NCBI GenBank assembly: GCA_964270895.1
Contig: OZ185435.1
DNA from: Podarcis filfolensis
Lineage: Eukaryota
Direction: 5' to 3' (one strand)
DNA: 64,000 nucleotides
The notes beneath the pieces were generated by a model, which saw only the letters and a list, made by a program, of their open reading frames with translations, searched no databases and was not told the DNA's origin. Shown here piece after piece: positions 1-64,000 of the stretch. How positions within the stretch are numbered: the first letter of the stretch is position 1; every line of letters starts with the position of its first letter. The position numbers were made by a program, and so were the translations under genes.

Positions 1-3000
1 GGTCCTCAAACTTTCCAACTCTAAAGCCCACTTGAGACGGCTGAAAATTACTGAGGCCCACCAGCTACAAAATGGTGGTGCGGGGGGGGGGTGAACCAGT
101 CATGAAATGGTGCCAGGGTGGAGGCAGAATTTGGCACAATCTGCTGGCAATTACTGGCATCATTTTCTACTGAGCCATATTTGGAAGTTCTTTGCTTGAG
201 CTTTTTCCTTGTGGCAGAGGTGTCCCATCACTTCACTTTTCTCAAGCTAAGTACAAACATTTTTTCTGGAAGTATTGTGATGTCCTCCGCATTTGCTGAT
301 GAAAGCTTTTTCTTTTGTTTTCCTTTCCTCTACATGCCTCTTAAGTGAATATATATATTACCTATCTTCTGTAATTTCTTCTCTTATTTTCCTTATTTCC
401 TTCCCCCAAACTATCACTTTCTTTCATCCCCCTTCCTCTAGGCTGAGATCTGCATAGACAGGGTGAAGGGTGCACAGCCCGTGAGTCTTCTCCTGACACT
501 TACAGATATTTCTATTGCATCTAGCTGGCACAGTGGTTTTATTGGAAAGATCAAGAAAGCAGGGTTTCAGCAGTTGGTGTGCCCTCCAGCAATGATGATG
601 TCAGCAGGAGAAGGGATTATGAAACTGGGTGTCATGCTGGCACTTGCTGCTTTCTAGAGCTTCTACCCCAGCTCAGTGCACCTGACCTATATCCAGGCAG
701 CCTCACTTAAAAGGCTCCTCAAAGTTGCTTGTCTTGTTTCTAGGATGTGTGAAGATTTGGGGGCCTCTGCATCTGGGCACTGCAGGGGTCCTCCATAGGA
801 AGGGGTTGCAGTTGTGTCGCAGTGAATCAATGCCCTGCTGTGTGATGGGCTTCATTATTTGTTTGAACAGCAGCGCTGCATGTCCCTTTCATTGAGCAAT
901 CCTTACAAAGGGTATGGAGAGCAGTTCCTTTGCCTACAGACCTTACACACCTTCTCTCCCCTCCTCCAACTCTAAAGACTCATCAAAAGTTCTGTGCATT
1001 AATAGGCACAAGGGCTCTGAATGGATGACTGGCTAGTAATCCAGGCCTTTTTTTTTTTTTAGTCCTATGACTAAGGAAAGGTTCCTGCACAACCTCCAGC
1101 TGTTGTTAATGCAAATCTCAGGCATGGAGTCATTATTCTGTCACTTGCCCAGGAGCTATATGAATAATTAATATTAGCACACAAGTGGCTTTATGGCCTT
1201 TTTGCAACTCCTTTTCCTAAATGTTTACATGACCATTTGCCTTCCTTTTGTGGACATGTGTTATAAATAAAAAGAACATGAATCGGCACTGTGTTCAGCA
1301 AAGTGAGTGGATGCATGCACCAGTAATGTTCATCTGATGTGCACACTAATAGGCTTCTTGAGTAAGGCAGCCCTTTTGCGGGAGATTCCAGTGGGGGGGG
1401 TGGAAAGGCAATATGTGAATGCTTTTTGCTGTTCTTATCTAGGATGTTAGGTTGTGGGGCAGTGATCAAGCTATGGGGCATTGCCTTTCTCCTGGAACAA
1501 AGTTATGGGATTAGAACCTGACAGAGGGGCCTCGCCAACATGTCCATACACATCCTGGGAATCTGGCATTTTGGATACCTAAACACTAACAATATGCATC
1601 TCCCGGCAGTGAGAGATTAAGCTTTGTAGCATGAAGTAGAGATGTGGGAAGCTCTTCTCATTTGCCTTGGAATCCACAGCTTACTGGGCAAACTAATGAG
1701 GCTACAAAAGTTCAACCTGATCCCTTGGAGTTTGCAGCCTGAATAAAATTGGGAGTTATTCACACATGTTGCATTCCTTCAGCTTGTAGCATAATTCCCC
1801 TTGCTTTAGCATAGTTATCGCTGATAGTATGTGGATGTGTTTACACAGTCAAATACCACTGGAAAGCTCACTTGCAGGCAGAATCTCAACTGTTATTTTA
1901 TAAAAGGCAAAACCCTTTTTTCCAAGAGAGACACCCTTCCCCACCAAGAGTCACCCGCTTTATAATTAACTGCTCTTACTTTTCTAAAAACCTCTTTTAG
2001 AACTTTGGAACTGAATTCAGCCCCGTCCCAAGAGTTGGGGACAGGTAACAGTCTTGTACAATAAAGCTTAGGAGCTGGGTTCCTGTCTCCAAAGTCCTTG
2101 CCATGGAAGTCACATAGTCCCCAGGATATGGCCCCAAGGCACCGTATGAGACCACCACTTGGCTGAAGCTAAAGAGGTCTGGCTCTGGGCAGTGCCTGGG
2201 CGGAAGAAAGGTGGGATATAAACGTAATAAAATTAAAAAGAGCAACAAAACAGGGAGAATGCAGGGCAAGATGGGAGTGACTGGGTTTTAAACTCAACCT
2301 TAGAATGGTGGTTTGTAAGCTGCCTATATTCAGGGCTTTCACATCACTACAGATGTACGTTACAGCACAAGATTGTCTGTGATGGGAAATCCTGTCTTTC
2401 TTTCCTGATCTTTTTGCTGAGGAGCCCTTTTCAAGGAAGCACAGGCTTTTCCAGATCACAGTATGAATGCGGCTGCCTTTGATATGGCCACCTTGTTCCT
2501 AGAGGCTGCTGCTAATGAGGGCTATGCGGCTTGGGTGGTGTGGCTTATAACTCTACCCGGGGGGGGGGGGGGGGCTGAAGTGCTAGGAAATCATAACCTG
2601 GTCCACAAACCCAGTTGCACATCTTGTATAATAGGAAATAAACCCTACAGTTCTGTTCAAATAGGGGCCCTCGAAGAATATGCACCACAATAGCATGTTA
2701 GGCTGTGGGAATCGTTGTTTGTGAATATGGTAGACTCCACCCATGCACCCTCTCTTCTTCTCTCCACATATCACCCCAAGGCTTATGTTCTTTACAACAA
2801 AATCTGGGCTCCCCCACCCACCCTTTGAAGCAATGCTGGGTAACAGATCTGTGGTGCTTGGAGTTGGTTCTGTAAAAGTTTTAAGGAGGCAAACAAACAG
2901 CAATGTCTTCTCCTCCCCTTAATGCACTGATTATAGCAGTTGCTTTCCCTGTTCCTTTGCAAAATAAATGAATAAATAACTAGTTTGTGCCTTCTTGCCT

Positions 3001-3912
3001 GTGTTGTCTCACTCTCTTCCATAACAGACAAATGGCAAAGGCTGTCTGGTCTTCTTGCATTTTACATATATGCAAGTAAGACATGGAACCCATGAGAGAC
3101 TGTCTGGGCTAGGGTTTTTTGTTTGTTTGTTTTAGACACACGGTGTTAATGGGAAGGTACAGATGTTTATGCCTTTGCACTCCGGTGAGCAGGGAAATGA
3201 GGAAGATCAGGGAACAGTCATGAATGCGTTTTCCACTTGGTTTAGCCAGTGACCCTTCAACCTAAATGGAGCCTCTGTCTGGTTGGTAATTGCCTCATGG
3301 GTCTCTGAGGAATGCAGCAGGCGCATTGGAGACTGGAGGGCTTAAGGATTAGCTTTGTGAACAGCAGGATGCTAAGCTGGAAAAAAATCACATGAGAAAC
3401 TCTTGCTTCCCTTTAATGCTTGCCAGTCACTGGAGAAAGAGACTGGATTCAGCCACTTATGGGCATGGGGAAAGATGCCTCCAAGTCTTGATAATGGAAT
3501 TTCTATGTTACCGTTCTTTTTGGAGATTTCTGACAGCTCTGTACATGTACCCATTTTCTGATGACTGGAAACTACTAATTCCACAGCGTTTACCCATTTA
3601 AATCCAGGGGCTTTGCTCATGGTTGGGTTGTTCACCAAATTAAAAGAATTATTAGTTGATTGATCATCTGTCTGTTGACCCAAGGTATGGTCTGAAGGCA
3701 TATGAGCCCACAACCTTGCTGAAGTTAAACAAGCCTGATTCTGCTCAGTGCCTGGATGGGTCCCTCCTGCTAGACTGCATGTATGCTGCCTTGGGTTCCA
3801 TAATAGAAGAAAAGTGAGGTATACATGTAAGAAATTAAATATAATTTAAATAAATAGGCATATTACCCAAAGCCAAATCTAGGTTCATTGAGATAGTGAA
3901 GTTAAGTGTAAG

Positions 3913-3934
3913 GTGTGTGTGTGTGTGTGTGTGT
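3913..3934. repeat. (GT)11 microsatellite
   Basis: Direct reading. Confidence 0.95.
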
Positions 3935-4635
3935 AAAGCTAGTTACACATTAGCCAAATGAATGGCATGCCAACATTGCCCCAAAGTTCTATTCCCTTAA
4001 CTCACAGTCCCACTTGTTTAAAATGTTCATAGATTTAAAATTGGTTTCTGTTGGCCAGCTAATTTTTTCCGATGCTCTGCCAATTAAAAGGTGCAGCGCA
4101 AGTGCAGCATCTGTTCATCGTCTGATGGTCTTTACTGATGGGCCCACCTAACGTGAGATCTGCAAGACAGCTTTGCGAGGGACTATATCAGATCAGGGCT
4201 TCCCAAAGACATGTTGGTGCCTGGGGGCCAAAGGCCCAAATTCCATGGGTAAAGATGGGGAGCCAGCAGCCAGGATGTTTTCTTTCACACTCTCCATTGA
4301 TATGGTGCTCATTTCAGTGAGGCTTATGCAGGAGAGAATTAATTGTGCCTCTTGGGTTAAAACTGTCTGTCTCCCATTCCTTAATGCAAGGGTGGCTAAC
4401 CCTGTTCCTCCAGTTGTTGCTGGACTACAACTCCCCATCATCTCTTACTAGTGGCCATTCGAGTTGGGACTGATGGGAATTGAACATCATCTGGAGGGCC
4501 ACAGGTTACCTGTTTTTCCTCTTCCATTAAAATATTATTTACTTAGATATTTACATCCTGCTGCTTTTCAGTATGGCTTACATGGTCAAGGAATTAAAAA
4601 ACCCCCAGCTAAAATTCATAAAATAACAGTATATA

Positions 4636-4924
4636 CCGTATTTTTCGCCCTATAGGACGCACCGGCCCATAGGACGCACCTAGTTTTTTTTGGGGGGGGG
4701 GATAAAGAAAAAAAATTATTCCCCCCCAGCCGCGGCTTCAGCGCGCCCCACGCTCCGGGCAGCAGGCTGCTATCCGCAGCCTAGGGAGCCCTGCGGGAAC
4801 TCCCGCGGGCTCCCCAGGCTTGCTGATAGCTTCCTGAAGCCTGCATTCGCCCCATAGGACGCACACAGATTTCCCTTTCATTTTTGGAGGGGAAAAAGTG
4901 TGTTCTATAGGGCGAAAAATACGG
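4636..4924. mobile_element. Non-autonomous Tc1/mariner-superfamily (Tc2-like CCGTA end) MITE, family A copy 1
   Basis: TIR CCGTATTTTTCGCCCTATAG / CTATAGGGCGAAAAATACGG, TA on both sides. Confidence 0.88.
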
Positions 4925-5991
4925 TACATATTAGCAACAAAAATAAGTGAAGGCAGTATAAAATCACATGGCAGAGATGAAACTTAGCTTTGAAGCTAAA
5001 AGGCCCTGCTTGCTTTGTGTGTCCCTCCCTCCTTCAATCATTTCCTCTTGCCTTTCCCCATCTTGTCTGACATTCCCTTTATTCTGTTGGATTTTAATAC
5101 CTGTTGTGTTTGTTTTAGAAAACTTGAATGTGGTAGTTATTGGAAATAAGCTTAAATGTGGCTTCCATATAGCTGACTCTGCAGACTGCCAAATAGAACA
5201 GCCGAGGTATACACACAGCTTGCCTCACATCACTGAAGGGAGCTGCTGATTCTGGAACATTTGCAATTGCATTGCCAGCATCAAAGGCTGTGTGTGTGTG
5301 TGCATGCGCACTGTCTGAAGCACCAAGGTGGCAGGAAGTGGCAGGAGCGCTCTCAAACTGGGAACAGCGCAGTGCGCTCTGACTCAACACTGATATCGCT
5401 CCTGCCGCCAGAACACCAAGTTCTGTGTCAGCTGTGAGGTTCAGATGTCAGCAGCTCAGTTATGCATCAGCACCCATTTGAAGTACAACCAACCTGGGGC
5501 ACAGTGAAGTCTGCAGGACTGCACACTAGGGTGCACCTGAAGCATAAGCAACCTGGGGATTTTGCTTGTTGGTTTGTGGCGGTCCAGCCATTTATGCACT
5601 GCCACTGTTGCCTTTCTCTCCACTACTGATTCAGGCAGGAAGGCACAGAGCAACTTCTTTGCATCCAATAGCATCTCCACATTGCCATTCTTCCGTGCTC
5701 TCATTTTGATGCTGCAGAGTAGAACTTTGGGACCATGGAAGGTATCCAGGGGAAAGAGAAGTGCCTATTCTCTGGTACACTGTTAAGCTCATTGTTCAGA
5801 GTCACCCATGTAGGTTGCACAGCTTTGTGCCTGCCCAGTCAGTCCTGTTGCCAAGCAAATGACCACCACAAGCTGGAGTGTCTATCTTGCCTGTTTTGTA
5901 CTGCAGAGAGCTTGTGAATGGAAAATATGCATCTGACCCCTGACCCCCAGGAGGTGCCCAAAGTCTGATGACATGAGAGAAGCCCGTTGCA

Positions 5992-6182
5992 CAGAATCAT
6001 AGGATTGTAGAGTTGGAAGTGTCCCTGAGGATCAGATAGCCATCCGACCTCTGCATAGATACCTCAGAGGAAGGAGAGTCCACCACCTTCTGAGGAAGTC
6101 CGTTCCATTGTCGAACAGCTCTTCCCATCAGAAAGTTCTTCCTTATGTTTAGTCGGAATCTCCTTTCTTGCATAAGAGTAGT
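5992..6182 (-). mobile_element. CR1 LINE 3' fragment
   Basis: Minus strand reads RFRLNIRKNF...VRQWNGLPQKVVDSPSSEV (CR1 ORF2 C-terminus) followed by an ATTCTATGATTCT-type tail. Confidence 0.85.
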
Positions 6183-6470
6183 CATTTCTCAGTTTTCTGT
6201 CTTTGCTTTGAACATCAATTTATATCTTCTTATCTGGAAAGTCCCAGCTCCTAATCTTCCTGCCCTGCTCTCTGTTTGTAACTCTGAGGAAGTTGTTCTA
6301 TGCGTTTTTGCAGAAATTTTATTTTATTTTAATTCACTGCAGAGCCGGGCCCTAACTTTGAAAACAGGGTTTGAGCCATGCACACACTGACAAATCTGTC
6401 TTTCATCAGACCAGGGTTTAGTAGCGCAAGATTGCTCTGGTCAAGCTGTTAAACAGAAATGTAGGTATTA

Positions 6471-7470
6471 CCGTATTTTTCCCTCTATAACACGCAGATT
6501 TTTTCTCCTAAAAAGTAAGGGGAAATGTCTGTGCGTGTTATTGAGCGAATGTGTGGTCCCTGGAGCTGACAGGCGCGAGTGAAGGCAAAAATCAGGCAAA
6601 TATCAAATCGTCCGGAGAAGGGAAGCCTTGAAAAGAGGAAGCTGCTGCTTTCCTGCATTCTGCCTCAGGGTCTTACTGCCCACCCGCTTCTGTTTCCTTA
6701 CTGTGTTTGCTCAAACGGCACAAAGAGCAGAGAAAACCCCTCCCCTCCAGGCAAGCAGAGGGGAAAGCAGAGTGTTCTTCCTTCTAATTCCTCTCCGTGC
6801 GTCTAGGGACTCGCAGGCAACATGCAGGTGGGAGGGAGAGAGAGAGAGAGAGCTGGCTGGCTGGCTGGCTTGGGTGGGTGGTTGGGGGGAATTTTTGCCT
6901 TCCTTTCCTCCCTCCGGTAAAACCCCTCTCCTGCATTCTTAGCCAGCTGCTTCTCCGCACACCCCTCTCGGTGCTCCTTGTCCCTTCTATGTTTTTCCTT
7001 CCCTCCCCACTTAAAACGTGGTTCCAATCACGGATCCACATGGATCCTCAGGATCTTTGCATTGAGTCACCCCAAATTCACCATCAGATCACATAGCAAT
7101 GATCTGATGCAAAAACAGGGCTGCAATGGTGCAAAAACGTGGTTACAAAGCACGGATCCACATGGATCCTCAGGATCTTTGCATTGGGCTACCCCAAATT
7201 CACCATCAAATCACATAGCAATGATCTGATGCAAAAACAGGGCTGCAATGGTGCAAAAACGTGGTTACAAAGCATGGATCCACATGGATCCTCAGGATCT
7301 TTGCATTGGGCTACCCCAAAGTCACCGTCAAATCACACGTCTGTGGCCGCAGCATGAAGCACAAAAATGATACAGCCACTGTTTCATTCAGATTTTTTTT
7401 TCTTGTTTTCCTCCTCTAAAAACTATGTGCGTGTTATGGTCAGGTGCGTGTTATCGAGCGAAAAATACGG
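6471..7470. mobile_element. 1-kb non-autonomous Tc2-like DNA transposon with internal tandem repeat
   Basis: 26-bp TIR CCGTATTTTTC(C/G)CTC(T/G)ATAACACGCA with 2 mismatches, TA on both sides. Confidence 0.85.
7014..7337. repeat. 122-bp tandem repeat, about 2.6 copies
   Basis: CA(C/T)GGATCCACATGGATCCTCAGGATCTTTGCATTG recurs at 7029, 7151, 7273. Confidence 0.92.
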
Positions 7471-7708
7471 TAATTTTATCGCTTCTGTAGCCCTTTTCAG
7501 CATAATAAAGTGCTTTGGAATTCTTGTCCCCACAAAAATTCCATGAATTGAGGTAGTTTGAGAGATAATGTTTTACAAGAGGCCACTCAGTGAGCTTCAT
7601 GGCTGAGCAAGGACATCTACCTTATCTCCAAACCAAACACTGTTTCCAATGACCTGTACTGGCTGCTGTTCATACTCTGGGCTGCAAGTTTCGCTTGGGA
7701 AGAAAGTA

Positions 7709-7910
7709 CAGTGGTACCTCGGGTTAAGTACTTAATTTGTTCCGGAGGTCCGTTCTTAACCTGAAACTGTTCTTAACCTGAAGCACCACTTTAGCTAATG
7801 GGGCCTCCTGCTCCCTCCGCACCGCTGGAGCATGATTTCTTAACCTGAAGCACCATTTCTCGGTTAGCGGAGTGTGTAACCTGAAGCATATGTAACCCGA
7901 GGTACCACTG
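7709..7910. mobile_element. Tc1/mariner (pogo/Tigger-like) MITE, 202 bp
   Basis: Perfect 18-bp TIR CAGTGGTACCTCGGGTTA, TA on both sides, internal TAACCTGAA subrepeats. Confidence 0.9.
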
Positions 7911-8616
7911 TATTAGTGAATTGCCTCTGCTGAACAAAGGAGTGCTGGGTTAAGTGGCAAGGGCTCATTTTCAGCAATATATGTTAAAACAAGAGACCTT
8001 CATGTTACCCTTTCCCGTGCGTTTCTAGAACTGGGTTCAGCTTGGATGACTCAGGTGCTGATTAGGGTGAAAGAAGCACACAGCTGAGAGTTCAAGGAGT
8101 TTTGTTTGGCAAGTTCCTACTGGGAAATTATCTACTGCTAAGCCAAGGGAGTTGAAAGAGTAGGATACTTTTTGCTTTTCCAAATCCTGGCTGGTGGGAC
8201 TCAGAGAGGACTCCTTGGCTTTCTCAGATGCGATCGTCAGCTTGCTGTCAGTGCCCACAAATGCTATTAGACGTCCTGGTGACACCTTTTGCAGTTCCAG
8301 CATGTTTCAAGACACCCTTGGCCGTTTTGGAGAAGGAATGAGGCCCCCGCTACTGGGGAGGCTTCATGGGAGAGGAGGATGTGGCTGTTGACCTCAAATC
8401 AGGAGACTTTGCTGGTGCAAAATGCATAGGCTGTGGACTCACATCGGAACAAAGCCCATTTTACCCAAAGTTGGGGGCAAATGTTTCAGCTGCTTGCTGC
8501 TGCTGCTGGTTCTGGAAAGCCAAGTCTAGCAAAGTCCTCCGTTTCCATTTTGAGGATCAATTCCGCCGGTTAACATTTTTGGTCCACTCTTTTGTTCTTC
8601 TCTTGCAGGGTGTAGG

Positions 8617-8652
8617 ATGCTGGCCCCGGTGCGGCTAGGCCTGCCCACATGA
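8617..8652 (+). promoter_or_regulatory. Upstream ORF (MLAPVRLGLPT*) in the LARGE2 5' leader
   Basis: ATG 8617 to TGA 8650-8652, inside the exon starting at 8609, out of frame with the main ATG at 8667. Confidence 0.65.
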
Positions 8653-8666
8653 CCTTTGCCACCATC

Positions 8667-19793
<11,127 letters not shown>

Positions 19794-20569
19794 ACGGCAA
19801 GACGTACACCAAAGGACAGTCTGTGCAAGGCAACTCATGCCCTGCAGAGGAGGGACAGCAGACCACGCTCGTGTCCTGGAGCAGTTCAGACCTACGGCAG
19901 AGCCACCCTCCCAATGGTAGCCGGGTGCTACACACTTTGTCTAAGTTGTGGGTACAATTGCAGCCGGTTGGGGTGGGCCAGGTGGCATATCATTCATGGC
20001 TATGGAGCCAATCAAAACAATGCTCCCAATCTAAATCAGGCAAGTTACATACATTTGTGTACATCTGTTTCCAAACTGAGGGGGGAAGCATGGGAATGAA
20101 GAGGAGGGAAGGTGTGCTCTTGAGCTGACATCCTGGAGAGCCACTTCCTGTTGGTGTGGACAGACCAGTGGCCTGACTCTAAGGCAACTTTCTCTGTTGC
20201 TGTTTTGAGGGTGGGCCTTTCCCACCCCATGAGCCTGATGCCTTAATATAGCTACAGTCACCTGTTTCCTGTGGTAGAAAGGTAGACTGGACGTGGAAAT
20301 TGAGACTTCTACTATGTGTTGTGTCCCTCTATCAGTGTAGTAGCCCCATCTTATTTCCAGCTCTTTCATTTGTCCCCTCTAAGCCAAAACCAAAATACGA
20401 CATATAAATCATATAAAGTGAGCATCTAGAAAATCTTACGTGAGCTATTCCTATACATGTGGCAAGAGGGACTGTATGCATATACAGGCAACCCAATTTG
20501 TGCATGGGTTGCATTTCAGGGTACTGTGCGTGTTGGTGGAGCATGCATAAGCCCACCCCACCCTGTCAC

Positions 20570-20634
20570 CCTGGCGTGCTCAGGTCCATGGGGTCATGAA
20601 GAGTCGGACACAACTAAACGACTAAACAACAACA
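20570..20634 (+). mobile_element. 5'-truncated Bov-B (RTE) or Sauria-SINE-type 3' end with 12-bp TSD
   Basis: cctggcgtgct..gtccatggggtc..aagagtcggacac.act...caacaaca flanked by CCACCCTGTCAC at 20558-20569 and 20635-20646. Confidence 0.8.
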
Positions 20635-23489
20635 CCACCCTGTCACACCATCTTGCAGGTCCAAAACCAGCATATGTGTGCACAGTTGCACGTTCTTTGA
20701 ACCCATGCAAAACAGGAGTTGCCTGTAACCTGCCTTTTACAAATCTGCATAGCCTTCCTGTTGGTCATGGATCAGGGCTTTACTGATGGGAAAAGGATGA
20801 TGTGGGACCCATTCTGAAAGAGTTTAAAGTGGGGAACCTGAGGCCTAGGGGCTGCATGTGACCCTGCTTATCTCTATGGGTGCAGCCTTTCCTTTCCTTT
20901 TTATGATGTGTGTGTAGAGAAGCCCTGCACTGGAATAGAAAATATTTTAGCACAGGGTTTCCCTACACACACACAACTACAGACAAGGCAGAAGAGTCAC
21001 AACTGTTGCTTCACCCACATTCTACCTTCGGTGCTATTGACTACCATCAAGAAATGTGGCTGTCAGGCGTGTTGGTAAGGAACCTTCTCTCCAACCTGCC
21101 TTGTGCCTACTTCATGGATAACGTTACTATCTAGAAAAAAGCCTAGTGTAAGGAAAACCAGGTCCTTGTTACAGGGGCTATATAGCGCACATGCTTTGCT
21201 GTGAGTACATGGCTGAAACCAAGATCCCTTTAGTCCAAATGAACTTCTTTCCAACAGGGTTCAGGCGAGGATCCTTGAAAATGTGTAAGCAGGGCATTTT
21301 GGAAAAAGCCCAAACCCTGCTTGCCTATTTGCCCCCCACCCCCACATCTAAAATGCGGGTGTAGTTCATCTCACCAGAGCTAAATAGAACCTCTTATCAT
21401 GGCTACTACTCAGTAAATCTTGTTTAGCTTGATGTTGCACATCATTGCCAAACATACTTTCCTCCTCCCATGGAGGAACGCAAGTCTTGCCCTTCCTATA
21501 TCTGCTGGAATATGGCCTTGATCAGCTGCTTTCCTGAGTAATATCAGCTCAAACTGTGTGTATGATCAGGAGCAAGGGCTGCACAATTGGGCCTTGTGCA
21601 GGAGTCCATAATGGAATCGGATTGTCTTCAGTCTAGATGCAGTTAAGTGTCACAGCTGATTACAGATTAAGTCTGTGCAACCATGGAAGTAGGCAAGTCA
21701 ATGCATGCAGGCTGCCGTCCTGATAGCTGCTTGGTGAACCTGATGCTCGAAGGGACTAATTCCACTTCTTGAAGAAAGGAACACATGAGCATCTTGCTGT
21801 ATCTGCAACTGACGTAGGGTCTGTTAATGAATGCTGTAGCTGAATGTCTGTGCTGGGAGCAGCTTCAGCCCAGCCATGGTCCACAATTATCAAACACTGG
21901 AGCACAAGGATGGAGATGTAACGGGAAAACTCTTTCCTTGCTGTTTATATAATTTAAGGTGATTTCTCACAAGCTGTAAATGATTTGGGTGTCATAGATT
22001 TTCTGGTAGTTTCTCTCTTTGGTTCTGGAGTCTGTCTAGGGTCTTCTGCTGCTGGACTCTTTGATTTTTCCTTTGATTTCCTGGAATTCAAGAGCTTCCA
22101 AAGTGCTGGGATTAAAGTTTTCCATCCCGCTAGACAGGCTGATGTAAACGCTGAAACTGTCCCACACTGAGCACTGTACAGCATGGGCACAAGTATTCCT
22201 TTTTAAAAAAACATTAAAGTTTTGAGGAAAATCCTTTTCAAGCTGCTGTGAGAGTTGTTTGGTTATTATGTCCACATAGTATTAATGCTTTCCTCATTTC
22301 TACTAGTCATGAAAATGAGCAACAGGGGAGAGAACAAACTAGAGAAACAATTCCTTCAGGGAACTCTTGGCTACAACCCACAAATCTGCCAAGGACAGGA
22401 AAGTATTCTGCATGGTATCCAACTTTCTTTTACTCGAAGTAGATCCACTGAAATTCATGGGCCTTAGTCAAGTTAATTAGTCATTATTTTCAACAGGTCT
22501 ACTTTCCGAGTAAAACTTAGTTACCACCCACTTGGCACAATCCATACAGGAAGCTATTACCAGAAGTTGAAGCCCAGTTGACTTACTCTACAGCCTTTAT
22601 AGCACCAAGCTGTCAGTGACTGCAGTAGACTTTGCCAAGTTCAGGTCATTGCCAACTCTCCTTGCAGGTCCAGGGAGCTTTAAATTCTGTAAAGAAGGGA
22701 AACTGAAGCCCAGACTCTTTACCATTATAAAACTTTATATTTTATTTTTCTACAGGCCAAGAAATAATAAGTATAGGAGAGGTTCAGCTTTGCAGGCGTG
22801 CTGTAAAGGTCCCCTACCTGCTTTTGTGGCTAATCAGCTGTGATATCATAGATACTGCAAACCTTTAACTGCTCAGAAGAACAGCCTCAAAGTGTAGAAT
22901 GAGGAGGACTGGAGGGAAGCATAAGGTCAGTACAGCTGGGAAAAGACCACATTGCATTGGAGGATTTTGAAAATGGGAGAAAGGAGCTCAATATAGGATA
23001 GCAGAGCACTAAATGGACAAAAGACTCTTGCCTATACTATAAGCATGTGATGGTGAAGAAAACTGTTGCAATGGGGCCCCAGGGGAAAAGGCCAAGTGAG
23101 GAGAATTGAAAGGATGGAAGAGGAGCTGAAATGCAGCTCTGAGTGTTCTCTATTTATACGGGGCCTACACTAGAAATACAAGACAGAATTAGGCCTCGGG
23201 CTAGCCTTAGTTTCATTCAATTATGTATTCTTAGCTCCCTGGCAATACCCCTGCCATGATTGGCAAGCAGCCGCCTTTCCAAATCCTGGAAGTGCCAATA
23301 TCGATCTGCCTGAAGGTCTGCACCTTTAGGGTGTGGCACAACATACCTGTTTGCAGTTAAACCTTCAGCTTTGATGGGAGAAGCTGCATTTCTCTTCGTT
23401 TGCAGCTTCAGTGTGGATAAAGCAAAGGGGGATCAGCACACATGAACACAGCTGCATGATAAATAACTAGAGACAATAGATTTCATAGT

Positions 23490-23533
23490 TTTATTTAGTA
23501 AAATGTTAAATAAATACAAATTGATCGTTTATT
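23490..23533 (-). terminator. Probable distal PHF21A poly(A) signals (AATAAA at 23533-23528 and 23495-23490)
   Basis: Two minus-strand AATAAA, a TGTA between them, U/GU-rich sequence downstream. Confidence 0.55.
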
Positions 23534-26500
23534 CTGGACCCCTTCTTTTTCTTCCCACCTTAATAGACTAAAATCTAGACACAATTGTACCAAACCCACA
23601 AGGGACTGGAAGGCTACAGAAAAGAAGGCAGCAAAGAGACTGCAAATCACTATGAGCACCAGGCTATTCAATTTCTTAAAAAAAGAAAAAGAAAAACTTA
23701 ACAAAAAAGAAACCCACCTAACCAACAGAAGTCATGCATCCATATAACATTCACAGGGTGTTGATCTGTGAAAGCAATATTGTGCCCAGTTCACTTAAAG
23801 GTATGGGAACTCAGGATGGATGCAGAGGCAGCACGAGTGAGGTTGAGTTTATCTGGCACAAACATCAGGAGAAGAAGAGATGGGAGGATGCTGGCTATGT
23901 ATGAATCAATACATCAGTGTACATGGGGGAGGAGGGTTTAGAAACCCACTGCCTTAAAAACAAAGGCTGTGAATTTCCTTTTAGGGTCATGGCCTCTTTC
24001 ACAGACCACTTATTTCAAAGAGTCCTTATTCCAGTTACTAGAAATATTCTGGCTTCAACAATGGTCTTGAGACACAGATGGGATAGTTGGCGCGTAAGCA
24101 GCCCACTGCCGTTTCCTCTACTACCGAAGAATGGAATGAAACTACAACATAAGCCACAGGTGAGTGTAACATCCAACAAACCACTTGGACTTGACAGAGT
24201 AGAAAAGCTAAGGACTATTCAGTATTTGCTAGTTCGGATATGACCAAACTGACATACAATTTCAAGATAAAACTTGATTGATAATGCCCATTCTTAGTCT
24301 TGGTTCACTTCTCACAGGCCTGTTGTTCATAATGTAAATTGGCACTAATAGGACTTTTCAATTACTGTACTAGTGAAAGACTCCAATGCAACCAGCAAGG
24401 GTGTGTAGACCCCTGCTGTTCAATCCCATAGGAAGAGTAAAGGACCAGCTTAGCCCAGTCCTTGCTAAAGCACATTCTCTCAACAAGGCTCCTTCCTTCA
24501 CTGTGGGGATGTACAGGTGTGGCACTGTGGAGTGAGCAGAATCCCCAGCAGATTGGGATGCAGGTACAGCACTTATTGCTGGGGGAGTGGATGGTGGACT
24601 CAACACTCACCCTCTAGGCTCACATAACTGAGCTGCAAAGGGAGTCCTGGCTAAACTTCAAGCGGAGCATGTGCTAAGGGAATGATAAATGCCAGGGTCA
24701 ATAACTACTTATTCCAACCACAATAAAAATGGAGGTGCTGTGCAGAGCCATTTCTAAAAGCTGCCAACACTGATGCAGATAATGACAGCTTCACCTGGGA
24801 ATGTTTGCTGTTGTCCATTCTTGGTCATGTAAAGAAAGACTCAGCACCTGGGCAAAATTATAGACCCCATAACAAAGAGCCTTCTTATCATCCTCAGCTG
24901 ATGGGAAGGAAATTAGATGCTGTAATTGTCACTGAGTTTAGGCTTTTCTCTTTTTGTGACCTGCAATGTTATTTGCAGAGGGTTAAACCAGGATTTAGCA
25001 CATAATTGAGCATTGTTGTAACCTGCATACATATTAGAAAACAAGTAAAAAAAAGCCTCCTAAACTTTTTTGGGGGGAGGGGGAGGCATTTCTGCTTACC
25101 CTGGACCCAGACACAACTATGGGACTTCCCCCTTATACTTAGCAGTGTGTGGGACACAGGAAATAGCTGCATTTGCAAACCTGTTTGACTGGGGACGCTG
25201 TTAGATGTACACTGCATTGCTGGATTGACCAAGGGCACCAAACTAAATTAGCAATGTTACAGTGCTGGGGCTGGAGGGGTTGAAAGTACACAGAATTGTT
25301 GGGCCGAATGAGAGAAATGTTTTTGCACAAGTACTGCCTATCATCTTCTAATTTGTATTTTCCAATCACAAGTGCATGGGCTATGCTTGCTGCAATTTCC
25401 CAACAACTAGGAAGCTGTAGTTATTCTTGTGACAGTGTCTCTTCAGTAAAAAAAAAGATGTAAATCTGGTACAAGACTTCTTTAGCATCAGAAAAGTCAC
25501 AAGTTCAAATAGGTTCCACCTTACAACAACTAATGGAGCCTGACCACACAATCCATTATTTCCATTTCCAATTGCAAATAAAAACTCCCAGCTGCATCCT
25601 CAAATATGGATGGGTACTCTCTGGACTTTGCTGCACCAGCACATGAGTGTACACCCTGACATTCACAGTGTACCACAAATGAGCCAAGGGCAGCAGCAGG
25701 CAACTCCTGCAGAATGTTTAAGAGTAGGATGTAAATAGGCAATGTCATCTGCATGCAAGCAACTAGCCAGGATCCAGCCTTCAGGTGCAGAACACTGTCC
25801 TCTCATAGTACTACTGGTAATTATGTTTCTGAATTCTAAGAAAATCAGGGTGACAAACTTGTTACCCTGATGAACAAAGATACTGTGGTTCCCCTACGTT
25901 TTCTCAAGGCAAAAGGAAATCTGACACATCTGCTACCCAAGCAAGGATCTTTCTGCACAGCCAGACAAAACATGCCCAAACTTTATTTTTTTCCTTTTGC
26001 TATACTTCCAGAAGCCAAATCCCTCTTAAACTTAGCTGGTGGCATTTCCAGGACAGAAGACGCCAGCGAGGAGGGGGAGAAGGGGCAAGGAGAGAAGTAC
26101 ACACAAAATCAGAAGAATGACAAAATTAAAGATTCACAAGTGTACCTTGCTGCTCTTCACTTTAAACTAGCTGATCACTCCAGTGCTGCAGGCTAAGCAA
26201 AGTTATACTACAGATGTCACTAGTCAAGAGAGGCCAAATGTAAAGTAACCCCCCCCCCAAAAAACCCCATGGCTAAATCCAAAGCAAGGTTTCAACACAT
26301 GGGAGACCTTAGTATAATAAATTGTTTTCCCTTCAGAAAGTACCAGGGGTTAACTGTGAGCCCCATTGTGGGGGCATAAAGATAGCATGTTATTAATACT
26401 ACTTTGCTGAAGCAGTGTTTTTAAATTGCTTAAAAGTGGAAGGTAGCAGACAAATGCCCCTTCCTCAGGGCAGATCAACACATGACTCTCTTCCCCTTCC

Positions 26501-28149
26501 CCTTACAACAGCCTTGCACTGAGCTCTGGTCTTCCCTCTCTGCACTGTGTGGTACAACTTTCATGGCCTGATGATACTGCAGGGTTTGCAGAACACAAAG
26601 GAGGCAGAGAATTCAACACAAGATCACTATTTTTGGCACCTGTTCCATGTTTAAGATAAAACGAATAGTTCTGCACTCCCTGCACCTTACATCATAGGCT
26701 AAGAGGGCATGATGGCCATTGCCCAAATTCATGCATGTGTGGCCATTCTGAACAAACCTATGGCTTTAAGGGAAAAGAATACAAGGATGGCAATTGTGTT
26801 TGGTGAGGGGAAGGAAGGGCCACATGCACATGGGGACAGCTGAAATCAGAAATCCCATTTGCCTGCCTCTGTCAACAGCCAACATCAATTTATCAACCAG
26901 AAGAGGATAATTGGCTTCCTCCTGTTCCTTGCTGCTGGAAATCCAGCTTCTGGCCTGAAATATGAGGACTTGTCTATTTTTCACCCGTTACACTCAGAAT
27001 ATCTAAATGTAGGCTTGCAAATTGCGTGACCCATCAAGCCAAATGCAAACCACCCAACACACACGGTTGCTTGTTTGCTGCACTCAAAGGCAGGCAAAAC
27101 CAGGAGGATTATCAGGGATCTGGTGGGCTACATTTGTATTGGTAGGTCACAAGATGAAAAGGCCTCTCAAACATGCCCCCAATGATATTTTGCTCGGTGT
27201 ATTGCTATAAAAAGTGTTATTTCCTCTGAGCAATTTTCCTGATTGGCTGCCTTCTGGCTTTACTTGCTAATAACATCAGGTACTTAGAAAGCTGCCAACT
27301 TCACTACGGAGTATCAAAAGTCAAATGGTAAGGCCTGATCTTTTTCAAACGTAAAGCTAAGGCTATTTGACACGAATTGTCCTTACTCTTCACCGATATG
27401 TATAGTGATAAAAGATCAGCTGCTGGACCGTGAGCATAACTGAGTGTCACTGAGGAGTCCTTGAGGGACAAGATTGGAGGCTAGAAGTAAAGAAACCGCC
27501 ACAAACAATGAGTGGCAGGAACAAAATTCAGATGATTATGTAAATAAAGTGCATTAGGATGCATAGTTCTTCAACACAGAATAGTGAAAGCACGGCAGCA
27601 CCATCGCCGGCTGTCTGACAGAGGAGAGACTTTCTAACATGGACCTGGGCTGACTGCCATGACTTACGCCAACATGAGTGCTGCCATGGAAGTGAAAGGG
27701 TATGAAATATTGGCCGTTTGCACTTGTCTATGCAAAGGTGGCTATTTCAGACTCGCTCATCTCATGTCCAGCACCAGCATTTTAATAGCATGAAATTACT
27801 GCGACAATTTGCTTCAGAAGACCGACAAGCTGTGCTAAGCAAAGCCAGATCTCAAAGGTAAAATCCTTTGTCTCCACGTTCTCCCTATAATCTAGGTGCT
27901 AAAACGACAAAGATTTTTAAATGCTGCCAATGCTCTCTTGTGCTTTTAAGCACAAGAGTTAATTAGGAGAGCTTAACAGAGGAGAGATTCCACCAGTTGG
28001 AGGAAGGTTTGCAGATTGGATGCAGTTCAACCCCACAGGCTATTTGAATGGCATGACAATCTCTCGACACTCACCCCCAAGGCATTTTTCAAACAGAAAC
28101 ACAGCAGAATGGCAACATCATAAGCAAAACCTGTGTTAAAAAATTCTAA

Positions 28150-28301
28150 NNNNNNNNNNNNNNNNNNNNNNNNNNNNNNNNNNNNNNNNNNNNNNNNNNN
28201 NNNNNNNNNNNNNNNNNNNNNNNNNNNNNNNNNNNNNNNNNNNNNNNNNNNNNNNNNNNNNNNNNNNNNNNNNNNNNNNNNNNNNNNNNNNNNNNNNNNN
28301 N
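28150..28301. other. Assembly gap (152 N)
   Basis: N run. Confidence 0.99.
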
Positions 28302-28542
28302 ATTTAAAAAAGTTGTTTTTCCCCCAGATACAAAGATTTTGCCCTTGCATAAAAAACAGTGCCCAAAACGATGACACACGGACTCACAAAGACTCACTGT
28401 ATCTCACTGACACTATTACTTCTAATCTATACCATGCAAGGTCCCATCTACCTCTTTAATCGGACTGTCAGCCTGAAAAAAACAGCTTTTCTATTCCTTA
28501 CATTTGTAACCAAAAGAGAAAGGAAACAAAGGAAACAGGCAT

Positions 28543-28548
28543 TTTAAT
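28543..28548 (-). terminator. Candidate proximal PHF21A poly(A) signal ATTAAA
   Basis: Upstream TGTA and U-run; downstream TGTTTCCTTTGTTTCCTTTCTCTTTTGG. Confidence 0.45.
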
Positions 28549-29155
28549 AATTTTTTTTGTTTTTTTTTTACTATTTGGGCCATATGTTTGGGACATGTGC
28601 TGTACTGTTTGGAATATCACTTTTGCTTGACAAGTGTACAAAAAAAAAAAGTTGGAATTTTCATTTCAGTCGTGACCCGCTTTTCTGAAACCCCAGGCTG
28701 ATTATATTAGTCCCCCTCCCTTCTCCTCTTCCTCAGCAAAAGCTTCCTGGGCCAATGTGATGCCCTAACCAGCAATTTATTTCACTTGTCTATTTGGAAA
28801 AAAAAGTGGATAAACCCGAAGCTGCCAGTCTAGTAATCCCCAGCCTGAGTGTGCACTAGATACTTAGTGAAAAACCCTTCCCCATTCCTTTTTGTCTCTC
28901 CTGTCAAAACAATAGTGAATACTGCTTATTGGATAGGCTTGGTCCCCACTCCCACCACCCCACCCCCTCTGGACCCTAGGACTTGTTAATTCATATTTCT
29001 GGATTTTTGGTTTAGTAGTACGGAGAATTCAGAAACAGGAAAAGCCCACAGGCTCTTTGGACTTGAAGTTTCCTTAGCTAAACAAACTGGTCTGCAGATA
29101 AGATTTGAAACCTGCTCCTCCTCCCTGCTCCCCACCCCCAAATAAAAACAAAAGC

Positions 29156-29303
29156 NNNNNNNNNNNNNNNNNNNNNNNNNNNNNNNNNNNNNNNNNNNNN
29201 NNNNNNNNNNNNNNNNNNNNNNNNNNNNNNNNNNNNNNNNNNNNNNNNNNNNNNNNNNNNNNNNNNNNNNNNNNNNNNNNNNNNNNNNNNNNNNNNNNNN
29301 NNN
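29156..29303. other. Assembly gap (148 N)
   Basis: N run. Confidence 0.99.
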
Positions 29304-29505
29304 TCCAAACTTTGCACGTACACACAGAATAAGGAGGATCGATTGGCAACTCTGGTGCTGCCTGGCACAAGCCTCTTCGCGCTCTTTCTGGAACCAAAGA
29401 GTTCTGCGCTTTCCAGAAGAAATCCAGCTTTTCTTTTCTAGAGTTTTATTGTTCTGCTCTTCTGCCTCGCCGCCATCTCCCCCGGCTCCTTCTTCCTGTG
29501 CTATG

Positions 29506-29763
29506 TTATTTAGTCTCGTCGCCCTTGGTACAGTTCACCATGCAGCTCTGGGAGGGGGAAGAGGCTGGGGTGGAGGCGGCGGCAGCCTTTGCGTTATTGG
29601 TGGAGTCCATGCCATTGGAGATGGCGACGGAACTGCCCTCAGAGTTTATGGGTTTTGAAAGGTTGATGCCCTGGATGAGGCGAATTAACTGTTTTACCTT
29701 CTCCAATGAACTGTGCATTTCCTTCTGTTTTGCCAGGATGGTGTTCTTCATTTCCATACATTT
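29506..29763 (-). CDS. PHF21A: PHF21A last coding exon ([10 protein letters not shown]...KGDETK*)
   Basis: ttcag acceptor, TAA at 29508-29506. Confidence 0.96.
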
Positions 29764-32700
29764 CTGAAGCAGATTGGAACAACATTGCATTAATGAGTGC
29801 GCTCATAAAAAAAAGGCCCAAACGAGAATGAAAGTTAAAGCAAAGGGATCCCAAGATCCACAAGAGACTGCAAAAACAGATTCTTTGTCAAAGCACCTGG
29901 TGGATACAACATGGCTCCCATACCAAATACAGCCCACATAGCAAACCAAAGAGTTCAAAGAAAGCAAATGCTATTTCACAGCCACGACTACAGCATATAG
30001 ATTACAACTATGACTTAGCAGAGAAAAAGAAGCTCTAACAAAAATAAGACGCCGCTGAGACTTTTAAAAAACACCACCACGACAAAGCTGTGGTGAAGAA
30101 CGGCTCAGAACTGATACTGTGATTGGTCACAGTAAACAGTCATTTTCTAAGATTCACGGCTGTAGCTTCTAGCGGAACACAGAGGATAAACAAACCATCA
30201 TTTAGCACAGCAATACTTACTGTTATAGAATTGCTGAGCTGTTTGACTTTCTGTTCTAGCTGCTCCCTTTCCTGTTTTAAATCTGAACTCCATTTCAGTA
30301 ATTTCTGTTTTTCCTCTTCTTTTGCTGTGGAAGAGAGTATATCAATTGTATCAATTATGCCCTGCAGATGGGATCTCTCAGCTGCTTTTGCACAATGGAG
30401 AGCCAGTATTGGACCATACCTGAAGCTGCAGGTGCAGACATAAAGAGAGTCAGATGAAGCTGTCATATCCATTTCATTACTGGGGTTATCATGCAGTCAG
30501 CTCTTAATTTCCTTCTGAAAACAAACATCCTACTCCCTTCCTCAAAGTAACATTTTCCAAAGAAAAGAAAACCAAGCCAAGCTCTGTACCGTTTTCTTAC
30601 CTGCTTTGTATGCAATATATGAATGAACAATTGCTAAAGTTCCTGGCCACGGGATTGCTTCTTCTTTCTTTAGCATCTGAAAGAAAGGAGAAGGAACACT
30701 TGGCTGACATGTTCTACCTCTAGGAAAGATGACACATGCTAAAGGGTTTCTTTCACAACTATTAAAATCAATGCCATTCTCTTCTGAGGCCCTCCCCAGG
30801 CAATTAAACAACTTAAAATCCCCCTTTGTTCTACTCTTGGGTTGCTGCTAGTTCTGGTCCGGGACAAGAAGCCTGATGCTTTGTTGACATGTGATGGATG
30901 TGGGAGGCCAAAGGGACAGAGAAATGAACCAGACTATATCCACATATCAAAAGGAGGGAGAGGAAGACTGTGCTGCAGGGCTATCAAGTGCATGGGGATA
31001 ACACGTAACCTTTCAAGAACTAAATAAAAAACATAAATTTCATAAAATGGTAAGGAAGGGTAGCCTTGTTGCTTTAAAGTCTACATTAAAAAAACAAGAT
31101 GAAGGCAATTACATGATCATTTCTATGCTTGGTTGTTTCAGCAGGCAAGCATTCAGCCCCTAAAGAATTAATTAAAAAAAATAAAAATCCCTAAATGGAT
31201 AACAAAATAGTGAGGCACTGGTAGGAAGAAGGGGAATTGTGTTACTAATCACTAAAACATATGTGCCTGTAATATTCACAACCAGCTTATACACAGCACT
31301 TACAATAGTATGTCGAAATGGGGAGTGGGGAAGGAAATTCCAAGCAAACAAATACTGAGGTTTGAGTACTGGGGGAATTCTATAACAGAAGCATTATCCA
31401 GAAAAGATGCCTGATCCACAACTCAACACGCACCTCAAGCAAGTAAACATTGCATTTACTGCACACACAAAAACCTCCACAATAGTTTGGGAAGACCCTC
31501 AAGATTTAATAGCATGAAATACTCACACATCTGTGCTAAACCTCCCACAAGGGAAGCCTGTTTAATCACCATGTCAGCAATTTTGTACATTCCCTTGCAT
31601 CTACAAACATTTTCTGCTGATGAAATTTTAACAAGCTGAACAGGAATGAAGAGACAACATATCTGATCTTAAAACTTGCCAGTAGAGAGGATTGTGACTT
31701 CATGATTCACAAACTGCTGATCTAATTAGCTAAAGGAAAAACACTCTGATAGCAAAGAGCAGTCTCCGTGGAGAAAACTACATGTTACTTTGGCAAACAT
31801 GCATTTCCCACAAATGTGTTGGTTAACAGCAATGCAGGAGTAGCGGGGCATTTCCAGAAGAGAATTGGTGGGTGGGAGACGGGTGTTTAATCATGTGGTT
31901 ATTCATCACAAAACGTTCCTCCCCAGCTGGGCTTATTTTTGCTCTCAAAGCCAGCTATGGGGAAAGATTTAGCATCTATCTCATGCCTGCTAACTCTCAC
32001 CTGTAAAATGCCCTGTGTCCCTGCATTATCATGCAAACATTGCTTTTCCAGCATGTAGCTTTGTCCTAGACCTTAAAATACTGGACTTTCCAACACATGT
32101 ATTGTAGAATGAAGCTAACATTATATACCATATTTTTCGCTCTATAAGATGCACCAGACCACGACGCACCTAGTTTTTGGAGGAGGAAAACAAGAAAAAA
32201 AATATTCTGAATCTCAGAAGCCACAACAGCAAGATGGATCGCTGTGCAGTGAAAGCAGCAATCCCTCTTGCTGTTCTGGCTTCTGGGATAGCTGCGCAGC
32301 CTGCATTCGCTCCATAAGACGCACACACATTTCCCCTTACTTTTTAGGAGGGAAAAAGTGAGTCTTATAGAGCAAAAAATACGGTATCTTTTGTGGAAGC
32401 AGAAATATCGATAAAGATGCAAGTGGATCAAAGGGAATCTTCCCCGTAAGTCTTCGAGCTTTGCCATGGCAAATAAATGGCTGTTTAGTACCCTGAGATG
32501 TGGAACAGAAAAGCAAACGTTTGATGGCTTTGAATTTGTGAGGCCATTTCAGTTCAGGTCAGATATTGTCACCCTCTCAAAGTCTAAGCCATGTGCCCCA
32601 CCCATTTTGTCCAAAGCAGAGAACCATTGCAAGAGGCTTCCCTTTTTGTGTCAAACAATACCTGGTCTTGACATTTGGGACAGATCCACATGCCCTTGGG

Positions 32701-35700
32701 AATAGTTTTCAGAGGTGGGTCCAGACAGTCCAAGTGATACACACGTGAGCACGTGTCACACATCAGCAACTGCCCACTTTTCCTGCAAACACTGCAAAAA
32801 TCTTCATGGATATCACCCTATAAAATTAGAGGGGGGAAAGGGAACTTACAAACTTTGAAAACTAAATTCCAGTTCAAAGTAAAGTCCTAAGTGAATGAAA
32901 TCCCCAAAATAATATCCTTTTCATGAAACACAGAAAGAAAGCTACCAAAGGGTCCCTGACGATTAGATCCACTTTCTTCAGACAGAAAAGAACCACAAGG
33001 AATGTCAGGGGCCATGGCTTCTTCAAATGCCACCATGTCTACCCTAGTACAATTTCAAACTATAAAGCACAGATCACTTTTTTTAAAGTGCCACAATAGG
33101 TTCGGTTCTCCAGGAGGTGCAGAACTTGTCACCCACGTTTCACTTAATGTCTGCATGGAACTGCTGGGTGGGATTAGACAGCGTCTGAGAGTGTGCTGTC
33201 ATCACCATTCTGATGACACACAGCTCTTATGTCATCTTCTGCAGGTAGGCAGTGGATGTGCTCATTGGTGCCTGGTCATGATAATGGACTGGATGAGGAC
33301 CAATGACATGAGTCTTAATCCAGCCAAGATGGATTAGCAGGTGGATCTTCTGTCCAGGTGAATGTCATGCAATCTGCTCTCGACAGGGTGAGACTCATTC
33401 TGAAAGGTCCATAGACTGAGTGTCTTCCTGGATCCACTGCTGTCACTTGAGGGACAGGTGGCCCTGGTAGTGCAGAATGCTTTAGCTTCTGTTTTTTTGT
33501 TACAAAAAAGTTAAAAACCAAAAGATTGTAAGTCACTTGCAGTGTAAAAGATCCACTGGGATGAAAGAATTTGGATATGGCAGATCTCAATGGGTGCTCA
33601 GCCGGTGGATCTTAAGACGGTATAACTTACACTAGCATAAGTTCCCCCCAGAAGGGGGCATTCTGGAGATGTGGCAGAGCAAGGAGAGACTTACACCTCT
33701 TCCAAACACATTCTGGCTCAGTCAAGTGACCCAGCAGCCCAGCCAATGTAGCTGGCAAAGAGTGTCGTATTCCTTCTGAACTGAGTTTGGAATAGGGGTA
33801 ACTTTTGCCACTGTAACATGCCAGCATTATTTATGCTAGCTTTCTATAGTTAGGATTGCTCCATTAGAGACTTTTGTAGTAAGCAACTAATAATTTAAAT
33901 CCAACACTAGTAGCCTGATCCAACACTAGGAGCTCACTATACTGAGGTGCTTATTTTGTTTGGGGACAGAGTGCATAAATCAAATAGTGAATATGAATAT
34001 TCCAGTGCTGGAGAGGAGTGAGACTAACACATATACAAGGAATAAAAGCTGATATCATTAACCATGATGGATAAAAGAGATTTGCTGTGGTGGTTGCTGC
34101 TGCTACTGTATGTCTTTATTTTCAATGGCTATATGACCACACTGGATTGATAAGCCTCTAAGCAAATAAGCAAAATCTGCACAGCTATAGGGGCAGAAAA
34201 TTGTACCAATTGTGAGCAGTGAAGTCATGGCCATTTCTAGGTGCCTGTGACATCTGTACAGCCTCATTCCACGCAGCACGCCAAATCAAAACAAGAAAGC
34301 AAGGGGATGGGTTAGGCAGGTGGGGGCCAGAGATAAAATATAAAATTAATGCTTTCTATTGGCAAAAGAACTGTGGTCTACACGTTGGCAAAATGTGATA
34401 TCTGGGGAGCAGCACTGAGGAGAAAGCCTGCCTGGATTCTCTGCAAATATGAGTAAGATCTACATATTTATTGTGCAATAAAATTATTGTTTGCAAAAGG
34501 CTATGGAATATAGCCTTGGGCATGCTTAGCATGAGCATAAGCATAATTTCACCTGGGTGCTGCCTCTTAAGGTAGCTACAGTCTTTCCTAAGAAATGTGT
34601 CTCATGTGCCATTATCTTTTCAATATTTTGGAAGTAGAAGGCACTGGTTGCAAAATCAAGTTAATGCACCACTTTAAGCCTAATATAACTTTAACCTTGG
34701 TGCATCACTGCAATATCCAGTAATAGGTATACTTTTTCTGATTTATCTTATGTAAACTTGGCCTTTCGATAGAAGAGATGGAAAACCTTGACCAAACCAG
34801 ACTAACACAAAACACCATCCCCAGCTGTAAAATGTCAACAAAGGCCCCAGTACTAGTTTTAATAGCAAGAACATTTCAGTTTTGCATGACTCTTTGCATT
34901 ACTTTCCCTTCCTTATCTCTTCACTTTAGGATGCAAAATTCTTAGCAAAGCCATTTAGTTTCCTTTTCTCTCTTTCCTTCTGCTGTTACCATCTCATAGT
35001 TACTATTTTTATTTGTAGATCACTGTACAGAAATGCAGAAAGAGAAGAAGAGCTAAAAAGAACAGAAATAAGGTAACAGAAAATGGCTTAATACATGAAT
35101 TTCAATCAACTGAGGGCTGCTCTGGAAAATTGCTACATCCAAATCCCAATCTCTAAAGCTTTCTTCAAATTCAGAATATAGGGATAAAATTTGAAAGAAA
35201 TAAAAGTGTCACAGCCTCCTTAAAATATGTAATTCAATCTTCCATATCAAACTGAGCAGTGGTAGGATTTGAATTATGCCAGATGTTTTCTACTGCCTTA
35301 CATAGCATGCTAATGTGCCCATCTTTATTAAGAATACATATTAAATGATGCCAGAATACCAACCACGGGTGGGTGGGAGGATATTACCCACAAACATTAG
35401 CTGAGGCTTAAACTTTGACATTGAAAACCAAGCCTTCACACTTTCATGGAAACCTCTCTCTATTAATTCCTAAACTTACTGTGCTATCCTGACTTTGGCA
35501 TGTAAAGATGCTTTGATTTTGCAAGTTCTACATATCAAATGAGTGCTGGATTCCAATGTTCAAATTATGGGGGGAAGGGGGGAACTTAAGGAAAACCTCA
35601 CATTTTATCCCTCAACCCCCCACCCAGCTTTTAAGTCAGTCATACTCCACTCTGTAGCTTTCTACAGTGTAGTAGTAGTAGTAGTAGTAGCTAAGATGAG

Positions 35701-38700
35701 TTTCACAAAATATAAGGGGGTTGGATCCCCTGTGACTTGAGCATTGTTGGGTTCTAAAGTAGTTCAATCTATAATAATACAGGCAGTTTCATATTGTCCA
35801 CTCAACAGAGTTAAACTTTCATGTATCGTTATGACTACCCAAACTCAAAAGGCCTACTTTTTTCTTGTATTTTGTGACTGCATGGAGGACAAACACAACG
35901 AGGTTTCCCTAGAACAGGGGTGGGGAGCATGTAGCTCTCCAAATACTGCTGAACTAATTTACAAAATCCCCTGACCTCTGGCTGTGCTAGCCAAGACTAA
36001 TGAAAGTTTGAGTACAGCAACATCTGGAAGGCCACAGATCCCACATCCTAGCCCTAGAGCGCCTGTTGAAGTGGAGCTGAAACCTAATGAGCATCTTAAT
36101 CTGAGTAACTGATTATGACAATTACAAGATATTCAGAAGCTAACAAGATCAGAAAGTTCTACTCAGTTGTCTCTCTCCATTAATGGGCAGTACTCTGCAC
36201 TAGCAGAGGCTTCCATGAATGGAAGGGAAGCAGTTTTCATTATCTTCTGGGGGCCACCTGCCCCATCAACCTCCACAATCCTTTGGAGCAGACCAGGGAA
36301 GGTCTACGGACTGCAGAGAGATGGGGGGAAATCAGCAAACAATGCCTGCCCCCATTCCATTAAAGGAATCCTATATTGGATTAAAGAGTCTTTGGTGAGT
36401 GGAGGGACACAACTGAAAACAAACCTATTTACCAGAAATTCTCCAAAAAACACACACCACTGAAGTGAAATAGGAGGTGAATTTCTGGAGGAAGCAATAC
36501 ATTCATGTGATGTGTGTACATGTTTGGTGGATGGATATTTAACAAAACACTCTAGGCTTGAAGGCTGATGGCTAATCAGAATTACATCATTACCGAAAGC
36601 TCAGAACATTATGTAAAAATGTGCAACAAACATCAACTGGAACGACAATGAGCTCACTGTCCTAGTGCTTTATTTATAAAACAAATGTGCTTAAGAATCT
36701 AGCAACCTTTGTCAAACCTGTTATAAGTAGAATGTGTTCATGTGCATGTGTGCACGCCATGCTAAATCAGCAGGAAAGTCCTCTTTCTTTGGATCAATTT
36801 TTACTACTGCCTTCTGATAGTTTGGGAGATTTCATGAATAATACAATACCTAGAGAATGAATGACTATGGCTCTTAACACAGAACTTGCATCCTATAGGA
36901 ATGCTGCCTGTTGATTTTATCTTTTGCAATACCCAGCAGTGCAGAAAAGATACTGATGGTGTTCCTGATTTGGCTATTCTTGGCTGCTTCAACAATGAGG
37001 CTACAGATACAGTTATGTAAGTTAGAGCAATCCTCAAGCTGCATATTTCATGAATGAGATGCAGAGGCTCTTAGCTCAGCAGCATAAAAAACAGACTGGA
37101 GGAACATCTAGTGCAGCCCACTAGAACATAAAAGTTATGCAATCTGATTGTGTGTAAAATGTGTTCATTAGTTGGGTCTTACAACCATGGAGCTATTTAT
37201 TATGAGGAAACGAAGGTACAGAGAAGTGATGAGACTTGACCAAGGTTGTGAGTCCAGAATTTCCAATTCCAATCCAGCTATCATGAGAAGGGTGGATTTC
37301 CCTCCCTTCTGAGTAATAAAAAATTACCACCCACACTCTCCAAAAACAGACAGTGTTGCAGATCAAGCTATGGGTTAGATCAACTTTAATTCAGCAACAG
37401 CCTGTGCTAAACTGGCAGAATAGGCAACTGGGCTCACATACCAGGAGGATACTTTCACAGAAAAGAAAACTTTTCCCCAGATAGGTATGCAGAATCCATA
37501 AACGAGAAGCAACTGCCAGGTGTCAGTGAAGGCATTCACTCTGACTCCACTAAGGCTGTGTCCAACTATCTTGAGCAAGAATTTCTCCTTACTTTATTGA
37601 TTCAGTAATAATACGTAATTGTTCCTAAGGCTTCTGTGTGACAGGATCTGTTCTCCTCCTGCCACTAGATTGCCGAAATATATCACATATGCACTGTCTT
37701 TAATTCACTGCATCACTGTGCATCTGGGAAGGGCTTATAGAACTTTGAAATATTTCCCCTTCTAACTCTACAATTCTATGACTCTAGGATATGAACATTC
37801 TGGCATGTCCTGTGGATATCATATAGATATATATATATATATATACTACTCCAGAGTTTGGGTGGGGGGTGAATAGGTACAAGTAGAAGTGTAGGGGGCT
37901 GAAGAAGGGGGTCATATTATTGCAGTTTACCATAATACCAGTGCATCTAAAGAACCAAATTCTGAAGTCTCCACGGTCTCTTCAAACAGCAAACCTCTCA
38001 GGAAGAATTACTTACGTCTGTGGAGCTGGGGCTGGGCAGGGACACAGGATGAACAGTTGCGGGGAAAGAAAATGTGGTCTCTGTCTTTTCATTTTCAGGG
38101 GAGTCAGGATGACTGGACAGAGGGGATGTGGGGGTCAGAGCCCCAAACCCCAGCACCGTGTTGTATTTAGGTGGACGACCTACACATTAACAAAAGGGAA
38201 CAAAAAGGGGAGGGGAAATAATCTTACATACCTTTGGCCAGTGCTCCTCATTGGCTAGCATGAAAAAAAGGAAGTGATGTAGTACAGAGAAGAAGTTAGT
38301 ATTATAGTCACGAGTGAAAGAAAGCCAAGTCAGGACTGTAAAGTTATTTTTAAGACACTTAAAGGAGAATTGTGTAAGGAAGGATGGTATCACAAGAGAG
38401 AAAACACATGCCTTCAGAAAGAGCGCTACTCCCAATATATCTCTATAACCACACTAATGTCTTTAACTTTTAACTTACCACCCCCAAATTCCACTGGCAA
38501 AGAAAAGCTGCCATGATTTCTACCACTCTAATTTATCATGGTATCTCCATCACATTGTTATGACCATTGGTAAATCACCCTCAGTGAGCCTAAGGTGAAA
38601 CCTACATCTAAATACCACCTTTGTGCTAAGAAAAACTCACAACATTCCACAAATGCCAGAGAAAATTACGGCCTGCAACCCCATGAGATCTCTCTCAGCA

Positions 38701-39337
38701 AAAGGAGCTGTATGGTAGCCTAGGTGGGAGAAAGCCTCAACAAAGCAAATCTGCAAGTATGAAGAGTTAAGATAAAATCCTATCCTGCTGACTGTAGGAA
38801 GATATAACTCAACGATAAATTGTGCTATTATTCCAAGTGAAATCACAACACTGTAGGAGACACCAATCTTTGTCTTTTGCATTACCACTACTCTGATTGA
38901 TGAGAGGCATATGCTCAGAGAGGAATATATATATATATATAAAGATATTTAAGCAGTCAATAAGTGAAGCTAGAGACTGAGAGAAGAGGCAGGAAGATCA
39001 AATTAAACATGCATAGTAATCATTATCTTCAGTAAATGGCACCTAACAACTCTGATGGAAAGTGGCACTGAAGGCCAATGCCCTCTGTGTGTTGAGGGAC
39101 AGAAAGCCAACATCAGTGCAAAAAAACCCAGTACATCCAATTTTGCTTCAGGTGAGAAACAAATTATGCAAGGAAAGAAGGGCTCCTCTGAACATCTGAT
39201 CTCCTGGGGAAATGCACTAATAGCTGAACTGAGCAGTTATGGCAGCAATTTTTGGGTAAAGTAAAGCCTGCTCAATATAAACTGCAATGAGACCATCACC
39301 TTATTTTCAAAATGCCAAAAGCTGCCAAAGACTAATA

Positions 39338-39386
<49 letters not shown>

Positions 39387-41294
39387 TCAGGCACTATCAT
39401 TTTAAGCAAATTCAAATCAGTGGGCTAAACAGAAAGAGACAAATGCACTCTACTGAAACTGCTGAGCTACCTAATAACTCACCCAAACACTCATGTGCAT
39501 GAACACACTCATCCTACTAGGTACATAGTGCATATATCTTTTAACATTTGAAATATCAAGTATTATACAACTTATGTCCTCTGACCTGGCCATTTGTTTT
39601 TGAACAACAGGCCCAGGAGCAGAGGAAACATTAGAAAGCATTACAGAAAGGGCATTCAGTGCTCACCCATGATATTTAGCACTGAACAGAGTCAAAATAA
39701 ATTAATCTCAAAGCCAAGCTTAGTTCTACTGTGCAACTGGCTGGCTCTAAGAACACAGCAACCACCACACAAGAGCAGATCAGTAGTAACTTGTCTCAGA
39801 CACAAAGCAGACATGCTTGGTGATGTATTAGCAACAACAAGCATTGATAATATAGTACCTTTCTGATTCCTGGCCATCAACATACATTCTCTGGTGATCT
39901 TAGGGTCACCCAAAGCATTGGGAATTAACTTAACCTCTCTTGAACTCAACCATGTCGATAGCTGTCACAACCTACTGAAGCAGAGGGCTTCATCTCAAAA
40001 CTTCAAAAACTGTGCATCATCTGCTTCTTGGAGGCCAAACAACACTTAAAGGTTCAAGATGCAGGGAGAATGCAGAAACCTTCCCTCCTCAAGGAAAAGT
40101 GTTTCTGAGCAAACCTTCCACAGTTCACACCATCTCGTTTTCAACTGGGCTCTCTTTCCTTTAATACTAGATATATTGTTCACAGTGGAAGCAGCACAGT
40201 TTAGATCAAGGGATAAAATAGATATCCCAAGTTCTTTTCTTGTTCCATGGATTGGCTGCCCCATGCTCTGCTTTACCTGCCTTACAGTTTTACATGGACA
40301 ATTTCTAAAATACATCTCAGGACTGGCTTATATGCAGTTTGCCAGAGTTTTCCATTTGCAACATTACTCCTAACCCTTAACAGTTTACAGATACACACTA
40401 GGGCACATGAATAGATATGACCATGTTACTACTGCCTTTTTCGTTAGTATTTTAATCAATGTTTGCCTTTGCTGGCATGGATTAGTAACCTGTAAAGTGG
40501 GGGGGGGGAGTATGCAAATGGAAAACTAGTGAACTGCACGTGTAGCAGCCTAAACAAAGTCTGTACGTTAAAAACGGGGAAATGGCAGATTACTGGTGCC
40601 ATTCCACAAGCAAGATCAAGAATTCGGAACCTTGAAATCTAAGGAGAAAATTGGGTGGGAAGAATTTTGCAAGCATCCCTGTAATAATTTTAAGAGTACC
40701 ATGGTTGCCACACGATTTCATCAAAAATCAAGTAACTCGCCTTTCAAAGAAACCTGAACATGTTCTTAACAGCACAAGAAATAATTTCATTTCATAAACA
40801 GTGAGTCCTAACATAGGACCAAACTCACTTAGTCACTACAAGGGAAAAGTCTCAGAATGGGAGCTCAGTTACCACCTTGGCACCCCCCTTCTAGTCTGCA
40901 TGACGGGTTACATTTACTAATCTGGTAATCTGGGTTGGGAATCTTTACTGGCCCAAGACAGTTTACAAACAGGAAATTCTCCCATTTATATCCTTATTCA
41001 TTCCAGATTACCCCCAAAGCCTACCAACAAAGGATGCTTCTGTAGAGTAGCTGCCTACCAGGGTTACAGCATACCTATGATGTGTATTCAGTACCACAAA
41101 ACTATTTTCTATATTGTTATATTTCAGTCCAAAAGAAAGGGAAATAAACATACAAGGAGGTGCTATTATGAGACACCTACCTCGTTTACGTGTCCCAGGA
41201 TGCATTGTGCTGTTCAGGTATGTGACTGCGCTCTTCTTGCGCTTTACAGAAGAAAGGAAGAAAGTAGTCAACTGTTTTGGCAAGTGAAAGCTAC

Positions 41295-41347
<53 letters not shown>

Positions 41348-44300
41348 GACTATATAAAAAATCTGGAAGAACACAAGTGTTGATTCCCATTGAAGCAAAC
41401 AGGCTTTTGCACTTAAATCCATAAATTTCAGTAAGAATCAAATGTAGGTTTAACTTTCTTCAGATTATGTCCATTATTGTTTCAGTGTTTGGATACTACC
41501 CTGTAGAAAAGCTAGTCTTTCACACAATTACGGGCAATGCTGATCCCACTTGTGATGAGAGAAATAATTCAATGCCAAGTCTGCAATCATGCCAGAGAAG
41601 AAGGAGGAGGAGGGAAGATATAAGGGAAAGAAAGCATAAAGTAGGAAACTTCTTTCTATTTATAATTGTCCTTCATGCTCTCTTGATGACAGTCCCACTG
41701 TCTAGCTTTGAATGTGATTGTTTTCATACGCCTAGAATGCTGAAGCAATGAGCAAAATGCTTTTCAGCAAGTTATTTACTTATTTTATAAGCAAAAATTT
41801 TTACCTCAGGCTCAAAGACAGCTCCACTGTACACTGGATTTGCTGTTGTCCTTCGTTTCCTTTCTTGTCGCTTACTTTGTATTTCTTGGGGAAAGGGTAG
41901 AAATAAAAGCATTTGTAAAGGGCACAAAGACCTCAATATCTAATATGAGCAAGTTAGGAATCAGGAACTATGGTTTCTGAAATGCTCTATGCAAACTTAA
42001 TTCTGAAGAAACATCCATATTATATAAATGGGTTGAAAGTAAAGAGGAAAGTGAAGCAATAGAAAGTAAATTAGCTAGAGAAAGTGTTTCCTGCGCTTCC
42101 AAAAGCTGATATTTTTATCTTCCACATTCTGTGCCACACAAAATTTGTTGCTGGCAACTTATTTCTGCCAGATTCAGGGAGTTGTTTGAAGACTGATTTA
42201 TTTGCTTGACTTATATCCCAGTATTTCTCAATGCAATGAGCCAAAGGTGGATTACAACTTCATATCAAAATACTGCAAACTTTTTTAAAAGTACAAAACC
42301 ATTTAAATATATTTAACCCAGGGGTGAGGAATCTCCAGGCCATGGGAGGCCGCTTTCCCCAAACCACACCCATGTGCCCCACACCTGACTTCATATGTGA
42401 CAACAGGTGTGGGGCAGGTAGAGATGTGGCTGCGAAAGCACAATTGAGAGCTTAAAGCATGTTCCCTGTTGTTCAAAGTGGAGCAGATGGAACTGCAGTG
42501 GGCTGATGGATCCGCTGTGCAGATGATATCTCTGCAGAAAGTAGGCTTGGTGTCACTGCCCACTGAATTGGCAACACAGCTGATCCTTACAGAAAAGAGA
42601 CTTGGAGTCACTGCCTTTCAGCTGGTGGGCAAAAACTTCAAGCCTCATGTTTTCTCTTGCAGCACACTTTGTTGCACAGAAATGAAAAATTAGTCCCCTG
42701 ACTTCATAGTGAGATCAGCTGATTGGCAGAGTTCCTGCCAGGGTTGAGGGAACCTAGGATCTAGCCTGCCAGTTAGAATAATTTCCCTTAGTTTAAACAA
42801 TGTGCTAATTAATTGATAAAGGAAATTAAGTTATTTGAAAAATAGTACTGTGGTGGTTCTGATATTGAAGAAACCATATTTGTGGCCTTAGATCTCCTAG
42901 TCAGAAACCTAAAAATCAGACTAGCATTTAGGATCATCATTCTATTTGGTCATTTTTTCAAGTCCAGGAAACAACTCATAATCTTGAACAGAAAATATTT
43001 CATTTTTAAAACTGATATTTTAAACTTTGATACATGGGAAAGTATGCACTCTAAGCAGAAATATTTGAAACTTTTACATTAATTCCAGAGCTCTGGAATA
43101 ATTTATGCAGCTCAATCCTAAACTTATTTACTTGGAAGTAAGCACCATTAAGTTAAATAAACTTTTTCCTTGATAGTGTGCAAAGATTGCAGCCATAGTC
43201 ATTTTTCTTACCTTCTAGATGGTCATGTGTAACCAGTCCAAGAGACACCATGAAGGCAAGTTTCTGTATCAGAAAAGAAGAAGAAAACAATTCAATCAAA
43301 TTAAAAGAGGAACGAAACTTCTTTTAATGTGAAATAGTAGCTAAAAAAAAACCCGATACAATTTTCACTGAGCAATTCTTCAAAAACATGCATCACCTGT
43401 ATATCTCAAATGGCACTTCATAAAATGAAGCAAATAACAGCACTATGTATCTTTATACAACTTGCATATCCCTAGTTCAAAGAGGAGGGTTGGCAAGCTC
43501 ATCTCTATGGATCTATGAGACTGAAGGCAGCTCCACACTTTACACAGAAGTCTTTATGCAGCAGGTATACTAGTTTTTTCTACAGCAACCTCATAAAGGC
43601 TGGACAACATAGATGCATATATGTGATTCCTAAAGCCTGACTAAGCCAGGGCTCCCAGAAGCATGGACTTGGTAGTTAAAAGATGAAGACACAATTGCAC
43701 CTGTGACTGCTGAATTACAATACATCAAGCACATTGCTATCACTTGTGGACTGACCTAAGACGAAATATTTGTTAGCATACTGAGTAAGATAATTAGCAT
43801 AACTATGCTTGGATGTCTGTATTACCAACAACTGCTAATTAGATACACTGTCTGTACTTCTCTGCATTTCAGCTTCCTCTGACCACTGTTTACAAATAGC
43901 CCCCAACTCTGCACCTAACAGTTCAGCTGCACCCTAGGCCTTTGCTGTCCATTCAAAACTAATTTGAAAAATTAAAAAAAATCCCTGTATAAACTTGCAT
44001 GTGTATCAGATATATTGTAAAATTCTCATGATTTTATGGTTTATCATTTTGTAAATTGCTTTGAGGTTTGTTTGTTTTTACAATCAAGCAATGTATAAAT
44101 GAATAAAATAATAAATAACATTATACTTTATGAAAATAGAACATAGTGTGATTTGAATTATGAAAGGCATAGTTATCTAACTGGAGATTACTTGAAACCT
44201 GAAAACATGGAAGCCTTCCAGCACAAGCAGGGATTTCTGAACTGTCCAGATGATTGCTGCATAAGCTGTTTGCTCAGAACATCACAGCTGTATGTATCTA

Positions 44301-46093
44301 TTTTAAAGAGACAGCCAAGTTATGCTATTCTTAGACTGCTATAAAAAGTTTTAGGGCATGAGAACCGTGAGATTCAAAAAGCAGTAGTTCACTTTCATCT
44401 CATCTCGCACAACTGTTCAGGTCAAGTATTTGCAGTCTATGATTTCTTAACTCCATGAACCATGTTTTAGAATTCAAGAGACTAGACCTGTGTGACAATG
44501 TTTGGCCTCATTCCCTTTCACTGTACATAAATCACATGGACTGCAAAAGGACAGCCACAGTGGAGCAAAAAAGTATTTCAGATTCTGACAATACTAAGTA
44601 AATTACCGTATTTTTCGTCCTATAGGGCGCACCTGCCCATAGGACGCACCTCGTTTTTTGGGGGGGAAATTAATAAAAAAAAATTATTTCCCCCCCCCCA
44701 GCCGCGGCTGCCGCCCCAAGCCTTGCGCACACCTGCCCGAAGCACGGGCACCCTCCGGAGGGCTCCGCGTGCTTCTGGCTGCAGGCTGCCGCCCCAAGCC
44801 TTGCGCGCCCGGCGGGACATCCCGCCAGGTGCGCAAGGCTTGCGGACACTCGCCTGAAGCACGGGGAGCGCTCCGGAGGGCTCTCCGTGCTTCGGGCAAC
44901 AGGCTGCCGCCCCAAGCCTCGCACGCTCGGCAGGACCTCCCGCCGGGCTTGCAAGGCTTGCGGACACTCGCCGGGGCTGCAGGCTGCTGCCCGCAAGCCT
45001 TGTGAGCCCGCGGGAACTCCCGCCGGGCTTGCAAGGCTTGCGGATAGCTTCCTGAAGCCTGGAGAGCGAGAGGGGTTGGTGCGCACCGATGCCTCTCGCT
45101 CTCCAGGCTTCAGCGAAAGCCTGCATTCGCCCCATAGGACGCACACACATTTCCCCTTCATTTTTGGAGGGGAAAAAGTGTCCTATGGGGCGAAAAATAC
45201 AGTAGTAAAAGGTGAAATCTCTTGGCTCATTTAATATCTTCTCCCTGTGCAGAGGGGAAACCAAGATCTCCCCCTTAAAAAAAATCAGAATTTTGATGGT
45301 AGAATATTGTCTAAATGGGCCCCGAGGGAGATTCACTAGTTCCAGTTGATTTTGTGTGTTGCTCAAGCTGCCAGAATCCAGGTTTCTTAGCTTGAGCTTT
45401 CTGAAAGATTTGCAGGGTGATAGCTATGTTAGCCTCTTGCAACAAAAAGAAAAAGAAAAGAAAAGAAAGAATTGTAGCACATTGAAGACTCACAAATCTA
45501 TTACGGTAGAAGCTTCTGTGGACTACAGTCCATTTCATCAGAAGTGTTTTTCTGAGTTGCAGGTATTCTTGGAAAACAAGCTGTCTGAAATGCTATTATA
45601 ACTCCACTCACCCAAGGAAAGAATAAACTCACCCAATCTCTCTTTTCTAACAGCTGGGGGAACCTTCACACACTTACTTAAATGTGTCATTGTCCCACAG
45701 AAAACAAAATAAATCCACAGGCATTTATGTTATTTATAATGTGTTATTTTCAAACTTACATGATGCAAATGTTCAGGAGCTTGATTAAACAAAAACCCTA
45801 TTTGTTGAAATGGATGGTTACCAGAGAGCTGTAGCTTTATTGTTAAATTTGTATAGGTATTAAAACATGTACCAGTCCAATAGATCTACTATGTGAATAT
45901 AATTTGGGTCTTATTATTTGTTATACAAACCATAATTATGAGATTTTTCACAGGGTGTATGTTCATCTTTGGTGTTTCATAACAGGAAAGGTTATGAAGG
46001 GGCAGCATCATGAAAGGCCTGGGAAGGGAGGGCTGGAGACACTTGGAGCACCTTCAAGCCGAGGTGTCAGGACACGCTCAGCTTTCAGGAAAG

Positions 46094-46141
<48 letters not shown>

Positions 46142-47914
46142 GATGAGTGTATTGGGCATCCTTGCACAAAATCTCTTGGGACATCCTTAAGCTCCCATGC
46201 TACCTTTGCAAAGGGGAGGGGCAGTCAAGGTGCCAGCGAATACAACTTTTCCTTAGTCAAACAAGGCCAACCGAAACATGTTTAAAATGTGCATGTGGGA
46301 TTGGAGAAGTTGCCGTGCGTGATGAAATCTGAACACTCAAAAGAGGTAAGGATAATTTGGGATTTCTATGTATATAGCACAGTAGAGCGAGCTGGAAAAG
46401 CCACTGTTCAAGCCTTACCTTAGACAAGAACTTAAAGCAAGGCTAGATTCTTTCAGCCTCCTTTCTGGAATATGGGGCCTCCATTACAGGGTTATTGCAA
46501 AAATTACTAAGAAAACATGAAGCACTTTGAACACCCTTAAGTGCTACATACATGCATCATTCTCATAAAGTCAGGAGCTTTTGCATTCTTTCTTCCAGCC
46601 CTGAAAATATTTGGTGAACTGGAATTTGTGGCTAGATATAGCATTCCTCAGACACATAGACCTCTTCATTGCAGCAATAACACTGTGAAGAATGTGAATC
46701 TCTTTTAAGAGGAAAAGCGGCATTAAAATGTAGATGAAAATAAGCATTTCTAAAGACAGATTTTTTTTAATCTGCCCAACCCCACAAAAGGATATTGTAG
46801 ATATTTGTACTAGTACCTGTGGGTTTTCTTCTCGTTTTGGTTTGGGTGGTGCAGGAGGAGCAACTGTATGAATCTCTGTTGGCTTCTCCTCTGTTTCCGC
46901 TTGGGGCTTGATAGTCTGAAAGGGAATCAACAGCAAGTGAACACGGGTTTCTTAAATTCCTAAACAAACAAAAACAGCGGCCAGTGTTTTTCTTTACCAA
47001 AATGAAGAAACGGATGGAAAGGAATCCGAACAATACACTAAATATTTTCCCCAAGAGCTCCTTTAAAAAGTGTGGTACATTTTAAGTAGTGAAAACACAA
47101 TCCCAAATAAAAATTACTATTTAGAACATCAAGGGTACAACTGCAACACTTAAGTAGCCCAATTCAGCAACTAGATCATGTAATAATAATAACTTTGCAT
47201 CTAAGCTGTGGATAAGAGGGGCTACGTATAAGAGAGACCTGGAAAACAGAATAACTACAGATGGGGTGACGTTTTGTGGAATAACATTCCATGAAAAGCT
47301 TGTCCAGACAACAATCTGTCTGAGAGATGCACCTTGCATCTCTCTCATTCATTATTCACTATAACAAGAATTTGCCTGAAGATAAGTTCTCCAGAATTCC
47401 CAAGTGCTGGGTTTTCCTGAAACTCATTCCTGCTTAGTGATGTCATAATCCCCTGCATATTGCATCATAAGTGCCTGCCCAATGATTCCCACTTTATGAC
47501 ATAGCTGTGACGTCACAAAATTAGATCCATCTGTTCTAAGATGACAAATATGTTTTCAATGTGTTTACTCAGAAATAAGAGAAACATAAAGAAATAACTT
47601 GAACCATATTGTTTGAAATTGTGAATTATTTTGAATTACTTCTCGGTCCCATTTACTAGACTGTGTGATCCCACTTGCTTGTTTGGATGAACCACAACTA
47701 ACACTATAACTGCAGTTGTGCTGAAAGAGCAGAGGGGGGAACTCAAGAACCTAACACTAAACTATGGTTTGTGGTTTGCGCAAACTAGACCAATGGTTTG
47801 ACAAGTGAGGATGAAACCTTGTTTCTTAATTGTTTTATTTGAAATGATGGTGGCCACTTTGGACATCTCCCTTAGAAAATAAAAGTAGGAGGGTGTACCT
47901 TTTATTATAAATAA

Positions 47915-47949
<35 letters not shown>

Positions 47950-50900
47950 CCTAAGACTGGCAAGTGGAAAAGAGAGGTCTGGCTCTGTTCACACTTGAGA
48001 AAACTTCCTGCCTATTTACGACAAGAAAAGCCATGACCAGACTGGAAGCAGCCTTCCTCAGTACATAAGGGCTGAAAGGCGGTTTCTCTGCACTGGTACT
48101 ATGTATAGGCTTTTCTTCCACATTTAAGCACTAGGGTTTTTGCTGAAGGTCCTTGCTTCTATGAAACCTAGAGTTGTGGCCAGTCTTGGCACATTGCCAC
48201 CTGTTGCAGTGCCATATCACCTTGCATATGCTTCAGAGTGTTTTGAAGAGAGGACGATAATGTAAGTTTTGGGGGGAAAGGTGACACACTTCTGTCTACT
48301 TAAAAAATAACCGCTCATGGCAAATTTGTCAAGCTTATAAGACTGAAACCAAGCAAGCTTTTGATCAGTAGACTCAAAGGTCAGTTTAAAGTGCATTTGC
48401 ACAAAAAGGCCTACATCTGATAGATGGAATTAGAGGAAATTCTCAAATGTCCAGCGTTATAAACTACTTACAAAAGGTTAGCTGAAACTGATGGTAATTA
48501 AGTCATCTGCATGTCTGCTTCATCATAAATGTCAGCAAGATTATGGATAAATATTATTTGATGGTTAATGTTTTATGCTGAAGCAGCAGAAAAAGCACAA
48601 AATGAGTAAATTTTAATTATTCTGATGTACTATATATAAAATCACAAATTAACTGCTCACTCATTATGAATTATTGGTACATTCCCAATCCCTGTCTGAG
48701 GAACAAGGTATTATCAACCATCCCTATTCACACATTGTATCTCATGATTGGCATGAGACAGAGAACAGTGCTGTGACTTGCTGGGTTGTCCACCAGCGTC
48801 CTCTCCTGCCAACCCTGGCCCATCCATACATTGCAAGAAACCTTTGAACAGGAGAGCCTACCCTATATGTGTATCCACCCCCTGTGATATAGAATCCAGT
48901 GAAATCAGGATTATAAATTTGGGATGCAGGAAAATTTCACTTGGCCTGCATTTTTAAGCAAATGCACCTCCCAAACTAAATAAACAGATTGAAACAAAAT
49001 TATACTTTGGATTTTGCACTTCTCCAAATTTTGCAATATCGTTCTTGGCTCAAAAAAAAAAGTGTCAAAATGCGTTAAAAAATGGGAATTTGCTTTAGGA
49101 TAAAATAGGCTTTCCAAACGCCAGTTTGGAAAATACACAACTAAATACATATTTTGATATTAAAATACATATTTATGTATTTAAATGCAGAGTTTTGGAC
49201 AGTCTTTTAAAAACTACTCAGCTTAATATGGAAACAGGATGGACTGCACCTATGAGCACACACAGGAAATGGACACAGGCTGGAAATGGACTGATCCACC
49301 CATCCCTATTCCAAATTGTGCAGGGAGCCTGCCCAGGTTTCTCCAACATATGGACAGTCTAAGTGGCGGTGGAAGGGGATGGGATGGCTGGTATGGAAGG
49401 GCTAGTGGGCACAGCCCTGCTCTTGGTCACACAAGATTGCTAACCACAGGAGAGGCAATGAGAGGACAGGTCTTATGTTATGGTTAATTGCATTTGTATC
49501 TCCATTAATTCTATTGACTTTAGGAGAAGGAAACAATTCACAGTTTAAACTACTAATACCTGTTTCTCAACATTTGGTTTGCTGATTTGTAGAGTCTGAG
49601 GTCCAGCAAGCCTGGTACCCGGGGCTGCTATAACAATGCTGGTGAGTTGTGCCATTGGAAAAGTTTTGGCTATGGTTGCTGTTTGCCCATTCACTACACG
49701 GACTGGGTGTATGGAATTCTGAGAGGAAGGTAAGGAGGTGGGTGTGAATTTTGTTGTCAGCATCACAGGCCTCTGAATAAGCTGAGGAGCAGCCAGCATA
49801 GGAGGAGGTGGGGCAGGGGCGATAGGAATGTTGTTCTGGGCAACAGGTTTAGGTCGAACCTACATAAGAGAGAGAGAAACCCATATCAGACTACATGCAT
49901 AGATAAGATATAGTATTTAACACATAACTTATGGCTGTGCCAACAAATATGACTCAGATTGCAGTAGTGTTTGTATTATATAGTGCTACACATCTGCACT
50001 GGAAAGAACTACAGTAGGCCCAAAACTTACACAATTGCAGCCTTGCATACTTTGCCAAAAAATAAATAGAAGGCGGGTGGGAGACTGGAAAAAACCATCA
50101 GAAGGGGCCACACAATCTCTCACAAAAGCCTCCAGAGCCCTCATGTGACCTTCCAAAGCCTGGAAAACAAGGCTATTTCAGCACCCAGTTTTCCTGCCAT
50201 GGAAAGAGTTTTTAAGCCCTCTGCCTTACTTATAGGACTCTCAGAAGGTTGCATGAGGGTCCAGGAAGGCCCTGCAAGGCTCCCAAGATCTTGCCCGCTC
50301 AGTGCGCTGATATCAAGATGGGTACGAATTGTTTGCAGAGCAAGGCAGTTCCAGGTTGGGTGTGTGGTTTCCTGACGTTGAATGATTTTGTCTTTGCATG
50401 TAGACCCCTGGAATGTAACCCTCACGTACATTTCAGGCCTACCACACTTTTAAAACTGCCCCAAATCTTGTTTAATTCCAGCTATGACCGTTGCATTGTG
50501 TTCGCCTTCCACAGCCTACTGTCCTCCAGAGGTTTTGAACTACGATTTTCATTCTCCTTCATAATATCCCATTGTGATTGTGGCTGAAGGGAATTGTGGT
50601 CCAAAACACTTGAAAGCTGCCAGGCTAGTGATGGCTGCACTATGCATTAACTGCTAGTGCGCAGATGTTAACCACACATTCTTGTACATTTCTACAATAC
50701 TGCCATCATTTTGTATGTTACATTTTGTATGTTCATTTTGTATCTTCACATATTCAATGTTAATCATACTTTAAAAGGATATACTGGTTTTGGAAGCACA
50801 GGTCTGGAAGCACAACTTGCAATTCTATATTCTCAAGGAATACTGAGTGTTGAGAGGAGTCTAAGCAGGTTATCAAATACAATTGCATTACCAAAATATC

Positions 50901-53900
50901 TTTGGATAGATCTGGGGGAATTCAAAGGTCTGTTAATTTGAAGTATTTCTAAAATCTAGGGTGTCTAAATTGGATACAAATGGCTATGCATTCTAATTTA
51001 TTATTAGATCAACTGTGTTGGCAGGAGTAGCTAGTTTCTGAATTACACAGCCCTCTCCTCCAATCAGGAATTACATTTTTGAGCCCATCTAACTTTCTTT
51101 GGGTTAAATGCAGGTGACTAGAGCATTGGATGGGCATAGTGCAGCAGTTAATATTTTCACGCTTTCCTCTCTTTCATAACTGGGTAATGATTGTTGACAT
51201 TACAACTAGGAATTTGAATAACAACTACATTAAAAATCAACAGTGTGGGTAGGAGAAGAGATGTAGCTTCAATGAGATGCAGATGGCATCCTCTGAGAGA
51301 GAGAGCAACTAAATTAATTCTAGTAATTTAAAATACTGCAAACAATCTATTACATAATGCCTTCATCTTTGGGTAAAAGATCAGATTTTTTTCAAAAAGT
51401 TGCAGCTCAAGTTATTTCTAGATAAAATCTGCTCCTCTTTGGAAGAAAGGAGCAGGAAGCTAGAAACTATATTAATTAGATTACAGTTACGTTTTGCTTA
51501 GCAAAAAGGCTAAGGATTCACATTAAATAGGGGCTCTTTAATCAAAGAAACTATGAAAAATATTCAGCACTCAATAACCTTATAACAAGCAAAGCATTTC
51601 TTCATCAACTCGTCTTTAATTCAGTTCTTACAGAACTAGTGCAAGGTAGAGAGCTGACAGGGAAACAAAAATATGATAGCAAAGCTGGAGATTTAATCTG
51701 GAAAGCATATTAGGTAGTGTTCAATTATTACCAAGTATACGAAACATCTGGTGTTGTACTTCTTCCAATCAAAGTCACACTTTTAAGACAAACTCCCCAC
51801 TCCTACCCCTTTTCCTGTTTTGGACAAACTCACCTGTGGAAGAAAATTTGGACGAGGTGTGAGTCTGGGAGGAGGGATGAACTGTGGCACTTTGATGGGC
51901 TGAGGAGGTGTAGCTTGAACCTGCTAACAATAAGAGTGGGGCAGGTGGGAAGGAAGACAAATTTCAAGCAAAGGGAATAGGTGTGATGAGCAACTTCAAA
52001 GCTATTCAGGCACAGCCTACCTTTCTCACAGTAAATAGATTCTTGCTCTTCAAGCCATTCTGAAATAAAATGGCATTTCATGGGCATAATGAAGCTAAGT
52101 ATCCTTTTGTTTCACCAGCATGTAAAACCCAAGACCTCTACTATTTTTAAAAATATGCCCTTATCCTCAACATTTTTGAATTCTCCTCTTTGTTTTACGA
52201 GTCAAAGCGCTACAAATAACAACAAAGAATAATCAGGTTTGGCTGCCCATTCAAATGGAGCTGCACATGATGCTTAATTGTGCTAAGGCTTCATAACTTG
52301 GGGGGGATGTTTTGAAATATTTGATAAGAGGGCATAAACAATAATATTCAAAAATGCTGGAAGGATAAGTGTTAGGTACTAGATAAATTATTTAGTACAT
52401 TAGGACTCTGGTTCTCTCTCAAATGTGTAGAACACTGTTTTCATATACAGTAATTTGCTTTGGGAATGAAATACTTTAGGGTATAAATGGATTTCGTTAC
52501 AGCCGCAGCTCTGGATCAATTCTTATTTAAACAGCAAAACTCCGTTTAAATGCCTGGCCTCCCTCACAAGGATATATTTTCCACTCAAGTTACTTTTTAC
52601 ATTTCTGCAGGCTTCAACTGCTTAGTACTTTGTGAAACTGATTATCAGAGTTACTAGTTAGTCACAAAAGCGCCCCTGAGAAAGACTGGTTCGCAGGTTG
52701 AGGAAGATGCTGGCTAGATCCCGTCATGCAGGATAATGTGTTTGTGGGTCCAGCAGCAGCCAAAAATAGACAACGTTGGTGAGCCTCATTAAAATAATTT
52801 TAATATAAGCAGTGAAGGGAACATACATTTAAAACCATAACCTACATAAGGTAAGTCCATGCATGGTCCTACATGCCTTTATTGGCAAGCAGAGCATTGT
52901 AAAAAGTTGGAGTGAAGGTGCGTTGTCAATTATCTTTCAGCACACCAAGGAAAAATATGATATGATAGTAATCATTTGTTAAAGTAGTAAATTATTTTAA
53001 AAATTGAAACCCATTAGAGCAAAAGTATTTTCTCACATTAAACAAAGTTTCTCAATACCTGTATATGCCCCAAAGGGCATGCATCTCTGTTTCAACAAGG
53101 GATTTTTTTAAAAAATGGCTCACGTCCTTAGAACATTAGGCAACAAGGACCACTTACCAATGTGACTGTATTTTTTGCCACTATTTGAACTGCCTCTGTT
53201 CCTGGACCAGTGACTTTATTTGTTGTCTGGAGGTTGACTGGCGTGTTCTGTGCATCAGTGCTAAGGACAGTTTTCTGGTTGCTATTGATGGCAGTCACCA
53301 TGGCAATTGTAGGTCTTGGACCCACAACGGAGGCAGGCATGGTTGCTGTTGCTGCTTTCAGGACAAGAGGTAGTGTCTTAGTGGTGATCATAGAAGCTGT
53401 AGTTACCGTCTTCTAAGAGAAACAAAAAACAAAAAACACTTTGGAACCTATTCATCGCAAACTGGACAGAGTTTGCTCTAGAAATTCACAAGTGAGAAAG
53501 CAGAAGCTGAAATGCAAGGGAAATGCAACTGGGAAGATTTAAAACACCGATTTCTTACCTGTCAAAGCTGTATGGAATCAGCCTACTCCTTTATAAATAC
53601 TTTCAATAAACCTTCCACATATAGACGTGCAACCACACAGGAAACACCACACCATGGCTTGCTTAATGCATTGGTGAACTGTGTGTGAAATCAATCATGT
53701 CTTGATAGTACATGCTTTGGCGCATATAATGTCCCCATGTCTCTTGTCAATTCCATGTCCCCCAAACATCAGTGTACCTATACGATGCCATAGGCAGTGT
53801 CAAATGGGATTTGTTTTGAACCAGTGTTTGTAGGCTGTGGTCAAATGGATAAGAGTTAACAGGCTAATACTGAATCCAGGTAGATGGACATTTGGTTGCT

Positions 53901-56900
53901 AGGGAATTTAGGAGAATTTGCCTAGAAATGCCCTTGACAGAGTGTTGAACTAACTGTTCAGTAGCAGACAGGAGTCTGAGAACCTTGGCCACCAACAGTT
54001 GTAATAGTGGGCACAATGTACTGGGCAGGAGCAGCAGGGTGTGTGCGCTTGTACTCGGCAAACATGGAACCAGGAACACTGAGGTGCAAAGTAGATGCAA
54101 TGTGTACTTTAGCAGAATTTTCCAAGCATTTGATATTGAATTGAGTTTTTTTGTTTTTGCTGTTGCTCTAATGTTCCTTTTTCATTATCAGATTTAATTG
54201 AATTGGTATTTTATGTAATTTTATATTGTTGAAACACCTTCAATTTCCTGTGATATTTCAAAGCTAAAGTATCAAGGCTAAAATGAGGGGCTTTCAGCAT
54301 AATCAGTAAAAGCACATCACAACTACATTTTAGCATCACTATTATGACAGTGTTTTCACTAGTTCTTATGATTTACACAACACATTCCACAACTAAAAAT
54401 AATCAGGTCTGCTAAAATCCCTTATTGAAGAACTTATTGTGGTTGTTGCACAATGTGGAAAATGCTTTGTTTATAATTATTTCAAATGAGAAAGCACATA
54501 TTTAGCTAGTTTTAAAGAAGACTAATTTGGAAAGCATTGCAGATTTCGAAGTAGACAATTCAGAGATGCATGTGTGTGTAACGTAAGTTATAACTTGGTT
54601 TTCTCTATACACATTAAAGGAATGGGTTGCAGATTCAGTGCTTTCTAAGAAACACCCTAATTGGATGCTGGCAAGGAAAGAGTAGAAGCAATTTCAATAC
54701 AGTGTCGCTAGAGGGCTCTTTAGCATTGAACATAACTTTGTACAAATGCAGAAATGACCTGGAAGTTAATCTCAAAGTGCACAGCACAGAATACAGAGAA
54801 GAACATGAGTGTCCCTTTACAGTCAAAACTCTAGATAAAAGCAGACACCAATAATTAAAAAATGACTCACAATCTACCTGAAAGATATACTTGTTAATGC
54901 ACACTTTGCTCTCTCACATTTTAAATATTATTTTGCTTCAGTTACTTTAAAAGCACATCAAGTGGAAAAGTCAGATGAGAGTCTGACAATTCTGAATTCC
55001 TAGAGCAATATCTGAAGTGGTCCTAGTCAGTAATATATATCGACTTCCAGGTGAACAATTCCCATACAAAGCAGAGCCTTGCGAACTAAAAAGTAAGTAT
55101 TCCACCAACTGTCCTGCAATTCTCTGTATAGACATGAATTGATGGTAGGATATTCATAGCAGGCCAATCCCGATCTTTCTCCTCTTCTGATGAAAGTGCA
55201 CCACCCTATGAAGCTTTCTCTCTTCCCAGCTATGATCTAGCAATGCCCATTCCATCATGTTGAATGAAACCAAGGGAGAGAAGGAAAGGAGGGGCAGCAG
55301 TTTTTTGCTTGCTTTCTGTCCTTGAACTACTTCCATTCCAGTTGGTTTTTATAAGAACTTTGTAACAACATACTAATGACCGAGTTGGCTTTCCACTTCG
55401 CCTTCCCACCAATTCCCATTCTCTTTAGTGTCACTTAGTTTAAGTTGTAAGCCCAAGGGCAAAGATTGATCTCTGTAAGCCTTTTCGGGGCCCTTTCTTC
55501 AGTTGAAGAGTGAGATAAAAGTGTATATATTAATAGCAATGATGCCCTGATATGCTGCCGTCCAAAAGGGCCAACACACTGCCTTACATGAAGTCAGACC
55601 ACTAGTGCACTTAGCTTAGCATTTGCACTAACTAGCAGTGATTTTTCAAGCAATCCAGTTAGTAGTCTCTCCTGATCCTAACTTGGAGATGCCAGAGATT
55701 TCCAGGCAGGAGTCTTTCCCAACCGTAACTTGGAAATGCCACAGGTTGACTCTGGAACTTTGTGTATGTAAAGCATCACTGCTACTGAGCTGTGGCTCCC
55801 CAGACGAAGTTTCCAAGAACAGAACTAAATGAAATAAATGCCAAAAACAAATGCCTCATGTCAAGCTCCTCCTTTGTAACATCTTGTGCATGTGTCCAGA
55901 TGTCATCACCCTGTGCACTTCCTTGCTTCTGCTCCATATATTTTGCTGCTGATAGGGAAACACAGTGTCATGGCATGTTACTGATGGGAAAGGGTTTTCT
56001 TTAACAAGGGGCCACCATTTCCAGTAAGATTTCCCAGTCTCTAGAGTATAGTCTCTATCATGCTGAGAACAGAAAGAGGAATAGTTGTTCCCTGTTGAGA
56101 TGAGAGTTTACTCTCCTCTGCCTCATTATAAGCCATATATCAGAAGCTAGATTGCCAAATGTCTACACACAAATAACTTACTTTTTGCTAATTCAAGCAA
56201 CTAGCTTTCTAAACTGACTATGTGATTCAAGCTTACTGAAATTGCAGCAAATGCCCTCAGCAATTATAGATGCAGCTACATTAATCTCTGTTATTGTATT
56301 TGTGGGGAGAAGACAGTGGGGGGCAGTTTATGTGGATCCTTTCTATGTGTTTCTTTGTTTATAGCCTGTTTGGTTTTATATTATTATTTCTGGTATTCTG
56401 TTTCATGCTGCTGAAACATATTGAACTAAGATCTCTGGACACTTGTAGTTCCCTAGTTAACAACTTCTGAAGGCAATCATTTCCACAAAAAGAGAAAACT
56501 CAAGACAATTCCACATTATTTTCCATTTCCTTACAGATAATGCTGCAAGGTGGACTGTATTCTGATCCAGTTCTTAAAGCAAGAGTGTATACTTAGAGTA
56601 GTTAGCACAGATTAGCTGTGCCTTAACTGTTAAAGACAACCTGGTTAACCTGATGTGCAGTGTTGCACATCAGTTCATCATGAGGGTCCTAAAAAAACCA
56701 TAAAAAACTAAAGCATGCAAGATTCATATAATACTGTTACTTCAAAATCCAGCAATTGACTTAGCTTTCTGAGGAAGCAGGGAGTGATCCATGCTTAGAC
56801 TCAAGTTCATAAAGTGCTCTTGTTTCACTTAAATGCTACTGATAGCTTTGTAGCACAATCTTACACATGTTGATTCAGAATTGAGCCTTACTGAATTCAA

Positions 56901-57216
56901 TATGACTTACTCTCTAGCAAGTGTGCACTGGATTATGATAGGTTAACTCTGATTTTGTGTTCTCTTCTTTATACAGTGATACATTTCATTCTAAGAAAGG
57001 AATACATTTTGAAAATTAGTGTAACACCTTCAACCACTTTACCTGTGATCCAAGCAGGTTTGGAGAGGCTGCAGTAGTTTGCTGCTGCTGTAGCTGTAGT
57101 GGCTGTGGAGTTTGTATTTTATTTTCTGACTGTGCCAATGGTTGTATTTGAAACTTACTGTCCGGCTGTTCCTGCTTTACCATCAAATTCTTCCGCAGCT
57201 GTTCAACCACTCTTTT
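29506..57216 (-). CDS. PHF21A: PHD finger protein 21A (BHC80), 3' part of CDS; 622 aa in window with the AT-hook exon, 575 aa with the microexon; 5' exons lie beyond 64000
   Basis: Exons read KRVVEQLRK..., [19 protein letters not shown]..., [27 protein letters not shown]-hook, PHD finger [11 protein letters not shown]...WICPKC, C-terminal coiled coil; all phases match. Confidence 0.97.
30221..30324 (-). CDS. PHF21A: PHF21A exon ([12 protein letters not shown]...LSNSIT)
   Basis: cacag acceptor, donor ACA|GTAAGT, coiled coil. Confidence 0.95.
30601..30676 (-). CDS. PHF21A: PHF21A exon ([25 protein letters not shown])
   Basis: ttcag acceptor, donor G|GTAAGA. Confidence 0.95.
32128..32384. mobile_element. 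Tc2-like MITE, family A copy 2
   Basis: Ends CCATATTTTTCGCTCTATAAGA / TCTTATAGAGCAAAAAATACGG, TA flanks, subterminal blocks shared with 4636-4924. Confidence 0.85.
32662..32817 (-). CDS. PHF21A: PHF21A PHD-finger exon ([52 protein letters not shown])
   Basis: C4HC3 pattern, tatag acceptor, donor CAG|GTATTG. Confidence 0.97.
33170..33490 (+). mobile_element. Degraded L2 LINE reverse-transcriptase fragment
   Basis: HHSDDTQL (YADDTQL-like) ... [14 protein letters not shown] motif. Confidence 0.7.
35915..36051. mobile_element. Palindromic hAT-like MITE (related copies ~4387-4512, ~10568-10700, ~13768-13913, ~50505-50625, ~61330-61450)
   Basis: CAGGGG start, fold-back interior, 8-bp flanks CCCTAGAA/CCCTAGAG (7/8 identical). 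Confidence 0.7.
38016..38179 (-). CDS. PHF21A: PHF21A alternative AT-hook exon ([20 protein letters not shown]...PSSTD)
   Basis: tgtag acceptor, donor GAC|GTAAGT, 164 nt, phase 1 to 0. Confidence 0.95.
38232..38254 (-). CDS. PHF21A: PHF21A 23-nt alternative (neuronal-type) microexon, ANEEHWPK
   Basis: ctag acceptor, donor AAG|GTATGT, phase 1 to 0; peptide matches my recollection of the mammalian PHF21A alternative isoform. Confidence 0.9.
39338..39385. repeat. (AAT)16 microsatellite
   Basis: Direct reading. Confidence 0.95.
41181..41241 (-). CDS. PHF21A: PHF21A exon ([20 protein letters not shown])
   Basis: AAG acceptor, donor G|GTAGGT, 61 nt, ends in phase 1. Confidence 0.95.
41299..41343. 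repeat. (AC)22 microsatellite
   Basis: Direct reading. Confidence 0.95.
41805..41884 (-). CDS. PHF21A: PHF21A exon ([27 protein letters not shown])
   Basis: AAG acceptor, donor GAG|GTAAAA, 80 nt. Confidence 0.94.
43103..43195. repeat. Short palindromic squamate interspersed repeat (related copy ~56860-56935)
   Basis: gcagctcaatcc...ttacttggaagtaag...agattgcagcc fold-back pattern. Confidence 0.4.
43212..43263 (-). CDS. PHF21A: PHF21A exon ([17 protein letters not shown])
   Basis: tacag acceptor, donor G|GTAAGA, 52 nt. Confidence 0.95.
44606..45202. mobile_element. Tc2-like MITE, family A copy 3, with expanded GC-rich hairpin array
   Basis: Ends CCGTATTTTTCGTCCTATAG / CTATGGGGCGAAAAATACAG, TA flanks, same subterminal sequence as 4636-4924. 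Confidence 0.88.
46096..46139. repeat. (GT)22 microsatellite
   Basis: Direct reading. Confidence 0.95.
46817..46915 (-). CDS. PHF21A: PHF21A exon ([11 protein letters not shown]...KPKREENPQ)
   Basis: ttcag acceptor, donor CAG|GTACTA, 33 codons. Confidence 0.93.
47916..47948. repeat. (TG)16 microsatellite
   Basis: Direct reading. Confidence 0.95.
49560..49859 (-). CDS. PHF21A: PHF21A exon ([10 protein letters not shown]...KPNVEKQ)
   Basis: tgtag acceptor, donor CAG|GTATTA, 100 codons. Confidence 0.95.
51834..51923 (-). CDS. PHF21A: PHF21A exon ([30 protein letters not shown])
   Basis: TAGCAG tandem acceptor, donor CAG|GTGAGT, 30 codons. Confidence 0.95.
53158..53412 (-). CDS. PHF21A: PHF21A exon ([12 protein letters not shown]...KNTVTL)
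   Basis: cttag acceptor, donor TTG|GTAAGT, 85 codons. Confidence 0.95.
55690..55800 (-). mobile_element. Degraded tRNA-derived SINE (Squam3-like) 5' part
   Basis: ggttgactctggaactttgtgtatgtaaagcatcactgctactgagctgtggctccc resembles the reverse of a tRNA-Ala-like SINE head. Confidence 0.5.
57043..57216 (-). CDS. PHF21A: PHF21A exon (KRVVEQLRK...NLLGSQ)
   Basis: atag acceptor, donor CAG|GTAAAG, 58 codons. Confidence 0.94.
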
Positions 57217-59922
57217 CTATCATGGAAACAGACACAAAAATACAAGGCATTACATTATTTAACTTGCAAAACACTATATACACTTGTTTATAATTTATAG
57301 TGTATAAATCCATTTACTGTTGGGCTTTCAAAGGATTAATATAGGTGGTCCAGGCCAACTGCATCGGCACTATCCCTTATGTGTGATACAGTAGCTGTTA
57401 CAATGAAAGTGTAACTGACAGGCAGCAGTGGCAGAATAGACATGTACTTCAAACAAGATGTAATTTAGCAATTAACTATGGCACTACAGTTACACATATC
57501 TGTAGGATCATCGAGCTCTCTCAACCTATTGGGTGCTACTTAATGAACTCCTCAGTATGCATTCCGAGTATTCAAGAGGGATCCTAAAAGTATGGTCATG
57601 TTTCAGATCAAGGAAATAAATGAAAAAAATATACTGGTTCATTAGGCCAAAGTGCTACCAGTTACTTTCCCCCACTTACAGAAGGCGTCTCAAGATGGAT
57701 TAACAAATACTGGCAACTTTAAAAACTCTTTTAAAAAAATTAAGCACTGCACACATCCATTAGAGAACTCATTTTTTCCCAAATGGCTGAATGCAGAAAC
57801 CATCAAATATGATAAGCAATAATAATACAGCCCTCAAACCAGAAGTTACGTGCACTTAAACTGAAATCCCCCCATGCACTATTGTTCCTACACAGTTCAT
57901 CCTAGAATCTGTGGTACAGCCAGGGCGTTCACAGTTCAAGCAACCTGCCTGGTTTTCAATCCTGCACAAAACCTATCAGGCTAATTTCATGCAGGCAGTA
58001 AGGAGGGGAAAATGAGAGATAGGGCGGAGAAAGGAATGAGTGTGTCCTACCCACATTTGGCTTCATCCCCACCCACTGCTAGCATGAGGTCCCTGAAAGA
58101 TTGTATGTAAGAGAATGGAGCACTCTCAAGCAAAAAAATGTTTCCACACTCTTGTCTTAAAAGTAGTTCAGTGTTTCATACAGCAATAACCCTGAACTCT
58201 TAAGAGTACCCAATTCCCTACAAATTTTAACTCCGTATGTTTTCTGCTACAGCAGAATCTGTTTCAGGTTCTTTGGATTTCTCTCCCCCCCCCCATCCCC
58301 TTTGGTGGCCATTGGCCAGCTCTTAAAACTGCTCAGCCATTGCCTTCTCAGTCCATTCTTTTATCAAGTTCTCCCACCCCACCCCCGCCGCCACCACTTT
58401 ACAGTAGTGTACATTCCAGACTTCTGTCATCTGTTCTAGAACTCTATGGCTCCTGACCTATCTAGGTGACATTTCTAGGCACTTGGGTCCTTTGAAATGA
58501 CTGCTTATCTCAGACATGCAAATAAGGTAATTCAGTCACTAGCTAACTTTAGAACCCCACCAACCCACATTTACTTATGCTGGCCATTTGTGGCTCAGTG
58601 GTGGCCTGAAAGTATGTTATTTTCCTTGCCCGGCTACCTATGGGTGATTCTTATCAGGTGCTGCAACCTCCCACAGTTGGTCTTTGCCCCCAAAAGGCGC
58701 ACTCTTCCATTGTCTCCCAAGACAGGTGGATGTCAGTGCCTTGTCTGGCTACCTATACATGATTCTTATCAGGCAACCAAGCAAGTGGCTATTTAAAAGA
58801 CTGGTTTGTAGTTTATCAAACCACGTTGCACTATCTGAATTTATTAGACTACTTTACCTGAAAACTTACACATGAAAATGAAATATAGGCAGCTGACATC
58901 AAGCAAAGAAATCTGCTCCATATCTGAGTTTATATGTGCATTCAACCATTGGTCAGTCATTTAAGGTTGCTTTCTGAAACATCAAGTCTGTTATCAAGCT
59001 ATTTAAAATGCTATGTCAGCAAGCAGAGACAGGAACAAAAGGAACATTTCCAGAAAGCAGAGAAATGTAGAGGAAGTAATAGAACAGAAACCAGTTACAC
59101 CTGCCAAACAATGACTCCACCTATTAACATCACAGAGACTACATTACTGTGTCGAACAAGATCAGACAGCCTCTTTTTTATTTTCTATAGCTATATTTAT
59201 GAAGTTCGGGGATAAGGGTGATTTTCTATCAGTTCCCTAGTTCAAGGAAGCCAGCAGCAGAGAGCTAGCATTCATTTGCTCCGTGTCCTTTATCACAAAA
59301 CAAAAACAGCAGGGAAAGAAGGGGAAGCTAAGCTCGCATAACTCAAGCGCCAAGCTGCAATCATAAGTGAGAACCAATCGGAACAGGAATTTGGTTGAGT
59401 AGGAGTCAAGTGAGTCATATCACATTCACAACTCTTCCTCCCCCAGGCCCTGAAACAAAGCCCAGGAAAGCTGTGGAGGAAAATAGGAATGAAACACCTG
59501 AAAACTTTCATTAGTTTTACAGAACTAAAGACTTGCCTACTAGCATGAAGAGCAGACAAAATGAGGGAGAAAAGTTGTTTCTCTGCTCATTTATAAAGAG
59601 TGAAAAGTTGTCATGCAGGGACACTTCCTGTCCCCTCCCCTAACTTATTACAAGACAGTTCCTTTGTTCAGTTTAAAGGAGGCATCTTCAACCTTTTCAG
59701 GCCCAGGACTCACTTTTAACCCAAACATGCATTTGGGGGTCTATTTCTCAATTTTTTACCGTATATTTGCATGGTGGTAGCGCTCCTGTTGTGACTTACC
59801 TTGGATCAGGCCACACTCCACTACACTGGTGGCCAGTGCCTTAAAGGGACTGCCTGTGTTTTATGTTTTAGAATTGCAAAACTAAACACTAATAAGAAGT
59901 GTAGATATTTTATAAGCAAACA

Positions 59923-60001
59923 TGGTAGCCAGCCAAATACCCTTCAAAGCTTAAAAACTAGGAACTGGTAGCCAGCCAAATACCCTTCAAAGCTTAAAAA
60001 C
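59923..60001. repeat. Perfect 36-bp direct duplication separated by 7 bp
   Basis: TGGTAGCCAGCCAAATACCCTTCAAAGCTTAAAAAC at 59923-59958 and 59966-60001. Confidence 0.92.
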
Positions 60002-62755
60002 AGGGTACCTGATATTCAGAGAAAGAGCCAGAAGGAGCAAGAATGGCTGTGCAATCCCTTCTGTCTGTATGAGTGAGAGAAGGTTGTGTAGTCTGCTTTC
60101 TCTTGGGTTTGATCTTTGCATAACATGGGCAAATGCTTTCGAGGAAAATATTATTCAACCTATTTATTTCCTCCATCACACAATGCATATAATATGTAAC
60201 TTAACTCCCTTTCTTGAGGTGCCTGCACTGTGCTTAGGTTACTTCATGCTTCTGATAGTGCCACAGTTGCAGTCTGCATTGTGTTGACCTGTGGTGGTCT
60301 GATACCACATACAGGTCGCATTGCTTGCTGGCTGAGGACTTATGAACACATAGAATAGCAGCAAAACTGAAGTGAACTTAACATTTTATGTGGGCTCCAC
60401 TCTTTGATGCACCAGACCTTTTCCATTGGCCCATTGTGCCATGTTGGCTTGTTATGACTGGTGTACCTGTGTGGAAGCACCAGCTGCTACTGTCATGGAC
60501 TACGGCCATCATTACATCGGAGCCCAATACCACTAATCCATCTTCAACTGCCATCGTGTCATCAAAGCAGCTAAGCCAATGGCATCCATAGTAAGGTCAA
60601 AGTCCAGACCACCTGTGACATGAGACCAGGCTAGGGAGCGGAGTGCAATTATGGACAAAGAACACAATTAAGCAGCTTTTATTAAAACATATGAGATTAT
60701 ACACTTCTGAAGGATACTTTGTTGGCACAAACTGGTTGTGCATTTTGGGGACCATGTGACTGACAATGCTCCTTGAATCAGTAGTAATCATTATGTTCAT
60801 TTTCTCCACATACACTGTATTGCTTGCACATTCTTTTGCTTCATTTTTACCACACCCTTTTCCTAATTACATGAATATTAGAAAACCTCATGTCCTTGGA
60901 CATATGTCATTTGCTTCATTTCATTGTCAAAGCTACCTTAAATCAAGCTAAGAGTACATTTTGTTCAACAACATTCTTGAGGATAAAGCTGCCAGAACTA
61001 TATCCGCTTTGTGAACACACTTTCTGCTGTTAAATGTACAGGAGATTCAAGATCAAAATCAACAGCTCCTAGTCTATGCATAATTGCACACACACTTTTC
61101 TAAAGTCTACATATTTTAAATATCTAAAGTCCAGGCAACTCTTTTGAAACACCCCGTAAGCACAAAACAGTATAGATAAGTGCATCTTTTAATTGTTCCT
61201 TTGTGTACAAAAGTCATTACAATATGATGCTAACTGCAAAAAAAAACTACAGTATAAATATGAAACATATCTGACTGCTAATGGTAAGCAGCAACTGTCC
61301 CTTGGCAACCACAACTGAAGAAACAGAAATAGCCTGTTGCCCCTCCAGAAGTTGTTGGACTCCCTATCCCATAAACCCCAGCCAGCCTTGGTCAGAGATG
61401 ATGGCAATTGTAGTTCAACACATTTAGAGGGCACAAAGTTGTGGAAGGCTGGCCTAATGTTCCAACCTGAACTGCCCAAATACCAGGTTTATCTATATAT
61501 AGGCACTCCACAAGCCAGTTATCCATTGCTTCACTTCCATTTGTGAAAGCACTGTGAGCTCAGAAAGCCCACATTTCAAATAAACTTGGAAGTCCAACAT
61601 TACTCTCTCTTGCACAACTGGAAGCAACACTAACAGCCTCGGCTGGTCATGGGGGCGTCTGGTATGTCCCACCAAAAATTAAATTTCAAATCTGCCATTG
61701 CAGTCAGTCTGGTGGGTGTGGTTTTGGAGACGGACCTGAGGGTGCCCTGGTATATGGGCTCATGGGGGGGGGGAATTGTTTGAAGGCCCAGATGGGGGCT
61801 AACAGGCCATAAAATTTCCCCAGTGGTGGCCAGGTGGGTCTACCCTATTTGATCTGTGTCATGGGGGCGGGGGGCTTTAACACAGGATCAACCCTAATGA
61901 GGCGATCAGTCAGACCGATTCAGGATACATACCCAGTGCCTAAGCCAAAGCCTACTAGAATCTGTAATCAATAAACTTTAGGCCATTTTTAATCCCAAGA
62001 TGTTGTCATGTCCTTTTTGGTACTCTCACACCACCAGTCCCCAGTGAACCTGGGCTCACTATGCCTGGGCTCGCAAAGAATCAAGTAGCATTGCAATTAC
62101 ATACTCCTTGTGCAAACAGGAAACAAATACTGGGTAAAATTTTTGTGTCTAATATGAGGCAATATAAAAACAAGAAGGTTTAAGTAGGATCGAATGATGG
62201 TTTTCTTTAAGCAGCAAACTAGTTAGAATATTTTTAGTGTAATTTCTCATGAATGAACTGAACAAAAAAGAAAATTCTTAGCTTGCTGTATCCTGATTTA
62301 GGTCCCGACAGATCTGTTGACTTATGGTCCTGAGATACTCAGTCATGGACTCTCCAACTGATGTGGTACATGTCCTGCCTTAAACTTCCACACAAAATCT
62401 CTTGAAATCAGCCCCACATGTTCATTTTCTTGAGAGGGAATTGATCTGGCTATTTAACATTATGCTATTTAGCTGATGAGATGGCAATAATACTTATCAC
62501 CACATAAATGTTTAGTACAGACTTAGCAAAAAAAATTGCTTGGCAGTCGTGGTCACTTGAAGTCTCAATTTCAAGAGTGGCCAAAACTTGTACACCAAGT
62601 CTCTTTCTGACTCGCATAATAATTACCCAAAACTCCAACCAATTTGACCTACTACAGAGAGCACCTCCAGGAAGTTGGACAAAAATTAAAACCACCACCC
62701 AAGCATAATCTAATAAGGTATCGTCTGAAATACTCTGTCCAGTTATGGTCATCTG

Positions 62756-62954
62756 CAGGGGTGTAGAATGGGGGGACTGAGGGGGGCCATTGCCCCAGGC
62801 ACAGTTTTTTGGGGAGCACACCAAGGTGCCCTGCCCCATCGTGAACTGTTGTGTCCTTCTCAATGCCGCCCAGCGCTGCTTTGGCCCATGGTCCCGCCAG
62901 CCCCCATAGTGTGCCATGCCGCCCTGGGCTCTGGCAGGGAATGCTCTGCTACTG
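62756..62954. mobile_element. Degraded hAT-like MITE
   Basis: Ends CAGGGGTGTAG / CTCTGCTACTG, 8-bp flanks GTCATCTG/TTCATATG (6/8). Confidence 0.5.
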
Positions 62955-63924
62955 TTCATATGTGTTCGAGAAAGCTGAAGTTAAACTTTTTTTAAAAAAA
63001 GTCACGGGCTGAAAGAACCTATCTTATCAGCAGGCTGAAATGATTTGGCTGTTTTTTTTATGGTGGGAAAACATTGCCAGATATATGACTAAATCATGAC
63101 ATTCTGCAAAAAACTAATTTGGGTGAGGTGAATTCAGGTTAAGGAAAGCTAACGGTACAAGGACTAATCAACAACTAAATGGAGGCTAAATAGTTGGAGA
63201 GATAAAATTCTAGAATAGTTATAAGAATGAAAGAATAAGAATAAAAGAAACTTACAGAGTTAAAAAAATACTGGCAGTGTTCTAGGAGAGAATACACACC
63301 CCAACGATTCCTCAACCTTCTAGTATAAGGAATCCCAAATTCAAAAATGATTTTTTAAATATGAGAATGACTGACTATGTACACACTATCACAAACTTTT
63401 ACCATGTAAAAGAAACAAGTATAATATGAGATAAGCAGAACTTTTTTGGAAGGCGAGGGGAGAGAATGAGAAGAAATGAGAAGAACTACTGTAATTTACA
63501 GGAGCTTTCTAAGAATGCCTTTTGTAAAAGGAGGCCCTACAAAATGGAATGAAAACTTTCCTACCACGTTCACACATATCTCATAGTGTGGTCGTCTGAC
63601 AGCTACACTGTCGTAATTTTAGACAGTTGAACCTCTGCTCTAGGGTTTACACAAGATCAAGTACTTGTCACTCTCAGAGCAGGTATAGTGAGACAGAGTG
63701 GGCAAACAGTCCATTTTTCTTTATAATTACACTCCATTAACCTTCTACATGAGAGCTCCCCTGTGCTTTCATACCAACAACACCAACTCTCCACATCTGA
63801 TAAGTCTTTACGGAGTCTACAAGACCAGTAAGTGTAACAACAAAAACCAAAGCACTTTAATATTTCAGACTTAAGCACAAGCCAAACAAAGTTCTTTTAC
63901 TTAACAATAAATATATTGATAAAT

Positions 63925-63960
63925 TATTTATTATTATTTATTGTTGCTGCTGCTGCTGCT

Positions 63961-63990
<30 letters not shown>
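63925..63990. repeat. Compound trinucleotide microsatellite (TTA)n-(TGC)n-(ATC)10
   Basis: Direct reading. Confidence 0.9.
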
Positions 63991-63991
<1 letters not shown>

Positions 63992-64000
63992 GGCAAGCCC

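What the first reader, a model, noticed from the sequence alone, without database searches (positions are those of the whole stretch)
38016..38254. Mutually exclusive AT-hook exon / 23-nt microexon switch in PHF21A, intact in a reptile
Seen: the upstream exon ends ...TRKR+G (phase 1) and the PHD exon starts in phase 0. Either the 164-nt exon (completing the AT-hook RKR|GRPPK) or the 23-nt exon (ANEEHWPK) restores frame. Including both or neither shifts frame. The microexon destroys the GRP core and shortens the linker to the PHD finger by 47 aa. Established in mammals: neuron-specific PHF21A splicing that removes the AT-hook from the LSD1-CoREST complex. Its apparently identical peptide here implies amniote-wide conservation; I do not know whether it is annotated in squamates.
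Basis: partly seen in the sequence, partly recalled or inferred. Interest (0 to 1): 0.75.

Follow-up and report, generated by a model that had tools for sequence, protein, structure and literature searches.

The report
Lizard PHF21A neuronal microexon switch
The window carries an intact copy of a splicing switch already known in mammals and zebrafish: the chromatin-reader gene PHF21A uses either a 164-base exon that completes a DNA-binding AT-hook or a 23-base microexon that destroys it. Finding it in a reptile is expected rather than new.

Summary
PHF21A lies on the minus strand.

- **Frame logic.** A constitutive exon ends in phase 1 at 41181 (…TRKR+G). The PHD-finger exon starts in phase 0 at 32817. 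Either the 23-nt exon (38254-38232, ANEEHWPK) or the 164-nt exon (38179-38016, G|RPPKYN…) restores the frame. Using both or neither gives an early stop codon.
- **AT-hook.** Pfam's AT_hook model passes its cutoff on the 164-nt junction peptide and finds nothing on the microexon junction.
- **Conservation.** The microexon is 22/23 nt identical to the published mouse exon, with the same peptide. It is 23/23 identical to a second sauropsid contig and 22/23 to two bird contigs (ANEDHWPK). Sturgeon and paddlefish have annotated isoforms with an 8-residue counterpart (ANEDPLSK).
- **Prior literature.** Brain-specific, mutually exclusive use was published for mouse, human and zebrafish in 2015. The biochemistry followed in 2023-2025.
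- **Added here.** In all five amniote sequences the 49-69-nt spacer has no adenosine in its core. It therefore probably cannot be spliced out, which would enforce mutual exclusion. This is an inference, and an earlier scan note on the same stretch raised the idea.
- **Not tested.** Whether squamate annotations list the isoform was also not tested.

Verdict: real, ordinary, already known.

The parts
41181..41241 (-). Constitutive exon upstream of the switch. It encodes [20 protein letters not shown] plus the first base (G, 41181) of the split codon, and its donor is GAG|gtaggt. The basic RKR is the N-terminal flank of the AT-hook.
   Evidence: tblastn to P0039 residues 405-427; conserved in bird contig L003
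38295..38301 (-). TACTAAC, a perfect branch-point heptamer 42 nt upstream of the microexon acceptor. The other species have CACTAAC or TATTAAC at the same place. This is a candidate branch point only; it was not mapped.
38255..38294 (-). Pyrimidine tract of the microexon. It holds CU-rich (PTB-type) motifs, a UGC at 38260-38258 just before the AG, and the acceptor ...catgctag|.
   Evidence: PMC11864812 names UGC near the 3' splice site as the nSR100 (SRRM4) motif and lists the PHF21A microexon as nSR100-dependent and PTB-sensitive.
38232..38254 (-). 23-nt microexon (orthologue of E14-n). With the carried-over G it encodes ANEEHWPK and replaces the GRP core of the AT-hook by ANE.
   Evidence: 22/23 nt identical to mouse, 23/23 to L013, 22/23 to bird contigs L003 and L006.
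38180..38231 (-). 52-nt spacer between the two alternative exons: gtatgtaagat, then a pyrimidine-rich core without any A (positions 14-43), then ttaatgtgtag. It serves as the donor region of the microexon and as the pyrimidine tract and acceptor of the 164-nt exon.
   Evidence: The spacer is 49, 56, 64 and 69 nt in L013, two birds and mouse, and has the same A-free core in all of them.
38016..38179 (-). 164-nt canonical exon (orthologue of E14-c). It completes the AT-hook (RKR|GRPPKY) and adds a 47-residue-longer Pro/Ser/Thr-rich linker before the PHD finger.
   Evidence: Pfam AT_hook PF02178 scores 20.1 bits against a cutoff of 17.4 on the junction peptide. tblastn to P0039 residues 426-481.
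32662..32817 (-). PHD-finger exon, 156 nt, phase 0 at both ends, and the common acceptor for both alternatives.
   Evidence: (49/50 identical to PDB 2PUY, human PHF21A PHD)

Best explanation
This is the orthologue, in a lizard-type genome, of the PHF21A (BHC80) E14-n/E14-c mutually exclusive exon pair.

In most cells the phase-1 donor at 41181 is joined to the 164-nt exon. That gives ...TRKR-GRPPKY..., a complete AT-hook that binds DNA, followed by a 54-residue linker to the PHD finger that reads unmethylated H3K4.

In neurons the 23-nt microexon is chosen instead. It has a strong branch-point heptamer, a long pyrimidine tract and a UGC next to its AG. By analogy with mammals it is probably activated by SRRM4 (nSR100) and released from PTB repression. 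The protein then reads ...[20 protein letters not shown].... The GRP core is gone and the linker is 47 residues shorter. In mammals this weakens nucleosome binding of the LSD1-CoREST-PHF21A complex.

Exactly one of the two exons must be used, because using both or neither shifts the frame into an early stop codon. In addition, the spacer between them probably cannot be removed as an intron. It is only 52 nt long, and its core has no adenosine that could serve as a branch point at a workable distance from the microexon donor.

Shown here: the anatomy, the frames, the presence and loss of the AT-hook, and the deep conservation. Inferred: use in lizard neurons, the regulators, and the steric mechanism.
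For: Sequence, frames and stop codons. Gene identity: PHD exon 49/50 identical to the human PHF21A PHD structure, and colinear tblastn hits of full-length PHF21A P0039 across 57216-29593. AT-hook: Pfam PF02178 scores above its cutoff only on the canonical junction. Conservation: the mouse exon from the supplement of PMC4438066 is 22/23 identical and gives the same peptide. A second sauropsid contig, L013, is 23/23. Two bird contigs are 22/23, and their AT-hook exon is identical to pigeon and potoo PHF21A. All differences fall on one third-codon position. The roughly 130 nt of intron upstream of the microexon is among the few non-coding stretches that still align between the window and birds. 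Against L013, identity falls from 100% in the microexon and 88% in its immediate flanks to poorly alignable sequence further out. Sturgeon and paddlefish RefSeq isoforms carry an 8-residue ANEDPLSK in place of the AT-hook exon. Function in mammals: PMC11864812, PMC11605454. Brain-specific use in mouse, human and zebrafish: PMC4438066. Spacer: it is 49-69 nt long with no A between position 14 and the last ~9 nt in any of the five sequences.
Against: No RNA evidence from this species or its relatives was obtained. Inclusion of the microexon and its neural specificity in the lizard therefore rest on conservation alone. Branch points were not mapped. Sauropsids have a UUAAU whose A lies 8 nt from the 164-nt exon's acceptor. 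It lies 41-56 nt from the microexon donor, so steric exclusion is not proven, least of all for the 64-nt bird spacer. One bird contig has CGC instead of UGC next to the AG, so that motif is not strictly conserved.
Confidence: 0.85

Rival explanations
1. The 23-nt sequence is conserved but is no longer used as an exon in this lizard, or is used without neural specificity. PHF21A-c would then be the only or the main product everywhere.
For: No transcript evidence for this species was obtained. No squamate isoform with ANEEHWPK was seen among the 120 listed hits, although those were ranked against a sturgeon query and held no named squamate protein of either isoform.
Against: Both splice sites, the branch-point heptamer and the pyrimidine tract are intact. 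The exon is 23/23 identical to another sauropsid and 22/23 to mouse after about 320 million years, including synonymous sites. That fits continued selection on the exon itself.
Confidence: 0.06
2. The conserved block is mainly an intronic regulatory element of the 164-nt exon, for example its distal branch point and pyrimidine tract with a PTB platform. Its exon-like shape would be incidental in sauropsids.
For: The spacer and the upstream flank are as conserved as the microexon. The 164-nt exon lacks an obvious branch point of its own in the usual -18 to -40 range.
Against: In mouse the same 23 nt is a proven brain-specific exon (PMC11864812). The only substitutions are synonymous or Glu to Asp. 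Sturgeon and paddlefish annotations splice an 8-residue counterpart (ANEDPLSK) at the same position. The two roles are compatible rather than exclusive.
Confidence: 0.03
3. The microexon acts as a poison exon. Joint inclusion with the 164-nt exon, or retention of the spacer, would give a premature stop and lower PHF21A levels by nonsense-mediated decay instead of making a distinct protein.
For: Joint inclusion gives a stop 14 codons into the 164-nt exon. The retained 52-nt spacer carries an in-frame TAA, as seen in the spacer sequence.
Against: In mammals PHF21A-n is an abundant protein and the dominant form in neurons (PMC11864812). The spacer looks unspliceable. The encoded peptide is conserved.
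Confidence: 0.04

Closest known systems
Mammalian PHF21A-n / PHF21A-c (BHC80-4 / BHC80-6; exons E14-n and E14-c), PMC11864812, PMC11605454, PMC4438066
   Same: Same gene and same position between the RKR exon and the PHD exon. Same exon sizes (23 and 164 nt, a 141-nt difference) and same peptide ANEEHWPK. The microexon is 22/23 nt identical. The acceptor ...CATGCTAG| and the donor AAG|GTATGTAAGAT are the same, and the AT-hook GRP core is replaced by ANE in the same way.
   Different: The spacer is 52 nt here and 69 nt in mouse. The lizard AT-hook exon has several substitutions in the linker. Neuron-specific use, SRRM4/PTB control and loss of DNA binding are demonstrated only in mammals.
Sturgeon and paddlefish PHF21A-like isoforms with ANEDPLSK (e.g. 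P0044, Acipenser ruthenus isoform X3)
   Same: An 8-residue segment starting with ANE replaces the 55-56-residue AT-hook segment directly before GDIHEDFC. This shows the switch predates the split between ray-finned fishes and tetrapods.
   Different: The last five residues differ (DPLSK versus EHWPK). These are annotation models, and I did not inspect their genomic structure.
KDM1A (LSD1) neuronal 12-nt microexon E8a (Asp-Thr-Val-Lys)
   Same: It is a neuron-specific microexon in the partner subunit of the same complex. According to PMC11864812 it also weakens nucleosome engagement and depends on nSR100.
   Different: It is a simple cassette insertion, not a mutually exclusive pair. It lies in another gene that is not in this window.
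Alpha-tropomyosin exons 2/3 (classic sterically enforced mutually exclusive exons; from my own knowledge, not checked in a paper here)
   Same: Two adjacent alternative exons are separated by a short interval. The downstream exon has a long pyrimidine tract and a branch point too close to the upstream exon's donor for the interval to be spliced. PTB is involved.
   Different: No branch point has been mapped for PHF21A. Here one partner is a 23-nt microexon, and frame incompatibility gives a second safeguard.

Membership tests
PHF21A (BHC80) orthologue | PHD finger of the PHF21A type (H3K4me0 reader) | tested here: met
   49/50 identical to PDB 2PUY/2YQL 'PHD finger protein 21A', E = 3.6e-33. 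Pfam PHD, 51.6 bits.
PHF21A (BHC80) orthologue | Colinear exon series matching full-length PHF21A | tested here: met
   P0039 (sturgeon PHF21A-like, 670 aa) residues 52-648 hit the minus strand in order from 57216 to 29593.
AT-hook motif (Pfam PF02178) | Basic-flanked R-G-R-P core scoring above the Pfam gathering cutoff | tested here: met
   the canonical junction peptide scores 20.1 bits against a cutoff of 17.4 (residues TRKRGRPPKYN). The microexon junction peptide gives no hit.
PHF21A-n/-c mutually exclusive microexon switch | A 23-nt and a 164-nt exon side by side between a phase-1 donor and a phase-0 acceptor, where only one at a time keeps the frame | tested here: met
PHF21A-n/-c mutually exclusive microexon switch | Microexon sequence orthologous to the mammalian one (ANE replaces GRP) | tested here: met
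   22/23 nt identical to mouse and identical peptide ANEEHWPK; the paper states GRP versus ANE.
PHF21A-n/-c mutually exclusive microexon switch | Neuron- or brain-specific inclusion of the microexon | not testable with these tools
PHF21A-n/-c mutually exclusive microexon switch | SRRM4 (nSR100)-type UGC close to the microexon acceptor and CU-rich PTB-type tract | tested here: met
   UGC at -6 in the window, L003 and mouse (also seen in L013). L006 has UGC only at -28. CU-rich motifs lie at -33 to -40. This shows motif presence only; no binding or dependence was tested.
PHF21A-n/-c mutually exclusive microexon switch | Loss of DNA and nucleosome binding in the neuronal form | not testable with these tools
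   This needs EMSA or BLI as in PMC11864812. Here only the loss of the motif is shown.
Sterically enforced mutually exclusive exons (alpha-tropomyosin 2/3 type) | Distance from the upstream exon's donor to the downstream exon's branch point too short for spliceosome assembly | tested here: inconclusive
   spacer 52 nt (49-69 nt in other species), with adenosines only at positions 3-13 and in the last 9 nt. Candidate branch points are therefore at most 13 nt, or 41-56 nt, from the donor. No branch point was mapped.

The most novel reading that the evidence does not exclude
Mutual exclusion of the two PHF21A exons is enforced physically rather than only by reading frame and mRNA decay. An adenosine-free pyrimidine spacer has been conserved in design, though not in length, for more than 300 million years. 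It forces the 164-nt exon to use a branch point within about 13 nt of the microexon's donor, or one upstream of the microexon. Recognition of the microexon donor and use of the canonical exon's branch site would then exclude each other. I found no paper in the held library that describes this for PHF21A.
Probability: 0.45. Interest if true: 0.35.

Novelty: already known. Interest (0 to 1): 0.2.

Why it matters
PHF21A haploinsufficiency causes a human neurodevelopmental syndrome, and the neuronal isoform tunes how strongly the LSD1-CoREST demethylase complex grips nucleosomes. The same 23-nt exon, with its flanking signals, is preserved almost base for base in a lizard, birds and mouse, and sturgeons have a counterpart. 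This underlines that the switch is an old vertebrate feature under strong constraint, including at synonymous sites. For this genome the practical value is in annotation: gene models should carry both isoforms. The conserved A-free spacer is a small, testable lead on how the two exons are kept mutually exclusive.

Tried and rejected
1. **RNA evidence.** The look-up of sequencing runs listed coded runs. Organism D holds 0.99 of the words and is probably the source. One local tblastn in a script used the whole window file as its database, and nothing left the sandbox.
2. **Word search with the 80-residue neuronal junction peptide.** It returned only unspliced genomic ORF fragments of the PHD exon. 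These were useful solely as handles to fetch contigs.
3. **Word search with the 164-nt exon peptide.** No candidates, because of the length limits.
4. **Third word search.** Ranked against a sturgeon query, its 120 listed hits held no amniote neuronal isoform and no named squamate, so annotation status in squamates stays open.
5. **Paper searches.** Searches for the peptide string and for the run accessions of the fetched contigs found nothing. Irimia et al. 2014 (PMC4390143) is not held.
6. **Contigs that fell short.** L001, L002, L004, L005 and L007-L012 end before the microexon or lack it within reach.
7. **Frame logic as evidence.** Rejected as sufficient on its own, because there are 561 chance candidates.
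8. **Spacer as retained coding sequence.** Considered and dropped. The frame through the spacer is not conserved: spacers of 49, 52, 64 and 73 nt keep the frame, those of 56 and 69 nt do not, and the window's spacer has an in-frame TAA.
9. **Mammal-type ORF fragments.** P0034-P0038 are of unknown species and could be human, so I read them only as proteins and fetched no contig for them. Human PHF21A entries appeared in the hit table and were not pursued.

Full report
**Observation.**
Reading the minus strand confirms every coordinate of the finding.
- The exon 41241-41181 encodes [20 protein letters not shown] and ends with one extra G before the donor GAG|gtaggt.
- A 23-nt segment lies at 38254-38232. 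A long pyrimidine tract ending ...catgctag precedes it and gtatgt follows it.
- After a 52-nt spacer comes a 164-nt exon at 38179-38016, with acceptor tgtgtag| and donor GAC|gtaagt.
- The next exon starts at 32817 in phase 0 with [11 protein letters not shown]....

Splicing in silico gives four outcomes.
- With the microexon, the protein reads ...[20 protein letters not shown]....
- With the 164-nt exon, it reads ...TRKR-GRPPKYN...[12 protein letters not shown]....
- With both exons, a stop codon appears 14 codons into the 164-nt exon.
- With neither exon, a stop appears almost at once.
The two productive forms differ by 141 nt, or 47 residues.

**Is it more than chance?**
The frame argument alone is not. 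The 8363-nt interval between the two constitutive splice sites holds 561 open AG...GT segments that would restore the frame. Of these, 223 are 30 nt or shorter and 24 are exactly 23 nt. The case rests on conservation, described below.

**Gene identity.**
- The PHD exon is 49/50 identical to the solved human PHF21A PHD finger (PDB 2PUY, E = 3.6e-33) and hits Pfam PHD.
- A full-length PHF21A-like protein (P0039, sturgeon, 670 aa) was found with the 164-nt exon as query. It aligns colinearly from residue 52 to 648 along the minus strand, from 57216 down to 29593. The window therefore holds most of the gene.
- Two masked N runs (28150-28301 and 29156-29303) lie in the conserved last exon / 3'UTR region and were left alone.
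- Earlier unchecked notes of this scan call this genome a lizard of the wall-lizard type. I did not verify the taxon.
- In the window, the linker of the AT-hook exon differs from both the turtle and the bird proteins. It is closest to the unnamed contig L013.

**AT-hook.**
The canonical junction peptide scores 20.1 bits on Pfam AT_hook (PF02178, cutoff 17.4) over TRKRGRPPKYN. The microexon junction peptide gives no hit. In this genome too, the motif is assembled across the splice junction and is destroyed by the microexon.

**What is already known.**
- PMC11864812 (Cell Reports 2025; preprint 10.1101/2023.10.20.563357) describes PHF21A-c and the neuron-specific PHF21A-n. It shows that the microexon disrupts an AT-hook, that mutating GRP to the neuronal ANE abolishes nucleosome binding, and that the alternative exons are identical in mouse and human. 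It also lists the microexon among nSR100-dependent, PTB-sensitive exons with UGC motifs upstream.
- PMC11605454 calls the pair 'mutually exclusive exons, E14-n or E14-c'.
- PMC4438066 (PLoS One 2015) reported PHF21A among nine switch-like brain-specific events shared by human, mouse and zebrafish.
[quoted passage not shown] It gives a long-form inclusion of 8.4 in brain against 95.6 and 91.1 in two other columns, which I read as other tissues.

**Comparison across species.**
- *Mouse.* The microexon from that table differs from the window's at one synonymous base (GAA versus GAG) and encodes the same ANEEHWPK.
- *Birds.* Two contigs reach far enough upstream, L003 and L006. Both carry the same 23-nt exon with one change (GAC, giving ANEDHWPK), the same donor, and spacers of 56 and 64 nt. 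Their AT-hook exon is identical to pigeon and potoo PHF21A, so they are birds.
- *A second sauropsid.* A further contig, L013, was found through an ORF that reads [10 protein letters not shown]... through the spacer (P0033). Its microexon is 23/23 identical to the window's and its spacer is 49 nt. Its AT exon is 95% identical, while the more distant intron is barely alignable.
- *Intron flanks.* Between the window and the bird contigs, only exons and the ~130 nt upstream of the microexon align at all.
- *Sequence variation.* All variation in the 23 nt across five amniote sequences sits on one third-codon position, so synonymous sites are constrained as well.
- *Ray-finned fishes.* RefSeq isoforms of sturgeon and paddlefish carry an 8-residue ANEDPLSK in place of the AT-hook segment.
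- *Conclusion.* The switch is at least as old as bony vertebrates. A lizard copy is what phylogenetic bracketing predicts.

**Mechanism.**
- *Shown.* The two exons are frame-incompatible together and indispensable singly. The microexon has strong signals. They are a perfect TACTAAC 42 nt upstream of its acceptor (CACTAAC or TATTAAC in the others), a long CU-rich tract, and a UGC next to the AG.
- *Inferred from the mammalian work.* SRRM4 activates the microexon in neurons and PTB represses it elsewhere. The product binds nucleosomes more weakly.
- *Added here, as inference.* In all five sequences the spacer is 49-69 nt long. It has adenosines only within its first 13 nt and its last 9 nt, and no AG after the donor's GTAAG. 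A branch point for the 164-nt exon must therefore lie in one of three places. It could lie within 13 nt of the microexon donor, upstream of the microexon, or (in sauropsids only) 8 nt from the acceptor. The third option is unusually close to the acceptor and is 41-56 nt from the donor. In each case the spacer itself would be hard or impossible to excise, which would enforce mutual exclusion physically.
- *Status of this idea.* An earlier scan note on the same stretch (s1-335306) proposed steric enforcement by the 52-nt spacer. My comparison supports the design but shows that the length itself varies, and no branch point has been mapped. I found no paper in the held library that discusses this for PHF21A.

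**What could not be done.**
- The decisive test is junction reads in neural versus other tissue.
- Whether squamate annotations already list the neuronal isoform also stays open. The last word search listed only its best 120 of 2531 hits, none of them a named squamate.

**Verdict.**
The feature is the known, deeply conserved PHF21A neuronal microexon switch. It is of low novelty, with a modest mechanistic lead in the A-free spacer.

Noticed in passing
window 41298-41345 (minus strand): A (TG)n microsatellite of about 24 units lies roughly 60-100 nt upstream of the acceptor of the constitutive exon 41241-41181. GU repeats near splice sites can bind TDP-43-type factors. Its conservation was not examined.
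   Followed up: no
window 28150-28301 and 29156-29303: Two masked N runs fall inside the block that aligns with bird contigs as the last PHF21A exon / 3'UTR (29771 down to about 28086).
   Followed up: no
window 32662-32817; proteins P0093, P0136, P0043: Turtle and sturgeon RefSeq isoforms join the AT-hook exon (or the microexon) directly to [18 protein letters not shown]..., skipping the PHD exon. The lizard PHD exon is 156 nt and phase 0 at both ends, so the same PHD-less, in-frame isoform is possible here.
   Followed up: partly
window 31502-31767: This intronic block between the PHD exon and the next exon aligns weakly (66-70% identity) with several bird contigs. It has no tblastn match to PHF21A protein. 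It may be a conserved non-coding element or an unannotated alternative exon.
   Followed up: no
L013 941-1423; proteins P0033, P0034: In some species the ATG inside the microexon acceptor (cATGctag) opens a frame that runs through the microexon, spacer and AT-hook exon. Prokaryote-style gene callers therefore emit ORFs starting [10 protein letters not shown]. These fragments are a handy handle for finding the locus in unannotated assemblies.
   Followed up: yes
window 41181: The last base of the upstream exon (the G of the split codon) corresponds to the position of the human disease variant c.1285G>A. According to the preprint 10.1101/2023.10.20.563357, that variant lowers both isoforms.
   Followed up: no
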